Positions 1 to 64,000 of a stretch of DNA of 64,000 nt are shown piece after piece. Where the stretch lies: assembly GCF_022846255.1 (NCBI RefSeq), contig NZ_AP025682.1, one strand, 5' to 3'. A program made the translations under genes and the position numbers. The stretch is from Escherichia coli. Lineage in GTDB: Bacteria > Pseudomonadota > Gammaproteobacteria > Enterobacterales > Enterobacteriaceae. How positions within the stretch are numbered: position 1 is the stretch's first letter; each line of letters begins with the position of its first letter. The notes under the pieces were generated by a model, which had not been told where the DNA came from, ran no database searches, and saw only the letters and a list, made by a program, of their open reading frames with translations.

Positions 1-651
1 GTTGTCCTGCAAGGTGCCAAGCCCATCTTCGCCCGGCACGCCTTCGGTCGGCTGACCGCTGGCGGCGGTTTCCAGATAGAGGTTGTCGCCCTCGGCGGAA
101 AGCCCCGCCGGGTTGGCGAAGTTCACCAGCGTCAGTTGCCCTAACTCGGTCACGTCGCTGTCGCCGGGTAAGATCGCCGTCACCGTACCGTCCTCACCAA
201 ACGCGACGTTGGTCGCCCCCGCCGGAACGTCGATTTCCGGCTGCAACGGCAAGCCCTGCGAGTTGGTCAGTACGCCGTCAGCGTTCACCTGCAAGTTGCC
301 GTCGCGGGTATAAGCGATATCGCCGTTGGCCTTTTGCACCTGCAAAAATCCCAGCCCCATAATGGCGACATTCATCGCGTTGTCGGTGGTTTCGACGTTG
401 CCTTCGGTGAAGGTTTTCTGAGTGCCGACAATGCGTACGCCGCTACCGAATTGCAGCCCGGTCGGCATAATGTTGTTCTGATCGAGCATCGCGCCCGGCG
501 CTTCCTGGGTCTGGTAAAACAGATCCTGAAACATCACCCGGTCGCGCTTAAAGCCTGTGGTGTTAACGTTGGCGATGTTGTTGGCAATCGCGCTCATTTC
601 AGCATCCTGCGCTGAGAGGCCGGTTTTGCTGATCCATAGTGCTGCGTTCAT
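1..651 (-). CDS. lfgG: Flagellar distal rod protein FlgG (Flag-2 lateral system), 3' end beyond window
   Basis: Reverse-strand ATG at 649-651 translates MNAALWISKTGLSAQDA..., a typical FlgG/rod N-terminus; open to window edge; not in ORF track because truncated. Confidence 0.8.
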   Translation of the reverse strand, partial: MNAALWISKTGLSAQDAEMSAIANNIANVNTTGFKRDRVMFQDLFYQTQEAPGAMLDQNNIMPTGLQFGSGVRIVGTQKTFTEGNVETTDNAMNVAIMGLGFLQVQKANGDIAYTRDGNLQVNADGVLTNSQGLPLQPEIDVPAGATNVAFGEDGTVTAILPGDSDVTELGQLTLVNFANPAGLSAEGDNLYLETAASGQPTEGVPGEDGLGTLQDN

Positions 652-686
652 GGTGGTAAATTCCGTGTTATTTTTTGGCCGCGGTT

Positions 687-721
<35 letters not shown>

Positions 722-729
722 ATGTGCGG

Positions 730-1467
730 TTACGAGCCGCGCAATAAGCGGTTGCCCGCGTCGCTGATATCTTCGGCGGTTTTCATCATCTTGATCTGCG
801 CTTCGAACTGGCGGTTCATGGCGATGGACGACATCATCTCACTCACCGCCGAGACGTTGCTGCCCTCGAGAAAACCGCCGCTGACTTTGATGTTTTCATC
901 GCGCTGGGCCGGAACGCCGTCGGCAGTCACCAGCATCCCTTCAGGATTTTTCGCCAGGTTAGCGACCGGAATATCCACCAGCTTCAGGCGGTCGATATCC
1001 ATCGTCGCGGTCACGTCGCCGTCATCGGGCGTCACCGACAGCGTGCCGTCGCTGCCAAAAGAGGCGATGGCGTTCGGCGGCAGAATAATCGGCCCGTTAT
1101 CCCCCAGCACCAGATTGCCGTCGATGGTCAGTTGCCCCTGGTCGTCCTGCTGAATGTTGCCGTTGCGGGTATAGACTTCGTTGCCGTTTTTATCCTGCAC
1201 CGCAATGTAACCCGCGCCCTGAATCGCCACGTCCAGCGGGCGTTCGGTTTTCTCCGCCACACCCGTGCTGTCGTTCACGCCGCTGGCCCCTTCCTGCGCC
1301 ATATAGCGAGTGTCGAAGCCGCCGCCTTTCACCTTGTCATTGGTCGCCATTGCCATATCGGCGCGAAAACCGTTGGTGTTGACGTTCGCCAGGTTGTTGG
1401 CGCTAATCTGCTGCTCATACAACGTCTGAGAAGCCCCGCTCAGGGCGGTATAAATCAAGCGATCCAT
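730..1467 (-). CDS. lfgF: Flagellar proximal rod protein FlgF
   Basis: 245 aa; MDRLIYTALSGASQTL...NNLANVNTNGFRAD rod N-terminal motif and conserved C-terminus; 1-nt overlap with upstream flgE stop. Confidence 0.85.
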   Translation of the reverse strand: MDRLIYTALSGASQTLYEQQISANNLANVNTNGFRADMAMATNDKVKGGGFDTRYMAQEGASGVNDSTGVAEKTERPLDVAIQGAGYIAVQDKNGNEVYTRNGNIQQDDQGQLTIDGNLVLGDNGPIILPPNAIASFGSDGTLSVTPDDGDVTATMDIDRLKLVDIPVANLAKNPEGMLVTADGVPAQRDENIKVSGGFLEGSNVSAVSEMMSSIAMNRQFEAQIKMMKTAEDISDAGNRLLRGS

Positions 1468-2669
1468 TACATTGCCTGGAACAGCGCGTCATCGAGCTGC
1501 GTGCTGGTGGCGATCACTTTGGTGTTGGCCTGATAGTTACGCTGGGCGGTCATCAGGTTAACCAGTTCGCTGGTAATATCGACGTTAGAGCTCTCAAGCG
1601 CTCCCGACGTGAGCGTGCCGCAGGTTCCGGAACCGGGAACACCAATCAGTGGCGTGCCGGATTCCCCGGTTTGTACCCACGCGGTACCGCTTACGGCTTG
1701 CAGGCCGTCGTCGTTAGGGAAAGTCGCCAGCACCACCTGGCCCTGCAACATGCGCTCGCCGTTGCTGTAGGTGGCGTAAACTTTGCCATCGTCATCGACC
1801 TGCACACCGTTCTGAGTCGCGGAGGCGTAGCCGTCGGCGGCGTTGGTGGTGACAGAAAATTCAGAACCGTATTGCGTACAGGTGGAGTAATCGACGGTCA
1901 AATCGATGGGCGCGGCGGCGTCGGTCTGAAACTCAATGGTCTGCGGCGTGGTTGGCGAAGTCAGCTTCCCGGTGTTCGGGTCGAAGGTTAACGTCGTCGC
2001 CGGAACGCCGGTCTGCTGCTGACCGTCGAAGGTGTACTGCACTTCCCAGGTGTTGTCGCTGGTTTTGGTGAAGTACTGGCATACCGAGTGTTCGTTACCT
2101 AATGAGTCGTACACCGTGGTGGTGTAGCTGTCGGTGTACGAGCTGCTGTTGGTCGCGTCGAACGGTACGGTAGTGCGGTCGATAGCGTCGTCGCTGGCAT
2201 CGAAGTTGGCGGTAAAGGTCAGGCTGCTACTGGCCTGCGCCGGAATATTGCCAGTTTTGATCTGGATATCGGTGACTGTACCGGTTTGCAGAGTGCCCGT
2301 GTCATCGACCGGATAGCCCTGCAAATAAGCGCCCGAGGCGTTGACGATATAGCCGTTTTTGTCGGTTTCAAACGATCCAGCGCGGGTATAAGAAATGTTG
2401 CCCGCGCTGTCGCAGGTAACAAAAAAACCGTCGTCGTTAATCGCCAGATCCAGCGCGTTACCAGTGGAGACCAGCGAACCGCCGCGCGAAATACTTTGCG
2501 CGGTGCCCGCCACGCTGACGCCCATCGCCTGGCTTCCGGCATACATGGCGGAAAACTGGGTGGTCATCGACTTATAGCCCACCGTTCCGGCGTTAGCGAT
2601 GTTGTTACTGATCCCGTCGAGCTGTTCGTTAACGGCATTCAGCCCCGTTGCGGCAATTTCATAACTCAT
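1467..2669 (-). CDS. lfgE: Flagellar hook protein FlgE
   Basis: 400 aa; N-terminus GLNAVNEQLDGISNNIANAGTVGYK and C-terminal NVDITSELVNLMTAQRNYQANTK hook/rod signature. Confidence 0.85.
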   Translation of the reverse strand: MSYEIAATGLNAVNEQLDGISNNIANAGTVGYKSMTTQFSAMYAGSQAMGVSVAGTAQSISRGGSLVSTGNALDLAINDDGFFVTCDSAGNISYTRAGSFETDKNGYIVNASGAYLQGYPVDDTGTLQTGTVTDIQIKTGNIPAQASSSLTFTANFDASDDAIDRTTVPFDATNSSSYTDSYTTTVYDSLGNEHSVCQYFTKTSDNTWEVQYTFDGQQQTGVPATTLTFDPNTGKLTSPTTPQTIEFQTDAAAPIDLTVDYSTCTQYGSEFSVTTNAADGYASATQNGVQVDDDGKVYATYSNGERMLQGQVVLATFPNDDGLQAVSGTAWVQTGESGTPLIGVPGSGTCGTLTSGALESSNVDITSELVNLMTAQRNYQANTKVIATSTQLDDALFQAM

Positions 2670-2692
2670 TGTTTCTTCCTGTTAATTGATTC

Positions 2693-3406
2693 TTACGCCA
2701 CATCACTGTCGGCATCGGGTACGCCAAACTGGCTAATCATGGTGAACGGCACTTCACCTACACCTGCAACGTTAAGTACCGGGGAGCTGCCGTCGAGCGG
2801 GATGCGCACATCTTCCACTTCGCCGGAGACTTCAATCGGTACCTCTTCTTCCCCGGTGTTGGTCACCACCGAGACGTCGTAATCGCCCGGCGGGATGCCG
2901 TAATCCGCCGGATTAATCGAGAAATCGACCTGGCCTGGCCCAACCGACGAACTCCCTTCCGGGATCAGCGAGACGGTGTAGTCATCGCCCGCAGCATCGG
3001 TAAAGTGGAGATCGGCGGTGGTACAGGCGTCATCCAGCGTGGCGCGACCGTTAATGGTCTGATCACTCACCTGCAAGGCGGTGGTCTGCACCATAATGTC
3101 GTCGCCCACCAGATTGCCGAGCGCCATCACCTGAATGTTGCTCATCAGCACCGCGTTGGTGTTGGCCTGCACGCTCATCTCTTCCATCATCGCCACCTGC
3201 GCCATCGAAGAAAGCTGGTCGATATATTCGGTGGCGTCAGTCGGGTCGGTCGGGTCCTGGTTTTGGATCTCAGCGACAAACAGCGTCAGGAAGGTATCGA
3301 CGGGCGAGCTATCGCTGCTACTTTGCGTGTCGCTGGCCGCCACGTTGTTGCTTTCCGCCGTGGCGGTCGGCTGCGGCGATTGCGCATTCAGCGCCAGGGT
3401 ATTCAT
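2693..3406 (-). CDS. lfgD: Hook capping/assembly protein FlgD
   Basis: 237 aa; FLTLFVAEIQNQDPTDPTD motif characteristic of FlgD. Confidence 0.8.
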   Translation of the reverse strand: MNTLALNAQSPQPTATAESNNVAASDTQSSSDSSPVDTFLTLFVAEIQNQDPTDPTDATEYIDQLSSMAQVAMMEEMSVQANTNAVLMSNIQVMALGNLVGDDIMVQTTALQVSDQTINGRATLDDACTTADLHFTDAAGDDYTVSLIPEGSSSVGPGQVDFSINPADYGIPPGDYDVSVVTNTGEEEVPIEVSGEVEDVRIPLDGSSPVLNVAGVGEVPFTMISQFGVPDADSDVA

Positions 3407-3837
3407 CAGGCTTCTCCCAGTTTCAGCAGGCTTTGCTGCATACTTTTCACGTTGTTGAGCACATCGACATTGGTTTCAAAATCGCGCGAGGCCGACATCA
3501 TGTCCGCCATCTGTTCCACCACGTTGACGTCGGGATACCAGACATCCCCGTTAGCATCGGCGAGCGGCGAATGTGGTTCATAGCGTTTCACCGCCCCGCC
3601 GGTTTGCAGCACGTCCTGCACCTGCACGCTGGCACCGTCAATGGCGTGGCGATGCGTTCCCGCCAGCAAGCTGTTGTGATACACCGCCGCAAACACCGGG
3701 CTGCGCGCTTTATACGCCTGCGCCTCGCTGCTGGCGGGCGCATTGGCATTCGCCAGGTTACTGGCAACGGTATTCAGACGCAGCGTTTGCGCCGTCATCG
3801 CCGAGCCGGAAATCTGATAGATATCAGTAAATGACAT
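3406..3837 (-). CDS. lfgC: Flagellar basal-body rod protein FlgC
   Basis: 143 aa; LRLNTVASNLANANAP rod motif; position between flgB and flgD. Confidence 0.85.
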   Translation of the reverse strand: MSFTDIYQISGSAMTAQTLRLNTVASNLANANAPASSEAQAYKARSPVFAAVYHNSLLAGTHRHAIDGASVQVQDVLQTGGAVKRYEPHSPLADANGDVWYPDVNVVEQMADMMSASRDFETNVDVLNNVKSMQQSLLKLGEA

Positions 3838-3839
3838 GC

Positions 3840-4205
3840 TTATTTCCCTTCAATGGCCTCTCTGATGCCGCTGATTTGCAGATTCAGAAAGGTCAGACTG
3901 CTTTGATAATCCATACTATTTTGTGAAAACCGCGCCTGTTCGCTGTTCAGTTCCACGGTGTTGCCATCTTCCGACGGCTGCATCGGCACGCGGTACTGGA
4001 CATCCACCGCCGCGTTATTTGCCCGTTGCATCTCCCTGGCAAAATCAATATCTTTAGCCTTGAAATTTGGCGTATCGACGTTCGCCAGATTCGCAGTCAG
4101 TAGCTCGGTCCTCTCAAGACGTAACTTCACTGCCTGCGGATGCACTCCCAATGCCTGTTGAAAACTGATCCCCATTTCTTGCGTCACTCCTGCTTCAATC
4201 CGCAT
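3840..4205 (-). CDS. lfgB: Flagellar basal-body rod protein FlgB (true start probably the internal ATG at 4175)
   Basis: ANLANVDTPNFKAKDIDF rod motif; the sigma-54 promoter at 4212-4227 leaves too little leader for the 4205 start; a GGAG RBS precedes the ATG at 4175. Confidence 0.8.
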   Translation of the reverse strand: MRIEAGVTQEMGISFQQALGVHPQAVKLRLERTELLTANLANVDTPNFKAKDIDFAREMQRANNAAVDVQYRVPMQPSEDGNTVELNSEQARFSQNSMDYQSSLTFLNLQISGIREAIEGK

Positions 4206-4211
4206 ACGCTA

Positions 4212-4227
4212 AGCAATCGCCGTGCCA
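4212..4227 (-). promoter_or_regulatory. Sigma-54 (RpoN) -24/-12 promoter for the lfgBCDEFG operon
   Basis: Reverse complement reads TGGCACggcgaTTGCT, a perfect TGGCAC-N5-TTGCW match; a sigma-54 activator (lafK) is encoded in the same locus. Confidence 0.6.
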
Positions 4228-4256
4228 TTTTTTAAGTGACTGATGAGAAAAGGTTT

Positions 4257-4994
4257 ATGAGTTTTCAATTTTGCAGGCGGAAGTTTTATTTCCTCCTGGC
4301 GCTGGCCTTACCGGGCTACGCCGCCGTCCATCCCGTGCAACATAGCGCGCGGGAACAAGTCAACGCCCAGGTGCTGAATGCCGCCAGCCAGCAGATTGAA
4401 TCGCTAGCGCAGCAGCGGCAGTGGCATGACTATCGCTACACCTTTAAGGTCTACATTCCCTCGCAGATTTCGACTGCCGCGCCCTGCGCTACGGCCCCCG
4501 GCGTCACGCTGACTTCGCCTGCGGAAATCGCTCTCAACCGGATGAACTTCACCGTCAGTTGCCCGCAAAGCTGGCAGATGAACGTCGCGGTGCGCCCGGA
4601 TGTTCTGGTACCGGTGGTGATGGCAAAGTCACTGGTTGCCCGCGATACGCCGCTCACGGCAAATGATGTGGAGCTGAAGCCCTACAACGTCAGCGCCCAG
4701 CGTCGCGATGTGTTGATGGAGCTTGATGACGCGATTGGTTTCAGCAGTAAACACGCGTTGCAGCCGGGCAGGCCAATCACCAAAGAAGAACTGATATCTC
4801 CGGTGCTGGTCGAGCGCGATCAACCGGTGATGATTGTTTACCAGAGCGCGGGGATCAGCGCCTCGCTGCCCGGCGTGGCGCTGAAAAATGGTCGTAAGGG
4901 CGAGATGGTGAAAGTGCGTAACGCCAGCAGCCAGCGGGTCATCAGCGCGATGGTGGCAGAAAGCGGCGTGGTGACGACGGTAAGCGCGGAGTAA
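4257..4994 (+). CDS. lfgA: Flagellar P-ring assembly chaperone FlgA
   Basis: ORF from 4236 (GTG) with likely ATG start at 4257; signal-peptide-like N-terminus; divergent from flgB as in flg loci; C-terminal SAF-like region. Confidence 0.75.
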   Translation: MSFQFCRRKFYFLLALALPGYAAVHPVQHSAREQVNAQVLNAASQQIESLAQQRQWHDYRYTFKVYIPSQISTAAPCATAPGVTLTSPAEIALNRMNFTVSCPQSWQMNVAVRPDVLVPVVMAKSLVARDTPLTANDVELKPYNVSAQRRDVLMELDDAIGFSSKHALQPGRPITKEELISPVLVERDQPVMIVYQSAGISASLPGVALKNGRKGEMVKVRNASSQRVISAMVAESGVVTTVSAE

Positions 4995-5074
4995 TTTGCG
5001 CAGGCGATTAAAGTTTTGCCGCCTGTTAACCGCTTTACTGGAGTAACCCACCTAAATACCGAGACGAGGTTGCG

Positions 5075-5353
5075 ATGAAAATCACCCCGACTATGCCAGG
5101 CAATCGCCCGACAGCCACAACGGCTGGCTCCAGCCAGCCACGCAAAAGCACGGCGACCACCACCACGACGCAGAGCGCAGACGACATTACCCAGGCGGGA
5201 TTGCAGTCTGCCCAGCAAACGCTGAACGACCAGCAAGAGAGCGATATCGACAGCGATAAAGTGGCGCAAATGCAGGCGATGCTGGCGTCCGGCAGCCTGC
5301 AAGTGGACACCGAACAGTTAGCCAGCGACATGCTGAGTTTTTTCCAGAACTAA
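5075..5353 (+). CDS. lfgM: Anti-sigma-28 factor FlgM
   Basis: 92 aa; C-terminal DSDKVAQMQAMLASGSLQVDTEQLASDML is the FlgM sigma-28 binding region. Confidence 0.8.
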   Translation: MKITPTMPGNRPTATTAGSSQPRKSTATTTTTQSADDITQAGLQSAQQTLNDQQESDIDSDKVAQMQAMLASGSLQVDTEQLASDMLSFFQN

Positions 5354-5365
5354 GAGGCCGATGAA

Positions 5366-5794
5366 GTGAGTATCCGGTTACAACAGGTGAAGGCGTTGTT
5401 GCAGGGCATTCGTGACGACGACGCACTGTACGATTCCCTGCGCGAACTTCTCCAGCGTCAGCGGATCTGCATGATTCGCCGCGCCAGCGAAGATCTGCTG
5501 GCGGTAAACGACGAGATAACGCAGCACTATGAACAGTTGCATGGGCATAGCCATCAGCGGCACAGCCTGCTGAAAATGCTTAATGTCAGTGTAAATCGTG
5601 ACGGTCTGGCGCAGGTTTTTGCCTGGCTTCCGGCTGTGCAAAAAGCAGCAGCACAACAGTTGTGGCAACGCCTTGAGCAAAAAGCGGAACGCTGCAAAGC
5701 CTACAACGACAAAAACGGCGAGCTGTTGATTCGCCAGTATGAATTTATTCAGTCTTTTTTAGGCGGCGAAACAGATTTTCTGTACCAGGAATAA
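5366..5794 (+). CDS. lfgN: Flagellar export chaperone FlgN (GTG start)
   Basis: 142 aa helical protein directly after flgM; size and position typical of FlgN. Confidence 0.65.
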   Translation: MSIRLQQVKALLQGIRDDDALYDSLRELLQRQRICMIRRASEDLLAVNDEITQHYEQLHGHSHQRHSLLKMLNVSVNRDGLAQVFAWLPAVQKAAAQQLWQRLEQKAERCKAYNDKNGELLIRQYEFIQSFLGGETDFLYQE

Positions 5795-5882
5795 CGACAA
5801 TTCCTTCCGCCATCGCGGAAACGGATTTTCCGCCTGATTCTCAATCCCTTGTTTTTGATTACAAAAATTCCCGGCACGCTTA

Positions 5883-6851
5883 TTGCACATTCCGCAAAGT
5901 AATAAAGACTGGAAGCCACCTATGAGTTTTATTGAATGTTACGAACCGGAATACGTGCGCAATTTTATGACGCAATATCCCGATTCGCCTTTGTACGTCC
6001 GCAAGGTCTGGAAGAATGAGATTCGCCAGAGCCTGGCATTGACCGATATTGAAAGTTGCAAAGCGGTGCTCAACGATGCCAGGGCCTTTGATTTACAGCT
6101 CACCTACCGCCCTGTGGAAGACAATGCCGCCGAGCTATCCGCGCGCGATGCGATAGTAAACCAGGCCATTTTGAGCACCCTTACGCTCCCCGATTTAACC
6201 CCGGAGCTTTCCCTGTATGCCGTCGGGATTTTGCTCTCCCGCGCCAGTAAAATGCCGGGCAGAGACGGAGATATTCTTGCCCGCTTGACGACGCTGCCAC
6301 AGGCGCTGGGGGATCATGCACAAAAAGGCACGCTACAGGCACAGTTCGCCCAACTCCCACCCGTGCCACAACTGGCGCGCCAACTGGTGACGCTGCTCGG
6401 GAGTTTTGCGTTTGACTGGTCGATTTTGCCGGAAAGCCCGCGCAAAGCCTCGCTACCGTTGCAGGTGACTTTGCTGACGTTGCATGACGCCAACAGCGAA
6501 GCTTTGTTGCAACAGCAGCTTAAGGTGCAGTGGCAAACCACCTGGCAACAGCATTTTGCCGCCGCGCCGTGGATGATGCGCAACTGGCTGATTTACCGAG
6601 TTTATCACGACGTGATTGGGCAGGCAGACGGAGCAGATTATTGCCCGCTGGTGTGTGATTTTTATCTCATCCGCACGTTAATCAGTTTATGGACGCTGGA
6701 TGGTTCTGCGCTGCGGCAGGAGGATATTTTCGCCCTCTTTGCCATGTTTGAACGCTGGCGGACCAGTGAAAATGCGCTGTTTATTCGCCAGCAAATTCAG
6801 TCGTTATGTGCCGCAGAGCCGCTGCTGTCAGCGTTTTCGCTGCTGACGTGA
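5883..6851 (+). CDS. Hypothetical protein in the Flag-2 variable region
   Basis: 322-aa ORF with no recognisable motif; located between lfgN and the glycosyltransferase gene. Confidence 0.5.
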   Translation: MHIPQSNKDWKPPMSFIECYEPEYVRNFMTQYPDSPLYVRKVWKNEIRQSLALTDIESCKAVLNDARAFDLQLTYRPVEDNAAELSARDAIVNQAILSTLTLPDLTPELSLYAVGILLSRASKMPGRDGDILARLTTLPQALGDHAQKGTLQAQFAQLPPVPQLARQLVTLLGSFAFDWSILPESPRKASLPLQVTLLTLHDANSEALLQQQLKVQWQTTWQQHFAAAPWMMRNWLIYRVYHDVIGQADGADYCPLVCDFYLIRTLISLWTLDGSALRQEDIFALFAMFERWRTSENALFIRQQIQSLCAAEPLLSAFSLLT

Positions 6852-6870
6852 GTCGCTCTGTGCGCGCTTT

Positions 6871-6980
6871 GCCCCTCACCCTAACCCTCTCCCCAAAGGG
6901 GCGAGGGGACCGATCGAGCACGGTGTTAAAATCGGCGCTGGTTTTCTCCCTCTCCCTGTGGGAGGGGGTCGGGGTGAGGG
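6871..6980. repeat. Intergenic palindromic repeat (CCCTCTCCC...GGGAGGGGG family), two inverted units
   Basis: gcccctcaccctaaccctctccccaaaggggcgagggg and ctccctctccctgtgggagggggtcggggtgaggg form nested inverted repeats; related copies at 23085-23140 and 25741-25824. Confidence 0.6.
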
Positions 6981-7029
6981 CATCAGCGCGCACATTCATC
7001 ACATTCACCCATTAACTCACCCAGACACC

Positions 7030-9474
7030 ATGCCAACACCGACCATCATCAAAACACTCGCCACCCACCGCGAAAAACCGTTCGTCAGCGTCGTCACGCC
7101 AACCTGGAACCGCGGCGCATTCCTGCCGTACCTGCTTTATATGTACCGCTATCAGGACTACCCGGCAGACCGCCGCGAACTGGTCATCCTCGACGATTCC
7201 CCGCAAAGCCATCAACACATCATCGACCGCCTGACCAATGGCACGCCGGAGTCCTTCAACATCCGCTACATCCATCACCCGGAAAAACTGCCGCTGGGCA
7301 AAAAACGCAACATGCTCAACGAACTGGCGCGCGGCGAATACATCCTCTGCATGGACGATGACGACTACTACCCGGCAGATAAAATCTCTTACACCATCGC
7401 TATGATGCAAAAAAACCGGGCGCTCATCTCCGGTTCCGACCAGATCCCCATCTGGTACAGCCACATCAATCGCATCTTTCAAAGCCGCAGCTTCGGCCCG
7501 CATAACATCCTCAACGGCACCTTTTGCTATCACCGTAACTACCTGAAAAAGCACCGCTACGATGACGATTGCAATTTAGGCGAAGAGAAAAGTTTCACCG
7601 ACAATTTCAGCGCTAACCCGCTACAACTGCCCGGCGAGCGCACGATTTTGTGTATCTCGCACAGCCACAACACCTTTGATAAAGACTTTATCCTCGGGGC
7701 CAGCACGCCTGTAAACGCGGCGCTTACGGATATCGTCAGCGATCCGCTGCTACGCAACGCTTATCTGGGTCTGCATAACGCCACTCATTATCAGGCGATC
7801 CAGCATCAGGCGATCGATCAGATCGTTCTGCTGAATCTGGATAAACGCCCGGATCGCTTACAGCAGATCCGTGAAGAACTGACATTGCTGCATATTCCGC
7901 CTGAGAAGATCACCCGCCTTGCCGCCAGTGAAAATGAAAACGGTCAACGGGGCCGCCAGCAATCACACTTGCAGGCGCTGCATCTGGCGCAACAGCACGG
8001 CTGGCAAAACTATCTGCTGCTGGAAGATGACGCGGTTATTCTCAAACAGGAGAAACATATTCAGGTGCTGAACGCGCTGCTGGCGAGCCTGGCGAAAATT
8101 CCCTGGCAGGTGATGATCCTCGGCGGCGAAATTTCGCAGGGAACGATGCTAAAAAGTTTGCCTGGGCTGGTGCACGCGCGGGACTGCCGCAAAGTGTGCG
8201 CTTATCTGGTGAACAGCCGCTACTACCTGCAGCTGGCGCAGCAGATGAACAACGATGAGCATTCGCTGGAAGGCGGCTGGCAGCCGCTGCTGCGCACCGA
8301 CAAATGGCTGGCCTGTTACCCGAGCCTTTGTTATCAGCGACCGGGCTTTAGTGATATCGAGAAAAAAGCGACTGATAACATTAACCACTACTTCAATAAG
8401 TTACCCGTAGCCACCAAGCCATCTACATTACCTATCGCCGATACCATCGGCTTTTTTATGGAAACCTCATTCCACTACGCGCTCTACCGCCCAATCATCA
8501 CTGCCCTACAGGCGCAAGGACAAAGCTGCACGCTGGTGATCAACGACCGCGTGTTTAAACCGTTTCTGGATGAAATGCTGAATACGTTAAAAAGCATCGA
8601 CGATCCACAGCTCAAAGGAATGCGCTTATCGGAAATGCAGGCACACGGTCAGCGAGTAAAATGCCTGGTCAGCCCCTATCACACGCCTGCGCTCAGTGGC
8701 CTTTCCCCCCTGAACATTCGCGCCATGTACGGCTTAGCCAAAGAAACGTGGAACCACGCCGACTGGAACCGTTTTTATCAGCGCATTTTGTGTTACAGCC
8801 ACTACAGTCAGCGGGCGCTGGCACATTTCGGCAGCGCAAAAGTGGTCGGCAACCCACGCTTCGACGCCTGGCATAACGGCACGTTCGACCGCGCTCTGCC
8901 GGAAAATATCCAACCCGATTCCCGTAAACCTACGGTGCTCTATGCCCCCACGTTTGGCGCATTAAGCTCCCTGCTCCACTGGGCAGAAAAATTGGGGCGT
9001 TTGAGCGGCGATGTGAACCTGATTTGCAAACTGCACCACGGCACCTGCTCGCGCCCGGAAGAAGCCGCATCGCTGGCACTGGCGCGCAGGCATTTAAAAC
9101 AGCGCACCGACTCTGCCCGCCACACGCTGGCGCTACTGGCAAAGGCCGATTACGTGCTCACCGATAACAGCGGGTTTATTTTCGATGCTATCCACGTTGA
9201 TAAACGGGTGATCCTGCTCGACTTTCCGGGCATGACGGAACTGCTCGACGGTGAGAAAAGCTACTCCACGGCAGAGAGCGCCGACCAGCGAATCCGCGAA
9301 ATATTGCCGGTGGCTCATGATGTTGCGGAACTGCGTTACTTATTGTCAGAGGTATTTGACTGGGGGGCGGTTCAGACGCGGCTTACGGAAATTCGCCATC
9401 ACTATTGCGATGCGTTTATGGATGGCAAGGCGGGAGAACGAGCGGCGTTGGTGATTGTGGAGGCGTTGGGGTAA
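7030..9474 (+). CDS. Multidomain glycosyltransferase: N-terminal GT2-like, central GT25-like, C-terminal CDP-glycerol glycerophosphotransferase (TagB/TagF)-like
   Basis: N-terminus VSVVTPTWNR...LDDS and ILCMDDDDYY (GT-A/GT2 signatures); C-terminus VLYAPTF and VLTDNSGFIFDAIHVDKRVILL resemble TagF-family motifs; ORF from 6958, likely ATG at 7030. Confidence 0.6.
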   Translation: MPTPTIIKTLATHREKPFVSVVTPTWNRGAFLPYLLYMYRYQDYPADRRELVILDDSPQSHQHIIDRLTNGTPESFNIRYIHHPEKLPLGKKRNMLNELARGEYILCMDDDDYYPADKISYTIAMMQKNRALISGSDQIPIWYSHINRIFQSRSFGPHNILNGTFCYHRNYLKKHRYDDDCNLGEEKSFTDNFSANPLQLPGERTILCISHSHNTFDKDFILGASTPVNAALTDIVSDPLLRNAYLGLHNATHYQAIQHQAIDQIVLLNLDKRPDRLQQIREELTLLHIPPEKITRLAASENENGQRGRQQSHLQALHLAQQHGWQNYLLLEDDAVILKQEKHIQVLNALLASLAKIPWQVMILGGEISQGTMLKSLPGLVHARDCRKVCAYLVNSRYYLQLAQQMNNDEHSLEGGWQPLLRTDKWLACYPSLCYQRPGFSDIEKKATDNINHYFNKLPVATKPSTLPIADTIGFFMETSFHYALYRPIITALQAQGQSCTLVINDRVFKPFLDEMLNTLKSIDDPQLKGMRLSEMQAHGQRVKCLVSPYHTPALSGLSPLNIRAMYGLAKETWNHADWNRFYQRILCYSHYSQRALAHFGSAKVVGNPRFDAWHNGTFDRALPENIQPDSRKPTVLYAPTFGALSSLLHWAEKLGRLSGDVNLICKLHHGTCSRPEEAASLALARRHLKQRTDSARHTLALLAKADYVLTDNSGFIFDAIHVDKRVILLDFPGMTELLDGEKSYSTAESADQRIREILPVAHDVAELRYLLSEVFDWGAVQTRLTEIRHHYCDAFMDGKAGERAALVIVEALG

Positions 9475-9484
9475 ACCGCGCAAG

Positions 9485-9561
9485 TGCCTGATGCGCTTCG
9501 CTTATCAGGCCTACGGATCGATCACGTCTTGTAGGCAGATAAGGCGTTTACGCCGCATCCG
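9485..9561. repeat. REP elements (two inverted units)
   Basis: tgcctgatgcgcttcgcttatcaggcctac and gtaggcagataaggcgtttacgccgcatccgg match the REP consensus. Confidence 0.7.
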
Positions 9562-9583
9562 GAAAGAAACAAACATCTCTGTG

Positions 9584-9988
9584 TTAGTACTTTATATAAT
9601 TCCCCCTAATCACCTCAATGATCCCCGTCGTCGATACCGACGGCGTACGGGGAAAATAGACCACCTCACAGATACACGAGAAATCGTCAAACTTCCCTGC
9701 CCAGTCATCACCCATCACCAAAATATCCGCACTGTACCCCCACAGATATTCCGCTTTCTGCGCCAGCGACTCCTCCAGAAATACGCCATCCACGCACGCC
9801 AGCCCGGCGATGATCGACATGCGGTCATCCTGATGGTAAACCGGTGCTCTGCCCTTTTTGGCGATATTTAAGGCGTCGGACGATACGCCGACCAGCAGCC
9901 GTTCGCCCAGCGTGCGGGCGCGTTGTAAAAGGCGCAGATGACCGACATGAAACACATCGAAGGTGCCGAAGGTGATGACCGTTTTCAT
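9584..9988 (-). CDS. Glycerol-3-phosphate cytidylyltransferase (TagD-like)
   Basis: MKTVITFGTFDVFHVGHLRLL contains the HxGH nucleotidyltransferase motif, ~135 aa like TagD; start overlaps the lfiJ stop (ORF track start 10021 is upstream of the likely ATG at 9988). Confidence 0.75.
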   Translation of the reverse strand: MKTVITFGTFDVFHVGHLRLLQRARTLGERLLVGVSSDALNIAKKGRAPVYHQDDRMSIIAGLACVDGVFLEESLAQKAEYLWGYSADILVMGDDWAGKFDDFSCICEVVYFPRTPSVSTTGIIEVIRGNYIKY

Positions 9989-9990
9989 GG

Positions 9991-10425
9991 CTACTCCGCT
10001 AATTTGTGCCGTAGCCAGCACTGAACGGCGATATCATCCACCGCTTTTTGCGCTTTCGCCGTGGCACTTTCATGCTGCTCGCGGCGTTTGTCATCCAGCG
10101 TCAGGGCCACCACTTTCTCTTCGCACGCCGCCGCCGTCAGGTTTTTCTGCATTCGCGTAGCCTTGATGTTAGCCAGCGTTTTTTCCTGCTCCTGCCAGGC
10201 GATCACCTTGCGTAAGGTGCCTTTGTAGCCGCTGACGTTTTTCAGCGATTCCACCGACGCCGCCGCGTCCGCAGACGTTTTCTCCACCAGGTAGCCTAAC
10301 GCTTTGATATTGTTGTCATAGCCCGCGCAGATCTGTTTTTGCTTTGCCAGTTCGACGGTTTTGTCTTTGACCGATTTATCCCGCAGGCGCTGCAACTGCG
10401 CCAGAGTGTCGATGATTTGTCGCAT
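9991..10425 (-). CDS. lfiJ: Flagellar export chaperone FliJ
   Basis: 144-aa coiled-coil-type protein immediately downstream of fliI. Confidence 0.7.
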   Translation of the reverse strand: MRQIIDTLAQLQRLRDKSVKDKTVELAKQKQICAGYDNNIKALGYLVEKTSADAAASVESLKNVSGYKGTLRKVIAWQEQEKTLANIKATRMQKNLTAAACEEKVVALTLDDKRREQHESATAKAQKAVDDIAVQCWLRHKLAE

Positions 10426-10427
10426 GG

Positions 10428-11768
10428 TTATTGCCCTTCTGCCTTTTTGCCGTTGGGAAAGAGGATTTGCAGGCGGCTTTGCACCAGTTCGAGGGAAGCG
10501 GGTTCGTGCATCTCCTGGCGCAAAAATCGCTCGATAGCCGGGAACATTTTCACCGCTTTGTCGACGCTGGCGTCGGCACCTGCCACGTAGCCCCCGAGCG
10601 GGATCAGCGGTTTGATCTCCATATAGGCGGCGTAGTTTTGTTTCATCGCACGGGCGGATTGCTGATGTTCCGGGCTGGTGACCTGGTTCATGCAGCGGCT
10701 GATCGACTGGCCGATATCAATAGCCGGATAGTGCCCCGCTTCCGCCAGTTTGCGGGTTAATACGATATGTCCGTCCAGCACTGCGCGGGCGCAGTCGACT
10801 ATTGGATCTTGCTGGTCGTCGCCTTCCGCCAGCACGGTGTAGATGGCGGTCATCGATCCTGCGCTTTCGCTGTTGCCTGCGCTCTCGACCAGTTTGGGGA
10901 TCATGCCGAATGCCGATGGCGGATAGCCTTTGGTGGCGGGCGGTTCGCCGAGTGAAAGAGCAATTTCCCGCTGAGCCATGGCGTAGCGGGTCAGGGAATC
11001 CACCAGCAGTAAAACGTGATGCCCGCGGTCGCGAAACCAGGCGGCGATGGAGTGGCACAGTTCGGTGGCTTTCAGGCGCATCAGCGGCGATTCATCGGCA
11101 GGCGCGACAACAACGATAGACTTTGCCAGCCCGTCCGCGCCCAGCGAATGGTCAATAAACTCTTTCACTTCGCGCCCGCGTTCGCCAATCAACCCGACCA
11201 CCACAATGTCGGCTTTGGTCTGGCGGGTGATCATCCCCAGCAGCACGCTTTTCCCGACGCCGCTGCCCGCCATCAGCCCGACACGCTGGCCTTTGCCGAT
11301 GGTCAGCAGGCCGTTAATCGCTTTCACGCCCACGTCCAGCGGTTCGTCCACTGAACGGCGGGTTAAGGGATTGACCGAGGGTGGCAGCGGCGGCAGAAGG
11401 TCGTTGCCGTTCAGGCGGCCTTTGCCATCCAGCGGTTCGCCGAGACCGTTAACCACGCGGCCTAACCAGCTTTCGCCAATCAGGATGTCGTGGGCTTTTT
11501 CTTCCGGGAAGACGCGTGCGCCTGCCATCAGGCCGACCGGCTGTTTAAACGGCATTAAGTAGGTGATGTCGCGATTAAAGCCCACGGCCTGCGCGTCGAT
11601 CAGCGTGTGATTGGCGCTTTCGATGCGGCACAGTTGCCCGGTCATTAGCGGGCAGCCGACGCTCTCCAGCAGAATGCCGTTCAGGCGCACCAGCCGCCCG
11701 GCGACGCGGGCCAGCGGGATCGACTCCAGCGAGCGCAGGGCGTTATCGAAAGCAGAAAAATCACTCAC
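10428..11768 (-). CDS. lfiI: Flagellum-specific ATPase FliI
   Basis: 446 aa; Walker A GSGVGKS, F1/T3SS ATPase layout. Confidence 0.9.
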   Translation of the reverse strand: MSDFSAFDNALRSLESIPLARVAGRLVRLNGILLESVGCPLMTGQLCRIESANHTLIDAQAVGFNRDITYLMPFKQPVGLMAGARVFPEEKAHDILIGESWLGRVVNGLGEPLDGKGRLNGNDLLPPLPPSVNPLTRRSVDEPLDVGVKAINGLLTIGKGQRVGLMAGSGVGKSVLLGMITRQTKADIVVVGLIGERGREVKEFIDHSLGADGLAKSIVVVAPADESPLMRLKATELCHSIAAWFRDRGHHVLLLVDSLTRYAMAQREIALSLGEPPATKGYPPSAFGMIPKLVESAGNSESAGSMTAIYTVLAEGDDQQDPIVDCARAVLDGHIVLTRKLAEAGHYPAIDIGQSISRCMNQVTSPEHQQSARAMKQNYAAYMEIKPLIPLGGYVAGADASVDKAVKMFPAIERFLRQEMHEPASLELVQSRLQILFPNGKKAEGQ

Positions 11769-12471
11769 CCTGTGACTCCGGCGTCAGCGTCTCTTGCAGC
11801 GCGGTCATGCATTGTTCAAGGCGATGCTCACAGCCGATATCCAGTTCAGATTTGTCGGTAATCACTCGGCATTCGCCTGGCGGCAGATCCGGCGAAGGCG
11901 TCAGCCCCCATTCGCTGACTTTTTCCGGCACCGCGTCGCGCAGGCGGTTAAACTCTTCTGTACTCAGCATCACTTGCAGGGTCTCCGGCATCGCCGGGAA
12001 GGCCGCCAGCGCCTCTTCCACCAGCGCCAGTAACTGCGTCGGTTGCAGCGCCAGTTCGCAGCGGATCACCTGGCGGGTGACTTTTTCCACCAGTTGCAGC
12101 AAATCTTCCCGCTGTTTGCGTTCGATATGGGCGAGAAAGTCGTTCACTTTTCCGCTGATGGCTTCCAGCGGCTGCGCCGCCTCAACAAACTGTTTGCGTC
12201 CTTCCTGCTGCCCGGCGAGGCTGCCTTCGGTGTAGCCCTGACGTCGCCCCTCGACAAAACCTTGTTGATGACCTTCGCTAAAGCCCTGCTCCTGACCTTC
12301 GGTCATTCCCTGAGCAAACCCTTTTTGCAGCCCTTCCTGAAAACCGTCCATCAACTGACGCTGGTAATCGGCGGCGCTGATACTGGCAGTAAGCGGTTCT
12401 CCGGTCACCGCACGCTGGCGCGGCGGGAAGCGGTGCAGGCGATAGCGCCCGCGCAGTGTTTCAATGGTCAT
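11761..12471 (-). CDS. lfiH: Flagellar assembly protein FliH
   Basis: 236 aa; position between fliG and fliI; Gly/Glu-rich repeat region typical of FliH. Confidence 0.75.
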   Translation of the reverse strand: MTIETLRGRYRLHRFPPRQRAVTGEPLTASISAADYQRQLMDGFQEGLQKGFAQGMTEGQEQGFSEGHQQGFVEGRRQGYTEGSLAGQQEGRKQFVEAAQPLEAISGKVNDFLAHIERKQREDLLQLVEKVTRQVIRCELALQPTQLLALVEEALAAFPAMPETLQVMLSTEEFNRLRDAVPEKVSEWGLTPSPDLPPGECRVITDKSELDIGCEHRLEQCMTALQETLTPESQGE

Positions 12472-12474
12472 GGG

Positions 12475-13485
12475 TTACTCCGCCGTCTGTTCCGCAAAGA
12501 GCTGTAGCTGAATTTCGCCCGCTTCTTCCAGCTCACGGGCGATGCCCATGATTTCGCGGCGGATCTGTTCGATACGGCTAACCGGCACCGGACCCAGACG
12601 CGCGGTGATCGCTTCCAGTTGCTGCGCCTGACGTTTTGGCATTACCGCGTAAATCGAGCGGCGCAGCAGGGCTTCGGTGCCTTTCAGCGCCACCGCCCAG
12701 TCTTCCATCGGCACTTCGTCAAGCAGACGCCGACGCACTTCTTCGTTCTGGCGGCTGAGGATAAAGAAGTCGTACATCTCATCCTGGATCTGCCCCAACA
12801 CCTCTTCGTCGCGTTCGCGCATCTGGTCGAGGATCACCTGCTGATTGCCCTGGAAGCGGTTGACGATATCCGCCGCCTGTTTGATGCCTTTTACCTTCGA
12901 GCCATGTTCCGAAAGTACCGACAGGCCACGTTCAATCAGGCGGTCCAGCTCATCCACCACGTCGCGGTTGACGTCGTTGAGTTTCGCCACCCGATAGAGT
13001 ATTTCGTTTTGCACCGATTCGTTGAGATAAGAGAGCACCGCTGCCGAGATTTCCGGCGTCAGAAACGCGAGGAACACCGCCTGCAATTGCAGATGTTCTT
13101 CGGAAATCAGCATCGCCAGCTGGCGTGGTTCTACCCATTGCAGGCGCGCCATCCGCGAGCGGATCTCATCGCCATAGATGCCGTTGATCACGCTGCTGGC
13201 GATCTCGGTGCCCAGCGCCTTGTTAAGAATGCCCTGCAACATGGAGCGCGATGCGCCGTTGATCCCGCTCTGTTCGCGGAACTCATCAAAGAAGTTATTG
13301 ATCACCTTGCGCGCCATGCTGGTTTTGACGCCGGAAAGCCGCGCCATGTTTTCGCTCAGGCGCACCACTTCTTCGCGGCTGAGTTTTTGCATCACCGTCG
13401 CCGCCGCCTCTTCGCCCAGACACAGCAACAGGATCGCCGCCTGTTCCAGGTAGCTGTTGCTCTTATTTGTTGTCAATTCGCTCAT
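12475..13485 (-). CDS. lfiG: Flagellar motor switch protein FliG
   Basis: 336 aa; size, helical composition and position between fliF and fliH. Confidence 0.85.
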   Translation of the reverse strand: MSELTTNKSNSYLEQAAILLLCLGEEAAATVMQKLSREEVVRLSENMARLSGVKTSMARKVINNFFDEFREQSGINGASRSMLQGILNKALGTEIASSVINGIYGDEIRSRMARLQWVEPRQLAMLISEEHLQLQAVFLAFLTPEISAAVLSYLNESVQNEILYRVAKLNDVNRDVVDELDRLIERGLSVLSEHGSKVKGIKQAADIVNRFQGNQQVILDQMRERDEEVLGQIQDEMYDFFILSRQNEEVRRRLLDEVPMEDWAVALKGTEALLRRSIYAVMPKRQAQQLEAITARLGPVPVSRIEQIRREIMGIARELEEAGEIQLQLFAEQTAE

Positions 13486-15109
13486 TGCTGGTGATCCATT
13501 GTCTGAGAACTTCGGCTACGCGATCGGTGTCGCTCATGGCCAGTTTTTGCAGGAACTCGAGTTTCACTTCGAGGCCAGAACTTTGTGACGGCAGGCTGTC
13601 ATCGCCGGGTAGCGACGGCAGGTCGACGTTTTTGCGCTCTTCTTCCGGCATGGCAATCCACGGTTCGCTGACGGCTTCCGGTTCTGGTGTGATAACCGGC
13701 GCACGTACCGCCGTCAGCCGTTTCATCAACGGACGCACCACGAAAAACAGCAGCAACAGCGCCAGCAGGCCGCAGCCAATCAGCCGCACCCAGGCCAGTA
13801 CGCTGTCATCTTTCCACAGTGGAATAACCGGTCCGACAGGCACCGCCTGCGGTACAAAGTTGAGTAACGATAAGGAGAGATTGTCACCACGCTGGGCGTC
13901 GATCCCGGCGGCATTGTTCAGCAGTGCGGTCAGTTGCGCAGTCTGCTCCGGCTTCCAGTTTTTCAGCACCGGGGCGTTTTGATTGAGCACCACCGCCACG
14001 TTGAGGCGTTTCACCGCAAAACCAGGATGCTGAATATGCTGGACGCTGCGGTCGTAAGAGTAATCGCGCTTGCTTTCGCTGTGTTTGGATAACGCTTCCG
14101 GCGAGCGATTTTCTTCCGTACCGTTGGTCATCTGATTCGCCGCAACCGGCGGGCGGTTGCTGAGCGAACCGGGCACGCCCATCGCCACCTGATTGGTGTC
14201 GCTGTCCAGCACGCTCTCTTCGCGGTTGATTTTCGGCGAGTCGCCGTAGTGTTCCTGGGTTTCGTCAATGGTGCTGAGATCGAGATCCGGCATCACGCTG
14301 ACGCGGTAATTCCCGCTGCCGACCAGCGAATCCAGCACGTTCGCCACGCTGGCGCGGGTTTTGTCCTGGATGTCTTTAAGGATCTGATCGCGTTTACGCG
14401 TTGCGGCAGAAACCGCCTCGCCCGCGCCGATGTCGTCGGTCAGCAGATTTCCCGCCTGATCGACGACGCTGACTTTGCTGGCGTGCAGCCCCGGAATACT
14501 ACCGGAAACCAGATGCACGATGGCGTTCACCTGGTCCATATTCAGCTTCGCGCCGTAGTGCAGGCGCACCACCACCGAGGCGCTGTTTTGCGGCTCATCG
14601 CTGACCACAAACGAACTTTCTTCGTTAAGCGCCAGATGCACCCGCGCACTCTCCACCGCGTCCAGCGACATAATGCTCTGCGCCAGCTCCCCTTCGAGGC
14701 TGCGTTTGTAGCGCACGTTCTGCACGAACTGGCTGCTGCCGAGCACTTCGTCTTTGTCCATCAGCTCGTAGCCGCTGGGCAATATCGCCTGCACGCCTTT
14801 GGCGGCAAGGGTCATGCGCGTTTTCGACAGTTCATCTTCCGGCACCAGTATCTGCCCGCTTTGCGGGTCGATGCGGTAGCTGAGCTTTTCGCCATCCAGC
14901 ACGGTGACAATCTGCGACACGGGCAGATTTTCCTGGCGTCCGTAGAGCGAAACGTAGCCGCGATTACCGGTCCACAGCACGCTGACGATAATCGCCGTCA
15001 CCGCCACGGCAAGCCCCACTCCCGCCATCAACGCCCAGCGTTTGTTATCTACGAGACGCAGTCGAAACGCCGGAAACGCCTGGGTTAACTTCTTTATTTG
15101 TGCATTCAT
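13463..15109 (-). CDS. lfiF: Flagellar MS-ring protein FliF
   Basis: 548 aa; N-terminal TM helix and overall FliF/YscJ layout. Confidence 0.85.
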   Translation of the reverse strand: MNAQIKKLTQAFPAFRLRLVDNKRWALMAGVGLAVAVTAIIVSVLWTGNRGYVSLYGRQENLPVSQIVTVLDGEKLSYRIDPQSGQILVPEDELSKTRMTLAAKGVQAILPSGYELMDKDEVLGSSQFVQNVRYKRSLEGELAQSIMSLDAVESARVHLALNEESSFVVSDEPQNSASVVVRLHYGAKLNMDQVNAIVHLVSGSIPGLHASKVSVVDQAGNLLTDDIGAGEAVSAATRKRDQILKDIQDKTRASVANVLDSLVGSGNYRVSVMPDLDLSTIDETQEHYGDSPKINREESVLDSDTNQVAMGVPGSLSNRPPVAANQMTNGTEENRSPEALSKHSESKRDYSYDRSVQHIQHPGFAVKRLNVAVVLNQNAPVLKNWKPEQTAQLTALLNNAAGIDAQRGDNLSLSLLNFVPQAVPVGPVIPLWKDDSVLAWVRLIGCGLLALLLLFFVVRPLMKRLTAVRAPVITPEPEAVSEPWIAMPEEERKNVDLPSLPGDDSLPSQSSGLEVKLEFLQKLAMSDTDRVAEVLRQWITSNERIDNK

Positions 15110-15113
15110 AGGG

Positions 15114-15455
15114 TTATATCGACATACTCATCAGGTCGTTAAACCCGGTGGCGATTTTATTGCGCACCTGCACCAGCGCGGAGAAAGAGAGCGACGCCTG
15201 CTGGCTGGCGATCATCGCACCTGCTAAATCATCACTTTTGCCCGTGTCGATAGCTGTTTGCTGCTGCTCCGCCACCTGCTGGAACTGGTCAACGTGACCG
15301 AGCGCGCCGGACATAATGCGGTTAAACGAAACGTCCGGGTCGGTGGAACTGAAGGTCATGGCGGGCAGCACCGGTGCCTGGGCGTTGGCCTGCATCCGCT
15401 GCACGTCCTGCATGATTTGCGCCTGCATGGTGCTGTTGATTGTGGTAATGCTCAT
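15114..15455 (-). CDS. lfiE: Flagellar hook-basal body protein FliE
   Basis: 113 aa; position upstream of fliF; C-terminal FNDLMSMSI-type ending. Confidence 0.75.
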   Translation of the reverse strand: MSITTINSTMQAQIMQDVQRMQANAQAPVLPAMTFSSTDPDVSFNRIMSGALGHVDQFQQVAEQQQTAIDTGKSDDLAGAMIASQQASLSFSALVQVRNKIATGFNDLMSMSI

Positions 15456-15469
15456 TTTTAACTTCCGGG

Positions 15470-16456
15470 TCAGGAGAAAACTTCGATACCGTGCTTGCGC
15501 ATGGAGGCCAGTCGATAGCGCAGTGCGCGCGGGGTAATGCCTAACAGGTCGGCAATTTTGCTGCGGTTGCCCTGATATTTACGCATCAGGTCGGCGATAT
15601 ATTGATACTGCGCACTTCGTCCGGCCTGGCCTAAATCGCTGGTTTCCGCAACAGATACGGAGGGCTGAACAGGCCATTGCAGTTCACTGTGATCGGCAAC
15701 GTCTATTTCCGGCAGGCCTAAGGCATCCGGGAAAATCACGCCGTCGCGGTTTAAAATCATTCCCCGCTGAATGGCGTTCTCCAGCTGACGCACGTTGCCG
15801 GGCCAGCGGTAATTGAGCAGCGCCCGGCGGGTAGATTCTGAAAGGGTGATATTTTTCACCAGCACCGTGGAGTATTTTTTAATAAATGACTCTGCCAATG
15901 GAATAATATCGTTCAGACGTTCACGCAGCGGCGGCATGGTAATAGGAATTACCGCCAGACGATAATAGAGATCTTCACGAAAACGCCCGGCGGCAACTTC
16001 CTGTTCAAGGTTTTTATTGGTACAGGCAATCAGGCGAAAATTGAGTTTAATTTGTCGGTTGCTGCCTAATCGCTCAACCTGTTGTTCCTGCAACACGCGT
16101 AATATTTTGGCCTGAAGCGCCAGCGGCATATCGCCAATTTCATCGAGTAATAAGGTGCCGTTATTCGCCAGTTCCATTTTTCCTGGCACGCTGGCAATTG
16201 CGCCGGTAAATGCACCTTTGTCGTAGCCAAATAAGGTAGATTCCAGCATATTTTCCGGGATCGCCGCGCAGTTCACGCCGACATAGGGTGCGCTTTCATT
16301 TTCACCAAAGGCTACGGTGTGAATATATTTTGCCACGCACTCTTTGCCCGCGCCGGTTTCGCCCTGAATGAGCACCGGCACGTTAAATGCGGCGACACGC
16401 TTTGCCAGAGTAAAAGCGTTAATGCTGGAAGCGGCAGTTGCAATAAGTTCAGACAT
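15470..16456 (-). CDS. lafK: Sigma-54-dependent transcriptional activator (LafK-like), AAA+ plus HTH only, no receiver domain
   Basis: Walker A GETGAGKE, GAFTGA sigma-54 contact motif, C-terminal HTH; only 328 aa and begins directly at the AAA+ domain. Confidence 0.8.
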   Translation of the reverse strand: MSELIATAASSINAFTLAKRVAAFNVPVLIQGETGAGKECVAKYIHTVAFGENESAPYVGVNCAAIPENMLESTLFGYDKGAFTGAIASVPGKMELANNGTLLLDEIGDMPLALQAKILRVLQEQQVERLGSNRQIKLNFRLIACTNKNLEQEVAAGRFREDLYYRLAVIPITMPPLRERLNDIIPLAESFIKKYSTVLVKNITLSESTRRALLNYRWPGNVRQLENAIQRGMILNRDGVIFPDALGLPEIDVADHSELQWPVQPSVSVAETSDLGQAGRSAQYQYIADLMRKYQGNRSKIADLLGITPRALRYRLASMRKHGIEVFS

Positions 16457-16584
16457 AGGGTGAACGATATAAGTAGCGACATTAATCAGGATGTTCTGAA
16501 GCGTATCACCGGTGGGATTAACAAGTTCGAATTAAACGATAATAAAAATATTATTTGTTTATAAACAATGAGTTATAACCGCAG

Positions 16585-16663
16585 GCCGGATAAAGCGTTT
16601 ACGCCGCATCCGGCAATCGTGCACCGGTGCCTGATGCGACGCTGCGCGTCTTATCAGGCCTAC
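16585..16663. repeat. REP elements (two units)
   Basis: gccggataaagcgtttacgccgcatccggc and gtgcctgatgcgacgctgcgcgtcttatcaggcctac. Confidence 0.7.
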
Positions 16664-16842
16664 AGTTCGTGCAATGTTTTATGACGATGCCCTATATCTC
16701 GCCCGTTAATAATTTAATTATTTTTTCACCCTATTAATAATTTGCCCCTTTCACTCCCCCTCTATTTAATACCTCACCTTGTGTCACTGCCGGATTTGCG
16801 TGCACAAAATCGCCCATACCATTACAGCAGAGAAAGTAAGCC

Positions 16843-17694
16843 ATGCTGAAGTACAGTAAAACGCCAGGCATCTTTAAATTAGAAGGTAATCGGCTCGGAC
16901 GCCCCTACCATCGCCTGCCGACCCTGTTTACGGGGAATTTTGACGTGATTGATTCGCATCTGGGCAGCTACTTTCTCAAAAAGCATCGCAGCAATATCAC
17001 CTTAAAAAAGATTGGCTGCGAAATGGATATTATTAATAAAAACGCCGAACTGATGGTTTCCCAGGTCGGGCATCTGGCGTTTGATATTGATCGCTCCTTA
17101 TTGTTAATGCTGCTGGGCAATTTTTATGGTCTGGAGTCCTCTCTCGAAGAGGCGAAAGACCATAATGGCCTGCCGACCAAAACCGAAACGCGGTTAAAAA
17201 ACCGCCTCGCGCTGGATATCTGCACGCTGATTTTTAATCTGCAAACCTCCGGTATTGCGCTGAAATTAAAGATGGACAGCAGCACGGTAATTACCCACTG
17301 GGCGTATCAATTAACCTTTACCCTTGCGGGCGATGAAGAGAGCAGCTTTCGTATTTTGCTCGACGACGCCCACACCGATTTTATTTTAAATCTGATCCGC
17401 CACAGCGAGCACAGTAAACCGCAGCAGGTGGCGAAATCGGTCAATAAACCGGCCCTGATTAAAGAAATCATCCGCTCCCTGCCGTTGACTCTGAACGTCA
17501 AAATCGCCGAGCTATCGATGAATGTCGCCGATCTGGCGCAGATAAAAGCCGGGGATATTTTACCCATTTCGCTGGGAGAAACGTTCCCGGTGGCGATTGG
17601 GCAATCTGAATTATTTAGCGCCCTGATTGTGGAAGACAAAGACAAACTGTTTTTGTCGGAGCTGGCGGGCAAGAATGAGAATAGCCATGAGTAA
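16843..17694 (+). CDS. lfiM: Flagellar motor switch protein FliM-like
   Basis: 283 aa; C-terminal SpoA-like segment GDILPISLGETFPVAIG; precedes fliN. Confidence 0.7.
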   Translation: MLKYSKTPGIFKLEGNRLGRPYHRLPTLFTGNFDVIDSHLGSYFLKKHRSNITLKKIGCEMDIINKNAELMVSQVGHLAFDIDRSLLLMLLGNFYGLESSLEEAKDHNGLPTKTETRLKNRLALDICTLIFNLQTSGIALKLKMDSSTVITHWAYQLTFTLAGDEESSFRILLDDAHTDFILNLIRHSEHSKPQQVAKSVNKPALIKEIIRSLPLTLNVKIAELSMNVADLAQIKAGDILPISLGETFPVAIGQSELFSALIVEDKDKLFLSELAGKNENSHE

Positions 17695-18058
17695 GCAAGA
17701 AGATATTTTAGCCGGGGATTTTGGCCTCACCGATGAAGTTGCGCCTGTCGCCAAATCCGCCGACGCCGAAACGCTGGTCACCCGCCTGGAAGACCGATTT
17801 TCCGACTCGATGACGCTACTGAAACGCATTCCGGTGACCTTAACGCTGGAAGTGTCGTCGGTGGAAATCATGTTAGCCGACCTGCTTAACATCGACGACG
17901 ACACGGTGATTGAACTGGATAAACTCGCCGGGGAGCCGCTGGATATTAAAGTGAACAATATCCTGCTGGGCAAAGCGGAAGTGGTGGTGGTCAACGAGAA
18001 GTACGGCCTGCGCGTGCTGGAATTTAACACCCGCGATATCAACGACCTGGCACCATGA
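17687..18058 (+). CDS. lfiN: Flagellar motor switch protein FliN
   Basis: SpoA domain (DIKVNNILLGKAEVVVVNEKYGLRVLEF); ATG at 17687 overlaps the fliM stop (ORF track starts at 17627). Confidence 0.8.
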   Translation: MSKQEDILAGDFGLTDEVAPVAKSADAETLVTRLEDRFSDSMTLLKRIPVTLTLEVSSVEIMLADLLNIDDDTVIELDKLAGEPLDIKVNNILLGKAEVVVVNEKYGLRVLEFNTRDINDLAP

Positions 18059-18807
18059 AACGCCGTACTCAACTGACGCTGGGCCTGGCGCTGCTGGCGC
18101 TCGCCCCGCTGGCGCTCGCCCAGGGCGGCGATATCGCGCTGCTTAACGTGGTGACCCACGGCAACACTCAGGAGTACAGCGTCAAAATTCAGGTACTGAT
18201 TCTGATGACCCTCGTCGGTTTGCTGCCGACGATGGTGCTGATGATGACCTGCTTTACGCGCTTTATTATCGTGCTGTCGCTGCTGCGCCAGGCGCTGGGG
18301 CTGCAACAAACGCCGCCGAACCGCATTCTGATTGGTATTGCGCTCTCACTCACCCTGCTGGTAATGCGCCCCATCTGGCTCAATATTTACGACCACGCGG
18401 TAGTGCCGTTTGAAAACGATCAGATTACCCTGACAGATGCGTTAAGCACCGCCGCGACGCCGCTGAAACGCTTTATGCTGGCGCAGACCGACAAAAAAGC
18501 GATGGCGCAAATCATGACCATCGGCGGCGCGAAGGGCAATGCCGCCGACCAGGATCTCTCCATCGTGGTGCCCGCCTATGTACTGAGCGAGCTGAAAACC
18601 GCCTTCCAGATTGGCTTTATGATTTACATCCCGTTTCTGGTTATCGACCTGATTGTCGCCAGCGTATTGATGGCGATGGGGATGATGATGCTGTCGCCGC
18701 TGATTGTTTCGCTACCCTTTAAACTGATGCTGTTTGTGCTGATTGACGGCTGGTCGCTGACCATCGGCACGCTCACCACCAGCATTCGCGGGCTGGGGCT
18801 GGGCTGA
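18055..18807 (+). CDS. lfiP: Flagellar export apparatus protein FliP
   Basis: 250 aa; signal peptide plus polytopic membrane profile of FliP. Confidence 0.85.
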   Translation: MKRRTQLTLGLALLALAPLALAQGGDIALLNVVTHGNTQEYSVKIQVLILMTLVGLLPTMVLMMTCFTRFIIVLSLLRQALGLQQTPPNRILIGIALSLTLLVMRPIWLNIYDHAVVPFENDQITLTDALSTAATPLKRFMLAQTDKKAMAQIMTIGGAKGNAADQDLSIVVPAYVLSELKTAFQIGFMIYIPFLVIDLIVASVLMAMGMMMLSPLIVSLPFKLMLFVLIDGWSLTIGTLTTSIRGLGLG

Positions 18808-18809
18808 TT

Positions 18810-19082
18810 ATGTTGACCGTAGACGTAGCCGCCGACATTGTCGCCAGCGGCATTAAAGTAGTGATTTTGCTGGTTTCGGTACTGGTGGTGCCAAGCCTGC
18901 TGGTCGGCCTGCTGGTGAGCGTGTTCCAGGCGGTGACGCAGATTAACGAACAGACCCTGAGCTTTTTGCCAAGGCTGATTGTCACGCTGGTGGTGCTGGG
19001 CATGTGCGGCAAATGGATGATTATCCAGTTGCATGATCTCTGCATTCACCTGTTTACCCAGGCCGCGTTGCTGGTTCATTGA
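18810..19082 (+). CDS. lfiQ: Flagellar export apparatus protein FliQ
   Basis: 90-aa two-helix membrane protein between fliP and fliR. Confidence 0.85.
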   Translation: MLTVDVAADIVASGIKVVILLVSVLVVPSLLVGLLVSVFQAVTQINEQTLSFLPRLIVTLVVLGMCGKWMIIQLHDLCIHLFTQAALLVH

Positions 19083-19083
19083 G

Positions 19084-19866
19084 ATGCGCACAAGCGACGT
19101 TACGCAACTGATGGATCTGGCGCTGGGGCTGTGGTTTCCCTTCGTGCGCATTATGGCGTTTCTGCGCTATATGCCGGTGCTGGATAACAGCGCCCTGACC
19201 GCGCGCGTGCGGATTATTTTGTCGCTGGCGCTGGCGATCATCATCACGCCGTTGATCCCCCATCCCATTCCCCACGACCTGCTTTCGCTCAATAGCCTGA
19301 TCCTGACGGTAGAGCAAATTTTATGGGGCATGTTGTTCGGGCTGATGTTTCAGTTTCTGTTTCTGGCGCTGCAACTGGCCGGGCAAATTCTCTCGTTCAA
19401 TATGGGGATGAGCATGGCGGTGATGAACGACCCGAGCAGCGGCGCATCGACCACTGTGCTGGCAGAGTTAATTAACGTTTACGCGATCCTGCTGTTTTTT
19501 GCCATGGACGGGCATCTGCTGCTGGTAAGCGTGCTGTATAAGGGTTTCACCTACTGGCCGATTGGCAACGCCCTGCATCCGCAAACCCTGCGCACCATCG
19601 CGCTGGCCTTTAGCTGGGTGCTGGCGTCGGCATCGCTGCTGGCGCTGCCGACCACTTTTATCATGCTGATTGTGCAGGGCTGCTTTGGCCTGCTCAACCG
19701 CATTGCGCCGCCGCTGAACCTTTTTTCTCTTGGCTTTCCTATCAACATGCTGGCGGGGCTGGTCTGCTTCGCCACCCTGCTCTACAACCTGCCGGATCAC
19801 TATCTGCATCTGGCGAATTTTGTGTTGCAGCAACTCGACGCGCTGAAAGGTCACTATGGCGGATAG
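19084..19866 (+). CDS. lfiR: Flagellar export apparatus protein FliR
   Basis: Polytopic membrane protein; likely ATG at 19084 immediately after the fliQ stop (ORF track starts at 19033). Confidence 0.8.
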   Translation: MRTSDVTQLMDLALGLWFPFVRIMAFLRYMPVLDNSALTARVRIILSLALAIIITPLIPHPIPHDLLSLNSLILTVEQILWGMLFGLMFQFLFLALQLAGQILSFNMGMSMAVMNDPSSGASTTVLAELINVYAILLFFAMDGHLLLVSVLYKGFTYWPIGNALHPQTLRTIALAFSWVLASASLLALPTTFIMLIVQGCFGLLNRIAPPLNLFSLGFPINMLAGLVCFATLLYNLPDHYLHLANFVLQQLDALKGHYGG

Positions 19867-20995
19867 CAGCAGCGAAGAAAAAACAGAGAAACCCTCGGCG
19901 CAAAAGCTGCGTAAAGCGCGTGAAGAGGGGCAGCTACCGCGCTCGAAGGATATGGGGCTGGCGGCGAGCCTGTTTGCAGCGTTTGTGGTGATCTCCAGTA
20001 GTTTTCCGTGGTATGCCGATTTTGTGCGCGAGAGTTTTATCAGCGTGCATCAGTACGCACAGGAGATTAATAACCCGCAGGTGATCGGTCAGTTTCTGCG
20101 CCATCACCTGTTAATTCTCGGCAAGTTTATCCTTACGTTGCTGCCGATGCCCGCCGCCGCACTGCTCTCCTCACTGGTGCCCGGCGGCTGGCTGTTTCTG
20201 CCGAAAAAAATCCTCCCGGATTTCAGCAAAATCAGCCCGTTAAAAGGCATTGGGCGACTGTTTTCCAGCGAACATCTGGCGGAAACGGGGAAGATGACAG
20301 TGAAGTCGGTGGTGGTGCTGGTAATGCTGTGGGTAAGCCTGCGCAATAACTTTGCCGCCTTTCTCGGCCTGCAGGCGCTGCCGTTCAAACTGGCGATGAA
20401 TGATGGATTATCGCTCTACGCCAGCGTGATGCGCAACTTTGTCATCCTGTTTATCTTCTTTGCGTTAATCGACGTGCCGCTGGCGAAAGCCCTGTTCACC
20501 AAAGGGCTGAAGATGACCAAGCAGGAGCTGAAAGAAGAGTACAAAAATCAGGAAGGCAAGCCGGAAGTGAAGGCGCGCGTGCGGCGGCTGCAACGGCAAC
20601 TGGCGATGGGGCAAATTCGCAAAGTGGTGCCGAAAGCCAACGTGGTGATCACCAACCCGACCCACTACGCCGTGGCGTTACAGTATGACTCATCACGTGC
20701 CGCCGCACCGTTTGTGGTGGCGAAAGGCACCGATGAAATCGCCCTCTATATTCGCCAGGTCGCCACTGAAAATCAGGTGGAAGTGGTGGAGTTCCCGCGA
20801 CTCGCGCGCTCGGTTTACTACACCACCCAGGTGAACCAGCAAATTCCGTTTCAGCTTTACCGGGCCATCGCCCACGTTCTGACCTACATCCTGCAAATGA
20901 AACACTGGCGCGAGGGCGCACAGCCGCGCCCGGCCCTGAACAGACATATTTCCATTCCCAAAGAGGTACTTAAACTGGATGGCGAAAACAACTAA
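19856..20995 (+). CDS. lfhB: Flagellar export switch protein FlhB
   Basis: 379 aa; N-terminus EKTEKPSAQKLRKAREEGQLPRSKD and the NPTH autocleavage motif (VVITNPTHYAVAL). Confidence 0.9.
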   Translation: MADSSSEEKTEKPSAQKLRKAREEGQLPRSKDMGLAASLFAAFVVISSSFPWYADFVRESFISVHQYAQEINNPQVIGQFLRHHLLILGKFILTLLPMPAAALLSSLVPGGWLFLPKKILPDFSKISPLKGIGRLFSSEHLAETGKMTVKSVVVLVMLWVSLRNNFAAFLGLQALPFKLAMNDGLSLYASVMRNFVILFIFFALIDVPLAKALFTKGLKMTKQELKEEYKNQEGKPEVKARVRRLQRQLAMGQIRKVVPKANVVITNPTHYAVALQYDSSRAAAPFVVAKGTDEIALYIRQVATENQVEVVEFPRLARSVYYTTQVNQQIPFQLYRAIAHVLTYILQMKHWREGAQPRPALNRHISIPKEVLKLDGENN

Positions 20996-23072
20996 ATCGT
21001 TCCTCGCGCCGCTGCGCGGCGGCAATCTCGGCGTGCCGTTGGTGATCCTGTGTATTCTGGCGATGGTTATTCTGCCGCTGCCGCCTGCGCTGCTGGATAT
21101 TCTGTTCACCTTCAACATTGTGCTGGCGGTGATGGTGCTGCTGGTGGCCGTGTCGGCGAAAAGGCCGCTGGAATTCAGCCTGTTCCCGACCATTTTGCTG
21201 ATCACCACCTTAATGCGTCTGACGCTTAACGTTGCTTCTACGCGCGTGGTGCTGCTACACGGGCATCTCGGCGCGGGCGCGGCGGGTAAGGTGATTGAGT
21301 CGTTTGGTCAGGTGGTGATTGGCGGCAACTTTGTCGTCGGTTTCGTGGTATTTATCATCCTGATGATCATCAACTTTATCGTCGTAACCAAGGGGGCCGA
21401 GCGTATTTCCGAGGTTTCTGCCCGCTTTACCCTGGACGCGATGCCCGGCAAACAGATGGCGATTGACGCCGATCTTAACGCCGGGTTGATCAACCAGACG
21501 CAGGCGCAAACCCGGCGTAAAGATGTCGCCAGCGAGGCCGATTTCTACGGCGCAATGGACGGGGCATCAAAATTTGTGCGCGGGGACGCCATCGCCGGGA
21601 TGATGATTCTGGCGATCAACCTGATCGGCGGCGTCTGTATCGGCATCTTCAAATACAACCTGAGCGCCGACGCCGCCTTCCAGCAATATGTGCTGATGAC
21701 TATCGGCGATGGGCTGGTGGCGCAAATCCCTTCCCTGCTGCTCTCCACCGCGGCGGCGATTATCGTCACCCGCGTCAGCGATAACGGTGATATCGCCCAT
21801 GACGTGCGTAATCAGTTGCTGGCAAGCCCGTCGGTTCTCTACACCGCCACTGGAATTATGTTCGTGCTGGCGGTGGTGCCGGGAATGCCGCATTTCCCGT
21901 TCCTGATGTTCAGCGCCCTGCTTGGTTTTACCGGCTGGCGGATGAGCAAGCGCCCGCAAGCGGCGGAGGCGGAAGAGAAAAGCCTCGAAACGCTAACCCG
22001 TACGATGACAGAAACCAGCGAGCAACAGGTCAGTTGGGAAACTATTCCGCTGATCGAACCTATCAGTTTAAGCCTCGGCTACAAACTGGTGGCGCTGGTG
22101 GATAAAGCGCAGGGCAACCCGCTCACCCAGCGTATTCGCGGCGTACGTCAGGTGATTTCCGACGGCAACGGCGTGCTGCTGCCGGAGATCCGTATTCGGG
22201 AAAACTTCCGTCTCAAGCCCAGCCAGTACGCCATTTTCATCAACGGCATTAAGGCTGATGAAGCGGATATTCCGGCGGATAAACTGATGGCCCTGCCCTC
22301 CAGCGAAACCTACGGCGAGATTGACGGCGTACTGGGGAATGACCCGGCATATGGGATGCCGGTCACCTGGATTCAGCCTGCGCAGAAAGCGAAGGCGCTG
22401 AATATGGGGTATCAGGTGATCGACAGCGCCAGCGTGATTGCCACCCATGTGAACAAGATTGTGCGCAGCTATATTCCTGACCTCTTTAACTATGACGATA
22501 TTACGCAGTTGCATAACCGCCTGTCGTCGATGGCACCGCGACTGGCGGAAGATTTGAGCGCGGCACTCAATTACAGCCAATTGCTGAAAGTGTACCGGGC
22601 GCTGCTGACCGAAGGCGTTTCCCTGCGCGATATCGTCACCATCGCCACCGTGCTGGTCGCCAGTAGTGCGGTGACCAAAGATCATATTCTGCTGGCGGCA
22701 GATGTGCGCCTGGCGCTGCGGCGCAGCATTACCCATCCGTTCGTTCGCAAGCAGGAGCTGACGGTGTATACGCTGAATAATGAGCTGGAAAATCTGCTGA
22801 CCAACGTGGTGAATCAGGCGCAACAGGCCGGCAAAGTGATGCTCGACAGCGTGCCAGTGGACCCGAATATGCTCAACCAGTTCCAGAGTACGATGCCGCA
22901 GGTAAAAGAGCAGATGAAAGCGGCGGGGAAAGATCCGGTGCTGCTGGTGCCTCCGCAGCTGCGCCCTTTGCTGGCGCGCTATGCAAGGTTGTTTGCGCCG
23001 GGGCTGCATGTGCTGTCGTATAACGAAGTGCCGGATGAGTTGGAGTTGAAGATAATGGGGGCGTTGAGTTGA
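20979..23072 (+). CDS. lfhA: Flagellar export gate protein FlhA
   Basis: 697 aa; FHxxK-type N-terminal TM region and large cytoplasmic domain. Confidence 0.9.
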   Translation: MAKTTKSFLAPLRGGNLGVPLVILCILAMVILPLPPALLDILFTFNIVLAVMVLLVAVSAKRPLEFSLFPTILLITTLMRLTLNVASTRVVLLHGHLGAGAAGKVIESFGQVVIGGNFVVGFVVFIILMIINFIVVTKGAERISEVSARFTLDAMPGKQMAIDADLNAGLINQTQAQTRRKDVASEADFYGAMDGASKFVRGDAIAGMMILAINLIGGVCIGIFKYNLSADAAFQQYVLMTIGDGLVAQIPSLLLSTAAAIIVTRVSDNGDIAHDVRNQLLASPSVLYTATGIMFVLAVVPGMPHFPFLMFSALLGFTGWRMSKRPQAAEAEEKSLETLTRTMTETSEQQVSWETIPLIEPISLSLGYKLVALVDKAQGNPLTQRIRGVRQVISDGNGVLLPEIRIRENFRLKPSQYAIFINGIKADEADIPADKLMALPSSETYGEIDGVLGNDPAYGMPVTWIQPAQKAKALNMGYQVIDSASVIATHVNKIVRSYIPDLFNYDDITQLHNRLSSMAPRLAEDLSAALNYSQLLKVYRALLTEGVSLRDIVTIATVLVASSAVTKDHILLAADVRLALRRSITHPFVRKQELTVYTLNNELENLLTNVVNQAQQAGKVMLDSVPVDPNMLNQFQSTMPQVKEQMKAAGKDPVLLVPPQLRPLLARYARLFAPGLHVLSYNEVPDELELKIMGALS

Positions 23073-23084
23073 TGGGGGAGACTA

Positions 23085-23140
23085 TATAAGGTCTCGGACT
23101 GTCCCCTCGCCCCTTTGGGGCGAGGGAGAAAAACGTGTAC
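23085..23140. repeat. Palindromic repeat (CCCCTCGCCCC...GGGGCGAGGG)
   Basis: gtcccctcgcccctttggggcgagggag perfect hairpin between convergent lfhA and yafL; same family as 6871-6980; could also act as a terminator. Confidence 0.6.
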
Positions 23141-23169
23141 GACTTTAACTTTTTCGCAGTATTGCCGTC

Positions 23170-23928
23170 CTACAAAATCGTCTCTTCCGTCAAAATCCGC
23201 CGCGCGCCTAAAAAATGATCCTGCCAGAAAGGTTCAGCTAACCGGCTTATCCGAATGGTTTCGCCGGTACGTGGTGACTCGATAAACTGACCGTCTCCCA
23301 GATACACCCCCATATGATCGGCTATCTCGCGGCTGTGAATATGGAAAAACAGCAAATCTCCCCGGCGCAGGTCGTTATTCGCCACAATCGTTGCCCGACG
23401 GTAGTGGTACATCTCATTGGCCGTGCGCGGGAGCTTAGCCTCAAGGATCTTGTTGTAGGCATAAAAAACCAACCCGCTACAGTCGAAGCCTTTATCAGGC
23501 CGCGTGCCCCCCCAGATATAAGGCTTACCTAGCTGCTGCTCCAGGCGGTGAATCGCCACTTCGGTGATGTTATGTAGATGGTCGCTGCTTAAGAAATGAT
23601 TATTCTCCACCAACGCCTGCCAGCGTCTGTCACTCGCCTTGAGCGGCGCAGGAAACCATTCTGGATGCTGTTTTATCTGCTCCCGATTATGCTGGCGCAG
23701 CGCCCTTCTGCTTTTGGCATTGCCTTCCACAATATAGCTGGCCTGCTTTTTCAGATGGGTTTGGTACTGTTTTAATAAACGCGCACGGTTTTGCATCCGC
23801 TGGCGGGCGGCGTAGCTAAAAGAGATATGTGATGTGGTGGCGCTGGCGAGTAAAGGGAGCAAAACGCATAACGAAAACACGCCTGGATGCAGAAATCTGC
23901 CGTGCAAGAACGAAGACATGAAGGACAT
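23170..23928 (-). CDS. yafL: NlpC/P60-family lipoprotein peptidase YafL
   Basis: DCSGLVFYAYN catalytic Cys motif and later His; signal peptide. Confidence 0.8.
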   Translation of the reverse strand: MSFMSSFLHGRFLHPGVFSLCVLLPLLASATTSHISFSYAARQRMQNRARLLKQYQTHLKKQASYIVEGNAKSRRALRQHNREQIKQHPEWFPAPLKASDRRWQALVENNHFLSSDHLHNITEVAIHRLEQQLGKPYIWGGTRPDKGFDCSGLVFYAYNKILEAKLPRTANEMYHYRRATIVANNDLRRGDLLFFHIHSREIADHMGVYLGDGQFIESPRTGETIRISRLAEPFWQDHFLGARRILTEETIL

Positions 23929-24230
23929 AAACCAGCTGAATGAAGGTGAGAATTTTAAAAGACCGGAGGAGTAAACGGGATTATTAATTGCTTATTTGCA
24001 TATTACTATTGCGGTTTCATAATCTTAGGAAATAAGAAATAAATCTACAATCCATGCGCTTTTCGGACTCTTGAAAACTGCCCCTGTGCTAAATTTGTAA
24101 ACCCTGCGCCGACAGGCTTGCGTAAAACTCTTTTGGTGATAATGTGAGCCTTCCAAATCCAGACTATTCCGATTTGGGATTCATTTTGCCGTCCTGGCGT
24201 GTGTAACCGTTTTATCAAGGAATAAGCAGT

Positions 24231-24971
24231 ATGCGTAAAATCGCATTAATTCTTGCGATGTTGTTGATCCCGTGCGTTTCGTTTGCCGGTTTGCTGGGCA
24301 GCAGTAGCTCGACCACGCCAGTGAGCAAAGAGTATAAGCAGCAGTTGATGGGATCCCCTGTCTACATCCAGATCTTCAAGGAAGAACATACGCTCGATCT
24401 CTACGTCAAAATGGGCGAGCAATATCAACTGCTCGACAGCTATAAAATCTGTAAATATTCCGGCGGCTTAGGGCCAAAACAGCGTCAGGGCGATTTCAAA
24501 AGCCCGGAAGGGTTTTATAGCGTCCAGCGTAATCAGTTAAAACCAGACAGCCGTTACTACAAAGCGATTAATATTGGATTCCCAAACGCCTATGACCGTG
24601 CGCATGGTTATGAAGGGAAATACCTGATGATTCACGGCGATTGTGTTTCCATCGGCTGCTACGCGATGACCAATCAGGGTATTGATGAGATCTTCCAGTT
24701 CGTTACTGGTGCGCTGGTGTTTGGTCAGCCGAGCGTGCAAGTGAGTATTTATCCGTTCCGCATGACCGACGCCAATATGAAGCGCCATAAATATTCCAAC
24801 TTTAAGGACTTCTGGGAGCAACTGAAGCCGGGCTACGACTACTTTGAGCAAACCCGTAAGCCACCGACCGTTTCTGTGGTCAATGGCCGTTACGTGGTCA
24901 GCAAGCCGTTAAGCCACGAAGTTGTGCAGCCACAACTGGCATCAAACTACACGCTCCCCGAGGCAAAATAA
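24231..24971 (+). CDS. yafK: L,D-transpeptidase-like protein YafK
   Basis: YkuD-like [12 protein letters not shown] motif; signal peptide. Confidence 0.8.
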
Positions 24972-25709
24972 GCGCCATTCACCTGGCATAATCTTTTGCC
25001 AGGTTTCATTGCCCGTCAGCGGCTGTGTCGCAATCACCGTGACCACATCATTCGGTGTGGTCTGCGAGCTGAAGTCGATTTCCACATCCTGATCCAGCAA
25101 CGTTGCCACGCCAAACGGCGCGCGGCGGGTGATCCAGTGTAAATTAGTCGAGCAATACGCCATTACATAGCGCCCATCCGAAAGTAGCATGTTGAAAACG
25201 CCCTTCTGCCGCAGTTCATCCGCCAGTGAGGCGATATATTTAAACACTGCCGCCATGTTGCCCGGTGTGCGCGGGTAACGCTGCGTTAATTTATGCAGGA
25301 GCCAGCAAAAGGCTTTTTCGCTATCGGTTTCACCGACCGGGCGGAAGTTGCCGGTTTCCAGTGATTTGTAGCCCGTCAGTTGTCCATTATGGGCATAAGT
25401 CCAGTTACGCCCCCATAACTCGCGGGTAAACGGGTGAGTATTTTCCAGCGCCACCTCGCCCCGATTAGCCTGGCGAATATGAGCCACCACCGAACAGGAT
25501 TTTATCGGGTAGTCCTGGACAAGTTTGGCGATGGGGGAATTAAAGCTGGGTTGCGGATCTTTAAATGTGCGACAGCCTTTACCTTCGTAAAAGGTAATGC
25601 CCCAGCCATCTTTATGTGGCCCGGTTCCACCACCACGCTGTACAAGTCCGGTGAAACTAAAGCAGATATCGGTAGGGACATTGGCGCTCATCCCGAGCAA
25701 TTCGCACAT
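24942..25709 (-). CDS. yafJ: Class II glutamine amidotransferase-like protein YafJ
   Basis: [11 protein letters not shown]-terminal nucleophile Cys right after Met; ORF track starts 15 nt upstream at 25724. Confidence 0.8.
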
Positions 25710-25740
25710 GGGTAACCTCCACAACAGCGGGAGCGCATGG

Positions 25741-25824
25741 CCCCCGGCGAAGATTGATTAAAAAGTAAAAAGGTGCAGGCTGTTACCCTCACCCCGGCCC
25801 TCTCCCTGAAAGGGAGAAAAGACC
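25741..25824. repeat. Palindromic repeat (CCCTCTCCCtgaaaGGGAGAAAAG)
   Basis: ccctcaccccggccctctccctgaaagggag; same repeat family as 6871-6980. Confidence 0.55.
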
Positions 25825-26403
25825 TTACTTAACCATCTCTTTTTCAATTAACTGGATCAGGATATGGATCACTTTAATGTGGATCTCCTGAATGCGGTCG
25901 GCATAACCAAAGTGCGGAACGCGAATTTCAATATCCGCCGTGCCAGCCATTTTGCCGCCGTCTTTACCGGTCAGGGTGATCACTTTCATCCCCTTCTCAC
26001 GCGCCGCCGCGATCGCTTTGATCACGTTTGCAGAGTTACCGGAAGTGGAGATCCCCAGCAGTACATCGCCTTCGCGACCTACCGCTTCAACGTAACGGGA
26101 GAAAATATCATTGAAACCAAAATCATTACCGACGCAGGAAATATGGCTGACGTCAGAAATGGCAATCGCCGGGTAGCCCGGACGGTTTTCACGGTAGCGA
26201 CCGGTCAACTCTTCGGCAAAGTGCATGGCGTCGCAATGGGAGCCGCCGTTGCCACAGGAAAGCACTTTGCCACCGGCTTTAAAGCTGTCTGCTAACAGGA
26301 CCGCCGCGCGCTGAATGGCGTGAATATTGGCGTCATCTTTTAAAAAGTTAGCCAGCGTTTCCGCCGCTTCGTTCAGTTCATTACGAATAAGATCCTGGTA
26401 CAT
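25825..26403 (-). CDS. gmhA: Phosphoheptose isomerase GmhA
   Basis: [17 protein letters not shown]... SIS domain, 192 aa; the ORF track's extended start at 26565 is upstream of the real ATG. Confidence 0.9.
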
Positions 26404-26642
26404 GAGGATATCCTTCAGCATAAATGTAATAGACAAAATGCAGTGTACCGGATACCGCCAAAAGCGAGAAGTACGGGCAGGTGCTATGACCAGGACTTTT
26501 TGACCTGAAGTGCGGATAAAAACAGCAACAATGTGAGCTTTGTTGTAATTATATTGTAAACACATTGCTAAATATTTTCACATCCACTACAACCATATCA
26601 TCACAAGTGGTCAGACCTCCTACAAGTAAGGGGCTTTTCGTT

Positions 26643-29087
26643 ATGATGATTTTGAGTATTCTCGCTACGGTTGTCCTGCTCGGCGCATTGTTCTATCACC
26701 GCGTGAGCTTATTTATCAGCAGTCTGATTTTGCTCGCCTGGACAGCCGTCCTCGGCGTTGCTGGTCTGTGGTCGGCGTGGGTACTAGTGCCTCTGGCCAT
26801 TATCCTCGTGCCATTTAACTTTGCGCCTATGCGTAAGTCGATGATTTCCGCACCGGTATTTCGCGGTTTCCGTAAGGTGATGCCGCCGATGTCGCGCACT
26901 GAGAAAGAAGCGATTGATGCGGGCACCACCTGGTGGGAGGGCGACTTGTTCCAGGGCAAGCCGGACTGGAAAAAGCTGCATAACTATCCGCAGCCGCGCC
27001 TGACCGCTGAAGAACAAGCGTTTCTCGACGGCCCGGTAGAAGAAGCCTGCCGGATGGCGAATGATTTCCAGATTACTCATGAGCTGGCGGACCTGCCGCC
27101 GGAGTTGTGGGCGTACCTTAAAGAGCATCGTTTCTTCGCGATGATCATCAAAAAAGAGTACGGTGGGCTGGAGTTCTCGGCTTATGCCCAATCTCGTGTG
27201 CTGCAAAAACTCTCCGGCGTGAGCGGGATCCTGGCAATTACCGTCGGCGTGCCGAACTCATTAGGCCCGGGCGAGCTGCTGCAACATTACGGCACTGACG
27301 AGCAGAAAAATCACTATCTGCCGCGTCTGGCGCGTGGTCAGGAGATCCCTTGCTTTGCACTGACCAGCCCCGAAGCGGGTTCCGATGCGGGCGCGATTCC
27401 GGATACCGGGATTGTCTGCATGGGCGAATGGCAGGGCCAGCAGGTGCTGGGGATGCGTCTGACCTGGAACAAACGCTACATTACGCTGGCACCGATTGCG
27501 ACCGTGCTTGGTCTGGCGTTTAAACTCTCCGACCCGGAGAAATTACTCGGCGGTGCAGAAGATTTAGGTATTACCTGTGCGCTGATCCCGACCACCACGC
27601 CGGGCGTGGAAATTGGTCGTCGCCACTTCCCGCTGAACGTACCGTTCCAGAACGGACCGACGCGCGGTAAAGATGTGTTCGTGCCGATCGATTACATCAT
27701 CGGCGGGCCGAAAATGGCCGGGCAAGGCTGGCGGATGCTGGTGGAGTGCCTCTCGGTAGGCCGCGGCATCACCCTGCCTTCCAACTCAACCGGCGGCGTG
27801 AAATCGGTAGCGCTGGCAACGGGTGCGTATGCGCACATTCGCCGTCAGTTCAAAATTTCTATTGGTAAGATGGAAGGGATTGAAGAGCCGCTGGCGCGTA
27901 TTGCCGGTAATGCCTATGTAATGGATGCTGCGGCATCGCTGATTACCTACGGCATTATGCTCGGTGAAAAACCCGCCGTGCTGTCGGCTATCGTTAAGTA
28001 TCACTGTACCCACCGCGGGCAGCAGTCGATTATTGATGCGATGGATATCACTGGTGGCAAAGGCATTATGCTCGGGCAGAGCAACTTCCTGGCCCGTGCT
28101 TACCAGGGGGCACCGATTGCCATCACCGTTGAAGGGGCAAATATTCTGACCCGTAGCATGATGATCTTCGGTCAGGGGGCGATTCGTTGCCATCCGTACG
28201 TGCTGGAAGAGATGGAAGCGGCGAAGAACAATGACGTTAACGCGTTCGATAAACTGCTGTTCAAACATATCGGTCACGTCGGTAGCAACAAAGTTCGCAG
28301 CTTCTGGCTGGGCCTGACGCGCGGTTTAACCAGCAGCACGCCAACCGGCGACGCCACTAAACGCTACTATCAGCATCTGAACCGCCTGAGTGCCAACCTC
28401 GCCCTGCTTTCTGATGTCTCGATGGCGGTGCTGGGCGGCAGCCTGAAACGTCGTGAGCGCATCTCGGCCCGTCTGGGGGATATTTTAAGCCAGCTTTACC
28501 TCGCCTCTGCCGTTCTGAAGCGTTATGACGACGAAGGCCGTAATGAAGCCGATCTGCCGCTGGTGCACTGGGGCGTACAGGATGCGCTGTATCAGGCAGA
28601 ACAGGCGATGGACGATTTACTGCAAAACTTCCCGAACCGTGTGGTTGCCGGGCTGCTGAATGTGGTGATCTTCCCGACCGGACGTCATTACCTGGCACCG
28701 TCTGACAAGCTGGATCATAAAGTGGCGAAGATTTTACAAGTACCGAACGCCACTCGTTCACGTATTGGTCGCGGTCAGTACCTGACGCCGAGCGAGCATA
28801 ACCCGGTTGGTTTACTGGAAGAGGCGCTGGTGGATGTGATTGCCGCCGACCCGATTCATCAGCGGATCTGTAAAGAGTTGGGTAAAAACCTGCCGTTTAC
28901 CCGTCTGGATGAACTGGCGCACAACGCGCTGGCGAAGGGGCTGATTGATAAAGATGAAGCCGCTATTCTGGTGAAAGCTGAAGAAAGCCGTCTGCGTAGT
29001 ATTAACGTTGATGACTTTGATCCAGAAGAGCTGGCGACGAAGCCGGTAAAGTTGCCGGAGAAAGTGCGGAAAGTTGAAGCCGCGTAA
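26643..29087 (+). CDS. fadE: Acyl-CoA dehydrogenase FadE
   Basis: 814 aa from [11 protein letters not shown]; N-terminal membrane segment plus acyl-CoA dehydrogenase domains. Confidence 0.9.
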
Positions 29088-29095
29088 TTGAATAA

Positions 29096-29120
29096 CGGAG
29101 CCTTTCGGCTCCGTTTTTTT
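29096..29120 (+). terminator. Rho-independent terminator between convergent fadE and ivy
   Basis: cggagcc-tttc-ggctccg stem-loop followed by TTTTTTT. Confidence 0.7.
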
Positions 29121-29129
29121 ATCGGCTAA

Positions 29130-29603
29130 TTATTTAAAATTAAAGCCATCCGGATGGTTTTCCAGGCTGCCGGTCAACGCCGCGAACAGCACCGTTTTAC
29201 CATCAATAGAAAGCGCATCGTTCACATTCAACCAGGTGAGTTTCTCTTGCGACGTTTTCTCATCAATGGTCGAGAACAGCCCCGTCATCTGATTAGATTT
29301 CTCGGACCACATCACAGCGATACGTTGCGAGCCACAGTCATGCGGTTTGCACGCGCTCATCACCTGATACGTCTCATCTCCCAACGTTACGGTTTGTGCA
29401 GGGGTATAAGTACCGCCTTTCATCACCCAGGCCGGCAGCTTATGCCCTTGCACCATCTGATTAAACGCCGCTTTGGTGGTTTCGCCCTTTGCAAGACTGC
29501 TAATGGTTAAATCATCCTGCGCCATTGCACTGGTGGCGATGACCAGAGCGGCGACTGTCGTTATTGCCTTAAACATCATTCCTCCCGGGCTTATCCTGCC
29601 CAT
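29130..29603 (-). CDS. ivy: Inhibitor of vertebrate lysozyme Ivy
   Basis: 157-aa periplasmic protein with the CKPHDCG motif typical of Ivy. Confidence 0.85.
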   Translation of the reverse strand: MGRISPGGMMFKAITTVAALVIATSAMAQDDLTISSLAKGETTKAAFNQMVQGHKLPAWVMKGGTYTPAQTVTLGDETYQVMSACKPHDCGSQRIAVMWSEKSNQMTGLFSTIDEKTSQEKLTWLNVNDALSIDGKTVLFAALTGSLENHPDGFNFK

Positions 29604-29756
29604 GTGATTAACTCCCTAAAGCCTGGCGATAACACGATAATTTGCAAATCAGATATTTCCAATATCAGCATTTGTTATCAATTTATTCTGCGCTAAGGCA
29701 ACTGCCTGATAAGGTGTTAGAGTTATAAAACCCTTCGCATAAAGGAGTTGTACACC

Positions 29757-30527
29757 GTGCCTGGTTTGAAGATTACGCTTTTGCAGCAACCACTGGTGTG
29801 GATGGATGGTCCTGCCAACCTGCGCCATTTTGATCGTCAACTGGAAGGTATTACCGGGCGCGATGTGATCGTTCTACCGGAGATGTTTACCAGCGGCTTT
29901 GCCATGGAAGCGGCAGCTTCGTCGCTAGCACAAGATGACGTAGTGAACTGGATGACAGTCAAAGCGCAGCAGTGCAATGCGCTGATTGCAGGCAGTGTTG
30001 CATTACAAACGGAGTCTGGTTCGGTTAACCGCTTTTTGCTGGTTGAGCCGGGCGGCACGGTACATTTTTATGATAAGCGTCATCTGTTCCGCATGGCAGA
30101 TGAGCATCTACATTATAAAGCGGGCAATGCGCGAGTGATTGTGGAATGGCGCGGCTGGCGTATTTTGCCGCTGGTGTGCTACGACTTACGTTTTCCGGTG
30201 TGGTCGCGCAATCTCAACGATTATGACCTCGCCCTGTACGTCGCCAACTGGCCTGCTCCGCGCTCTCTACACTGGCAGGCATTGCTGACAGCCCGCGCGA
30301 TTGAGAATCAGGCGTATGTGGCGGGATGCAATCGCGTCGGCAGCGATGGCAACGGCTGCCATTATCGTGGTGACAGCCGGGTGATTAATCCGCAAGGCGA
30401 GATTATCGCTACTGCCGACGCGCATCAGGCAACGCGCATTGATGCGGAGCTGTCGATGATGGCATTGCGGGAATATAGAGAAAAGTTTCCGGCATGGCGG
30501 GATGCGGATGAGTTTAGGTTGTGGTGA
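29757..30527 (+). CDS. yafV: Nitrilase-family omega-amidase YafV
   Basis: CN-hydrolase family (LPEMF, CYDLRFP motifs); GTG start at 29757. Confidence 0.85.
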   Translation: MPGLKITLLQQPLVWMDGPANLRHFDRQLEGITGRDVIVLPEMFTSGFAMEAAASSLAQDDVVNWMTVKAQQCNALIAGSVALQTESGSVNRFLLVEPGGTVHFYDKRHLFRMADEHLHYKAGNARVIVEWRGWRILPLVCYDLRFPVWSRNLNDYDLALYVANWPAPRSLHWQALLTARAIENQAYVAGCNRVGSDGNGCHYRGDSRVINPQGEIIATADAHQATRIDAELSMMALREYREKFPAWRDADEFRLW

Positions 30528-30552
30528 GTGGGTGTTGTGTTTAGGGCCGGGG

Positions 30553-31770
30553 AGAGTCAGGGTAAGACTACGAAAGCCCGCTCCCAGCAAGGACTGACGC
30601 CAGGTAGTTTCTGTCCATGGCTGCTTTTCGCATCTTACGTCTTAACCCTGCCTTGAATACATTATCATTCGTTAAAATATTAATAGCGATGTGCCGTATC
30701 CCTGAAAATAATTCTGCTGCATTTCCTCTTCTTATTTTGCAGTCGTCTTCATTCATTACCACGTCCAGACGCCAGTGCAGCTTATTCTCCACGTGCCAGT
30801 GGTTTCGGATTGCTGTGGCGAACTTCTCTGCGGTTAAATCAGCAGAACTGATATAATATCTGACCGTCATTTCTGGCTCTTTCTTTTGTTCTGCTATTAT
30901 TGACCGAAAGGAGACTGCCACGCATAATTTCTTCAGACCTTTCCATTCAAACATGAAATCAATAAGTTCATCAGGGACATCGCAAACAATGTGAAGACGG
31001 ATTTCTTCTCTGCCGTGACTTTTTTCACTAATTGCGTAACTGTCATGCTCTGGATTATTTAATTCTTTCAGTGGGAATTTTTCCTCAAAGGCTTTATTAA
31101 GCCGCCCCTGATTTCCTTTTACAGCGAATAAATAATCACCGCCCTGTTTTTGTATCTTCTCTGCGATATCTTTCTGGCAACCCATCGCATCAGTTGTGAT
31201 AATTTTTCCTTTAATATCCAACATGTTAAGAAGTTCATGGATAGCTGTGATCTCATTGGATTTCTCATCCGTCCTGATCTGTCCGATGACCAGACTGTGC
31301 ATTGTTGAGAACGCACTAATGACATGAATCGCTCCCCTGCGGCGACTCTTGTCATAAGAATGCCGGAGCGTTTTTCCATCAATTGCAATAACGTCTTTAT
31401 CATCTGAAGAATGGCAGTCACGCATCCAGTTAATAAAGCACTCGTGAAATTTTGCAGGACTGATACAGGATACAACTCTGGCAATGGTATCGTGAACAGG
31501 AATACCATTTTCAAAATCACCATATTGCTTCAAAAAATCGAGATGTGTTTCCCCAAAATCCTCTATATCTTCCCAGCCTTCTGCACCAGAAATAACGGCA
31601 CAAATAGTCAACAGTAGAATACCCGATAATTTATGTTCCACTTTCCAGGCTTGTCTGTAATCGGGGATAATAGAAATATGTTCCATCAATTTTTTAAGTT
31701 CCATTTTGTTCTACTTAATTATGTAAGGAGTATTTGATCATGTATACGCAATAAAAAACAGCTTCAGGTA
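30553..31770 (-). mobile_element. H-repeat (H-rpt) element, ISAs1-family, copy A (intact)
   Basis: 1214-bp unit directly repeated at 31767-32985; encodes a 378-aa DDE transposase-like H-repeat-associated protein. Confidence 0.8.
30568..31704 (-). CDS. H-repeat-associated protein / ISAs1-family transposase
   Basis: 378 aa, [27 protein letters not shown]..., resembles the YhhI/YdcC H-rpt protein family. Confidence 0.85.
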
Positions 31771-32985
31771 ACAGGGCAAGATTACGAAAGCCCGCTCCCC
31801 GCAAGGACTGACGCCAGATAGTTTCTGTCCATGGCTGCTTTTCGCATCTTACGTCTTAACCCTGCCTTGAATACCTTATCATTCGTCAAAATATTAATAG
31901 CGATGTGCCGTATCCCTGAAAATAATTCTGCTGCATTTCCTCTTCTTATTTTGCAGTCGTCTTCATTCATTACCACGTCCAGACGCCAGTGCAGCTTATT
32001 CTCCACGTGCCAGTGGTTTCGGATTGCTGTGGCGAACTTCTCTGCGGTTAAATCAGCAGAACTGATATAATATCTGACCGTCATTTCTGGCTATTTCTTT
32101 TGTTCTGCTATTATGGACCGAAAGGAGACTGCCACGCATAATTTCTTCAGTCCTTTCCATTCAAACGTGAAATCAATAAGTTCATCAGGGACATCGCAAA
32201 CAATATGAAGACGGATTTCTTCTCTGCCGTGACTTTTTTCACTAATTGCGTAACTGTCATGCTCTGGATTATTCAATTCTTTCAGCGGAAATTTTTCCTC
32301 GAAGGCTTTATTTAGCCGCCCCTGGTTTCCTTTTACAGCGAATAAATAATCACCTCCCTGTTTTTGTATCTTCTCTGCAATATCTTTCTGGCAACCCATC
32401 GCATCAGTTGTGATGATTTTTCCTTTAATATCCAGCATGTTAAGAAGTTCAGGGATAGCTGTAATTTCATTGGATTTCTCATCCGTCCTGATCTGTCCGA
32501 TGACCAGACTGTGCATTGTTGAGAACGCACTAATGACATGAATCGCTCCCCTGCGGCGACTCTTGTCATAAGAATGTCGGAGCGTTTTTCCATCAATTGC
32601 AATAACGTCTTTATCATCTGAAGAATGGCAGTCACGCATCCAGTTAATAAAGCACTCGTGAAATTTTGCAGGACTGATACAGGATACAACTCTGGCAATG
32701 GTATCGTGAACAGGAATACCATTTTCAAAATCACCATATTGCTTCAAAAAATCGAGATGTGTTTCCCCAAAATCCTCTATATCTTCCCAGCCTTCTGCAC
32801 CAGAAATAACGGCACAAATAGTCAACAGTAGAATATCCGATAATTTATGTTCCACTTTCCAGGCTTGTCTGTAATCGGGGATAATAGAAATATGTTCCAT
32901 CAATTTTTTAAGTACCATTTTGTTCTCCTTAATTATGTAAGGAGTATTTGATCATGTATAAGCAATAAAAAACAGCTTCAGGTAA
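31767..32985 (-). mobile_element. H-repeat element copy B (tandem direct repeat of copy A)
   Basis: Near-identical to copy A with a 1214-bp offset, flanking sequence included. Confidence 0.8.
31782..32918 (-). pseudogene. H-repeat-associated transposase gene disrupted by a nonsense mutation
   Basis: GAG to TAG change at 32091-32093 relative to copy A splits the ORF into 275-aa and 100-aa pieces. Confidence 0.8.
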
Positions 32986-33147
32986 TGAGGAATATCTCAA
33001 TTTTTAAACATAAAATGCGAATTATTTAGTACAAAAAAGCAGCGTTACGTGATCTTTCCCTGACTGTGTAGGAAAACAGGTTTCCAAGCCCTTCCGAACC
33101 ATTCATGCCTGCAAACAAAAGCAGCTGCGGCGGCACCGCACTACCAC

Positions 33148-33468
33148 TTACTGTGACGTTATGCGCCCCGGACCACCGGCAGCAAGCGACGCCGCCGCAT
33201 CCTGAACTGCACCAGCCATATCCGAGATCCCTGCTGCTGCAGCGGCAGCCTGCGCAGCAGCTACTGCTGCTTTAACCAGACCTGACGGTTCCGGCAACGC
33301 ACCAAACAGGTCCGCCGCTGCCTGTTCTGCCATCTCCTCGGCGGCACCAGATACATCGGTTACGGCTGAACCTGTGCTCATACCGCCACTTTCGCCAGCT
33401 ATTGGTGGTGTGGTGATGACGGGTCCACCGTTTCCAGCTGGTTTGTTACCCGTAGATACAAAACTCAT
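33148..33468 (-). CDS. Hypothetical Ala/Gly-rich small protein
   Basis: 106-aa ORF, low-complexity composition; coding status uncertain. Confidence 0.3.
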
Positions 33469-33492
33469 GATATTTATTCCTTTAATATCGGA

Positions 33493-33864
33493 TTAGAATT
33501 TAGCGCCCGGCTGCCAGAAAAAATAAGAAATAACCCGCCACTGTCCATCTTTATAATGAAAAAAACATGTCAGATTTAAATCCCCCCGCAAATGCCAAAA
33601 CATTTCTTTGATGGGAATATTTCTGAATTCAGTATTCGTTGAGCGATAGGTGTTTTCAATTTCTATATAATACTCACCGACAAATTTATAACGAGGCTTT
33701 ATAAATTCATACGCTGGCTGACCATAGTTATTTAATAGAACATTCTCTTCAACTCCATTATACACACCACTCGCATTCAGATAAGCATGCCCAGGAATAT
33801 CAGACATGCTATTTTTCGCCCCACCCACTATCAAAAAAATTATCACAGCGTATATTAGTTTCAT
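33493..33864 (-). CDS. Small secreted protein, candidate immunity protein for the upstream zincin-like protein
   Basis: N-terminal signal peptide (MKLIYAVIIFLIVGGA); 4-nt overlap with the upstream gene. Confidence 0.5.
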   Translation of the reverse strand: MKLIYAVIIFLIVGGAKNSMSDIPGHAYLNASGVYNGVEENVLLNNYGQPAYEFIKPRYKFVGEYYIEIENTYRSTNTEFRNIPIKEMFWHLRGDLNLTCFFHYKDGQWRVISYFFWQPGAKF

Positions 33865-34601
33865 TTTTTTACGCTTTTCACAAAAAAATTAGAACCCGGA
33901 ACCATTCTATTTAACCGCTCAATGACATTTCTCATATAACGAGAGCGCAGTTCCATACCAATATTCATTAACGCACTGGCGTCCCCGGAGAATGGTGTAG
34001 TTGCTTTATCTGCATCATCACTATAGTATTCATCAGCAAGATATCCAATAATATGCCCAAGCTCGTGAGACAGCCCTATTTGCTCATGGCAAACTTTTGA
34101 TGAGCCAAGACATTTAGCTGCTGCAACTATATCTTTAGAGTCAAGTTCAACGTATCGACTATTCCAGACAATGGAACTCTGTCGAAAACTATTTGGATCA
34201 TCATTATCAATTTTAAACACCACCACATCCCAATACCCATGACGATCAGTCTGAATTATTTCTATTGAGAAAGATAAATCCTTACCATTAAACTTACTGG
34301 CAAACTCAGACTTCCCAGAAACGGATAAAAAAATCTTATTATTCCATGTTTGATTAATGACAAAAATAACTTTCCCATGAAAGGCATTTTTCTCCAAATC
34401 TGTCCAGTCAGTTTTTGCATCCCATCTTTTTATCCAATTATATTTCCATCTCAGCAACAATGAGATTGCACCATTTTCACGGTCAATTCTTAAATCTCCC
34501 CAGGCATCATTGTCCCTGATATATCGTTTATCCAGCATTAAGTCGTCATAAGCATCGTATGCCTGCTGAATAGCTTCATCATGAGAGTCACCCATGTTCA
34601 C
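33861..34601 (-). CDS. Putative zinc metallopeptidase (HExxH zincin), candidate T6SS effector
   Basis: HELGHIIGYLADEY motif; located in the T6SS effector array and paired with a signal-peptide protein. Confidence 0.5.
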   Translation of the reverse strand: MNMGDSHDEAIQQAYDAYDDLMLDKRYIRDNDAWGDLRIDRENGAISLLLRWKYNWIKRWDAKTDWTDLEKNAFHGKVIFVINQTWNNKIFLSVSGKSEFASKFNGKDLSFSIEIIQTDRHGYWDVVVFKIDNDDPNSFRQSSIVWNSRYVELDSKDIVAAAKCLGSSKVCHEQIGLSHELGHIIGYLADEYYSDDADKATTPFSGDASALMNIGMELRSRYMRNVIERLNRMVPGSNFFVKSVKK

Positions 34602-34802
34602 CTCCTTATATTGCTATATATCCAATAAACCTGAAGATGCTTGCTTACCCACCAACGCAGACGGGACCAAGGGTAGCCTGAAGTCAACAGATAGCAGTCA
34701 ACTTGAAGTTCATGGGGATATTTGTTTCCCCATCTACACGTTTATCGTCATATTTTTGTATAGCTATTCTCAGCATTCGTGGGTAGATTATTTTTTTCCA
34801 AC

Positions 34803-34915
34803 CGCAGCGCATCCACATACCGCCCCTCGCTGTTCTGCTGCCACAACCAGCCCTGCCCCTGCTGCGCCTGCGTTAACATTTTTGCTAGCCAGCACGGTCA
34901 CGGCAGGCAATTCCA
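34803..34915 (-). repeat. Degenerate duplicate of the 3' end of tagF
   Basis: ~76 bp near-identical to 35897-35972, then a diverged related stretch; direct orientation. Confidence 0.75.
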
Positions 34916-34924
34916 TGACAGGTA

Positions 34925-35398
34925 CTACTCATCCGTACAACCCAGCCCCCGGCGCTGAACCACTTCACTGGCAAACGTAGCTCCGGTTTTTTTCATTATT
35001 CCTTTTTGTATTTTTTGCAGCGCGGGAAATGAGATTCTCCTGCATGAATCCTCTTCCCATATATCACCAGTTACAGGACTAACTGAAAATAGTCCCCACA
35101 CATCTGTCGCTCCGGCGGAAGGAGAATCATAACCTACCCCAAAACTAAAATACCCAGGATGATACAGGTTACCTTTTTTATCTTTCAGAGAACCGTCAAG
35201 AAAAAACCCAGACAATTCCACATTATATTTTTCATTTTTTAGTGAAAAAACCAATAATGCCTGCGCCTGTATTTCAGTAAGACCTGACTGGTTAACAGTC
35301 GTTAGATCAAACCGCGGCACATTCCTGATAAGAATTTCAGCACAACAATTCACGGACACGACCATGAAAAGCAATACTGATATTAATTTACAGGACAT
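34925..35398 (-). CDS. Secreted protein, candidate immunity protein for the GH73-like effector
   Basis: Signal peptide (MSCKLISVLLFMVVSVNC); overlaps the upstream effector-like gene. Confidence 0.5.
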   Translation of the reverse strand: MSCKLISVLLFMVVSVNCCAEILIRNVPRFDLTTVNQSGLTEIQAQALLVFSLKNEKYNVELSGFFLDGSLKDKKGNLYHPGYFSFGVGYDSPSAGATDVWGLFSVSPVTGDIWEEDSCRRISFPALQKIQKGIMKKTGATFASEVVQRRGLGCTDE

Positions 35399-35853
35399 GT
35401 TATTCTCCGCTTAACCATATTAATCACCCACACTAACTCACTAGCATAACCGGTATGGCCGCCATTACTGTTTTTACCTGAATTAAAACCAGAATCAATC
35501 AATGCCTGCGCAAATTGCTCCGGAGATTTTTTATTTCTGACCGCATTACCAAATCGGATTGCAAAGGACTTTCCGCTAGTTGAAAAAAAGGTATAAGTGG
35601 CAACCCACACTTGATTACTCCCCAGCGGGTGAACCTGTCCTGACTGTAAAGGTGCCGGACCATGCATGGAAAAGTAGTTATTGTATTCTGTCGCGATTCT
35701 ACCCTGCCCGTAAAAGGACTCCTTTGCAGCAAGCCCCAGGATATTTTCCACAGGCACATCAAGTTGCTTAGCGATTAATTCACATTCTTTCAGATATTGC
35801 TGTACAAACCTGACTGCACCAGTGTTATTACAGGCTTTATCATAAGACCCCAT
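35383..35853 (-). CDS. Glucosaminidase (GH73/FlgJ-like) domain protein, candidate T6SS peptidoglycan glycoside hydrolase effector
   Basis: LGLAAKESFYGQGRIATEYNNYFSMHG resembles the FlgJ/GH73 catalytic region; no signal peptide; small (156 aa). Confidence 0.55.
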   Translation of the reverse strand: MGSYDKACNNTGAVRFVQQYLKECELIAKQLDVPVENILGLAAKESFYGQGRIATEYNNYFSMHGPAPLQSGQVHPLGSNQVWVATYTFFSTSGKSFAIRFGNAVRNKKSPEQFAQALIDSGFNSGKNSNGGHTGYASELVWVINMVKRRITCPVN

Positions 35854-35880
35854 GATTCACTACTCCTTGTCTGATTATTT

Positions 35881-36651
35881 TTAATGCGGCCGGATATCCA
35901 GCCGCAACGCATCCACATACCGCCCCTCGCTGTTCTGCTGCCAGAACCAGCCCTGCCCCTGCTGCGCCTGCGTCAGCATTTTGTCCGGCCAGCCCGGCCA
36001 CGGCAGGTGGCGCACACCGGGCAGTTCCACTACCGGCACGTCCGGCAGGCCGGTGAGTTCCCGGCTACGCTGCGGTACACGTCGTAAGCCGCGTAGCCAC
36101 TGCGCCCAGCGCGGCCCCGGTCGCCACATCGCCCAGAGCTGGTCTGTCTGCTCCGCCAGTCGACCGCAGCGTTCTGTCTGTGGTGAGACATGAGCTGCCG
36201 TCAACTGCGCCAGCCAGTACAGCCAGCCCTGTGTGTCATCCAGGCTCTCTTCCAGCCATTCCCGCCCGACACGCTGGTAAATCACCAGTGGCCACGGCCT
36301 GCCCGTACTGTCACGCGAGGCGGTCAGGACCCCGGTCAGCCACTCATCGCGCCCGCCAATGGGGAGAAATCCCGGCGACAGCACAAAACTCCACGGCAAT
36401 GGGTGGTGCTCCGGTAGTGCCGTTTTCTCACGTGGTGACAGGTGCATCCAGCCGTCATTTGTTCCGGCCTTCGCAGCATCCGTTCCTTCCGGCAGAACAA
36501 TATGCCGTCCCTGTCCCAGCCACGTTTGCTGGTTCAGCCACGCCTGCCACACCTGCCCTTCGTTCGCGCTCACTCGCCAGCGCACATAGTCCCGCTGGTC
36601 CGGCAGTCTGCCGAACATCGCCGGGGCCGATATCTCTGCCCGGCGCATCAC
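35881..36651 (-). CDS. tagF: T6SS-associated protein TagF (DUF2094 family)
   Basis: N-terminal FGRLPDQRDYVRWR resembles the TagF GKLPxxGDFVxR signature; Trp-rich; follows tssM as in SPI-6-type clusters. Confidence 0.6.
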   Translation of the reverse strand: MMRRAEISAPAMFGRLPDQRDYVRWRVSANEGQVWQAWLNQQTWLGQGRHIVLPEGTDAAKAGTNDGWMHLSPREKTALPEHHPLPWSFVLSPGFLPIGGRDEWLTGVLTASRDSTGRPWPLVIYQRVGREWLEESLDDTQGWLYWLAQLTAAHVSPQTERCGRLAEQTDQLWAMWRPGPRWAQWLRGLRRVPQRSRELTGLPDVPVVELPGVRHLPWPGWPDKMLTQAQQGQGWFWQQNSEGRYVDALRLDIRPH

Positions 36652-36836
36652 AACGTCCTTACCGGACAGGTGAAGTTTTTCAGCAATTCCCGGTAATACA
36701 GAACATAATTCTTCATTTCAATAATAAAGTCAGATATCAGGATTAATTTTCTTCCACAGGAATCAGAGCATTTATAATAAAATCGCTCAGGCATCCCCCC
36801 AACAAAGAGAACAGGAATCAGCTTCCAATAAAATTG

Positions 36837-37313
36837 TTAATTCAGTTCCCAGAACCAGATTTCCTTGCAGCTAAAATAGCAATGTGAATGACATATAGCA
36901 CCTGTGGTAGAAGGCTCAATAAGATCTATATGACCGCCACCGTAACCCGTAATTTTCCAGAAAAAGACCACTCCTCTTTTATTACTGGTGTCTGTTTTAA
37001 ATTTTTCTGAGTCACACCAGATAACTGGTCTTCCAAAAACATCAGCTCGGGAAAGCTGATCTGCCAGTAATTTCGCACCGGTTTCTATTTTCTTCCCTTT
37101 CCAGTCACCACTTTTGATCGTCAGTCGCCCGTTAAAGCTGACGCCTGATTTAATCAGCGCCAGACTCATACGTGTGGCACAGGTATTTACATAACCAGCA
37201 TTTTGCTGTTGCAGTGCTTCATAGTTATAACCCACTTCACTGTACAAAACATCACCATCAATCTGAACTGATGAGTAATGGTTTTTTTTAAGTGTGAAAA
37301 ATGAAGGTTTCAT
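36837..37313 (-). CDS. Tae4-like type VI amidase effector (papain-like Cys/His peptidoglycan amidase)
   Basis: AGYVNTCATRMSLAL (Cys) and GGGHIDLIEP (His) resemble the Tae4 catalytic motifs as I recall them; 158 aa, no signal peptide. Confidence 0.55.
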   Translation of the reverse strand: MKPSFFTLKKNHYSSVQIDGDVLYSEVGYNYEALQQQNAGYVNTCATRMSLALIKSGVSFNGRLTIKSGDWKGKKIETGAKLLADQLSRADVFGRPVIWCDSEKFKTDTSNKRGVVFFWKITGYGGGHIDLIEPSTTGAICHSHCYFSCKEIWFWELN

Positions 37314-38005
37314 TTATTATTTCCTTTATCACAGGAGTGTTTACTTAGTGCCTCAATAATAATATTTGCAGCCCGTTCATTCAGTTTATCTGACGTTTTT
37401 TTTCTGAAATACCAGTAAATAATCTCATCCAGTGTAACTGTTTTAATCGTTTTATAATCGCACCATGTTTTTCTTTCCGTGGCATCTTCTATACCCAAAA
37501 GATAGATTTTCGCATTAAGCCTATCCTGCCTGTTATCTGACTGCCAGAAGCGGAAAAAATCATCTCCGTTCAGATCGAACGCGCCAGAGGTCAGGTGTGA
37601 AACAGATGAATGCCGGGGAGATTTTTTTTCCGGTGATGCCATATCCGGGCAGGGAAACAGCCTGACCATCGCTTGTTCAATCAGAGTTGAAGCTCGCATA
37701 TTCATATCGTTAACCGACTGCTGATTAAGATATGTCAGTACCGATGAATAAAGTTCTATTTCATTAATCTTATTATATCCACACCAGGTTTTACTTTCTG
37801 TCGCATCACTCACACCAAGGACATACATCAGAACATTTTCTTTTTCCTGTGACGTTCCACGAGCATAAAATGACAAAAATTCCTGCGCACTGAGATTAAT
37901 ATAATCGGGGTCAATAGTTCCTGTGTTTTTTCTGATATCAGCAAAAACATTTCCTGACATGGCATATAACAAAAAAATAATAAAAAAACGCGTATATTGT
38001 TGCAT
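37310..38005 (-). CDS. Secreted tandem-repeat protein, candidate immunity protein (two ~100-aa repeats each with paired Cys)
   Basis: Signal peptide; internal duplication (VLGVSDATESKTWCGYNKI... / LLGIEDATERKTWCDYKTI...). Confidence 0.5.
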   Translation of the reverse strand: MQQYTRFFIIFLLYAMSGNVFADIRKNTGTIDPDYINLSAQEFLSFYARGTSQEKENVLMYVLGVSDATESKTWCGYNKINEIELYSSVLTYLNQQSVNDMNMRASTLIEQAMVRLFPCPDMASPEKKSPRHSSVSHLTSGAFDLNGDDFFRFWQSDNRQDRLNAKIYLLGIEDATERKTWCDYKTIKTVTLDEIIYWYFRKKTSDKLNERAANIIIEALSKHSCDKGNNK

Positions 38006-38251
38006 ATCATGCTTCCTGAATCACGGTAGTAGGATGGTCGCTATAACGTCGGTTTAAGAAAGTTTATAGTTTTGTTGCGTCGTTGCCCTGCCATCTCAGT
38101 ATATAAGTGACATTAATGGTGCCTTTTTGCTCACCTGGTGTAACGGCCTGTTTTAGCATACAACTCCACGTCAAGACATCCGTGAATGCAGCCTTTAGCA
38201 TAGTCACATGGGTCCGGTAGTCTGCCAACGATACTGCCGCCGCCCGGCGTA

Positions 38252-41200
38252 TCACAGCGCTCGCTCCGGGCAGGCGAAGCGTTGTAATAGTCCGCGATCC
38301 ACTGGGTCAAAATCCCGTCCGGCGGTGATTTCCAGTATCACCCGCCGCCCGTCAAAGCTGTACTCCACCTGCTGTGTTCCCCGTACCGCCGTTTCTTGCG
38401 CTTTTCCCGCATCCAGCAGGTGAAACAGCGCCCACGGTCCATTAGTCAGCAGCGTCGAGGTGTCCTGGCGGATGCGCGGGCTGGCGGTTATTTCCGCCAT
38501 TGAGCCGTTGCGCGGACCCGGCCAGTTCACTTTCAGCGGCCTGACCGGGCCGTGAGCGTAACGCAGTACCTGGCCGTCAATGTCAATCACCAGTTCGGTG
38601 ATGGCCGGGTCCATATCCACGACGCGGACCTGCATCGCCCATGAGAACTTTTTCCCTCCGTCGCCGTTAAAAAACACGCTGCGGATCTGTTTCGCCTCCT
38701 GAAACGGCGTCAGGTCTGGACCCTGTAAGGTCATGTTGCCTTCGGTCGGTTTGTAGCGCCACGGGTTGCTGGCGGTATCCGCCAGTGGGGCCAGTTGCTT
38801 CGTCCAGAAGGCATCCAGCACGCCGCCGCTGGCAAAGATACGGTTAAAATCGTCCGCGCTGACCTCCTGCGGGCTGTCGGTGAAGGGGTAGCGCCCGTCG
38901 ATGGCGTCGCGGCACTCATCACCGATCACCGCCTCCATCTGCGCGTTCAGCACTTCACCGGTGCCGGCGTTGATTTTTCGCGTTCCCTGCTGCGTGAGAT
39001 CCAGCAGAATATTTTTCAGCGGCGCGGGCAGTTTTGCCGCCTCCAGTTGCAGTTTATCCGCCGCAGAAATGCGCCCCGGCAGAGTGCTCGCAGCCAGCGC
39101 ACTGTCGGCAATGGTGAGCTGGGTGTAGTACTCATTGAGCATCGTCAGCAGCGAATTTAATTGCGGCACGCCGCCGCCCTGCCCGCTGTCCGTCTGCCCG
39201 GAAACCACTTCCCGCAGGGCGGCGAAACGGTCATCCACCAGTGATTTTTCCAGCCGCTCTTCCGGGTGAATGTCCTGCAACAGCTTCGCCGTCTGCACCG
39301 CTTTTCCCGCATTGCCGGAGAGCCGGTCCTGCGCGCGCTGGGCCATCTGCTTTTGTCTGGCCTGCGCATTCAGCGGCGGCACCAGCGTGGTCTGCTCCAC
39401 CACCGCTTTACTCAGGCGCATCAGCGGGGAATCCGGCGAGGCCAGAGTACGCAGCACCTGAAGGTCATACGCTAGTCCAGGGCTACCGTCCTCCCCGGCG
39501 CTGTTGATGCTGTGAATGCTTGCCAGAAAATCCTGCCATCGGCGAGCATATTCAGCCAGGTACAGACGACGTACCTCACGGGTAACCGGGAGTTCCTGCC
39601 CCGGCAACTGGCTCATCACAATATCAGTCGTTTTTTTTTGCGCACTTTCCCGGCCCATCACCCAGGCGTCGTCCGCTGATGCGGCGGCGACAAACTCCGA
39701 CAGCCGTTTGTCGAACAGTTCCCGGTAGCCTTCGCGGGTGAAGATGCCGGGCACGCCCCTGTCCAGCGGCGCGCCATCCGTGCGGACAAAAACTGTTCCC
39801 GCATCCGCGCCCACAGCGCGAACCAGCGAAAACTCCTGCGGTGCTTCGCTCTCCATGGAAGCCAGGGCTCGAGTGTAGATACGCTCAGTGCTGGTATGGC
39901 CGTCAAGGAAGGCCCGCGCCTGGCGGATCAGCCCCTCATCTTTTTCCCAGGGCGAATGCACCACGCGGCTGCCGTCAAACAGGGCGTCAATATGCTCCAG
40001 CACGGCTGCGCGACCGCCAAACTCCGCTACGCTGTCGCGGTTGTCCAGATCGTTCAGCACCCAGGCGTGGATCTCCGCCGCGTTGTATTTGTCCTCGTGG
40101 TCCTTATCGAGGTTCAGCAGCAGATAAACATGCAGGGCGTCATAGGCGGCTTTGCTGTCCTGACGCGCAATCGCATCTGAAAGCACGTATTCCATTCGTT
40201 TCACCAGCGGAGGGAGCAGTAGCTGGTCCAGCAGGCGGTCATACAGGGATGCGACACTCTCCATCACCGGCGGGACGCTGTAAAGACCATAACGCCAGGC
40301 CAGCGGCGGCGAGTCCGGGTCCAGCCCCGGCCAGGCAGAGAGCGCCCGCGCCTGGTTCAGCAGGGCCGGAACAGGCTGCATAGCAGGTTTTCCGGTATAG
40401 GCTTTGACATCACCATCCAGTTGGGTCGTCCGGCTGGCGATTTCATTCAGATAACCGCTGTTACCCTGCTGGCTACCCTGCATTCCCTGCCACAACCAGA
40501 AAGCCAGCGCCAATACCAGCAGATGCCCGCCGGTACGCAGCAGGCGATAACGCCAGGCCCATTGAAGATTCGGCTCCACCAGGTGCGCTTCGCGGAAGAT
40601 AAACTGCGTCAGTAGATCGTGCAGGAAATAGCTGCGGTTGCCGTCCGGCAGGGTATGGGATGGGGAATCCGCCTTCCCTTTGATCGCCCGGACAAAACGC
40701 TGCCAGATGCCCGTCTGATCGGCCACCGCGTCTGCCTGCGCCTGCGCGGCACTGGTGAAAAATACGCCGCGCAGGGTGTTGTTAAGCTGGGTAGCATCAA
40801 ATTTTGAATCGAGGAAAATCTGTTCAATAGCTTCCAGCAGCGGCGCACCCAGCGCGGCAAATTCACGCGGGAAGCGGTAGAGCCGCTGACGGCTTTTAAG
40901 GTCATATTCTTCCTGCAACCGGGTATCCAGCCCCTGATCCAGCCGCTGTGTCAGGTTTGCCAGTTCCCGGCCACAGAGCGCATGCAGCGACTGCGGATCG
41001 CTGGCGTGACGCCTGCGGCTGTAAGGCAGGGTGAAGCCCCAGACCTGGGCTCGCAGGTGACTGGTCAACCCACGGAAATACTCCGTAAAGCCCGGCAGCA
41101 GATCCATCTTGGTGACAACCAGATAGACCGGAAAACGAATGCCCAGCGTCTCCCGCAGTTCCGCCAGCCGCGCACGCAGAGCTGCACAGGCAGCCAGCCG

Positions 41201-42118
41201 TTCCGCCGGGGACTGCGCGGTCAGATCCGCCACGTTCAGCGTCAGGATCACGCCGTTGAGCGGTGCGCCGGGGCGGTGTTTACGCAGCAGTCCCAGAAAC
41301 CCCTGCCACTCCCCGGCGTTGCGCTGGGTCGCGCTGATTTCGCCACCGTCATCGTGGCGAGCATAGCGCCCGGCGGTGTCAATAAGCACTGCTTCGTTGG
41401 TAAACCACCAGTCGCAGTGCAGCGTGCCGCCGCCCGGCACGGTGAGAATATGCGCGGTTTGCTCCATCTGCTCCGCCAGCGGAAACTGTAGCCCGGTGTT
41501 AAGCAGCGCGGTGGTTTTACCATCGCCGGGGCTGCCGATAACCATAAACCACGGCAGCTCGTACAGAAAACGCTTTCCTTCCAGGACTTTTCGCCAGCCA
41601 GGAAGATCCACACGCAGTTGTTTCAGTTGCCGGATGGCGCGGTTGACAATATGGCTGACGGTACGCAGGTCGGCTTTAATTTCCCCCTCCACCGGTACGT
41701 CTTCCCCACGCGGATGCAGGAAACGGCGCAGCAGTTGTTCATCCAGACGCAGCGCCCGCCACAGCCGGTACAGGCCATACAGCGCATAAGTCAGCAGGAT
41801 CAGACCGATAAGCGTCAGACGCAGCCACAGCGGCGCAAATGGATGAACATCACCGAGGGACAGCAGGGGTGAAACAAAACCGATGACCAGGCACAGAACC
41901 GTCACGCCAATGATGCTCATCGACCAGTTAACCAGCCACAGTGCGAGGAACATCAGTAACAGAACGATGGTGACTACCCGACTTCCCACAGACGCGAGCG
42001 GATGCACGGTGTCAAACGCCACCAGCGGCCCGATAAACCAGACCAGCAGCGCCAGTACCGCCACGCCGACAACAGCCAGCGCGCGGCGGGAAAACAGCAG
42101 ACTGAGAAATTTTTGCAT
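38252..42118 (-). CDS. tssM: T6SS membrane complex protein TssM (IcmF family)
   Basis: 1288 aa; three N-terminal TM helices, Walker A GSPGDGKTT, IcmF-like periplasmic region. Confidence 0.9.
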   Translation of the reverse strand: MQKFLSLLFSRRALAVVGVAVLALLVWFIGPLVAFDTVHPLASVGSRVVTIVLLLMFLALWLVNWSMSIIGVTVLCLVIGFVSPLLSLGDVHPFAPLWLRLTLIGLILLTYALYGLYRLWRALRLDEQLLRRFLHPRGEDVPVEGEIKADLRTVSHIVNRAIRQLKQLRVDLPGWRKVLEGKRFLYELPWFMVIGSPGDGKTTALLNTGLQFPLAEQMEQTAHILTVPGGGTLHCDWWFTNEAVLIDTAGRYARHDDGGEISATQRNAGEWQGFLGLLRKHRPGAPLNGVILTLNVADLTAQSPAERLAACAALRARLAELRETLGIRFPVYLVVTKMDLLPGFTEYFRGLTSHLRAQVWGFTLPYSRRRHASDPQSLHALCGRELANLTQRLDQGLDTRLQEEYDLKSRQRLYRFPREFAALGAPLLEAIEQIFLDSKFDATQLNNTLRGVFFTSAAQAQADAVADQTGIWQRFVRAIKGKADSPSHTLPDGNRSYFLHDLLTQFIFREAHLVEPNLQWAWRYRLLRTGGHLLVLALAFWLWQGMQGSQQGNSGYLNEIASRTTQLDGDVKAYTGKPAMQPVPALLNQARALSAWPGLDPDSPPLAWRYGLYSVPPVMESVASLYDRLLDQLLLPPLVKRMEYVLSDAIARQDSKAAYDALHVYLLLNLDKDHEDKYNAAEIHAWVLNDLDNRDSVAEFGGRAAVLEHIDALFDGSRVVHSPWEKDEGLIRQARAFLDGHTSTERIYTRALASMESEAPQEFSLVRAVGADAGTVFVRTDGAPLDRGVPGIFTREGYRELFDKRLSEFVAAASADDAWVMGRESAQKKTTDIVMSQLPGQELPVTREVRRLYLAEYARRWQDFLASIHSINSAGEDGSPGLAYDLQVLRTLASPDSPLMRLSKAVVEQTTLVPPLNAQARQKQMAQRAQDRLSGNAGKAVQTAKLLQDIHPEERLEKSLVDDRFAALREVVSGQTDSGQGGGVPQLNSLLTMLNEYYTQLTIADSALAASTLPGRISAADKLQLEAAKLPAPLKNILLDLTQQGTRKINAGTGEVLNAQMEAVIGDECRDAIDGRYPFTDSPQEVSADDFNRIFASGGVLDAFWTKQLAPLADTASNPWRYKPTEGNMTLQGPDLTPFQEAKQIRSVFFNGDGGKKFSWAMQVRVVDMDPAITELVIDIDGQVLRYAHGPVRPLKVNWPGPRNGSMAEITASPRIRQDTSTLLTNGPWALFHLLDAGKAQETAVRGTQQVEYSFDGRRVILEITAGRDFDPVDRGLLQRFACPERAL

Positions 42119-42445
42119 TATTGTTCAGAACTCCACATTGTAATCATCAACAATAAAAGGCCACAAGCTGAAAATGTTTTCCCGATTCAGCACAAAAAAA
42201 TAGATGGCGATCCGAAACATCACTAAACCTGAAAAATAAAATTTCGCAGCATCATTTTATTTACATCATCACGCAACAACGTTGTCATTATAAGGTTTAT
42301 GCTCAATATTTTAATTTATATACAAAATCATTCGAGTTGCATCAAGGCGGCAAGCGAGAGGATCCCGAATCATTTATTCCGGTAAGTGACTCGGGTGAAC
42401 GAGTGCAGTCAACGCAGAGGCAACCTGAAGGATAAGGTGTATACA

Positions 42446-42901
42446 TCAAAATTCTCTGGATAGAATAATATAGCCATTGAATCTTACGGAACACTCATTT
42501 TCATTAATAAGGCCGGATGCAATAAAAACATCTTTCCCTCTGTCATTGTTAATATAGGTATATTTTGCCACAATAGACTTGGCATGATTTTCATAGTAGC
42601 TATCAAAATACGATTTTTCATCTAACATTGCCTTCTTATTTCTGGCTTTGTCCTTCTCATAATCAATCTTAGCCAGAGACTCTGCATAAAACTTAGACAC
42701 AGGAGAAACATCAAGAACTTCTACCCTTGTTTTATCTCTTAAAATAGTAGAAGAATTTATATTCAAATCACTTTTCATTGCATCAAATAACGACAACTCT
42801 ATTGAGGCTCCAACCGTAGCGCAACCATCATTTTGTGCATATGAAATTGCAGGTATGCCAGCTAACAGGCAGATTATTACCTTGAACATATTAGTCCTCA
42901 A
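42446..42901 (-). CDS. Secreted protein, candidate immunity protein for the L,D-transpeptidase-like effector
   Basis: Signal peptide (MFKVIICLLAGIPAISYA); overlaps the upstream effector gene. Confidence 0.5.
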   Translation of the reverse strand: MRTNMFKVIICLLAGIPAISYAQNDGCATVGASIELSLFDAMKSDLNINSSTILRDKTRVEVLDVSPVSKFYAESLAKIDYEKDKARNKKAMLDEKSYFDSYYENHAKSIVAKYTYINNDRGKDVFIASGLINENECSVRFNGYIILSREF

Positions 42902-43259
42902 CCACTAATATTTTATCAGTACTGGCAGCAATAACCTTGCGATAAGGTAAATCCAGAATTATACAGCCATCAGAGGCTTCTCCTGGATGGGCTGAACTCT
43001 CTCCGTGTATCATGAAACCGTCACGCCCGCACATTTGATTTTCGGGGTAAGGCGTGAGCCTCATCGTCCATGCTCTTGTTCTGGCATGAAAAAATGCAAG
43101 TCCAATTGTATATGTACCTCTTGGCAATGGTCCCTTATCTCTTACACACTCATTAACAGAGTCATCTTTAAAACCCGGTCTGCCAGAATATCTGGCATTG
43201 AACTGATAGCTACCATTTAAATAAAATGAACGTGCATTAATTTTGTATACCCAAGGCAT
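42891..43259 (-). CDS. YkuD/L,D-transpeptidase-fold protein, Tlde1-like candidate T6SS effector
   Basis: FMIHGESSAHPGEASDGCIIL matches the YkuD catalytic H...SxGC motif; between tssL and tssM. Confidence 0.6.
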   Translation of the reverse strand: MPWVYKINARSFYLNGSYQFNARYSGRPGFKDDSVNECVRDKGPLPRGTYTIGLAFFHARTRAWTMRLTPYPENQMCGRDGFMIHGESSAHPGEASDGCIILDLPYRKVIAASTDKILVVED

Positions 43260-43350
43260 TACACAATCTCCTTTTTGTTAAAAAATAATAGTCAGATCAG
43301 AACACCATATTTTATTGTTAGTTTTCTGACCTAACCATAGTCATATTAAT

Positions 43351-44667
43351 TCACTCCACCACCAGAATTTCCACCCGACGGTTCTGCGCCCGTCCGGTTT
43401 TAGTGCGGTTATCGGTCACCGGTACGGTATCTCCTTTCCCGACAACCCGGATCCGGCGGGCCGGAATACCATCGGACGTCAGCAGTGAAGCCACTTCCGC
43501 CGCCCGTTTTTCCGACAATACCTGGTTGGACGGGAATTCAGCGGAGTGGATCGGCTGGCTGTCCGTGTGGCCGGTCACCGTCACCGCGCCCCCCACACGC
43601 GCAATCTCACGCGCGGCCTTGTCAATCACCGGGCGCAGCGCATCATTCACGGTTTTCTGCCCCGGTATAAACATCGTATCGCCACGAAAAATTACACGGC
43701 TGTGATGGTCATCTTCCTCCACCGTCAGCAGGCCACGGGCGATTTCGTTCGCCAGCAGGATTTTCAACCGCAGTTTATGCACCGGAACGGGTGGCGGAGG
43801 AAGATTTTTACCAATGGCGTCGATACGCTGTTGTACGGTTTCGGTGGCGAGGTTCATCCGGTGGCTGTAAAGGCCAAACAGCGTCAGCATCACCAGCAGG
43901 GCGATTCCGGCGCTCAGCCAGACCGGCACCCGGCGCATCCGCCGCATTCGCCCACTGACGGCACCGGCAAAACCCGGCGAGAGCGTCGGCGTGATCGGAT
44001 CGCGACGCTGGACCAGTTGAGTCAGCAGTTGCTGGCGGATATCGTCCAGTTGTTTACGCCCGTCAGGCCGTACACTGTAGCGGCCTTCAAAACCCAGTCC
44101 CAGAATGTGGTAAATGATTTCCAGTACATCGCTGTGCTCCTGGAAGCTGGCGGCCAGACGCCCGATTATCTGAAACAGCTTGATGCCGCCTTCACTTTCG
44201 CCATGAAAAGTCACCAGCAGGCTCTTCCCGGCCCAGACACCGCGTCGCCCCCAGACGGTGTTGTTGGCAGCTTCATCCAGCGCCGTGCACACGCAGTAAC
44301 GTACCGCCAGCACATGTTCGCGGCGCAGGTTTGCCTGGTCGCACAGCGTCTGATACCGGCGGACTTCACGCTCCAGTAGGGCGCGATAATGTTCGACAAA
44401 ACCAGGGGAAAGTTCACGGGGCATTTGCGCCAGCGCGCATAACAGAGGGCTGGCCGCCGCCAGAAGAGGATTCACAGCAGCAGTGATCTCAGCCAAGCGG
44501 AGCTTCAAATCTGGCCCGTCTTCAACCACCATTTTTATATCTTCCCTGCGAAGGCTGTCCTGGACGAGCGTATCGTAACCGTCATTATCAGGCGACCTTG
44601 TTCCCCTCATTGAAGGCTGTAATTGCAGGGTATTCACCGCAGGTTGCGTCAGAATATCGTCGGTCAT
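43351..44667 (-). CDS. tssL: T6SS membrane complex protein TssL (DotU) with C-terminal OmpA-like peptidoglycan-binding domain
   Basis: 438 aa; DotU-like N-terminal domain, TM helix, OmpA-like C-terminus (TDSQP...NRRVEI). Confidence 0.85.
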   Translation of the reverse strand: MTDDILTQPAVNTLQLQPSMRGTRSPDNDGYDTLVQDSLRREDIKMVVEDGPDLKLRLAEITAAVNPLLAAASPLLCALAQMPRELSPGFVEHYRALLEREVRRYQTLCDQANLRREHVLAVRYCVCTALDEAANNTVWGRRGVWAGKSLLVTFHGESEGGIKLFQIIGRLAASFQEHSDVLEIIYHILGLGFEGRYSVRPDGRKQLDDIRQQLLTQLVQRRDPITPTLSPGFAGAVSGRMRRMRRVPVWLSAGIALLVMLTLFGLYSHRMNLATETVQQRIDAIGKNLPPPPVPVHKLRLKILLANEIARGLLTVEEDDHHSRVIFRGDTMFIPGQKTVNDALRPVIDKAAREIARVGGAVTVTGHTDSQPIHSAEFPSNQVLSEKRAAEVASLLTSDGIPARRIRVVGKGDTVPVTDNRTKTGRAQNRRVEILVVE

Positions 44668-46007
44668 TTATCGCGAACTCCCCACAGCTCCAGCTCCAGC
44701 CCTGGAAACTCTCCGGCGGTATGCATTGCCATGCCACCATAGCGGGCGATATGTTCCCACAACACGCCGTCGCGGCGGATGTCGTAATAGATGTAACCGG
44801 ACTGGAACGGGATCTGACGCGGTGGCACTGGCAGCACCTGTAGAACAAGACCAGGAAGGTGCGAGCGAATCAGTTCCGGCAGGCGTTCTGATGGCCCTAT
44901 TTTGGTCTGAGCCGAAAAATGTTGTAGTAAGGTGTCGGCGGACATCTGTGCCTTCACCGCCAATACTAACGAGCTGAAATCTGACAGTTCGGTAGGTTCA
45001 ACCACCGCATTGAGAATACCGTAAGTTCCCTCTTCCAGAGGGATTCGCTGCGCCCCACGTATTAGCACAGCATTCAGCAGATACTGAACCTCGTCCACCA
45101 CCGATTTCAGCCCGGCATAGGGCGTCAGGTGCTTATATTCTTTATATTCTTCCGGACGACGTGTTTGCGGACGCACGTAGGTAGAGAGTTCTCCGGCCAG
45201 TGCGCAGAGGTTACGATAGAGTACTTCAGGCGATAGCGGCGTTTTCGACATATGGATCAATAAGGGGCCGAAACGATTAAGAACTTGCAGAAGCAGGTAA
45301 TCCGACACTTCCGCCGCTTCATGACCGTGTTTGTCGCTCCCCGTCAATCGTTCCGCCAGCGAATCTGCACGCATTTTTATCAGATCGTTAATCCACGACA
45401 GCCAGGTACATATCAGCGTACTGGCCTGGTAGTTCGCCACTGGCGGGATCAACTCTTTGTCTATATCGACCCGACCATCGGGATGCAGCGCCGTGATGCG
45501 CGTCAGCGGCAGGCCGATCCACGCGTCTGTCACCGCCTTTTCCGGTAACAGTCGCAAGCGCAGGTGGCTAAGTTGCAGCAGTTGCGCGCCTCGCCCCAGC
45601 GAATTGGCATCACGGATTTCACTTTCATGTACCGAAAAACGTGCCAGTGATTCAGGGTTATTGTCGAAACTGGTTTCTTCACTGTTCGGCGTACGTATTG
45701 GCACAGCCAGATAAATCAACTGGTTAAGATGTTCTGGAAGGATGGTCAGAGGCGGCGGGAGTGGTGTATGACCCGGCGCATTAAAAGGTGTACCGTCAGC
45801 AAATACCCCGGAAGCCTTCGTAAGTACCAGTTTTCCGATGTTCAGCGCCTCACTACCAATACCATACTCATTGAAGCCCCAGTAAAAAGGTGAAAGAGGC
45901 AAACTGCGATAATGAATGACATGTTCCAGATAGCGTTCCTGCTGCTGAAACATCTGTGGCAACAAAAATTGTCCTTCACTCCAGACCACCCGGTTATTCC
46001 AACTCAT
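44664..46007 (-). CDS. tssK: T6SS baseplate protein TssK
   Basis: 447 aa; N-terminus MSWNNRVVWSEGQFLLPQMFQQQERY typical of TssK. Confidence 0.9.
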   Translation of the reverse strand: MSWNNRVVWSEGQFLLPQMFQQQERYLEHVIHYRSLPLSPFYWGFNEYGIGSEALNIGKLVLTKASGVFADGTPFNAPGHTPLPPPLTILPEHLNQLIYLAVPIRTPNSEETSFDNNPESLARFSVHESEIRDANSLGRGAQLLQLSHLRLRLLPEKAVTDAWIGLPLTRITALHPDGRVDIDKELIPPVANYQASTLICTWLSWINDLIKMRADSLAERLTGSDKHGHEAAEVSDYLLLQVLNRFGPLLIHMSKTPLSPEVLYRNLCALAGELSTYVRPQTRRPEEYKEYKHLTPYAGLKSVVDEVQYLLNAVLIRGAQRIPLEEGTYGILNAVVEPTELSDFSSLVLAVKAQMSADTLLQHFSAQTKIGPSERLPELIRSHLPGLVLQVLPVPPRQIPFQSGYIYYDIRRDGVLWEHIARYGGMAMHTAGEFPGLELELWGVRDK

Positions 46008-46010
46008 AAT

Positions 46011-46565
46011 TTACTCATCCCGTTCTTTAATCACTATGGCGCTTTGCTCTATGCCAGCATCCAGTTCGACTTTTTTCTTTGGCATAAAGCGGCTGTACCA
46101 ACTTTTTTCCGGTGGATCAGGAATTTTATATGTAGCCCGCCAGACCGATTTTCCCAGATTGCGGTATCCGGCGAGGATCCCCAGCGTGGTAGTTTCCTTA
46201 TTGAGGGCGCGGCGTAATTTTTTCTCCTCGCCCGGACGCAGGATAAAGCTGTCGCGGTGGAGTAAATCATCGGCAAGAACAGCCTTGTCATTGTCCTGAA
46301 GGGACCACCAGTCCGCCGCCGTGAAAGCTGCATCAATTTTCAGTTCATAAACGCGTATCTCTATGGGCGCGGCTTTTTTCTGATTGTCAGGATTCACCTT
46401 ATCGGAAGCCTTAATCACCAGATCGAGTCTTTGTGACATCAGGTCCGGCACGTCGTCGCTGTCAATGCTGCACCCGGAAAGCAGGAAGACAAAAGACAAA
46501 GCTACCGCACATAACCACCCACCGGGGTTACGCCATTTATTCACTGTAATTTCCTTTAAAATCAA
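46011..46565 (-). CDS. tssJ: T6SS outer-membrane lipoprotein TssJ
   Basis: Lipobox LLSGC; size and position between hcp and tssK. Confidence 0.8.
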   Translation of the reverse strand: MILKEITVNKWRNPGGWLCAVALSFVFLLSGCSIDSDDVPDLMSQRLDLVIKASDKVNPDNQKKAAPIEIRVYELKIDAAFTAADWWSLQDNDKAVLADDLLHRDSFILRPGEEKKLRRALNKETTTLGILAGYRNLGKSVWRATYKIPDPPEKSWYSRFMPKKKVELDAGIEQSAIVIKERDE

Positions 46566-46611
46566 ATAATAAAAACCGGCCAGGCTATATACCTGGCCGG
46601 GAAAATGTTGC

Positions 46612-47103
46612 TTAAATTTCTTTGTTAGCTTTGAAATCGTAACCTGCCGTGATAGTGCCGCCGCTGCCGCCCTGCTGGTTCTGCACCACGTATTCCTGCT
46701 TCACGGTGCTGAAAGATAGTTCGACTCTCTCGCGGGAGGCGATCTCACCCTCCTTACTACCACTGGGGGAAACAACAGCCACAATCAGGTCAGTGAAGGT
46801 ATATTTGAGGTATTCCAGCGGATTGCCGCCTGCTTTGCGCATGACAAGGATGGACTTCGGAATATGCTTACCAGAGGCGCAGTATTTGAACAGGTTCGGG
46901 CTAGCGCGATCGATGTAATGTTCAAACTCCAGGTTAGTCACGGAGACTTTGCCGGATCCCAGACCGCTACCTGCGTGCATGGTGGACTCCTGGTGGATAT
47001 TCCAGCGCCAGCTCAGCACCTCAATTTCATTTTTATGTTTGTCATCCATTGACTCGCCGTCAATGCCGTCAATTTTCAGAAAAATGTCATAAGCCATTTT
47101 CAT
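46612..47103 (-). CDS. hcp: T6SS tube protein Hcp (TssD)
   Basis: 163 aa; N-terminus MAYDIFLKIDGIDGES... and overall Hcp pattern. Confidence 0.9.
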   Translation of the reverse strand: MKMAYDIFLKIDGIDGESMDDKHKNEIEVLSWRWNIHQESTMHAGSGLGSGKVSVTNLEFEHYIDRASPNLFKYCASGKHIPKSILVMRKAGGNPLEYLKYTFTDLIVAVVSPSGSKEGEIASRERVELSFSTVKQEYVVQNQQGGSGGTITAGYDFKANKEI

Positions 47104-47276
47104 TTCCTTATTAAGAATTACTTAAAATAATCCCTGGTTTATCTTCGCATATGAATTCAGGTAAACCATGGCCGTACAGAACCCCCTCTCCTTAATTTCA
47201 GAAGAATAGAAGGCTGTATAATTTCCGGTAATGAGATACCGGCACGTCATTAATTCACAAAATGAATGTATTACCT

Positions 47277-47729
47277 CTATTTACATGTCACAGATACCGA
47301 TGACTCTCCTGGTACCCGCTGCCCCGGCAAAGAAGATGCCTGGCACTGTGTCGCCAATGCAGGGACCGGTTGTGATAACCAAACCTGTCCATGGTTATAA
47401 ATACAGGAAACCCAGTAACGTTCACTATTCTGATTACTGGCCATTGTGGTATCCCATATTTGCCTGGTTTCACCCTTTATTGTCTCTGTCTCTGGTTTTA
47501 GATCCACCCGATTTTCAGGTTTTCCCTGCGACATCCCTACCCCGTCCAACCACAGACGGGGTTCATAGCGGGAAGATCTCTGCCACGATGCAGATATATC
47601 TGGCTCCAGTACTGTTGTTGAGGATTTTATATTGATAAACACGGGGCAACTGACTTCCCACGCAGTAACAAATTGTGAATAAAACAACATAAAACCCAAC
47701 AACAGAGAAAAAATAAAACGTGTCCCCAT
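47277..47729 (-). CDS. Secreted Cys-containing protein, candidate immunity protein
   Basis: Signal peptide (MGTRFIFSLLLGFMLFYSQFVTA); follows a small effector-like ORF. Confidence 0.45.
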   Translation of the reverse strand: MGTRFIFSLLLGFMLFYSQFVTAWEVSCPVFINIKSSTTVLEPDISASWQRSSRYEPRLWLDGVGMSQGKPENRVDLKPETETIKGETRQIWDTTMASNQNSERYWVSCIYNHGQVWLSQPVPALATQCQASSLPGQRVPGESSVSVTCK

Positions 47730-47741
47730 TGAATCTATCCT

Positions 47742-48149
47742 CTACTCAATAATATAAAAAGCTTCCGCATTATTACTGGCATCAGGATATGTTCCATCGC
47801 TGCGCATTCCACCTTTTCGGGAAATAGGGCGTGCAGAGACTTTCGTGGTTTTACCTGTCCACTGGTCCATAACATAAATATACTGACTATCCTGTTCCAG
47901 ATAGAAAGCGGCATGCTTATGCTCATTCTGCCTCGAGGGATACTTTCCGTTAACAAAAGTGGCAATTGCTGTTCCTCTGGGGATCGATTTATCCCCAAAA
48001 ACCTTTCGCCCCTGCTTCCAGGCTCCAGTATTCCCCACATGTGCATATACCTGAACTAAGAACACACATTCCTTTCTGTCTCCTGCCCCCGCCATTCCCA
48101 CCATGTCAGTGCCCTGCAATGAATCTACCAGTCCATAAACATATGCCAT
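47742..48149 (-). CDS. Small putative T6SS effector (unassigned family) between tssC and hcp
   Basis: 135 aa, no signal peptide, single Cys (ECVFLV) and His cluster (NEHKH); sits where SPI-6-type clusters carry tae/tai cassettes. Confidence 0.4.
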   Translation of the reverse strand: MAYVYGLVDSLQGTDMVGMAGAGDRKECVFLVQVYAHVGNTGAWKQGRKVFGDKSIPRGTAIATFVNGKYPSRQNEHKHAAFYLEQDSQYIYVMDQWTGKTTKVSARPISRKGGMRSDGTYPDASNNAEAFYIIE

Positions 48150-48199
48150 ATATCCCCCAGAGTATTACCCGGCATCATTCATTAAAATATTCATAAAAA

Positions 48200-49714
48200 T
48201 CAGGCATTACCCTGTTTTACTGACGGCAGTTTTGTCACCAGACGCAGTGATCCTGTTAACCCTTCAAGCTGAAAATGCGGGCGCAGGAAGAATTTGGCGT
48301 CGTAATAGCCCGGATTCCCCTCCACCTCTTCCACCACCACTTCAGCAGCTGCCAGCGGGCGACGAGCTTTGGTTTCCTGTGAGGAGTTCACCGGATCGGC
48401 ATCGACGTAGTTCATGATCCACTCATTGAGCCAGCGCTGCATATCTTCGCGCTCTTTGAACGAGCCGATCTTGTCGCGCACGATACATTTGAGGAAGTGC
48501 GCAAACCGTGAGCAGGCGAAAAGATATGGCAAACGAGCTGAGAGATTGGCGTTGGCCGTAGCATCCGGATCGTAATACTCCTGCGGTTTTTGTAGAGACT
48601 GCGCGCCAATAAAGGCGGCGTAATCAGAGTTTTTGCGGTGGATAAGTGGGATAAAACCATTTTTCGCCAGTTCAGCTTCACGACGGTCAGAGATGGCAAT
48701 TTCTGTCGGGCATTTCATATCCACGCCGCCGTCATCGGTCGGGAAGGTATGACAGGGCAGATTTTCCACCGCGCCACCAGATTCAACACCGCGGATCAAC
48801 GTACACCAACCGTAATGTTTGAAAGAGCGGTTGATATTTACACCCATTGCATAGGCGGCATTGCTCCAGACATATTTGCTGTGATCTGCGCCATCCGCAT
48901 CTTCTTCAAAATCAAACTCATCGACAGGGTTTGTTTTCGCACCATAAGGCAAACGGGAGAGAAAACGTGGCATCGTCAGGCCAATGTAGCGAGAATCCTC
49001 ACTTTTTCGCAGCGAGTTCCACGGTGCGTATTCGAGGTTTTGGGTCACAATTTTGGTCAGATCACGCGGGTTAGCCAGTTCCTGCCAGGAATCCATCTGC
49101 AACACTGATGGAGAGGCCCCAGCAATAAACGGCGCATGGGCTGAGGCTGCCACTTTGGCAATGGAGCCGAGCAGATCCACATCCGGTGGCGTGTGATCAA
49201 AATAATAATCCGCAATAATACAACCGTAAGGTTCTCCGCCTAACTGCCCATATTCGGCTTCATACAGCTTTTTGAACATGGGGCTTTGATCCCACGCGAT
49301 CCCTTTGTAACGCTTCATATTTTTCCGCAATTCATCCTTCGAAAGGTTCATAAAGCGGATTTTTAATTTTTCATCGGTTTCGGTGTTGTAAACCAAATGT
49401 TCCATCCCACGCCAGGAGGACTCCAGTTTCTGAAATTCCGGATGATTCAGGATTAGTTTGATCTGCTCAGTTAATTTGAAATCGATCTGCTCAATAATTG
49501 CAGCAATACTTTTATAAGCATCATCACTAACAGTGATCGTATTTGTCAGAGCCTGTTGGGCCAGCGTCTGAACTGCCGCCTCAACAGCCTTTGCAGCCTG
49601 AGGAGTCTTGGGACGGAAAGCTTTATCCAGCAGCGAATCAAATTCCGTTTCCTGATAGGCAGTGGTTTGCGCAGCAGAGAGGTCGCCAGTCGCCAGAAGA
49701 GTATCGTTTACCAT
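48200..49714 (-). CDS. tssC: T6SS contractile sheath large subunit TssC (VipB)
   Basis: 504 aa; conserved TssC layout downstream of tssB. Confidence 0.9.
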   Translation of the reverse strand: MVNDTLLATGDLSAAQTTAYQETEFDSLLDKAFRPKTPQAAKAVEAAVQTLAQQALTNTITVSDDAYKSIAAIIEQIDFKLTEQIKLILNHPEFQKLESSWRGMEHLVYNTETDEKLKIRFMNLSKDELRKNMKRYKGIAWDQSPMFKKLYEAEYGQLGGEPYGCIIADYYFDHTPPDVDLLGSIAKVAASAHAPFIAGASPSVLQMDSWQELANPRDLTKIVTQNLEYAPWNSLRKSEDSRYIGLTMPRFLSRLPYGAKTNPVDEFDFEEDADGADHSKYVWSNAAYAMGVNINRSFKHYGWCTLIRGVESGGAVENLPCHTFPTDDGGVDMKCPTEIAISDRREAELAKNGFIPLIHRKNSDYAAFIGAQSLQKPQEYYDPDATANANLSARLPYLFACSRFAHFLKCIVRDKIGSFKEREDMQRWLNEWIMNYVDADPVNSSQETKARRPLAAAEVVVEEVEGNPGYYDAKFFLRPHFQLEGLTGSLRLVTKLPSVKQGNA

Positions 49715-49738
49715 GAAAGTTCCTTAATAAAATCGCAG

Positions 49739-50284
49739 TTAGTCTGCTGTTCCCGTTTCACCTGATAAGACACTTTCCTGTTGAGCGACAGGTTTTGGCG
49801 CGCTGGCCAGAGCTTTCAGTAACGTCGGGTCTTGTAATAGTTTGTTGATCAGATTTTCTGCTCCCGCTTTACCATCCATGTAGGTTTGCAGGTTGGCAAG
49901 CTGAGTACGTGCTTCCAGCAGCTGGTTCAGGGCATCCACCTTACGGGCAATCTGCGCAGGCGAGAAATCGTCCATATTCTCCAGCGTGATATCGACCATC
50001 AACTGCCCTTCGCCCGTCAGCGTATTGGGGACAGCAAACGCCACGCGCGGCGCAATGGCTTTCATCCTCTCGTTGAAGTTATCGATATCAATATCAAGGA
50101 ATTTACGATCGGTGACCGGCGGCAGCTCTTCACGCGGTTTACCCGCCAGGTCGGCCAGCACCGCCATGACAAACGGCAGTTCGATTTTTTTCTCGGAGCC
50201 GTAAATCTCAACGTCATACTCAATCTGCACGCGGGGCGCGCGGTTGCGGGCAATAAACTTCTGCGCGCTGTTGTTGATAGCCAT
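49739..50284 (-). CDS. tssB: T6SS contractile sheath small subunit TssB (VipA)
   Basis: 181 aa; PRVQIEYDVEIYGSEKKIELPFVMAVLADL is the canonical TssB core. Confidence 0.9.
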   Translation of the reverse strand: MAINNSAQKFIARNRAPRVQIEYDVEIYGSEKKIELPFVMAVLADLAGKPREELPPVTDRKFLDIDIDNFNERMKAIAPRVAFAVPNTLTGEGQLMVDITLENMDDFSPAQIARKVDALNQLLEARTQLANLQTYMDGKAGAENLINKLLQDPTLLKALASAPKPVAQQESVLSGETGTAD

Positions 50285-50345
50285 AATCCTTCATTTCCTT
50301 ATCAGTGAGCCGACGACCACCAGGGGAGCGGTTCGACGGTACAGT

Positions 50346-50636
50346 TTAAAAATCATACGCAGAGAGTATTTTTATAATCTCTTTGTTTTCTTTGTACTTT
50401 TCCCGCAGCACAGGGAGTGATTTCTTTGCCGGAGGACACCAGGTATCAACCCCCTTTTCGATGTCTCTTTTATCCTTCTCTGGTAAAGAACTGTCCCATT
50501 CACCAGCAAGATGCTGGCACATTTCCGCATTACTCAGAAAATGCTGCACATCCTGTGGTAAAGGCGGTTCCCCCTGAACACAGAAAGCGAAAATCATTAA
50601 CAGGAATGTCAACAACATCGGATAACGAAATGCCAT
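50346..50636 (-). CDS. Small secreted protein, candidate immunity protein for the M15-like peptidase
   Basis: Signal peptide (MAFRYPMLLTFLLMIFAFCVQG); directly follows the peptidase gene. Confidence 0.5.
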   Translation of the reverse strand: MAFRYPMLLTFLLMIFAFCVQGEPPLPQDVQHFLSNAEMCQHLAGEWDSSLPEKDKRDIEKGVDTWCPPAKKSLPVLREKYKENKEIIKILSAYDF

Positions 50637-50638
50637 AC

Positions 50639-51202
50639 TTAATGTCCATCAATTGACCAGTGAGGTATATCTGTATTGCCGCCAACAAATTTTCTGACGC
50701 CGTAACCCAGACCTACCGCCTGAAGCTGGGCATTCATTCCGGTTCGAGGTAGTGTATTAATTGCAACATTCTGACCATTGCTCCCCGCAATTGTTAATGT
50801 TCCGCTCCAACTGATATTCATATCTATCGCAGTACCGCGTGTATGGTTGGAGCTCAGTGCAGGCGCGACATTCAGATTATTCATACCATAGGCCGTAACC
50901 ATAGCCTGCGCCGCTTCAAGCGAGGCTTGCTCAGTCGGGTGAACCCACTCAATATCCACCCCCTCCATCGCCGGGACGTTTTTTGCCTGAACGATTTCAT
51001 GAGCAATCAACCATGACCAGTGCATGAGATATGCTCTGGCGGGAGGGCGATATGTTGCAGAAATACTGACCCTTGCGCGTGCATTACCAAGCGCTCGCAA
51101 AAAATTATCTACCGATGCACGAAAAGTCCCCTGCAAATCATTAGTGGAAGAACTTCCAGGAAAGCGACTGACCCACAGTGCGCCACTTAATTCTTTTGCC
51201 AT
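50639..51202 (-). CDS. Zinc peptidase M15 (VanY/hedgehog-type) fold protein, candidate peptidoglycan-peptidase T6SS effector
   Basis: SNHTRGTAID matches SxHxxGxAxD and a terminal His (DIPHWSIDGH) is present; no signal peptide; between clpV and tssB. Confidence 0.55.
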   Translation of the reverse strand: MAKELSGALWVSRFPGSSSTNDLQGTFRASVDNFLRALGNARARVSISATYRPPARAYLMHWSWLIAHEIVQAKNVPAMEGVDIEWVHPTEQASLEAAQAMVTAYGMNNLNVAPALSSNHTRGTAIDMNISWSGTLTIAGSNGQNVAINTLPRTGMNAQLQAVGLGYGVRKFVGGNTDIPHWSIDGH

Positions 51203-51214
51203 AAGGATGCTCCA

Positions 51215-53848
51215 TTAATCCGTGTCAAAAATAATCTGTTCATCCTCATCAACACGAATGCGGATTTGCGTGATGGCCGTTTTCTCTGTCATCGCCTGCA
51301 GCCAATAACGGGACAGTTGTGGGAGGATATGTTGTTCGATATAGCCGATGAGCAAACGAGCGCCGGTTTCGTGCATCGGGCAGCGCGACACAATATGCGT
51401 AATCAGTTCATCGCCATACACCAGTGAAACGCCATGCTGCTCCGCCATCCGATCCATCAATCTGCCAAGATGCAGGCGGGCAATAACACCACGCGCGGTC
51501 TCATCCAGCGGTAAATAAGGAATAACCGTCACACGCCCCAGGAAAGCCGCCGGGAAGTGTTTACGTAACTCCGGCATTAACGCCTCTTTTAACCCTGCCG
51601 AATCGGGCATCAGCGCCGGATCCTCACAGAGCTGGCTGATAAGTTCCGCCCCCGCGTTAGTCGTCAACAACAGCGTGGTATTTTTGAAATCGATGTGGAC
51701 ACCTTCGCCATCTTCCATCGCCCCCTTATCAAACACCTGGAAGAACAGCTCGTGGACGTCGTGATGGGCTTTTTCAATTTCATCCAGCAATACCACGCTC
51801 CAGGGATGGCGGCGTACCGCTTCCGTCAACACGCCGCCTTCGCCATAGCCGACGTAGCCGGGCGGCGCGCCTTTCAGAGTGGAGACTGTGTGAGACTCTT
51901 GATACTCGCTCATGTTGATGGTGATCAGATTCTGTTCACCGCCATAGATTGCTTCTGCCAGTGCCAGCGCGGTCTCAGTCTTGCCTACTCCGGACGGCCC
52001 GGCCAGCAAAAAGACACCCACTGGCTTACGCGGGTCACCTAAACCCGCCCGCGCGGTCTGGATACGCTCGCCAATCTGCGCCAACGCATCCATCTGCCCG
52101 GTAACACGCTGCGCCAAACGGGTGGGCAATTCCAGTATCTGACTGGCTTCATCTTTCACCATCCGTCCGGCGGGAATACCGGTCCAGTCGGAGACAATCT
52201 CTGCCACCACGGTTGCACTGACTTCCGGGTACACGACGGGGTTTTCACCCTGCCAGCCTCTTAATGCCGTTTCTGCCTGTTGTAGAGTGATTTCGTCGCG
52301 CTCGCCAGGCGCTGCGCCGCGTTGCTCCTGTAAACTGCGAACCAACTCCAGTTCCTGCTGCCACCGCGCTTCGGTGTCAGAAAGATCGGCATTAAGCGAT
52401 ATAATCCGCGCCGTCAGTACATCGCCCCGCTCCGAGCGGATACCCATTTTTTCCTGCTTTAATAACAACTCCTGCTCCAGTTCGGCAGCGTTGAGCTGCT
52501 GGCGCAGATACTGGACTCTCGCAGGCGGGGTATGCAGCGACAGCGCTACACGGGCCGCCGCCGTATCCAGCAGGCTGATGGCCTTATCCGGTAGTTGCCG
52601 GGCCGGAATGTAACGGTGAGAAAGCTGTACAGCGGCGCGCACGGCCTCATCAAGAATCAGGACATCATGGTGTTCTTCAAGCGTGGTGACTAATCCGCGC
52701 ACCATCTCAACAGCCGCAACCTCTTCCGGCTCAGCAACCTGCAATACCTGAAAACGCCGGGTCAGCGCCGGATCCTTTTCGATATGGCGTTTGTACTCGC
52801 TCCAGGTGGTTGCGCCGATGGTGCGCAGAGTGCCACGCGCCAGCGCCGGTTTCAGCAGGTTGGCAGCATCCCCCGTACCGGATGTACCACCAGCGCCCAC
52901 CAGGGTGTGAACTTCATCAACAAAAAGTATCACCGGCTGCGCCGAGCGCGCGGCCTCTTCCAGCAAAGCTTTCAGGCGGGATTCAAATTCACCCTTCATG
53001 GACGCCCCAGCCAGCAGCGCTCCAACATCCAGTGACAGCAACCGCACGTTACGCAGTGAAGGCGGCACTTCCCCCCCGGCAATCGCCAGCGCGAATCCTT
53101 CCACCACTGCCGTTTTCCCGACCCCCGCCTCGCCGGTCAGCAGCGGATTGTTCTGGCGACGGCGCAGCAGAATATCCGTCATAGTACGGATCTCGTGTTC
53201 GCGTCCGGTGACCGGATCGATATTGCCTTCACGGGCCAGCGCAGTCATGTCCTGGCAGTATTTCGCCAGCGCGGATTTACTTCCGGTTGATTCGCCGGCA
53301 AAGACCTGGCTAGCTTCCCCCGGTACTGCAAAATTTAAATCCGAGCCGTCATAAGGTATTTCTGTTAATTCAGGAGATGAAGCGATTAAAGACGGAAGAA
53401 TATCTAATAGTTCATCTACCGGTAGCCCTGCCAATGGCGCACAGATATTTTTTAACACCCGATACAATTCTGGCGTGGTTAACCAGGCAAGTAATAACCA
53501 TCCACTACGAATTTTTTGATCACCAAAGCGGATACTTGCCAACATCCAGGCTTTTTCAACAGAAAGATCGATATGATGGGAAAAATCGTTAATTACACTC
53601 GCTCCGGCAGGCAATATATTCAATTGCTGAATTAACGCCTTCTCAACATCAGCAGATGTTATTTGATAATGTCGAAGCACATTGTGAATGTCATTCTCTG
53701 GTTGTTGTATTAACTGATGCAACCAATGCGTCAGTTCGACATAAGGATTAGCGCGTAATTTACAGAACGTCGTCGCAGATTCCAAAGATCTAAACAAAGA
53801 TTTGGTTAGCTTTCCATACAGTGCACTGCGCGAAACAGGAGTGTCCAT
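51215..53848 (-). CDS. clpV: T6SS AAA+ ATPase ClpV (TssH)
   Basis: 877 aa; two AAA+ modules with Walker A motifs GEAGVGKT and GPSGVGKT; ClpB-like without middle-domain expansion. Confidence 0.9.
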   Translation of the reverse strand: MDTPVSRSALYGKLTKSLFRSLESATTFCKLRANPYVELTHWLHQLIQQPENDIHNVLRHYQITSADVEKALIQQLNILPAGASVINDFSHHIDLSVEKAWMLASIRFGDQKIRSGWLLLAWLTTPELYRVLKNICAPLAGLPVDELLDILPSLIASSPELTEIPYDGSDLNFAVPGEASQVFAGESTGSKSALAKYCQDMTALAREGNIDPVTGREHEIRTMTDILLRRRQNNPLLTGEAGVGKTAVVEGFALAIAGGEVPPSLRNVRLLSLDVGALLAGASMKGEFESRLKALLEEAARSAQPVILFVDEVHTLVGAGGTSGTGDAANLLKPALARGTLRTIGATTWSEYKRHIEKDPALTRRFQVLQVAEPEEVAAVEMVRGLVTTLEEHHDVLILDEAVRAAVQLSHRYIPARQLPDKAISLLDTAAARVALSLHTPPARVQYLRQQLNAAELEQELLLKQEKMGIRSERGDVLTARIISLNADLSDTEARWQQELELVRSLQEQRGAAPGERDEITLQQAETALRGWQGENPVVYPEVSATVVAEIVSDWTGIPAGRMVKDEASQILELPTRLAQRVTGQMDALAQIGERIQTARAGLGDPRKPVGVFLLAGPSGVGKTETALALAEAIYGGEQNLITINMSEYQESHTVSTLKGAPPGYVGYGEGGVLTEAVRRHPWSVVLLDEIEKAHHDVHELFFQVFDKGAMEDGEGVHIDFKNTTLLLTTNAGAELISQLCEDPALMPDSAGLKEALMPELRKHFPAAFLGRVTVIPYLPLDETARGVIARLHLGRLMDRMAEQHGVSLVYGDELITHIVSRCPMHETGARLLIGYIEQHILPQLSRYWLQAMTEKTAITQIRIRVDEDEQIIFDTD

Positions 53849-54180
53849 CTGTTACACCTAATGATGTAAGAACATATAAATGATACATAAACATAACTGT
53901 ACCGATTAAAACTTCTAATTAATAGAATTATCAAAAAGGCCGAATGAAACAATGATGCATATCACAGAACACAATGTAATATAGCAGGTAGTATCTTTTT
54001 CATGGTGATATTCAATAGAGCAAGCCAATTTCATACATACAATGAATATATTAAATTAAAAATCGCCACTATATATTTCCGCGAAAACTTATATTGATAA
54101 AGTAAATTGATCAGCATTGCTTATCTAAAAATTTAGAAAACTTATTCTTTTGAAATAAACATTCTACACAGTGATACACA
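53849..54180. promoter_or_regulatory. AT-rich divergent promoter region between clpV and fha operons
   Basis: ~330-bp intergenic region, strongly AT-rich relative to flanking coding sequence, between the two divergent T6SS operons. Confidence 0.5.
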
Positions 54181-55095
54181 ATGAAACCAAATATTACGTG
54201 GGGACTCCAAAAAATACAGGCGCACGGGATCGCCGATAACACAATTTACGCGACTGAAGGAACCCAAATTATCTTCACCGTTACCTCACCCTGGATTCCT
54301 GTTTTTGAGGTGAATGATGATGTAAAGATTGCCCTCAGTCTGACCCGCCACGAAGAAGCATGGTGGATTATCAATCAGTCTACCGAATATTGCTGTACGG
54401 TAAACGACCAGATTGTGGAACCTCATCACCGTATGCGTCTGAATGAAGGCGACCTGATAGAATGGGGGTTATCTTCATGGTGCCTTGTGCACGGCAATCC
54501 ATCATCTCCGGACCTGAGCGCAGTAAAAACGACATCGCAGACTGCCACCATGTCGGAAACAATAACCGAATATCTGGATCTGGATTGGTTCAGGCAGCAG
54601 CATCTGACATCACAAAATCCATTCGATATCATTCCTGTTCATGGAGCCTCCTCCACTGGAGAAGATGCTAAAAAAGAAAATGCCCTGACTCGACTTTATC
54701 AGGAATACCGCGAGGCGTTGTTATCTCCTGAACAAGATCTTCATCGCCATGCTGATCCTTTTCCTTTTAACGAAGAGCCCTCCTCACAGGATCTGGATTC
54801 ATTGCGTGATCTGGTCACTGAAGCCGAGACATTGCAGGATATGGTCACTGGCGGGTTAAGCATTGACGCTATTCTCGATGTCCTGGACGCCACCGGCGAA
54901 GGGGAAACCGCCTGGCCTGCCGAAAAGACACCCCCAGATATCCTGCACCTGCTATCCCCGGAATGCGCACCGGAAACAGCGCATAACACCGTTCTACCCG
55001 ACCTGACACGCAAAGAGCATCGCATCATTGGCATTGACAGCCATTATCGGATAAACCCGGCACAACACGGAGAGATATCTCATGACAAACAATAA
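54181..55095 (+). CDS. FHA-domain T6SS accessory protein (Fha/TagH-like)
   Basis: 304 aa; first gene of the + operon; N-terminal region consistent with an FHA fold; assignment by position and composition. Confidence 0.55.
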   Translation: MKPNITWGLQKIQAHGIADNTIYATEGTQIIFTVTSPWIPVFEVNDDVKIALSLTRHEEAWWIINQSTEYCCTVNDQIVEPHHRMRLNEGDLIEWGLSSWCLVHGNPSSPDLSAVKTTSQTATMSETITEYLDLDWFRQQHLTSQNPFDIIPVHGASSTGEDAKKENALTRLYQEYREALLSPEQDLHRHADPFPFNEEPSSQDLDSLRDLVTEAETLQDMVTGGLSIDAILDVLDATGEGETAWPAEKTPPDILHLLSPECAPETAHNTVLPDLTRKEHRIIGIDSHYRINPAQHGEISHDKQ

Positions 55096-55912
55096 CGAGC
55101 TACCGGCTACCCTGTCGGCGCTGCTGCGGGATTATTCCGTGGCGGAGGGCATTCAAATGGCAGAGCAGCAGGTCAGGATGTACCCGGCGCAGGCCTCCCG
55201 CCGCCACAGCCTATTTCAGTTATTGTGCGTGGCAGGCTACTGGTCGCGGGCACTGCAACAGATCCAGCTATGCGCCCGGATGGACGCAAATTATACCCGC
55301 GAAGCGCAGGTATTTGGCGAGCTGATACGCTGTGAGATATACCGCCACGCCTGCTTTCAGGGAGAACAGCGGCCCGATTTTATTCTCCCGCCGCCCGCCT
55401 GGATGGAGGATCTGCTGACCGCCCTCGCCTGTAACGCTCGTGGTGAAGCGCAGGAAGCTGACGCCCACCGCAGCCGCGCACTTGAGGCCATAACAGATAC
55501 TGCAGGGCAGTGGAATGGCGGCGCATTTGACTGGATTAGCGACAGCGACTCCCGTACCGGTCCGGTACTCGAACTCATCGCGGGCGGAGTATATATCTGG
55601 CTGCCGTTTTCACAAATCTGTTCGCTAAAATCGCCGCGGCCTGCGCATCTGACCGATTTGATCTGGAAACCCGTCAACGTCACACTGAATAATGGCGACA
55701 CACACAGTGCCTGGCTGTTTTCCCGCTACAGCGGCTCTGAAAAGGCTGCCGACTCCCTGCGTCTGTGCCGGGAAACGGTCTGGCAGGACGGGCCGGGAGA
55801 GACTCTGGTACAGGCGCTGGGTCAGAGGGTGTGGCTCACCGGTCACGGCGATATCAGCCTGCTGGATTTGTCCACCTGTACCTTTAACACCGCTGAAGGA
55901 AGCGACGCGTGA
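55082..55912 (+). CDS. tagJ: T6SS accessory protein TagJ (ImpE/SciE family)
   Basis: 276 aa, immediately upstream of tssE as sciE is in SPI-6-type clusters. Confidence 0.55.
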   Translation: MTNNNELPATLSALLRDYSVAEGIQMAEQQVRMYPAQASRRHSLFQLLCVAGYWSRALQQIQLCARMDANYTREAQVFGELIRCEIYRHACFQGEQRPDFILPPPAWMEDLLTALACNARGEAQEADAHRSRALEAITDTAGQWNGGAFDWISDSDSRTGPVLELIAGGVYIWLPFSQICSLKSPRPAHLTDLIWKPVNVTLNNGDTHSAWLFSRYSGSEKAADSLRLCRETVWQDGPGETLVQALGQRVWLTGHGDISLLDLSTCTFNTAEGSDA

Positions 55913-56403
55913 GCGCTTCCCGCCAGCGTCCGGGCAATCACCTGCTGCCCACGCTGTTTGACCGCCTGTGTGATGATGCCCCAAACCAGAAACGCGACCA
56001 CGATATCAGCGTCAGCCCGGTTCAGCTTAAGGAGATCATTCGCCGGGATTTGTCATTTCTGCTCAACACCGTCAGCCATGAAGATGATATTGATGCTGCA
56101 CGTTATCCGGACGCGGCAGCGTCCGTACTGAACTACGGCCTGCCGCCACTGGCGGGCAGCTTTCTGTATGAACACAAGTGGGACGATATTCGCAGGGCCA
56201 TTTTGCGTACCATCATCCGGTTTGAACCCCGGCTGAAAGCGTCCACCCTGCAAATCATCCCACTTCAGGATGAGCGCCACCAGAGCGGCCATAACACATT
56301 ACAGTTTGAAATTCGCGGCGAGATCCTCACGCAGCCCTACCCGATGGCATTCCGGGTACGCAGCGCGCTGGATATGGAACAGAGCCGCATTACGTTTTTT
56401 TAA
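55909..56403 (+). CDS. tssE: T6SS baseplate protein TssE (gp25-like)
   Basis: 164 aa; LFDRLCDD... gp25-like signature. Confidence 0.85.
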   Translation: MSASRQRPGNHLLPTLFDRLCDDAPNQKRDHDISVSPVQLKEIIRRDLSFLLNTVSHEDDIDAARYPDAAASVLNYGLPPLAGSFLYEHKWDDIRRAILRTIIRFEPRLKASTLQIIPLQDERHQSGHNTLQFEIRGEILTQPYPMAFRVRSALDMEQSRITFF

Positions 56404-56418
56404 TTCAGAGAGAAACCG

Positions 56419-58302
56419 ATGGATCCACGGCTACTGGAATACTACAACCGCGAACTGAGCTATCTGCGGGAAACGGGAGCCGAATTTGCCGCCCGTCATC
56501 CTAAAGTCGCCGCCCGACTGGGTATGCAGGGAACGGATATTGCCGATCCGTATGTGGAGCGAATGGTCGAGGCCTTCAGCTTCCTGACCGCCCGCACGCA
56601 GCTAAAAATTGACGCTGAATTCCCCCGTTTCACCCAGCGTCTGCTGGAAGTGGTCAGCCCCAATTACGTCACACCCACGCCCTCAATGAGCGTGGCGCAG
56701 CTTCATCCCGATCCGGAAGAAGGCGATCTGGCGAAGGGATTCACCGTCCCGCGCAACACGGCCTTTTTTTCCGCCATTCCGGAAGGCGAAAGTACCGCCT
56801 GCCAGTTTCGTAGCAGCCAGAATGTGACGCTGTGGCCGCTTGCCATCGAAGAGGTGCGGCTGACCGCCGCGCCGCCGGATATGCCTGCCCTGCACCGCTA
56901 CCTGCCAGCCAACATTCACGTCGCTGGTGCGCTGCGTATTACCCTGCGCACCTTTGGTGAACTGACGTTCAGTCAGCTTGCAGGGCTGAACAAGCTGCCA
57001 TTTTATCTCTGCGGCGAGGAGCGCACGGCCTCACACCTGTTCGAACTACTGCATACCAGCGCCATCGCGAGCCTGGCTGGCATTCCGGGGCATTTTGACG
57101 GCGCACTGGATGTGAATCTGAAACAGCCCGTTATGTACGAAGGCCTGGATCCGGATCAGGGACTGTTGCCGCTGGCGTGGAATGTGTTTCACGGCCATAA
57201 CCTGCTACATGAATATTTTACCTGTCCGGAACGCTTCTTTTTTTTCACCCCGACAGGCCTGTCTGACGGGTTACAGAAAATTAACGGCGGCGTGGCGGAG
57301 ATTGTTATCCTGCTGAACCGCCTGCCGCCGGACTGGCTGATCCACCAGACAAACGCGGCACAGTTCAGCCTGTTCTGTACCCCGGTTATCAACCTGTTTC
57401 CCCGCGTCGCCGCCCGGATCGATGTCACGCACAGCACGACGGAACAGCATCTGGTGGTGGACAGAACCCATCCGCTGGATTATGAGGTGTTCTCGGTCCA
57501 AGAAGTGGAAGGGCTGGAAACTGACACCACACGGAAGATGGCCTTTCGCCCGCTCTACCACACCCGCAATAATGATGAAGGCAATCACGGACGTTATTTT
57601 TCCCTGCGCCGGGAGCCGCGCCGGTTGTCGGAAAATGCCCGCCGCTATGGCACCCGCACCTCCTATACAGGATCAGAAGTGTTCCTGTCGCTGGTTGACC
57701 AGTATGAAGCGCCGTACCCGGAAAATCTGCGCCATATCACCATCACGGCTATGGTCACCAACCGCGATCTGCCCTGTCTTATTGCCCGCAATGGACGGGA
57801 CGATCTGACCGTGGATGCGGCCATCCCGGTGGCGGGTGTGGGGCTTATCCGTCCGCCGCGTCCGCCGCAGCCTCCGCTGGCTGAACGTGAAATGGCCTGG
57901 CGGTTGATCCGCCAGTTATCCTTTAACTATCTGCCGCTGGCCGATCTGGATCACCGTACCGGTGGTCAGGCGCTGCGCGATCTGCTTAACCTGTTTATTC
58001 CGGCGCATGACAGTCCGCAGTCGCGCCAGGTGCGCAGCCTGATTGGCTGCAACACCACCCCGGTCACCCGCCGTCTGCCCGGTTCCGGGCTGCTGGTCTA
58101 TGGGCGCGGCGTCAGTTGTGAACTGACCGTGGATGAGGAGGGGTTCTCCGGTATCAGTCCGTATCTGTTCGGTCTGGTGTTGGAGCACTATATCGCCCGT
58201 CATGTTTCCATTAATACCTTCTCGCAGATGACGCTGCACAGCATGCAGCGCGGCAAAATTATGACCTGGCCTGCCAGGACGGGACAGCGGGGAAGCGTAT
58301 GA
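56419..58302 (+). CDS. tssF: T6SS baseplate protein TssF
   Basis: 627 aa; N-terminus MDPRLLEYYNRELSYLRETGAEFAARHPKVAARL typical of TssF. Confidence 0.9.
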   Translation: MDPRLLEYYNRELSYLRETGAEFAARHPKVAARLGMQGTDIADPYVERMVEAFSFLTARTQLKIDAEFPRFTQRLLEVVSPNYVTPTPSMSVAQLHPDPEEGDLAKGFTVPRNTAFFSAIPEGESTACQFRSSQNVTLWPLAIEEVRLTAAPPDMPALHRYLPANIHVAGALRITLRTFGELTFSQLAGLNKLPFYLCGEERTASHLFELLHTSAIASLAGIPGHFDGALDVNLKQPVMYEGLDPDQGLLPLAWNVFHGHNLLHEYFTCPERFFFFTPTGLSDGLQKINGGVAEIVILLNRLPPDWLIHQTNAAQFSLFCTPVINLFPRVAARIDVTHSTTEQHLVVDRTHPLDYEVFSVQEVEGLETDTTRKMAFRPLYHTRNNDEGNHGRYFSLRREPRRLSENARRYGTRTSYTGSEVFLSLVDQYEAPYPENLRHITITAMVTNRDLPCLIARNGRDDLTVDAAIPVAGVGLIRPPRPPQPPLAEREMAWRLIRQLSFNYLPLADLDHRTGGQALRDLLNLFIPAHDSPQSRQVRSLIGCNTTPVTRRLPGSGLLVYGRGVSCELTVDEEGFSGISPYLFGLVLEHYIARHVSINTFSQMTLHSMQRGKIMTWPARTGQRGSV

Positions 58303-59294
58303 GCGACGATTTCACTCAGGCGCAGGAACCCCCCTGGCGTTACGGTTTTCTGAACCTGATGCGCCGCGTGGATGTGCAGTTGTGTACTGTTCCGGCAGGC
58401 AACACCTGGCAACCACGGATGGAAAAATTTCGCCTCGGACAAACTCCCGCGCTGACCTTTGCGCCACGGGAAATCGCCAGTGTGAGCTGGCAGGAAGAGC
58501 GGCTGCACATCAGTTTGTACAGTCTCGGGCTGTGGGGGCCGAACGGTCCACTGCCGCTGCACTACACCGAACTGGCGCGCAACCGGACTGAAAGCCGAAG
58601 AGACCCGACGCTAACCCGTTTTTCTGATCTTTTTCATCACCGCTGGCTGACGCAGTTTTACCAGGCATGGCGCAGCGCCCAGTCCGCTGGGGGCGGTCTG
58701 GATAAACCACAACATGACCGTTTTGCCTTTTATATCGCCAGCCTCAGCGGGCAGGATTTGCGGGAGAGCGCCGACAGCCCGTTGCCGGATCACGCTCGCC
58801 TGGCGGCATCGGCCCATCTGGTGCGTGAGTCCCGCAATCCGGACGGTCTGGCCACCACGCTGGCGCACTATTTCGGTGTACCTTTCCGGATACAGGAGTA
58901 TGTCCTGCACTGGATAGCCGTGGCGGACGATGAGATCACCCGGCTGGGGATGCCAGCCCCCTCTTCCGTTATTGGCAACGGTGCACTCATCGGCCAGGCC
59001 GTGCCGGACATGCAGTATAAGTTCCGGCTGGTTATCGGCCCGCTGACGCTGGAGGATTACCGACGTTTTCTGCCTGGCGGCAATAACCTGCCAGTCCTGA
59101 CAGAACTGGTCCGCGCCTTTAGCGGTTTTGAATACTGCTGGGAAATTGAGCTACAGCTAAAGCCCCACGCCGCCCCTCCGGCTGTTACCGGTGGTTCGTA
59201 CCAACTGGGCTGGACCGCATGGGCGGGTAAAGCCATGCACGAAAACCCGGTGACGGGCATGATTTTCGAACCAGAACACTACCTGGCGCACTGA
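58299..59294 (+). CDS. tssG: T6SS baseplate protein TssG
   Basis: 331 aa; overlaps the tssF stop; TssG-like N-terminus. Confidence 0.85.
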   Translation: MSDDFTQAQEPPWRYGFLNLMRRVDVQLCTVPAGNTWQPRMEKFRLGQTPALTFAPREIASVSWQEERLHISLYSLGLWGPNGPLPLHYTELARNRTESRRDPTLTRFSDLFHHRWLTQFYQAWRSAQSAGGGLDKPQHDRFAFYIASLSGQDLRESADSPLPDHARLAASAHLVRESRNPDGLATTLAHYFGVPFRIQEYVLHWIAVADDEITRLGMPAPSSVIGNGALIGQAVPDMQYKFRLVIGPLTLEDYRRFLPGGNNLPVLTELVRAFSGFEYCWEIELQLKPHAAPPAVTGGSYQLGWTAWAGKAMHENPVTGMIFEPEHYLAH

Positions 59295-59304
59295 GGATAA
59301 TTTA

Positions 59305-60351
59305 ATGGATACATCCCTGTCTGACCCAATTTCGGAAGAATGCCCCTGCGGCCCGGATCTGGAGTACGATCCGGAATACCTGCTACTGTTCACGCGCGCC
59401 GCACAGCGTGAAGAAGCGCAATACGGCGATTTTGTCAGTACGCCGGAAACCATTAACTGGGCGGAGCTTGAGCGGGATGCCTGCCGCCTACTGACGCGCA
59501 GCAAAGATATCCGCATTCTGGTTGTCCTGCTGCGCTGCCGTATCCAGCAGGCCGGTGTCAGGGGACTGGCGGAGGCGCTCGCGCTGCTGGAAACGTTGTG
59601 CGCTACGTACCCGAACGCCATCCACCCGCAACTGCTCGCGACTGAAGATATCACCGCCGAAGAGGCGGCAGTGGCACGTAGTAACGCCCTGGCGGCGTTG
59701 CTGGACCATGAAGGCGTAATAGCGGATATTCGTGGCATTACACTGTCAAACAATGCTGCCATACGCCTTCAGGTACGGGATGTGGAGCGTTCGCTGTCTG
59801 CATCACGCCCGGCGGATGCGCTGGCACCAGAATCGGTACGCCAGCAACTGGCCGACCTGGAGGCGCGCGGCACACTGCCGCTGGATGCCTTTCGCCAGGC
59901 CGCAGAGACCACTGAGCGGCTGCAACGCCATGCGCGTGAAACGCTGAATGACCAGGCACCGAACCTATCCCGTCTGACACAATTGCTGGCCCTGTTGCCG
60001 GGAGCGATACGGACCACCACGCCGGAGATCCTGCCACAACCAGTGGCTGAACAGGCGGAGAGCACCACCATCGTTCATACTGAACAGATATCATCAGAGC
60101 AGATTGCGCTACCGGTGCATATCGCGGAGGAAATATCACCGATGTCCGGCGCAGAACCCCGGCAGATCCGCGACCGGAACGACGCGCTGGAACGCCTGCG
60201 TGTCATCCGTCGCTGGTTTGAGCACAGCGAACCGAGCAGCCCGACCATTCCTTTGCTGCGCCAGGCAGAACGCCTGGTCGGAAAACGCTTCTCGGAGGTA
60301 ATAAATGAAATTCCAGTAGAACTGCTGGAAAAATGGGATGCGCTGGAGTAA
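59305..60351 (+). CDS. tssA: T6SS protein TssA (ImpA N-terminal domain)
   Basis: 348 aa; ImpA_N-like N-terminus (CPCGPDLEYDPEY...). Confidence 0.85.
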   Translation: MDTSLSDPISEECPCGPDLEYDPEYLLLFTRAAQREEAQYGDFVSTPETINWAELERDACRLLTRSKDIRILVVLLRCRIQQAGVRGLAEALALLETLCATYPNAIHPQLLATEDITAEEAAVARSNALAALLDHEGVIADIRGITLSNNAAIRLQVRDVERSLSASRPADALAPESVRQQLADLEARGTLPLDAFRQAAETTERLQRHARETLNDQAPNLSRLTQLLALLPGAIRTTTPEILPQPVAEQAESTTIVHTEQISSEQIALPVHIAEEISPMSGAEPRQIRDRNDALERLRVIRRWFEHSEPSSPTIPLLRQAERLVGKRFSEVINEIPVELLEKWDALE

Positions 60352-60357
60352 CAGAAG

Positions 60358-60389
60358 TGGCCAGAATTTATATTATCTGGCCATTTTTT
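60358..60389 (+). terminator. Rho-independent terminator after tssA
   Basis: tggccaga...tctggcca stem-loop followed by TTTTTT. Confidence 0.65.
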
Positions 60390-60435
60390 AAATCATATTC
60401 GTTTTACTTGCGGAGTGAAAAATTCTCGCTTCACC

Positions 60436-60468
60436 AAAACGACGAAAGCCCGAATCAGTAATGATTCG
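60436..60468 (-). terminator. Hairpin downstream of aspV (tRNA terminator)
   Basis: aaagcccgaatc-agtaat-gattcgggcttt perfect stem-loop just 3' of the tRNA on the minus strand. Confidence 0.6.
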
Positions 60469-60482
60469 GGCTTTCTGAATAT

Positions 60483-60559
60483 TGGCGGAACGGACGGGAC
60501 TCGAACCCGCGACCCCCTGCGTGACAGGCAGGTATTCTAACCGACTGAACTACCGCTCC
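60483..60559 (-). tRNA. aspV: tRNA-Asp (GUC anticodon)
   Basis: Reverse complement is GGAGCGGTAGTTCAGTCGGTTAGAATACCTGCCTGTCACGCAGGGGGTCGCGGGTTCGAGTCCCGTCCGTTCCGCCA, the E. coli tRNA-Asp sequence with CCA end. Confidence 0.95.
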
Positions 60560-60691
60560 GCGTTGTGTTCCGTTGGGAACGAGGCGAATATTACGGATTG
60601 CCTCACCCTTCGTCAACGGTTTTTCTCATCTTTTGAATCGTTTGCTGCAAAAATCGCCCAAGTCGCTAATTTTAGCGCCTTTTACAGGTAT

Positions 60692-61423
60692 TTATGCCCG
60701 CCAGAGGCAGCTTCCGCCCTTTTTCTGCACCAGATCGAGACGGGCTTCATGTGCTGCAAGCTCTTCATCTGTCGCAAAAACAACGCGTAACTTACTTGCC
60801 TGACGCACAATGCGCTGAATTGTTGTTTCACCTTGTTGCTGTTGTGTCTCTCCTTCCATCGCAAAAGCCATCGACGTTTGACCACCGGTCATCGCCAGAT
60901 AAACTTCCGCAAGGATCTGGGCATCGAGTAATGCCCCATGCAGCGTTCGTTTACTGTTATCTATTTCGTAGCGGGCACATAACGCATCGAGGCTGTTGCG
61001 TTTACCGGGAAACATTTTCCTCGCCACCGCAAGGCTATCGGTGACCTTACAGAAGGTATTGGTCTTCGGAATATCGCGCTTAAGCAACGAAAACTCGTAG
61101 TCCATAAAGCCGATATCGAACGTTGCGTTATGGATCACCAGCTCCGCGCCGCGGATATAGTCCATGAACTCATCGGCGACCTCGGCAAACGTGGGCTTAT
61201 CGAGCAAAAATTCATCGGCAATACCATGTACGCCAAAGGCTTCCGGATCCACCAGCCGATCGGGTTTGAGATAAACATGGAAGTTATTGCCCGTCAGGCG
61301 ACGGTTCACCACTTCAACGGCACCAATCTCAATGATCTTGTGGCCTTCATAGTGCGCACCAATCTGGTTCATACCGGTGGTTTCGGTATCGAGAACGATC
61401 TGGCGTGTAATTGCAGTGCTCAT
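60692..61423 (-). CDS. dnaQ: DNA polymerase III epsilon subunit (proofreading exonuclease)
   Basis: [17 protein letters not shown]... DEDDh exonuclease motifs; ORF track start at 61432 is 9 nt upstream. Confidence 0.9.
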
Positions 61424-61487
61424 AGCGGTCATTTATGTCAGACTTGTCGTTTTACAGTTCGATTCAATTACAGGAAGTCTACCAGAG

Positions 61488-61955
61488 ATGCTTAAACAGG
61501 TAGAAATTTTCACCGATGGTTCGTGTCTGGGTAATCCTGGACCTGGGGGTTACGGCGCTATTTTACGCTATCGCGGACACGAGAAAACCTTTAGCGCTGG
61601 CTACACCCGCACCACCAACAACCGTATGGAGTTGATGGCCGCTATTGTCGCGCTGGAGGCGTTAAAAGAACATTGCGAAGTCATTTTGAGTACCGACAGC
61701 CAGTATGTCCGCCAGGGTATCACCCAGTGGATCCATAACTGGAAAAAACGTGGCTGGAAAACAGCAGACAAAAAACCAGTAAAAAATGTCGATCTCTGGC
61801 AACGTCTTGATGCTGCGCTGGGGCAGCATCAAATCAAATGGGAATGGGTTAAAGGCCATGCCGGTCATCCAGAAAACGAACGTTGCGATGAACTGGCTCG
61901 TGCCGCAGCGATGAATCCCACACTGGAAGATACGGGCTATCAAGTCGAAGTTTAA
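61488..61955 (+). CDS. rnhA: Ribonuclease HI
   Basis: [23 protein letters not shown]... 155 aa; divergent from dnaQ; ORF track start at 61377 is upstream of the real ATG. Confidence 0.9.
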
Positions 61956-62674
61956 GCCTGTGGTTTACGACATTGCCGGGTGGCTCCAACCGCCTGGCGA
62001 ATTCGTGGCTTGTTTTTACTCTGTTTCATCGGATTTAGCGTTAAAGGAATAGTCCGTTTCCGGGCGACAATAAGTTGTAAGCAACCAAGCGCAGGAATAT
62101 GCGCATTCAATAGTTTTCCACCGTGTTTGTTCCACGGGAGAACGTGGAAACGGCTGGCGTGTAGCACTTCAAAATTCAACAAAGAGAGCCAGTCCAGCTG
62201 CCGCATCAGAGTAAACATCCGGCTGTTATAGGGCGATGTTTTGCGCAATACCGGCACAAGTTTGCGTAATCCCATTAAACTGATGGGATTGAAGCCACTA
62301 ATCACCAGCCAACCATCATCAATCAGTACCCGATCGGCTTCACGCAATAAACGATGCGGATCAGTGCACCACGGCAATGTATGTGCCAGTAGACAAACAT
62401 CAACGGATTTATCGGCAAAAGGAAGATGAAGTGGGTCCGCCTGCACCTGGACGGGCATTCCTTGCGCAGAAACATTCACTTGATGAGAAACCGCGCACGC
62501 TTCGCAATTGATTTCTGCGCTTAAATTGCCAATCTTAAGCAGATGAAAACCATACATTTTAGTGAACCACGGGTTGAGCTGACGCTCCAGCGCCTTGCGA
62601 TAAAGCTCTCCCCAGGGCAAATCGCCCCAGCAATCAGGAGCCACGACAGTTTGAGGGACTCTTGCCGGTTTCAT
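61952..62674 (-). CDS. yafS: SAM-dependent methyltransferase YafS
   Basis: 240 aa from [10 protein letters not shown]; class I methyltransferase-like. Confidence 0.8.
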
Positions 62675-62704
62675 CACAACCTTCCGTTTCACACTGAGAG
62701 GTAA

Positions 62705-63463
<759 letters not shown>

Positions 63464-63534
63464 TAAAACTTTCTTGTCATCGGCTCCGTTCGCCGTTATG
63501 ATCGGTCGTCTTTTAAGCAACTATTGACACACAC

Positions 63535-64000
63535 ATGAAGGCAAAAGCGATATTACTCGCCTCTGTCCTGCTCGTGGGTTGCCAGAGCACCGGCAACGTT
63601 CAACAGCACGCACAGAGCCTTTCTGCAGCTGGTCAAGGGGAAGCAGCAAAGTTTACAAGTCAGGCACGATGGATGGACGATGGGACGTCTATCGCGCCAG
63701 ATGGTGACTTGTGGGCTTTCATTGGCGACGAGCTAAAGATGGGAATTCCGGAAAACGACCGGATTCGCGAACAGAAACAGAAATATTTACGCAATAAGAG
63801 CTATCTCCACGATGTAACTTTACGGGCAGAGCCGTATATGTACTGGATAGCCGGGCAAGTTAAAAAACGTAACATGCCTATGGAACTGGTACTACTACCC
63901 ATAGTGGAGAGCGCTTTTGATCCTCACGCAACGTCTGGCGCCAATGCCGCAGGCATCTGGCAGATCATTCCGAGCACGGGGCGCAATTATGGTTTGAAAC
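63535..64000 (+). CDS. mltD: Membrane-bound lytic murein transglycosylase D, 3' end beyond window
   Basis: Lipoprotein signal LLVGCQS, followed by lytic transglycosylase N-terminal region; open to window end. Confidence 0.8.
   Translation, partial: MKAKAILLASVLLVGCQSTGNVQQHAQSLSAAGQGEAAKFTSQARWMDDGTSIAPDGDLWAFIGDELKMGIPENDRIREQKQKYLRNKSYLHDVTLRAEPYMYWIAGQVKKRNMPMELVLLPIVESAFDPHATSGANAAGIWQIIPSTGRNYGLK

What the first reader, a model, noticed from the sequence alone, without database searches (positions are those of the whole stretch)
4173..4257. Perfect sigma-54 promoter in the 50-bp lfgB-lfgA divergent region implies a shorter FlgB
The minus strand reads TGGCACggcgaTTGCT at 4212-4227. The predicted transcription start (~4200) lies inside the longest flgB ORF (start 4205), so the real start is probably the ATG at 4175, which has a GGAG RBS. 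This ties the rod/hook operon to the locus-encoded sigma-54 activator.
Basis: seen in the sequence. Interest (0 to 1): 0.4.

Follow-up and report, generated by a model that had tools for sequence, protein, structure and literature searches.

The report
Sigma-54 promoter of lateral-flagella rod operon
The motif is a real, deeply conserved sigma-54 promoter that drives the rod/hook operon of the second (Flag-2, lateral-type) flagellar system. It confirms the shorter FlgB start that databases already use, so the finding is correct but largely expected. The one new lead is a conserved palindrome upstream that looks like the binding site of the activator LafK.

Summary
Observation confirmed. TGGCACGGCGATTGCT lies on the minus strand at 4227..4212. 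It is the only exact consensus match and the top PWM hit (19.6 bits; next 12.4) in the 64-kb window. The window is an Escherichia Flag-2 locus.

An equivalent TGGCAY-N5-TTGCW site lies 30-82 nt upstream of the conserved lfgB start in all 80 species examined (74 score at least 15 bits), and in Vibrio campbellii.

The predicted start of transcription is about 4201. This puts the ATG at 4205 outside the mRNA. Orthologues all begin at M/V-G/S-I-S-F, which is ATG 4175. The upstream ATG is absent or out of frame in relatives. RefSeq already annotates the 111-aa form.

An intact LafK (AAA+ with GAFTGA, plus HTH_8, no receiver domain) lies at 15470-16456. In Aeromonas and Vibrio the orthologous flgB_L promoter is experimentally LafK- and RpoN-dependent.

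New here: a palindrome GGAA-N7-TTCC (4279-4293, inside lfgA codons) sits about 51 nt upstream of the -24 element in most of the loci. It recurs about 40 nt upstream of two other Flag-2 sigma-54 promoters (window 5872-5887, and PlafB). It is held at the DNA level, not the protein level. It is probably the LafK enhancer.

The promoter finding is ordinary. The enhancer is a modest new lead.

The parts
4212..4227 (-). Sigma-54 (-24/-12) promoter core TGGCACGGCGATTGCT. GG is at 4226/4225 and GC at 4214/4213.
   Evidence: 19.6 bits, best in the window. Conserved in 80 of 80 orthologous loci.
4200..4202 (-). Predicted start of transcription, 12 +/- 1 nt downstream of C(-12) at 4213.
   Evidence: Inference from the standard geometry of sigma-54 promoters. 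Not mapped.
4176..4201 (-). Predicted 26-nt 5' UTR with Shine-Dalgarno AGGAG at 4191-4187.
   Evidence: AGGAG and its 11-nt spacing to the start codon are conserved in Escherichia, Citrobacter, Phytobacter and Pseudescherichia.
4176..4205 (-). 10-codon 'extension' of the longest ORF, judged non-coding.
   Evidence: The ATG is absent outside Escherichia/Pseudocitrobacter. A 4-nt indel occurs in L008. There is no protein conservation.
3840..4175 (-). lfgB (Flag-2 FlgB, proximal rod), 111 aa, true start ATG 4175.
   Evidence: Alignment A1. PGAP annotation in E. coli. PF00460.
730..3837 (-). Downstream genes of the operon: lfgC 3406-3837, lfgD 2693-3406, lfgE 1467-2669, lfgF 730-1467. lfgG runs off the left end of the window.
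   Evidence: Overlapping or closely abutting ORFs. Annotation of the E. coli counterpart.
4279..4293 (.). Palindrome GGAAGTTTTATTTCC (GGAA-N7-TTCC), the candidate LafK enhancer (UAS). It lies 51 nt upstream of TGGCAC, centred at about -94 from the predicted start of transcription, inside lfgA codons 8-13.
   Evidence: The same element occurs at two other Flag-2 sigma-54 promoters and in Vibrio.
4228..4251 (.). Conserved AT-rich block between the palindrome and the -24 element (lfgB sense: TTTTCTCATCAGTCACTTAAAAAA). It resembles an IHF site (WATCAANNNNTTR). In Citrobacter it reads CATCAATCACTTA.
   Evidence: Anchored information content of 0.5-1.5 bits at -21..-15 and -8..-3 and the alignment. 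The IHF role is inference only.
4257..4994 (+). lfgA (P-ring chaperone), divergent from lfgB. Its first codons carry the palindrome.
15470..16456 (-). lafK, a 328-aa sigma-54 activator: AAA+ domain with GAFTGA, plus a C-terminal HTH_8. It has no receiver or sensor domain.
   Evidence: 48% identical to V. campbellii LafK, with the recognition helix conserved.
5817..5887 (+). Second composite element. Palindrome GGAAACGGATTTTCC (5817-5831) lies 40 nt upstream of the sigma-54-like CGGCACGCTTATTGCA (5872-5887). It precedes ORF 5922-6851 and the glycosyltransferase at 7030-9474.

Best explanation
The site at 4212-4227 (minus strand) is the sigma-54-dependent class II promoter of the Flag-2 rod/hook operon lfgBCDEFG....

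Proposed mechanism:
- RpoN-RNA polymerase binds the -24 GG and -12 GC and forms a closed complex.
- The locus-encoded enhancer-binding protein LafK (AAA+ with the GAFTGA loop, HTH_8, no regulatory domain) binds the palindrome GGAA-N7-TTCC at 4279-4293, inside the start of lfgA.
- LafK contacts sigma-54 across the conserved AT-rich, IHF-like spacer and uses ATP to open the promoter.
- Transcription starts at about 4201. The 26-nt leader carries AGGAG, and translation begins at ATG 4175, giving a 111-aa LfgB.
- The ATG at 4205 lies upstream of the start of transcription and is not used.

Shown here: the motif, its conservation, the conserved protein N-terminus, the intact LafK, and the shared palindrome.

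Inferred: the position of the start of transcription, RpoN and LafK dependence in this organism, LafK binding to the palindrome, and IHF involvement.
For: - Exact consensus and best PWM score in the window.
- In 80 species from about 30 genera the best site within 200 nt upstream of lfgB is TGGCAY-N5-TTGCW. 74 of 80 score at least 15 bits, against 4.8-14.8 bits for the best site elsewhere in each 3.3-kb locus.
- Anchored information content is 1.9-2.0 bits at T, GG, C, A and TGC, and 0.1-0.7 bits in the spacer.
- N-terminal alignment places the start at ATG 4175. The upstream ATG is not conserved and is frameshifted in L008. PGAP annotates 111 aa.
- LafK is intact.
- The palindrome is present exactly in 70 of 81 loci, plus 9 with one mismatch, at 48-62 nt in Enterobacterales. 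The background rate is 0.04 per 150 nt.
- The encoded residues vary (R/G/W/V/M/L, then L/P/R) while the bases are fixed. The Phe codon is TTC in 60 of 60 loci, against 48% in the rest of lfgA. Arg is always CGG or AGG, against 17%.
- The same palindrome lies 40 nt upstream of the sigma-54 sites at 5872 and at E. coli PlafB. In V. campbellii it lies 41 nt upstream at PlfgB and 53 nt upstream at PlafB.
- Published data: A. hydrophila PflgB_L falls from 970 to 20 MU in a lafK mutant (PMC5013049). RpoN shifts the V. parahaemolyticus flgB2 promoter ATGGCACGTATCTTGTTTG in EMSA, and flgB2 is down in the rpoN mutant (PMC9817140).
Against: - There are no transcription data for Escherichia Flag-2. The system is often regarded as cryptic or conditionally expressed.
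- The Shine-Dalgarno spacing of 11 nt is longer than optimal.
- The palindrome overlaps lfgA coding sequence at constant phase in Enterobacterales, so a protein-level constraint cannot be wholly excluded from those loci alone.
- No LafK binding site has been defined experimentally in any paper I could read.
- No sigma-54 site was found upstream of lafK/lfiE or lfiM, so LafK does not control the whole locus.
Confidence: 0.88

Rival explanations
1. The promoter is a real sigma-54 promoter, but it is activated by an enhancer-binding protein other than LafK. Alternatively, LafK acts from solution without the palindrome, and the palindrome binds some other factor or serves lfgA.
For: LafK binding was not tested. 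Some flagellar activators work without enhancers, such as H. pylori FlgR, cited in PMC3162934. Plesiomonas lacks LafK yet expresses lateral genes via FlaK.
Against: - LafK has an intact HTH_8 whose recognition helix is conserved between Vibrio and Escherichia.
- The palindrome tracks sigma-54 promoters at helical-phase spacings of 40/41 and 51-53 nt in two distant genera.
- lafK mutants abolish PflgB_L in Aeromonas.
Confidence: 0.08
2. The 121-aa ORF from ATG 4205 is the true LfgB, expressed from another promoter further upstream inside lfgA.
For: The ORF is open from 4205 in Escherichia and Pseudocitrobacter. Some metagenome gene callers chose longer forms.
Against: - The extension is not conserved and is absent or out of frame in relatives.
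- There is no Shine-Dalgarno sequence before 4205.
- No sigma-70-like promoter was found on that strand.
- PGAP uses the short form.
Confidence: 0.02
3. The motif is a chance match with no promoter function.
For: An exact consensus match occurs in 15 of 100 shuffled windows.
Against: Its position and orientation, its conservation in 80 of 80 loci with a variable spacer, and the experimental precedent in orthologous systems.
Confidence: 0.01
4. The GGAA-N7-TTCC palindrome is a by-product of LfgA signal-peptide coding (K-x-x-F) and not a DNA element.
For: In Enterobacterales it is always in the same reading phase. K and F are invariant residues.
Against: - The flanking codons change amino acid but keep the palindrome bases, and Phe is TTC in 60 of 60 loci.
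- The element is intergenic in L085, at E. coli PlafB and at window 5817.
- It is in another phase and at another distance in Pseudomonas flexibilis and Serpens.
Confidence: 0.07

Closest known systems
PflgB_L, the class II lateral-flagellar promoter of Aeromonas hydrophila AH-3 and Vibrio parahaemolyticus (flgB2/VPA0264)
   Same: - Orthologous gene and divergent flgA/flgB layout.
- Same -24/-12 sequence: ATGGCACG....TTG in V. parahaemolyticus and ATGGCACGGCGATTGC here.
- The same upstream palindrome in the closely related V. campbellii.
- LafK and RpoN dependence has been shown in those species.
   Different: - Escherichia LafK lacks the N-terminal receiver-like domain of Vibrio LafK: 328 versus 444 aa.
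- The -12 element here is the full TTGC, where Vibrio has TTGT.
- The palindrome is 51 nt upstream here, against 41 nt in Vibrio, and lies inside lfgA codons.
- No expression data exist for Escherichia.
PspF-type (class Ic) enhancer-binding proteins and their promoters
   Same: LafK consists of an AAA+ domain plus an HTH and has no sensory domain (PMC3162934). The promoter has a palindromic upstream site and an AT-rich, IHF-like spacer.
   Different: The target sequence is different. No trans-acting negative regulator equivalent to PspA is known for LafK.
FlhDC-dependent class 2 flgB promoter of the primary (Flag-1) flagellar system of E. coli and Salmonella
   Same: It drives the same kind of operon (flgBCDEFGHIJ), divergent from flgA.
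   Different: Flag-1 uses sigma-70 with FlhD4C2. Here a sigma-54 promoter is used, with no FlhDC box.

Membership tests
Sigma-54 (RpoN) -24/-12 promoter | GG and GC dinucleotides exactly 10 nt apart, within TGGCAC-N5-TTGCW | tested here: met
   TGGCACGGCGATTGCT at 4227..4212. PWM score 19.6 bits.
Sigma-54 (RpoN) -24/-12 promoter | Located upstream of a gene, in the correct orientation, at a plausible leader distance | tested here: met
   C(-12) lies 37 nt before ATG 4175. The range in 80 loci is 30-82 nt.
Sigma-54 (RpoN) -24/-12 promoter | Core elements conserved in orthologous loci while the spacer varies | tested here: met
   74 of 80 loci score at least 15 bits, and all 80 keep GG-N10-GC.
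Sigma-54 (RpoN) -24/-12 promoter | A cognate AAA+ enhancer-binding protein with the GAFTGA loop is available | tested here: met
   LafK at 15470-16456. PF00158 E=1.9e-64. GAFTGA, Walker A and Walker B are present.
Sigma-54 (RpoN) -24/-12 promoter | Upstream enhancer (UAS) for the activator | tested here: inconclusive
   The candidate palindrome 4279-4293 is strongly conserved and shared by three promoters. Binding was not tested.
Sigma-54 (RpoN) -24/-12 promoter | Transcription abolished without RpoN; start of transcription about 12 nt after the -12 GC | not testable with these tools
   Needs 5'-RACE or dRNA-seq and an rpoN mutant. rpoN is not in the window. Its presence in Escherichia is established knowledge.
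LafK-dependent class II lateral-flagellar promoters | Orthologous operon and a LafK orthologue in the same flagellar locus | tested here: met
   Gene order matches Flag-2. LafK is 48% identical to V. campbellii LafK.
LafK-dependent class II lateral-flagellar promoters | Loss of promoter activity in a lafK mutant | not testable with these tools
   Shown only for A. hydrophila.
FlgB rod protein (PF00460) | N-terminal Flg_bb_rod motif, and a start at the family's conserved N-terminus | tested here: met
   PF00460 hit at residues 17-39 of the short form. Alignment A1 begins at M-G-I-S-F.
IHF-assisted sigma-54 promoter | IHF consensus WATCAANNNNTTR between the UAS and the -24 element | tested here: inconclusive
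   The window reads CATCAGTCACTTA (2 mismatches) and Citrobacter reads CATCAATCACTTA (1 mismatch). The block is moderately conserved.

The most novel reading that the evidence does not exclude
GGAA-N7-TTCC is the so far undefined DNA target of LafK. Its defining properties would be:
- It is conserved from Vibrio to Escherichia.
- It is placed in two helical-phase classes, about 40 and about 51 nt upstream of the -24 element.
- At PlfgB it is written into the first codons of the divergent gene lfgA, so that codon choice in lfgA is dictated by an enhancer for the neighbouring operon.

The composite element would define a small LafK regulon:
- the lfgB operon;
- the lafB-to-lafS (sigma-28) operon;
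- in Escherichia, the variable-region operon with the 309-aa unknown protein and the flagellin-type glycosyltransferase.
Probability: 0.6. Interest if true: 0.5.

Novelty: new member of a known kind. Interest (0 to 1): 0.33.

Why it matters
The result places the Escherichia Flag-2 rod/hook operon in the same RpoN/LafK class II tier as the lateral flagella of Vibrio and Aeromonas. It also confirms the current 111-aa gene model.

The practical gain is a precise, testable promoter-plus-enhancer map for a system whose expression conditions in E. coli and its relatives are still unknown. The candidate LafK site allows three things:
- prediction of the regulon from sequence;
- design of reporters;
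- clean separation of coding and regulatory roles by synonymous mutations in lfgA.

It also suggests that the variable-region glycosyltransferase operon is switched on together with hook-basal-body genes.

Tried and rejected
- Key primary papers were not held, so what they say about these promoters could not be checked: Ren 2005, Stewart and McCarter 2003, Wilhelms 2013, Gode-Potratz 2011.
- One literature search was too broad. A focused one found no paper that defines a LafK binding site.
- The repeat finder with a 6-nt seed found no inverted repeat near the promoter, because the half-sites are only 4 nt.
- The sigma-70/terminator scan gave nothing relevant for lfgB or lfgA. Rfam gave nothing.
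- PWM and pattern scans found no sigma-54 site upstream of lafK/lfiE or lfiM.
- The V. breoganii plasmid locus (L089) and metagenome locus L086 showed no convincing sigma-54 site. Their gene context or composition differs.
- The A. caviae hit (L090, 40% identity) was not pursued because it is probably the polar flgB.
- Palindromes inside lfgE and lfgD in some genera have conserved spacers and were judged to be coding coincidences.
- My notebook figure of 76/80 loci with at least 15 bits was a miscount. The table gives 74/80.

Full report
**What the window is**

Positions 1 to about 23,000 are an Escherichia Flag-2 (lateral-type, secondary flagellar) locus.
- The 3-kb stretch around the finding matches 1279 of 5426 complete E. 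coli genomes, the best at 97.7%.
- The 211-nt promoter region itself is 95-99% identical in 1243 of them.
- The annotated E. coli counterpart gives this gene order: lfgG-F-E-D-C-B on the minus strand; then lfgA-M-N, a hypothetical gene and a glycosyltransferase on the plus strand; then lfiJ-I-H-G-F-E-lafK on the minus strand; then lfiMNPQR-lfhBA on the plus strand.

**The observation**

- The minus strand reads TGGCACGGCGATTGCT at 4227..4212.
- An exact match to TGGCAC-N5-TTGCW is expected 0.15 times per window, so on its own it proves little.
- A PWM was built from 16 published V. parahaemolyticus RpoN sites (PMC9817140, Table 2, read), leaving out the orthologous site. It gives 19.6 bits, by far the best in the window. 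The next best is 12.4 bits, and shuffled-window maxima average 14.5 +/- 1.9.
- The site falls in the right orientation in the short gap upstream of lfgB.
- The longest ORF starts at ATG 4205, and the next ATG is at 4175. AGGAG lies at 4191-4187.

**Conservation of the promoter**

- A scan of one genome per species returned 80 loci that encode an LfgB relative. They include Escherichia, Citrobacter, Yersinia, Serratia, Pantoea, Enterobacter, Rosenbergiella, Tatumella and Mangrovibacter. They also include Pseudomonas flexibilis, Serpens, a Lysobacteraceae MAG and Methylomonas.
- In every locus the best PWM site within 200 nt upstream of the conserved start is TGGCAY-N5-TTGCW or a close variant.
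- 74 of 80 sites score at least 15 bits. The best site anywhere else in each 3.3-kb locus scores 4.8-14.8 bits.
- The distance from C(-12) to the start codon is 30-82 nt. It is 37 nt in the window and its close relatives.
- Sixty-five non-redundant sequences were anchored on the site. Information content is 1.9-2.0 bits at T, GG, C, A and at TGC, but only 0.1-0.7 bits in the spacer. That is the signature of selection on a -24/-12 promoter.

**The start codon**

- With C(-12) at 4213, transcription should begin at about 4201, so ATG 4205-4203 lies at -4 to -2 and is not in the mRNA. This is inference from standard sigma-54 geometry.
- Independently, orthologues from many genera all begin at M/V-(G/S/A)-I-(S/T)-F, which aligns with ATG 4175. 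The occasional longer database entries have unrelated extensions.
- The upstream ATG exists only in Escherichia and Pseudocitrobacter. It is absent in Citrobacter and Phytobacter. In Escherichia sp. MOD1-EC7003 a 4-nt length difference puts it out of frame.
- AGGAG and its 11-nt spacing to the start are conserved.
- RefSeq/PGAP already annotates the 111-aa protein, and its cluster holds 629 member sequences.
- The 'shorter FlgB' is therefore right, but it is not new.

**The activator**

- lafK (15470-16456, minus strand) encodes 328 aa.
- It has a sigma-54 interaction domain (E=1.9e-64), an AAA lid and HTH_8.
- It has Walker A GETGAGKE, GAFTGA and Walker B LLLDEIGD, and no N-terminal regulatory domain.
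- This is the class Ic architecture listed for LafK, PspF and HrpRS by Francke et al. (PMC3162934).
- V. campbellii LafK is 444 aa and has a receiver-like N-terminus. It is 48% identical over the shared part, and the HTH recognition helix (RALRY[R/K]LA[S/A]MR) is nearly unchanged.

**Published precedent**

- In A. hydrophila AH-3, PflgB_L is the reference class II promoter. Its activity drops from 970 to 20 Miller units in a lafK mutant (PMC5013049).
- In V. parahaemolyticus, RpoN shifts the flgB2 (VPA0264) promoter, whose predicted site is ATGGCACGTATCTTGTTTG. flgB2 is down in an rpoN mutant (PMC9817140).
- The fliM_L operon is reported not to be LafK-dependent (PMC3930126). That fits the absence of any sigma-54 site in the lafK-lfiM gap of the window.

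**A candidate enhancer**

- The anchored profile showed two further conserved blocks, GGAAA at about -70 and TTCC at about -55 from the T of TGGCAC.
- In the window this is GGAAGTTTTATTTCC at 4279-4293, which lies 51 nt from TGGCAC.
- GGAA-N7-TTCC occurs 4 times in 64 kb, against 1.12 expected, and 0 of 100 shuffles reach 4.
- A second copy (5817-5831) lies 40 nt upstream of a second sigma-54-like site, CGGCACGCTTATTGCA (5872-5887). That site precedes the hypothetical ORF at 5922-6851 and the glycosyltransferase.
- In E. coli MS 21-1 a third copy lies 40 nt upstream of TTGGCACGCCTTTTGCC, in front of lafB (fliD-like).
- A composite search (palindrome, 36-66 nt, sigma-54 core) hits only these places: two in the 64-kb window, and three in about 78 kb of MS 21-1.
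- Across the lfgB loci, 70 of 81 carry an exact GGAA-N7-TTCC. In Enterobacterales it lies 48-62 nt upstream of the promoter, mostly 51-54 nt. Nine more have TTCA as the second half. The background rate is 0.04 per 150 nt.
- The N7 spacer is essentially random.

**Evidence that the constraint acts on DNA, not protein**

- In Enterobacterales the element lies in lfgA codons at a fixed phase.
- The first codon is CGG, AGG, GGG or TGG (Arg, Gly or Trp), or xTG in the one-mismatch variants.
- The codon after Phe is CTx, CCx or CGx (Leu, Pro or Arg).
- Phe is TTC in 60 of 60 loci, against 48% TTC in the next 600 nt of lfgA.
- Arg uses only CGG or AGG, against 17% elsewhere.
- In Pseudomonas flexibilis, Serpens and the Lysobacteraceae MAG, the element is 107-108 nt upstream and in another phase.
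- In a metagenomic relative (L085) it is intergenic.

**The same architecture in Vibrio**

- In V. campbellii chromosome 2, the palindrome occurs as TTCC-N7-GGAA-N7-TTCC, 41 nt upstream of TGGCATGCATCTTGT at PlfgB.
- It also occurs 53 nt upstream of AGGCACACATCTTGC at PlafB.
- These are the only two composite hits in 50 kb.
- The two spacing classes (40/41 and 51-53 nt) differ by one helical turn, as expected for an activator that must face the closed complex.

**The segment between the palindrome and the -24 element**

It is a conserved AT-rich segment that resembles the IHF consensus. The window reads CATCAGTCACTTA and Citrobacter reads CATCAATCACTTA. This is a suggestion only.

**Verdict**

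- The promoter is a new member of a well-known kind, the LafK/RpoN class II lateral-flagellar promoters.
- The gene-model correction is already in public annotation.
- The added value of this second look is the shared palindromic element, which is probably the LafK enhancer. It overlaps lfgA coding sequence and also marks PlafB and the variable-region glycosyltransferase operon.

**Confidence**

| Claim | Confidence |
|---|---|
| The site is a functional sigma-54 promoter with the short LfgB start | about 0.9 |
| The palindrome is the LafK site | about 0.6 |

Noticed in passing
window 5817-5887 (+), upstream of ORF 5922-6851 and the glycosyltransferase at 7030-9474: A second palindrome-plus-sigma-54 composite: GGAAACGGATTTTCC, then 40 nt, then CGGCACGCTTATTGCA. 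It is identical in E. coli MS 21-1. It suggests that the variable-region genes (an unknown 309-aa protein with no Pfam hit, and a large glycosyltransferase) are co-regulated with the rod/hook operon.
   Followed up: partly
L084 19519-19600 (-), E. coli MS 21-1, upstream of lafB (fliD-like): A third composite: TTCCGCC-N3-CCGGAAAC-N5-TTTCCGCC, 40 nt upstream of TTGGCACGCCTTTTGCC (16.7 bits). The lafB operon contains the sigma-28 gene, so this would link LafK to the class III tier. The same arrangement occurs in V. campbellii (L092, about 34159, minus strand).
   Followed up: partly
window 16457-16842 (lafK-lfiM divergent gap): No sigma-54-like site on either strand. The gap contains REP/BIME-like palindromic units at about 16580-16670. 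The promoters of lafK-lfiE... and of lfiM... remain unidentified.
   Followed up: partly
window 4176-4256: No recognisable sigma-70 or sigma-28 promoter for lfgA. The lfgA start codon is only about 30 nt from the -24 element of PlfgB, and the candidate enhancer lies inside lfgA, so it is unclear how lfgA is transcribed.
   Followed up: partly
L034-L067 (Enterobacter, Lelliottia, Kluyvera, Mangrovibacter and similar loci), about 870-920 nt upstream of PlfgB, in the lfgA-lfgM gap: Another GGAAG-N5-CTTCCGC palindrome. It lies just downstream of a sigma-28-like -10 (GCCGATAA-like) and about 60 nt before the lfgM start. No sigma-54 site follows it. It is absent from the window. Its role is unknown.
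   Followed up: partly
window 224-238 and 33071-33085: Two further exact GGAA-N7-TTCC palindromes. One is inside the flagellar rod genes and the other lies outside the locus. Neither has a sigma-54 site nearby, so they are probably chance.
   Followed up: no
L001 2535-2693 compared with window 2670-2692: E. coli MS 21-1 has about 136 extra nt between lfgD and lfgE compared with the window and with E. coli SMS-3-5.
   Followed up: no
L004 and L007 (Pseudocitrobacter vendiensis and P. faecalis): These genomes carry an lfgB region almost identical to the Escherichia one (100% and 99% LfgB identity, same leader). This suggests recent transfer of Flag-2, or a mislabelled assembly.
   Followed up: no
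L091 336-350 (V. campbellii motY_L coding region): A palindrome GGAAGTTTTATTTCC, identical in sequence to the window's. It encodes G-K-F-Y-F-R. No sigma-54 core was found downstream.
   Followed up: no
PLSDB records NZ_CP050465.1 and NZ_AP026896.1: A 2.06-Mb Vibrio campbellii replicon (chromosome 2) and a 4.9-Mb Aeromonas caviae replicon are filed as plasmids in the plasmid collection.
   Followed up: no

What the first reader, a model, noticed from the sequence alone, without database searches (positions are those of the whole stretch)
5883..10021. Flag-2 variable region: fused multidomain glycosyltransferase plus TagD-like cytidylyltransferase co-operonic with lfiJ, suggesting a glycerol-phosphate-containing flagellar modification
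Between lfgN and lfiJ lie a 322-aa unknown protein and a ~815-aa protein combining a GT2-like N-terminus, a central GT25-like region and a C-terminal TagB/TagF-like CDP-glycerol glycerophosphotransferase-like domain. On the other strand there is a ~135-aa HxGH cytidylyltransferase (TagD-like, makes CDP-glycerol) whose start overlaps the lfiJ stop. A CDP-glycerol-producing enzyme next to a CDP-glycerol-using transferase inside a flagellar locus points to teichoic-acid-like (glycerol-phosphate) decoration of lateral flagellin or of a flagellin glycan, which would be unusual chemistry for enterobacterial flagella.
Basis: inference. Interest (0 to 1): 0.75.

Follow-up and report, generated by a model that had tools for sequence, protein, structure and literature searches.

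The report
Lateral-flagellum glycan genes, already described
This is the known variable region of the Escherichia second (lateral, Flag-2) flagellar locus, carrying a three-domain sugar/glycerol-phosphate transferase, a CDP-glycerol-type synthase and a FliB-like protein; the idea that they put a teichoic-acid-like group on the lateral flagellin was published in 2020 and is still untested at the bench.

Summary
Between lfgN and lfiJ lie lafV (FliB-like, 309 aa), an 814-aa enzyme with three domains (GT2, GT25-like, TagB/TagF-like), and a 134-aa TagD-like cytidylyltransferase that starts 2 nt after the lfiJ stop.

- In 29 related Flag-2 loci, tagD is present in 18 of 21 with a TagF-like enzyme and in 0 of 8 without one.
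- In two of the three tagD-less loci the TagF donor-site motifs have decayed.
- All three genes are under purifying selection.
- A conserved sigma-54 promoter precedes lafV.
- A Burkholderia lateral-flagellar cluster places the same GT–LafV pair beside a gene set resembling C. difficile CD0241–CD0244 (by Pfam family) and a flagellin gene.

It is not new. De Maayer et al. 2020 catalogued these genes (GT2-1, TagD, LafV1) and proposed teichoic-acid-like flagellin glycans. The same logic, a GT plus a TagF-like phosphotransferase, is known from C. difficile and P. aeruginosa FgtA.

What this analysis adds is small: TagD's partner in Escherichia is the fused C-terminal domain of GT2-1, and that domain probably has Tyr where the family's catalytic His sits. 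The chemistry remains unproven. Interest is low to moderate.

The parts
5873..5886 (+). Sigma-54-type -24/-12 promoter element (GGCACgcttaTTGC), about 36-50 nt upstream of the lafV ATG
   Evidence: Exact match to GGCAC-N5-TTGC. There are only 3 matches in 64 kb, and one of the others (4213-4226, minus strand) sits directly upstream of lfgB. The element is found 50-65 nt upstream of the lafV ATG in 13 of 16 related loci and at -112 in a 14th, Leminorella L012. A sigma-54 activator, LafK, is encoded at 15470-16456 on the minus strand.
5922..6851 (+). lafV: FliB-like protein of 309 aa (C-terminal FliB region only)
   Evidence: NCBIfam NF038110 scores 37.8 bits, below the cut-off of 85, over profile positions 106-363/373. 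The Pfam release used by profile_search gives no hit. The Burkholderia homologue (25% identity, E 2e-20) carries PF27117 FliB_C. RefSeq calls it lysine-N-methylase or hypothetical. dN/dS is 0.11-0.32.
6859..6994 (.). Dispersed palindromic intergenic repeat (35-nt arms) between lafV and the GT gene. It is not part of the enzyme system.
   Evidence: Inverted repeat with 80% complementary arms. The 178-bp spacer matches a median of 5 places per E. coli genome in 4605 of 5426 genomes. It is absent from strain A20, where the lafV-GT gap is 46 nt.
7030..7794 (+). GT gene, domain 1: GT2 (GT-A) glycosyltransferase, residues 1-255
   Evidence: Pfam PF00535 E 1.1e-17 over residues 20-134. The DDS (55-57) and DDDD (109-112) motifs are invariant in 29 homologues. 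PDB sequence hits include PglI and TarS.
7795..8433 (+). GT gene, domain 2: GT25-like GT-A domain, residues 256-468
   Evidence: Its own Pfam GT25 hit is not significant (E 3). Four stand-alone VR1 homologues (31-36% identity) hit PF01755 at <=1e-3, the best at 3.6e-7. Fused homologues P0085 and P0087 carry PF01755. The best PDB fold match is COLGALT1, a tandem GT-A enzyme (E 2.5e-13). E332-D333-D334 are invariant.
8434..9474 (+). GT gene, domain 3: TagB/TagF-like (Glyphos_transf) GT-B domain, residues 469-814, plus the stop codon
   Evidence: Pfam PF04464 E 8e-4; 8 of 13 relatives at <=1e-3. TarL profile hit at 0.0044. Foldseek matches TagF at 3.6e-10 with TM 0.60. AFDB matches Firmicute CDP-glycerol glycerophosphotransferases at 30-31% identity, TM 0.83-0.85. 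hhalign places KLHH on the KxHP motif of a canonical TarF-like protein. The motifs YGLAK, YAPT[FY]G, KLHHGT and [TS]D[NS]SGF.FDA are identical or near-identical in all 13 tagD-positive loci aligned. dN/dS is 0.09-0.10.
9484..9562 (.). Pair of REP-type palindromic units between the convergent GT and tagD genes
   Evidence: Read directly from the sequence. It is conserved in E. coli SMS-3-5, where a 1.57-kb insert carrying two hypothetical genes follows it.
9584..9988 (-). tagD-like cytidylyltransferase, 134 aa, last gene of the lafK-lfiEFGHIJ string
   Evidence: PDB 1COZ (B. subtilis TagD) E 7.7e-32, full length, 48% identity. HxGH, K44, R55, GDDW.GKFD and RT...STT are conserved. TIGR01518 scores 112.3 bits, below the cut-off of 165.4. 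Pfam CTP_transf_like E 5e-17. The ATG lies 2 nt after the lfiJ stop, with GGAG at 9997-9994. dN/dS is 0.12-0.21.
9991..10425 (-). lfiJ (FliJ of the Flag-2 export apparatus), the upstream neighbour of tagD
   Evidence: TIGR02473 scores 55.5 bits, above its cut-off.

Best explanation
This is the glycan-modification module (variable region 1) of the Escherichia Flag-2 lateral-flagellar locus. Three soluble cytoplasmic proteins are encoded.

Proposed mechanism:
1. The TagD-like enzyme condenses CTP with sn-glycerol-3-phosphate to give CDP-glycerol. This step is inferred from 48% identity to solved TagD.
2. The 814-aa enzyme uses its two GT-A domains (GT2 and GT25-like) to attach and extend a short O-linked glycan on the lateral flagellin LafA before export. 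This step is inferred.
3. Its C-terminal TagF-like domain then transfers glycerol-phosphate from CDP-glycerol onto that glycan through a phosphodiester bond. This step is inferred. What the comparative data show is that the TagF-like domain and tagD are functionally coupled.
4. LafV, a FliB-C-terminal-domain protein always paired with this GT, either methylates flagellin lysines or helps the GT recognise flagellin. Its role is unknown.

Expression is tied to flagellar assembly. lafV-GT sits behind a conserved sigma-54 (LafK-type) promoter, and tagD is translationally coupled to lfiJ.

The logic matches the C. difficile type A and P. aeruginosa b-type flagellin glycans (GT, then nucleotidyltransferase, then TagF-like phosphotransferase). 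The differences are that the donor module is swapped for TagD and that the transferases are fused into one chain.
For: Domain assignments:
- GT2.
- GT25-like.
- TagF-like.
- TagD-like: full-length match to PDB 1COZ/2B7L with catalytic motifs intact.

Coupling of tagD to the TagF-like enzyme:
- Among 29 informative Flag-2 VR1 loci from many genera, tagD occurs in 18 of 21 loci that have a TagF-like enzyme (fused, stand-alone or TarF-type) and in 0 of 8 that lack one. Fisher p = 3.8e-5, not corrected for phylogeny.
- Where the TagF-like part is a separate gene, it lies directly next to tagD (L024, L029).
- In two of the three tagD-less loci (L012, L014) exactly the TagF donor-site motifs have degenerated, whereas they are identical or near-identical in all tagD-positive loci.
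- In Phytobacter the C-terminal domain is replaced by a KpsS-like domain and tagD is absent.

Link to the flagellum:
- Every homologous locus found lies between lfiJ and lfgN.
- A sigma-54 element upstream of lafV is conserved across genera, a matching element precedes lfgB, and LafK is encoded in the window.
- The tagD ATG lies 2 nt after the lfiJ stop.
- In Burkholderia oklahomensis the GT2+GT25 homologue and a LafV homologue head an operon that continues with a methyltransferase, a HAD hydrolase, an NTP-transferase and a Glyphos_transf protein, followed immediately by a flagellin gene and motAB. By Pfam family these four resemble the CD0241-CD0244 set described in PMC10714395; no sequence comparison was possible.

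Other support:
- No transmembrane segments are predicted in any of the three proteins.
- Purifying selection: dN/dS 0.09-0.32.
- The same hypothesis appears in the literature: PMC6993521 (and supplement).
Against: - There is no chemical or genetic evidence for any Flag-2 flagellin modification, and none was found in the paper library.
- The lateral flagellin gene is not in the window.
- TagD scores below NCBI's equivalog threshold (112 vs 165 bits). Its substrate loop (KKGRAPVY) differs from TagD's (KQKKAY) and carries an RxPV-like element that I recall (from memory, not tested here) from HldE and ECT-type enzymes. TagD K46 aligns with Gly.
- The N-terminal half of the TagF-like domain does not align by sequence with canonical family members.
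- The position after the strand that carries the family's W-H catalytic base reads M566-Y567-G568, not W-H-G (PMC10901376).
- Three loci keep a TagF-like domain without tagD in the sequence available.
- VR1 is also a general hotspot for unrelated cargo genes (PMC6993521).
- From my own knowledge, Flag-2 is cryptic or inactivated in several E. coli strains.
Confidence: 0.5

Rival explanations
1. The machinery and target are the same, but the activated donor is not CDP-glycerol. The TagD-like enzyme would activate another phospho-alcohol or sugar-phosphate (for example another polyol phosphate, phosphoethanolamine, or a heptose-1-phosphate as in HldE domain II). The TagF-like domain would then transfer that group.
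For: - TIGR01518 scores below its cut-off (112 vs 165 bits), and the second-best family is rfaE domain II at 73 bits.
- The substrate loop differs from that of TagD and TarD, and K46 is not conserved.
- TagF-like domains are known to use CDP-ribitol, hexose-phosphate donors and probably CDP-threonine (PMC10901376, PMC5974469, PMC10714395).
- In Citrobacter and Enterobacter VR1 regions, tagD sits next to a GT9 (heptosyltransferase-family) gene.
Against: - Similarity to solved TagD (113 bits, 48% identity) far exceeds that to ECT (65 bits), CCT (about 30 bits) or other relatives.
- The GDDW.GKFD block, which by the alignment is shared with TagD and TarD, is conserved.
- CDD cd02171 matched at E 4e-46 in PMC6993521.
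- sn-Glycerol-3-phosphate needs no extra biosynthetic gene, which fits the minimal three-gene module.
Confidence: 0.15
2. The module does not act on flagellin. It is cargo in an integration hotspot. It would decorate another molecule, such as another exported flagellar protein or a cytoplasmic-face envelope precursor.
For: - VR1 carries unrelated cargo such as EcoRII/Dcm and fimbrial genes in some strains (PMC6993521).
- E. coli strains differ here by a 1.57-kb insert and IS elements.
- No flagellin-recognition domain can be named.
- TagF-family enzymes normally act on lipid-linked acceptors at the membrane (PMC10901376).
Against: - Among the enterobacterial loci retrieved, the GT, LafV and tagD genes lie only inside flag-2 loci, across at least eight genera.
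- The conserved sigma-54 promoter and the translational coupling to lfiJ tie them to flagellar expression.
- The Burkholderia homologues lie immediately upstream of a flagellin gene.
- No membrane segment is predicted.
- Precedent exists for TagF-like enzymes acting on flagellin glycans (PMC10714395).
Confidence: 0.15
3. It is a relic. The genes are intact, but the glycerophosphotransferase domain is catalytically dead because the first catalytic histidine is replaced, and/or Flag-2 is not expressed. No glycerol-phosphate would then be added.
For: - Tyr567 probably occupies the position of the invariant catalytic His (TagF H444, TarL H300) (PMC10901376).
- The window's own Pfam hits are marginal.
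- From my own knowledge, Flag-2 is inactivated or deleted in many E. coli strains.
- Decay of the same domain is visible in Leminorella and in C. freundii M-21.
Against: - dN/dS of the TagF-like domain is 0.09-0.10, the lowest of the three domains.
- The YGLAK, YAPT[FY]G, KLHHGT and [TS]D[NS]SGF.FDA motifs are identical or near-identical in all tagD-positive loci at only 48-57% overall identity, and they decay when tagD is lost.
- A near-invariant His576 lies 9 residues downstream and could serve as the base.
- All Flag-2 core genes checked in the window are full length.
Confidence: 0.1
4. Polymerase reading. Like the GT-A/TagF-like capsule polymerases of Gram-negative pathogens, the three-domain enzyme would act repeatedly. 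It would build a teichoic-acid-like poly(glycosyl-glycerol-phosphate) chain rather than add a single cap.
For: - The architecture (GT-A domains fused to a TagF-like domain, plus a CDP-glycerol synthase) parallels the capsule polymerases Cps1B and CslB (PMC5974469).
- PMC6993521 speaks of 'glycopolymers'.
Against: - Flagellin is exported unfolded through a narrow channel, so a long polyanionic chain is hard to reconcile with export. This is general knowledge, not tested here.
- The enzyme has no TPR or oligomerisation domain like the capsule polymerases.
- The flagellin precedents (C. difficile, P. aeruginosa) carry single phosphodiester-linked caps.
Confidence: 0.08

Closest known systems
Flag-2 variable region 1 (VR1) cargo set GT2-1 / TagD / LafV1 of Enterobacterales (De Maayer et al. 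2020, BMC Genomics 21:100, PMC6993521)
   Same: It is the same locus: between lfiJ and lfgN, with the same three gene families. In that paper GT2-1 averages 828 aa in 222 strains of 8 genera, TagD is 133 aa in 235 strains, and LafV1 is 311 aa. The paper proposes the same hypothesis, that teichoic-acid-type glycopolymers form part of the Flag-2 flagellin glycan.
   Different: - The paper annotates GT2-1 only as pfam00535. It lists TagB-type enzymes in just 65 strains, which leaves most TagD genes without a named partner. Here the partner is shown to be the C-terminal domain of GT2-1.
- The window carries the minimal three-gene version. About half of Flag-2-positive E. coli genomes have two extra hypothetical genes.
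C. difficile type A flagellin glycan cluster CD0240-CD0244, and P. aeruginosa PAO1 PA1088-PA1091 (FgtA)
   Same: - A GT puts a sugar on flagellin.
- A nucleotidyltransferase makes a CDP-activated donor.
- A TagF-like phosphotransferase links that donor to the sugar by a phosphodiester.
- In P. aeruginosa the GT and the TagF-like domain are fused in FgtA (PMC10714395).
- A Burkholderia lateral-flagellar operon combines the window's GT and LafV homologues with gene families matching, by Pfam, the rest of the CD0241-0244 set.
   Different: - The donor module here is a TagD-type (HxGH) cytidylyltransferase alone. It is not an NTP_transf_3-type enzyme accompanied by a HAD phosphatase and a methyltransferase. 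The predicted group is therefore glycerol-phosphate, not phospho-N-methyl-threonine.
- There are two GT-A domains instead of one.
TagF-like capsule polymerases of Gram-negative pathogens (GT-A/TagF-like architecture: CslB, Cps1B, Cps12B; Litschko et al. 2018, PMC5974469)
   Same: One polypeptide fuses a GT-A glycosyltransferase domain (DxD motif) to a TagF-like phosphotransferase domain in a Gram-negative bacterium, and the products resemble teichoic acids.
   Different: - Those enzymes sit in group 2 capsule loci, carry TPR domains, act as polymerases on lipid-anchored chains, and keep both catalytic histidines.
- This enzyme sits in a flagellar locus, has no TPR domain, and probably has Tyr at the first histidine position.
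Wall teichoic acid enzymes TagD/TarD and TagB/TagF/TarF/TarL of Firmicutes
   Same: - TagD-like: 48% identity to B. subtilis TagD and 40% to S. aureus TarD, with the catalytic motifs kept.
- TagF-like: GT-B fold, the YAPT, KxH and TDxSxxxFD donor-site motifs, and the second catalytic His.
   Different: - No membrane-binding region is predicted, there is no lipid-linked acceptor pathway, and the host is Gram-negative.
- The N-terminal subdomain is very divergent and the W-H catalytic dyad is not recognisable.
- TagD K46 is not conserved.
Salmonella FliB flagellin lysine-N-methylase (NCBIfam NF038110)
   Same: LafV aligns with FliB profile positions about 106-363 and lies in a flagellar locus.
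   Different: - LafV lacks roughly the first 100 residues of FliB and scores below the family cut-off.
- The Escherichia/Citrobacter clade also lacks the CxCxxC motif seen in the LafV of other genera.
- Methylase activity has not been tested.

Membership tests
Glycerol-3-phosphate cytidylyltransferase (TagD/TarD; TIGR01518, cd02171) | Full-length similarity to structurally solved TagD/TarD | tested here: met
   PDB 1COZ E 7.7e-32, residues 1-129 vs 1-128, 48% identity. PDB 2B7L E 8.5e-27, 40% identity.
Glycerol-3-phosphate cytidylyltransferase (TagD/TarD; TIGR01518, cd02171) | HxGH and RTxGISTT nucleotide-binding motifs | tested here: met
   H14-V-G-H17 and R-T-P-S-V-S-T-T are present. D38, K44, R55 and GDDW.GKFD are also conserved.
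Glycerol-3-phosphate cytidylyltransferase (TagD/TarD; TIGR01518, cd02171) | Score above the curated equivalog cut-off | tested here: not met
   TIGR01518 scores 112.3 bits against a cut-off of 165.4. PGAP accordingly names the protein only 'adenylyltransferase/cytidyltransferase family protein'.
Glycerol-3-phosphate cytidylyltransferase (TagD/TarD; TIGR01518, cd02171) | Lys44/Lys46 pair of the substrate loop | tested here: inconclusive
   K44 is conserved. K46 aligns with Gly, flanked by K45 and R47, in a loop that is 2 residues longer (KKGRAPVY vs KQKKA-Y).
Glycerol-3-phosphate cytidylyltransferase (TagD/TarD; TIGR01518, cd02171) | Makes CDP-glycerol from CTP and sn-glycerol-3-phosphate | not testable with these tools
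   Requires an enzyme assay.
TagB/TagF/TarL family (Pfam Glyphos_transf PF04464) | Significant match to the family profile | tested here: met
   The window's domain scanned alone gives E 8e-4, covering profile positions 162-290 of 367 only. Eight of 13 relatives reach <=1e-3, the best at 8.3e-11. Stand-alone homologues 42-58% identical (most 45-55%) carry PF04464 and the NCBI family name.
TagB/TagF/TarL family (Pfam Glyphos_transf PF04464) | GT-B fold superposable on TagF/TarL | tested here: met
   Foldseek matches TagF (3L7L) at E 3.6e-10 with TM(target) 0.60, and TarL (8VA1) at 2.5e-8. UDP-GlcNAc 2-epimerases score similarly, so the fold alone does not discriminate. AFDB matches Firmicute CDP-glycerol glycerophosphotransferases at TM 0.83-0.85 and 30-31% identity.
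TagB/TagF/TarL family (Pfam GlyPhos_transf PF04464) | Second catalytic histidine (TagF H584, TarL H433; the K-x-H-P motif) | tested here: met
   hhalign puts K667-L-H669-H670 on K-N-H-P of a canonical TarF-like protein. TarL H433 lies in K-M-H-P (PMC10901376). KLHHGT is identical in all tagD-positive loci.
TagB/TagF/TarL family (Pfam Glyphos_transf PF04464) | First catalytic histidine (TagF H444, TarL W299-H300; the W-H-G/A motif after a beta strand) | tested here: inconclusive
   The N-terminal subdomain does not align by sequence. By position after strand 562-565 the residues are M566-Y567-G568. They are conserved wherever tagD is present and are His in one homologue. The near-invariant H576 in W-N-H-A is an alternative candidate. 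A residue-level structural superposition was not available.
TagB/TagF/TarL family (Pfam Glyphos_transf PF04464) | Genomic association with a CDP-polyol synthase | tested here: met
   tagD is present in 18 of 21 loci with a TagF-like enzyme and in 0 of 8 without one (Fisher p = 3.8e-5). Stand-alone forms lie adjacent to tagD.
TagB/TagF/TarL family (Pfam Glyphos_transf PF04464) | Monotopic membrane association and a lipid-linked acceptor | not tested
   Only a hydropathy scan was run. No 19-residue window reaches 1.6. Amphipathic helices were not analysed.
Glycosyltransferase family 25 (Pfam PF01755) | Significant match to the family profile | tested here: inconclusive
   The window's own central domain gives E 3, which is not significant. 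Membership rests on transitive homology. Four stand-alone homologues at 31-36% identity and two fused homologues reach E<=1e-3. The fold match to COLGALT1 is E 2.5e-13.
Glycosyltransferase family 25 (Pfam PF01755) | Acidic metal/donor-binding motif of GT-A enzymes | tested here: met
   E332-D333-D334 are invariant in 29 full-length homologues. D-D is invariant in the 9-sequence domain alignment, where Glu is Ser in one sequence.
Glycosyltransferase family 2 (Pfam PF00535) | Profile match and DxD motifs | tested here: met
   PF00535 E 1.1e-17, matched by all 29 of 29 homologues. D55-D56-S57 and D109-D110-D111 are invariant.
FliB flagellin lysine-N-methylase (NF038110) | Full-length match above the cut-off, including the N-terminal region | tested here: not met
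   37.8 bits against a cut-off of 85. Only profile positions 106-363/373 are matched, and this holds for all LafV proteins examined. LafV is best described as a protein made of the FliB C-terminal domain only (PF27117 on the Burkholderia homologue).
Type A-like flagellin glycan systems (C. difficile CD0240-0244, P. aeruginosa PA1088-1091) | GT, nucleotidyltransferase and TagF-like phosphotransferase encoded together in a flagellar locus | tested here: met
   All three activities are predicted within 5922-9988 of a flagellar locus. The Burkholderia homologous operon sits next to a flagellin gene.
Type A-like flagellin glycan systems (C. difficile CD0240-0244, P. aeruginosa PA1088-1091) | NTP_transf-type nucleotidyltransferase, HAD phosphatase and methyltransferase that build the donor | tested here: not met
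   None of these is present in the window's VR1. A TagD-type enzyme takes their place. The system therefore works like this family, but with a different donor module.
Type A-like flagellin glycan systems (C. difficile CD0240-0244, P. aeruginosa PA1088-1091) | Phosphodiester-linked group demonstrated on the flagellin glycan | not testable with these tools
   Requires mass spectrometry or NMR of LafA.

The most novel reading that the evidence does not exclude
The fused GT2-GT25-TagF-like enzyme, fed by TagD, would act processively like the GT-A/TagF-like capsule polymerases. It would build a teichoic-acid-like oligo- or poly(glycosyl-glycerol-phosphate) chain on the lateral flagellin of a Gram-negative bacterium, using a TagF-like active site in which Tyr replaces the family's otherwise invariant catalytic histidine.

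An even more speculative variant rests on two observations: the GT25 domain resembles collagen hydroxylysine galactosyltransferase, and it is always paired with the lysine-directed FliB-like LafV. On that basis the sugar would be attached through a modified lysine.
Probability: 0.08. Interest if true: 0.75.

Novelty: already known. Interest (0 to 1): 0.3.

Why it matters
If the prediction is right, Escherichia, Citrobacter, Enterobacter and related genera decorate their lateral flagellin with a glycerol-phosphate-bearing glycan. No such flagellin modification has been shown chemically in the papers I could search. It would be a negatively charged, teichoic-acid-like epitope that could affect filament assembly, surface behaviour, phage or immune recognition, and serology.

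The practical value of this analysis is to narrow the experiment. One fused enzyme and one small cytidylyltransferase are sufficient candidates. Specific residues are nominated for mutagenesis: D109/D111, E332/D333, Y567, H576 and H669. Natural controls also exist, namely tagD-less loci with decayed motifs and a variant with a KpsS-like domain swap.

As a discovery it ranks low. The genes are annotated in more than a thousand complete E. coli genomes, and the hypothesis is already in print.

Tried and rejected
- Sigma-70 promoter and intrinsic-terminator scans of 4900-10600 gave nothing above shuffled expectation in the relevant intergenic regions.
- A sigma-28-type pattern (TAAAG-N14-GCCGATAA, up to 3 mismatches) gave only scattered weak matches, none in the lafV or GT upstream regions.
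- Rfam on 5000-10600 gave only a sub-threshold plant miRNA hit on the palindromic repeat. This is spurious.
- Pfam on LafV gave no hit at all. Only NCBIfam, and a newer precomputed Pfam family on a homologue, recognise it.
- Sequence searches of the PDB with the whole protein or the whole-protein profile did not reach TagF or TarL. Only the C-terminal domain profile did, and weakly.
- hhalign of the C-terminal domain profile against a canonical TarF-like protein aligned only the C-terminal Rossmann half (probability 7%, E 0.005). The first catalytic His could therefore not be placed by sequence. A MAFFT add-alignment was unreliable there.
- Pairwise BLASTP between the window's TagF-like domain and the Burkholderia Glyphos_transf protein was not significant (E 0.63). 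They belong to different clades of the family.
- The AlphaFold model of the full protein has low confidence in GT2 residues 103-219 and low pTM (0.48). Inter-domain geometry was not interpreted.
- The idea that the region is an E. coli-specific oddity was rejected. It occurs in at least eight genera.
- The idea that the 838-aa GTG start is real was rejected, because it lies inside a mobile repeat that is absent from other strains.
- Ren et al. 2005, the original Flag-2 description, is not in the searchable library.
- The sequences of CD0240, CD0244 and PA1091 could not be obtained, so direct homology to them was not tested.

Full report
**What is in the window**

Positions 1-23072 carry clusters 1 and 2 of an Escherichia Flag-2 (lateral flagella) locus.
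- The lfgF, lfgE, lfgC, lfgB, lfgA, lfgM and lfgN genes lie to the left of the finding.
- lfiJ, lfiI, lfiH, lfiG, lfiF and lfiE, a sigma-54 activator (LafK, 15470-16456, minus strand), and the lfiP, lfiR, lfhB and lfhA homologues lie to the right.
- These are followed by yafK and fadE.
- The 5.2-kb stretch around the finding is 96% identical to E. coli SMS-3-5 and many other complete E. coli genomes. The GT-tagD junction is 98.4% identical to strain A20.
- The lateral flagellin gene lies outside the window.

**Checking the observation**

The three ORFs exist, with the following details.
- The 322-aa ORF (TTG 5883) is annotated in RefSeq from the ATG at 5922 (309 aa). That ATG has a GGAAG Shine-Dalgarno sequence.
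- This protein is not unknown. NCBIfam's FliB lysine-N-methylase model matches it at 37.8 bits, below the cut-off of 85, over model positions 106-363 of 373. It is the LafV of the Flag-2 literature.
- The 838-aa ORF begins (GTG 6958) inside a 35-nt-arm palindromic repeat. That repeat occurs about five times per E. coli genome and is missing from strain A20 at this site. The real start is ATG 7030, giving 814 aa.
- The cytidylyltransferase starts at ATG 9988. The lfiJ stop codon is at 9993-9991 and a GGAG lies at 9997-9994, so the genes abut with a 2-nt gap rather than overlapping.
- It is the last gene of an uninterrupted minus-strand string, lafK-lfiEFGHIJ-tagD. A pair of REP units (9484-9562) separates it from the convergent GT gene.

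**Domain architecture of the 814-aa protein**

Domain 1 (residues 1-255) is a clear GT2. Pfam gives E 1e-17, and the DDS and DDDD motifs are invariant in 29 homologues.

Domain 2 (residues 256-468) is GT25-like by transitive and structural evidence.
- It gives no significant Pfam hit on its own.
- It is 31-36% identical to stand-alone proteins in other VR1 regions that hit PF01755, the best at 3.6e-7. Two fused homologues also hit PF01755.
- E332-D333-D334 are invariant in the 29 full-length homologues.
- The best PDB fold match of the whole model is human collagen galactosyltransferase COLGALT1, itself a tandem GT-A enzyme whose catalytic half is GT25 (E 2.5e-13, about 540 aligned columns).

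Domain 3 (residues 469-814) belongs to the TagB/TagF/TarL family.
- Pfam PF04464 gives E 8e-4 for the window's domain scanned alone. Eight of 13 relatives reach <=1e-3, the best at 8e-11.
- A profile of the domain hits S. aureus TarL in the PDB at 0.0044.
- Foldseek places TagF first among GT-B hits (3.6e-10, TM 0.60). UDP-GlcNAc 2-epimerases score close behind.
- AFDB returns Firmicute CDP-glycerol glycerophosphotransferases at 30-31% identity and TM 0.83-0.85.
- Stand-alone enterobacterial homologues of about 350-390 aa, 42-58% identical (most 45-55%) over the whole domain, carry PF04464. NCBI names them 'CDP-glycerol glycerophosphotransferase family protein', and one fused homologue 'bifunctional glycosyltransferase family 2 protein/CDP-glycerol:glycerophosphate glycerophosphotransferase'.

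**Active-site check of the TagF-like domain**

The family has two catalytic histidines: TagF H444 and H584, or TarL H300 and H433 (PMC10901376 and PMC5974469).
- The second histidine sits in a K-x-H-P motif. hhalign against a canonical TarF-like protein from another VR1 region (L022, NF041712 E 1e-16) puts the window's K667-L-H669-H670 on K-N-H-P.
- The first histidine follows a beta strand as W-H-G/A (Q-L-W-H-G in the canonical protein). In the window the strand 562-565 is followed by M566-Y567-G568-L-A-K.
- This YGLAK block is identical in every tagD-positive locus. One homologue reads L-H-G there.
- Tyr probably occupies the histidine position, and the near-invariant H576 (W-N-H-A) is a possible substitute.
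- I could not obtain a residue-level structural superposition, so this point stays open.

**The cytidylyltransferase**

- It matches solved B. subtilis TagD over its full length (E 7.7e-32, 48% identity) and S. aureus TarD (40% identity). The next-best relative, human ECT, scores 65 bits against 113.
- HxGH, D38, K44, R55, GDDW.GKFD and RT...STT are all conserved.
- Against a simple call: TIGR01518 scores 112 bits, under its cut-off of 165. The substrate loop is two residues longer (KKGRAPVY), and TagD K46 aligns with Gly.
- Glycerol-3-phosphate is the most likely substrate, but it is not proven.

**Are tagD and the TagF-like domain functionally coupled?**

I fetched 30 related loci from one genome per species and located the parts by tblastn and ORF inspection.
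- All the enterobacterial loci lie between lfiJ and lfgN.
- A TagF-like enzyme is present in 21 informative loci: fused in 17, a separate gene in L020, L024 and L029, and a canonical TarF-type in L022. tagD is present in 18 of these 21.
- In the 8 complete loci without a TagF-like enzyme, tagD is never present. Fisher p = 3.8e-5, uncorrected for shared ancestry.
- In L024 and L029 the stand-alone TagF-like gene is immediately followed by tagD.
- In Phytobacter the C-terminal domain is replaced by a KpsS-like domain and tagD is absent.
- In the three loci that have the domain but no tagD, two (Leminorella L012 and C. freundii M-21 L014) have lost exactly the donor-site motifs. YAPT[FY]G became YAPSLD or YAPALN, KLHHGT became LLHNDD or VLQHGA, and TDNSGF became SDDDAR or GDNRAL. 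All 13 tagD-positive loci aligned keep these motifs identical or near-identical at only 48-57% overall identity.
- Within Escherichia the TagF-like domain has the lowest dN/dS of the three domains (0.09-0.10). The whole GT gene gives 0.12-0.14 and tagD 0.12-0.21, compared with 0.03-0.05 for lfiI and lfiJ.

I take the coupling as shown at the comparative level.

**Is the target the lateral flagellum?**

- A textbook sigma-54 -24/-12 element (GGCACgcttaTTGC) lies at 5873-5886, upstream of lafV. A second lies directly upstream of lfgB. There are only three matches in 64 kb.
- The lafV element is found in 14 of 16 loci from several genera, 50-65 nt upstream of the ATG in 13 of them and at -112 in L012.
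- The cognate activator LafK is in the window.
- tagD is coupled to lfiJ.
- None of the three proteins has a predicted membrane segment. This fits modification of flagellin in the cytoplasm before export.
- The strongest outside evidence comes from Burkholderia oklahomensis. A 490-aa homologue of domains 1 and 2 (45% identity) and a 309-aa LafV homologue (E 2e-20, Pfam FliB_C) head an operon. It continues with a methyltransferase, a HAD hydrolase, an IspD/NTP_transf_3 nucleotidyltransferase and a Glyphos_transf protein, and is followed at once by a flagellin gene and motAB.
- By Pfam family, those four genes resemble the CD0241-CD0244 set that builds the phospho-N-methyl-threonine cap of the C. 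difficile type A flagellin glycan. In that system the TagF-like CD0244 is required genetically, and P. aeruginosa FgtA fuses the GT and TagF-like domains (PMC10714395). I could not compare the sequences directly.

The Escherichia module looks like the same design with a swapped donor cassette (TagD alone) and a fused transferase.

**Most likely mechanism**

1. TagD makes CDP-glycerol.
2. The GT2 and GT25-like domains put a short glycan on LafA.
3. The TagF-like domain adds glycerol-phosphate through a phosphodiester bond.
4. LafV, which accompanies this GT in 24 of the 29 enterobacterial Flag-2 loci and in Burkholderia, methylates lysines or helps recognise flagellin.

Steps 1 to 3 are inferences from homology and gene coupling. 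None is shown chemically. I put the whole chain at about 0.5.

Rivals:
- A different activated donor (0.15).
- A non-flagellin target (0.15).
- A dead or unexpressed relic (0.1).
- A polymerase that builds a teichoic-acid-like chain, as the GT-A/TagF-like capsule polymerases do (0.08; PMC5974469).

**Comparison with what is known, and novelty**

- De Maayer et al. 2020 (PMC6993521) define VR1 between lfiJ and lfgN.
- They list GT2-1 (828 aa, 222 strains, 8 genera), TagD (133 aa, 235 strains), TagB1-8 (65 strains) and LafV1-10 (342 strains).
- They state that teichoic-acid-type glycopolymers probably form part of the Flag-2 flagellin glycan.
- RefSeq annotates all three genes in hundreds of complete E. 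coli genomes.

What is added here is modest.
- The paper scored GT2-1 only as pfam00535, so most of its TagD genes had no listed partner. The partner is the C-terminal domain of GT2-1.
- The coupling is backed by motif decay in tagD-less loci.
- The first catalytic histidine seems to be replaced.
- The Burkholderia operon ties the GT-LafV pair to the type A-like glycan design.

No paper in the searchable library reports any chemistry on Flag-2 flagellin.

**Verdict**

Interest is 0.3.

Noticed in passing
window 6859-6994 (spacer 6852-7029): The lafV-GT spacer is filled by a palindromic repeat with 35-nt arms (80% complementary). It is dispersed in E. coli, with a median of 5 places per genome in 4605 of 5426 genomes. 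It is absent from the same site in strain A20, where the gap is 46 nt. It creates the spurious upstream GTG start of the GT ORF. A related arm occurs at 25787-25806 in the window.
   Followed up: partly
window 9475-9583; L001 7176-8865: About half of the E. coli genomes that carry this region have a 1.57-kb low-GC insert right after the REP pair, holding two hypothetical genes (273 and 179 aa) with no NCBIfam hit. The window and 568 genomes lack it. Some strains (A25) carry an ISEc13 insertion in the region instead.
   Followed up: partly
window 4213-4226 (-) and 5873-5886 (+): Two of the only three exact GGCAC-N5-TTGC (sigma-54-type) matches in 64 kb sit directly upstream of lfgB and lafV. 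The lafV element is conserved across genera. This suggests that the glycan genes belong to the LafK/sigma-54 regulon.
   Followed up: partly
window 5922-6851; L020 11401-12303, L022 5458-6402, L024 11323-12297: All LafV proteins match only the C-terminal roughly 260 residues of the FliB model. A CxCxxC motif near the N-terminus is present in the Erwinia/Enterobacter-type LafV but missing in the Escherichia/Citrobacter/Leminorella type. LafV accompanies the GT2+GT25 glycosyltransferase in 24 of the 29 enterobacterial Flag-2 loci and also in Burkholderia. De Maayer's counts are 342 strains with LafV against 341 with a GT. This hints that the two act together.
   Followed up: partly
window 8728-8760 (GT residues 567-577): The residue at the position of the TagF family's catalytic histidine appears to be Tyr567, within RAMYGLAK. 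The block is identical in all tagD-positive loci and reads His in one Citrobacter homologue. A near-invariant His576 follows in W-N-H-A.
   Followed up: partly
L012 11423-12415; L014 11447-12394; L011 11393-12427: Three loci keep the fused TagF-like domain but have no tagD in the 20 kb fetched. In Leminorella grimontii and C. freundii M-21 the donor-site motifs have decayed. In MAG UBA7338 they are intact. Whether tagD lies elsewhere in those genomes is unknown.
   Followed up: partly
L015 9971-12583 (Phytobacter massiliensis): A variant of the same enzyme (870 aa) has a KpsS-like (Kdo-transferase family) C-terminal domain in place of the TagF-like one, and its locus has no tagD. P0078 and P0079 carry Pfam Capsule_synth likewise. 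This suggests modular swapping of the capping domain.
   Followed up: partly
L033 8001-14617 (Burkholderia oklahomensis chromosome 2): A second-flagellar-system operon reads GT2+GT25-like, FliB_C (LafV-like), methyltransferase, HAD, NTP-transferase, Glyphos_transf, then flagellin and motAB. By Pfam family it is a Gram-negative counterpart of the C. difficile CD0240-CD0244 type A flagellin glycan cluster.
   Followed up: partly
L004 14915-17146, L024 12342-13967: In Citrobacter and Enterobacter VR1 regions, a large GT9 (heptosyltransferase-family) protein is encoded just downstream of tagD, with FkbM-type and other methyltransferases nearby. Their glycans are therefore likely more elaborate than the Escherichia one.
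   Followed up: no
window 7030-9474 (model m6bf7e1501104): AlphaFold2 with a 29-sequence alignment models the GT25-like and TagF-like domains confidently (pLDDT mostly 85-95). It leaves GT2 residues 103-219 below 50, although Pfam recognises that domain strongly. The overall pTM is 0.48.
   Followed up: no

Follow-up and report, generated by a model that had tools for sequence, protein, structure and literature searches.

Intergenic repeats variously named BoxC, PIT (potential intrastrand triplex), and TMECO have been described in E. coli since the 1990s (Holder et al., 2015, PMC4666352, and earlier work cited there). The published BoxC/TMECO consensus reads CCCTCNCCC-N3-6-GGGNGAGGG-N3-GGGNGAGGG (PMC4666352). 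Units are of two types, A with a TTA loop and B with a CCG or TCG loop, and inverted A+B pairs are frequent; K-12 harbors five such inverted pairs, each composed of one A and one B unit (PMC4666352). CD and NMR have shown that, in vitro, the G-rich strand adopts a stable intrastrand purine-motif triplex; the oligonucleotides studied represented both TMECO types of K-12, A and B, either fully matched or carrying one mismatched triplet. No BoxC triplex has been detected in vivo (PMC4666352). Deletions that leave a simple hairpin have been termed the 'palindrome effect' (Holder et al., PMC4666352), and the DNA around BoxC elements is more variable than control sites (PMC4666352). Published accounts (Holder et al., 2015) already cover the family, its two types, their pairing, the collapse to hairpins, and the absence of terminator activity.

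REP, BIME, and REPIN elements are likewise short GC-rich extragenic palindromes that often form inverted heterodimers, as BoxC units do at site 1 of the DNA analyzed here and at site 2 in strains E300010 and GPT24-02, but the likeness is one of form only. BoxC lacks the GTAG tag and the AA/GC bulge, is unrelated in sequence, and has an extra third G block. Whereas REPs number in the hundreds, BoxC is present at about 20 copies per genome, and BoxC was not found to flank rayT. The two classes do share intergenic slots of like kind, and other strains have REPs exactly at the BoxC spots described below, in the lfhA-yafL and lpcA-yafJ gaps. Rho-independent terminators and REP-type mRNA 3' stabilizers resemble BoxC in placing a stable GC-rich stem-loop just 3' of stop codons. 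In contrast to these, the BoxC stem has no U-tract, and published reporter tests on BoxC were negative.

The window, i.e., the whole 64-kb stretch of DNA that was analyzed (64,000 nucleotides), is E. coli chromosome and covers the Flag-2 lateral-flagella cluster, then lfhA(flhA)-yafL-dpaA-yafJ-lpcA-fadE. A first-pass annotation of its sequence had described a dispersed family of hairpin-forming intergenic repeats at three sites and had set it apart from the canonical REPs at 687, 9485, and 16585. Profile and pattern searches, folding, and a survey of complete genomes bear out the first point, and the lack of sequence relationship bears out the second. Comparison with catalogued repeats adds that the family is already on record as BoxC / PIT / TMECO, which had gone unrecognized. 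To judge from their sequence, the three GC-rich palindromes are BoxC (also PIT or TMECO) copies at differing stages of decay. Their BoxC identity, anatomy, and dispersal are matters of observation, as is an allelic series of deletion and inversion. The favored reading, held at a probability of roughly 0.85, is that all three sites are BoxC copies and constitute structure-prone DNA without a dedicated gene-regulatory job, the visible effect of which is local instability.

The window copies share with the described family the three-block consensus, A and B loop types, a strictly intergenic location, about 20 places per genome, inverted A+B pairs, hairpin-leaving deletions, and strain variability. 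Nothing essential differs; decay has taken two of the three window copies outside the full consensus. K-12 has no BoxC copies at the three loci (Flag-2 cluster, lfhA-yafL, and lpcA-yafJ), where it carries REPs or nothing.

Anatomy and dispersal of the BoxC units

BoxC is a non-coding, non-autonomous intergenic repeat, present in essentially all E. coli genomes. Its core consists of three 9-nt blocks. Block 1 (CCCTCNCCC) and block 2 (GGGNGAGGG) form a Watson-Crick hairpin, and when the DNA is single-stranded, block 3 (GGGTGAGGG) can fold onto it as a third strand. Four units, all intergenic, are distributed over three sites in the window:

6859-6994, no single strand: site 1, complete BoxC inverted heterodimer, type A on minus and type B on plus (<- ->), outer inverted repeat GTGCGCGC...GCGCGCAC included
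6872-6907, minus: U1, whose type A 'mm' core is CCCTCGCCCCTTTGGGGAGAGGGTTAGGGTGAGGGG and whose second loop is TTA, an exact consensus match (nhmmer match 6873-6907, minus, E=3e-12)
6908-6947, no single strand: spacer of the site 1 pair, mostly family-typical 5' flanks, GACCGATCGAGCAC (type A, reverse complement) and GCTGGTTTTCT (type B)
6948-6981, plus: U2, whose type B core is CCCTCTCCCTGTGGGAGGGGGTCGGGGTGAGGGC and whose second loop is TCG, with tail CATCAGCGCGCAC to 6993 (nhmmer match 6948-6980, plus, E=2e-4)
23090-23135, plus: site 2 (U4), collapsed A/B pair, with type A 5' flank GGTCTCGGACTGTC, block 1, TTT loop, GGGGCGAGGG, then AGAAAAACG, and no third block (nhmmer match 23104-23126, plus, E=8e-3)
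25772-25825, minus: site 3 (U3), single type B unit with a CCG second loop and tail TAACAGCCTGCACC, blocks 2 and 3 exact (nhmmer match 25786-25817, minus, E=3e-8)

The nhmmer profile was built from the 23 K-12 BoxC units of Holder et al. (2015, Table 1) and nothing else, and its search against the 64-kb window returned exactly four significant units, all within the three sites. In a pattern search of the window, the full published consensus has an exact match at 6873-6907 (minus), with zero matches expected in shuffled sequence. The hairpin part (blocks 1 and 2) matches at 6885-6907 and 23104-23126, again with zero expected in shuffles, and the two-G-block pattern alone is found at 6873-6893 (minus), at 25786-25806 (minus), and, with one mismatch in U2, at 6960-6980 (plus). 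Site 1 fits the consensus in full; the fit at sites 2 and 3 is that of decayed copies. Unit by unit, U1 is exact, U2 has one substitution in block 2, U3 retains exact blocks 2 and 3 with a block 1 that is 6 bp shorter, and U4 comprises blocks 1 and 2 only.

Comparison of flanks extends the agreement beyond the core, as the window units match the type-specific flanks and tails of K-12 units. U1 is base-for-base identical to K-12 TMECO copies 7, 11, and 15. U2 differs from K-12 copy 20 by one mismatch, and its flank and tail are those of K-12 copies 1 and 20. Site 1 obeys the A+B inverted pairing rule of K-12, as does the pair that E300010 and GPT24-02 carry at site 2.

A genome-wide search, of the kind that had been proposed as a check, reveals a dispersed family, not unique sequences. 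Of 5426 complete E. coli genomes, all but one (5425) contain matches to a 144-nt query taken from positions 6855-6998 of the window; the median genome has 18 such places, and plasmids account for 58 of the 89453 places. The canonical REPs of the window (687-720 and 16581-16614) and its BIME (9486-9562) are unrelated in sequence to the BoxC units. Rfam places naRNA4, a nucleoid-associated ncRNA (79 bits), at 16584-16660, overlapping the REP at 16581-16614. For the BoxC repeats themselves, no Rfam family reaches its gathering score; E-value mode yielded only sub-threshold eukaryotic miRNA-precursor models, which were set aside as generic long hairpins. The K-12 RefSeq annotation has no feature over BoxC pairs and is therefore unusable as a check.

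Folding predictions for site 1 lie far beyond shuffled controls, at -92.1 kcal/mol for RNA (z = -8.7) and -44.2 kcal/mol for DNA (z = -7.6), where only Watson-Crick pairing is modeled. The arms of site 1 (6859-6893 and 6960-6994) are 80% complementary, and the whole is an imperfect 136-nt palindrome; an intact pair of this kind could extrude a hairpin of about 136 nt. The RNA hairpin predicted at site 2 is smaller, at -27 kcal/mol. Within U1, the type A 'mm' block 1 (CCCTCGCCC; window 6870-6912, minus) can pair with block 3 via G.T or with block 2 via a G.A mismatch. The predicted DNA fold of the same interval favors the block 1-block 3 hairpin, so that a unit of this kind has two alternative hairpins.

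Convergent gene ends, named in the first-pass annotation along with operon boundaries as the setting of the repeats, are found only at site 2, which lies between convergent lfhA (flhA; stop 23070-23072) and yafL. The other two sites lie between co-directional genes. Site 1 sits in a 178-bp gap between a lysine-N-methylase gene (stop 6849-6851) and a glycosyltransferase gene (ATG 7030). At site 3, between lpcA and yafJ on the minus strand, U3 abuts the lpcA stop (25825-27) upstream of yafJ (start codon 25709), and positions 25741-25771 are flank, not part of the element.

Allelic variation at the three loci

All three sites differ among strains, in which the element is present, flipped, absent, or substituted by REP/BIME. 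Site 1 was surveyed in 40 records, an even sample of the 1278 genomes holding the locus. The pair is present in 23 of these records, and 16 carry an allele that is about 135 bp shorter. Two of the shorter alleles, from NQ3 and JJ2434, were read and have no element, an unrelated 46-bp gap, and diverged flanks. In TUM18530, the orthologous segment (L136, 460-575) contains the pair flipped between the same outer inverted repeats, with each unit down to two blocks; its alignment score to window site 1 is 147 against the reverse complement versus 77 in direct orientation.

The site 2 sequence suggested how it arose. Its type A flank runs into AGAAAAACG, the reverse complement of the type B 5' flank, and this arrangement predicted a pair collapsed by deletion between direct-repeat blocks. 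Alignment with E300010 and GPT24-02 confirms the prediction, as both strains have a full A-> <-B pair at the same spot that is 64 bp longer. The 64 bp lost from the window lie between the direct repeats GGGGnGAGGG. The collapsed allele occurs in 127 genomes, and its junction reads CGAGGG in the window versus AGAGGG in SC418, which implies different crossover points or more than one deletion event.

Most other strains fill the lfhA-yafL gap (window 23073-23169) with REP arrays, with or without rayT. K-12 and many other strains have REPs, rayT, and REPs in exactly this gap (compared at L003 2274-3169, L126 874-2086, and L128 874-1690). The rayT gene is found in 3575 of 5426 complete E. coli genomes and is missing from about 34%. 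Strains CB209 and 472 retain a 12-nt BoxC remnant (CCTTTGGGGCGA) beside the REP array in this gap, which suggests that the REP/rayT cassette arrived in a slot already holding BoxC. In the neighboring yafL-dpaA gap (window ~23920-24220), the window has no dinJ-yafQ toxin-antitoxin pair, as in SC418; the pair is present in K-12 and KN13-4.

At site 3, block 1 of U3 is shortened by a 6-bp deletion, with one copy of the GGGAGA direct repeat gone in the window, KN13-4, and SCU-172; SC418 is intact (CCCTCTCCCTTTCAGGGAGAGGGCCGGGGTGAGGG). The yafJ-lpcA slot (window 25710-25824) carries the BoxC allele in 329 genomes and a single REP or BIME in the five other strains read (cf. L003 6305-6509). The exchanged BoxC/REP/BIME segment is sharply bounded, with GATTGATT and GACCTTAC as the shared limits on its two sides. 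The idea that strains fall into two haplotypes in strict linkage, one with BoxC and no rayT and the other with REP and rayT, was discarded in view of SCU-172, a rayT-bearing strain whose site 3 allele is the BoxC allele of the window.

These alleles show BoxC copies to be structure-prone DNA that undergoes slippage deletions where direct blocks recur, inversions between opposed arms, and replacement of whole alleles. Site 2 is the remnant of a pair after the 64-bp deletion between direct-repeat blocks, and site 3 is a type B monomer that lost its 6 bp by slippage. Replication slippage on the folded strand is the presumed cause of the deletions. The BoxC copies most likely have no dedicated gene-regulatory job, and their main effect is probably local instability, because deletion and flipping appear in the sequences and the literature describes a triplex that forms in vitro, elements inactive as promoters or terminators, and variable surroundings. 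The three loci provide a natural series for structure-driven deletion, comprising an intact pair, a flipped pair, a collapsed pair, a slipped monomer, and a REP-replaced allele.

The three-block core in other lineages and the question of mobility

Among the matches listed, the exact three-block pattern occurs mainly in Mitsuaria chitosanitabida and in three MAGs (Methylomirabilota, Contendobacter, and an unclassified bacterium), with no enterobacterial copies; this contig pattern scan shows breadth, not distribution. Across lineages, the blocks are conserved, and the loops and flanks are lineage-specific. Occurrence in distant lineages agrees with the wide BoxC distribution already reported. 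The recurrence of the three-block core in distant phyla is not explained by pure neutrality.

The loci from M. chitosanitabida (L012-L118) contain at least 145 exact-pattern copies. All 27 of the 27 close pairs are arranged <- -> and bounded by CCCGAAGA and TCTTCGGG, and the spacers within pairs range from 30 to 272 nt and are often rich in tandem repeats. A search for a gene recurring beside the Mitsuaria BoxC units produced no candidate, its yield being limited to small groups of overlapping ORFs in high-GC DNA.

BoxC pairs might be REPIN- or MITE-like mobile units copied by a putative enzyme, with single units and bare hairpins as their decay products. The strict A+B rule of pairs would fit such units, as would the decay from pair to bare hairpin seen at site 2 and the multi-copy core of distant lineages, including the uniformly oriented Mitsuaria pairs. 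Yet most E. coli copies reside at fixed orthologous loci (PMC4666352), and 1.07 Mb of Mitsuaria and MAG loci contain neither a multi-copy gene recurring beside the units nor a RayT homologue. At sites 1 and 3, neither a clean empty site nor a target-site duplication turned up, and neither site reveals an insertion mechanism: the BoxC-less alleles of site 1 have diverged flanks, and at site 3 the whole GATTGATT-GACCTTAC segment is swapped for REP/BIME. Mobility of this kind is judged unlikely. A more elaborate version holds that the pairs are REPIN-like and mobile, that the core is kept across phyla for recognition of the folded strand by a copying enzyme or host factor, and that the REP/rayT cassette then invaded the BoxC-held lfhA-yafL slot; it is a shade less likely still. 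The BoxC/REP exchange near the rayT locus could be of interest to research on REPIN/RAYT evolution.

Proposed transcript-level roles, RayT, and the setting of the window

The first-pass annotation suggested that the repeats may act as terminators or mRNA stabilizers. BoxC hairpins would then work on RNA, either as transcription terminators or as 3'-exonuclease barriers that stabilize upstream mRNA, like some REPs. All three sites lie 0-30 nt 3' of a stop codon, and the RNA hairpins predicted at sites 1 and 2 (-92 and -27 kcal/mol) are strong, but terminator and promoter scans of the window report no BoxC hairpin. An intrinsic terminator combines a GC-rich stem-loop with a following U-tract. 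No U-run is found 3' of the hairpin at sites 1 and 2 on either strand, and type B units have their T-run 5' of the hairpin, not 3'.

Only the tail hairpin of site 3 approaches the terminator arrangement. On the lpcA-sense strand, a second hairpin, made from block 3 and the tail, precedes UUUUUACUUUUU (U5ACU5 in RNA, T5ACT5 in DNA). The lpcA-yafJ slot holds a BoxC or REP hairpin in every strain inspected, and some 3'-end hairpin could be selected there. Because the K-12 single units inspected all lack a T-run on their 3' side, the one at site 3 belongs to this allele and does not characterize the family. Site 1, for its part, is missing from 16 of the 40 evenly sampled Flag-2 records. As summarized in Holder et al. 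(PMC4666352), reporter assays by Hoyne & Maher showed no promoter or terminator activity of these elements. The suggestion of terminators or stabilizers thus goes unsupported, and a role on RNA is considered improbable, slightly more so than either form of mobility. For annotation, these sites are appropriately labeled BoxC, not REP and not terminators.

Far less credible is the proposal, also raised in the first-pass annotation, that the BoxC repeats are substrates of E. coli RayT (TnpA-REP) and hence a second REP class. The inverted doublet at site 1 resembles REPINs, K-12 rayT occupies the same lfhA-yafL gap as site 2, and CB209 and 472 retain their BoxC remnant beside a REP array. However, for E. 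coli TnpA-REP the GTAG must be unaltered, and a stem bulge is likewise required (PMC8266576). The BoxC units are without the required bulge, and neither GTAG nor CTAC occurs within 25 nt of any of the four units. When E. coli RayT was used as a tblastn query, neither the window nor the BoxC-rich loci of other phyla gave a match. BoxC is present in essentially all complete E. coli genomes, including the approximately one third from which rayT is missing. In the five strains inspected (K-12, CUVET17-1136, CB209, 472, and SCU-172), rayT is flanked by y/z2 REPs and never by BoxC, and a literature search returned no paper connecting BoxC to RAYTs or REPINs. Last, the view that the BoxC likeness is a chance by-product of GC-rich intergenic sequence is rejected, given that shuffles yield zero expected matches, profile E-values reach 3e-12, and one unit is identical to K-12 copies.

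Farther along the window, positions 29000-37500 are not covered to 80% or more by any complete E. coli genome, which marks the start of an unusual insertion or island. An ISAs1/ISEc1-like region beside yafV contains a 300-nt direct repeat (30558-30857 and 31772-32071) whose copies are 98% identical and 1214 bp apart, and a second repeat of 111 nt (34797-34907 and 35897-36007) is 90% identical.
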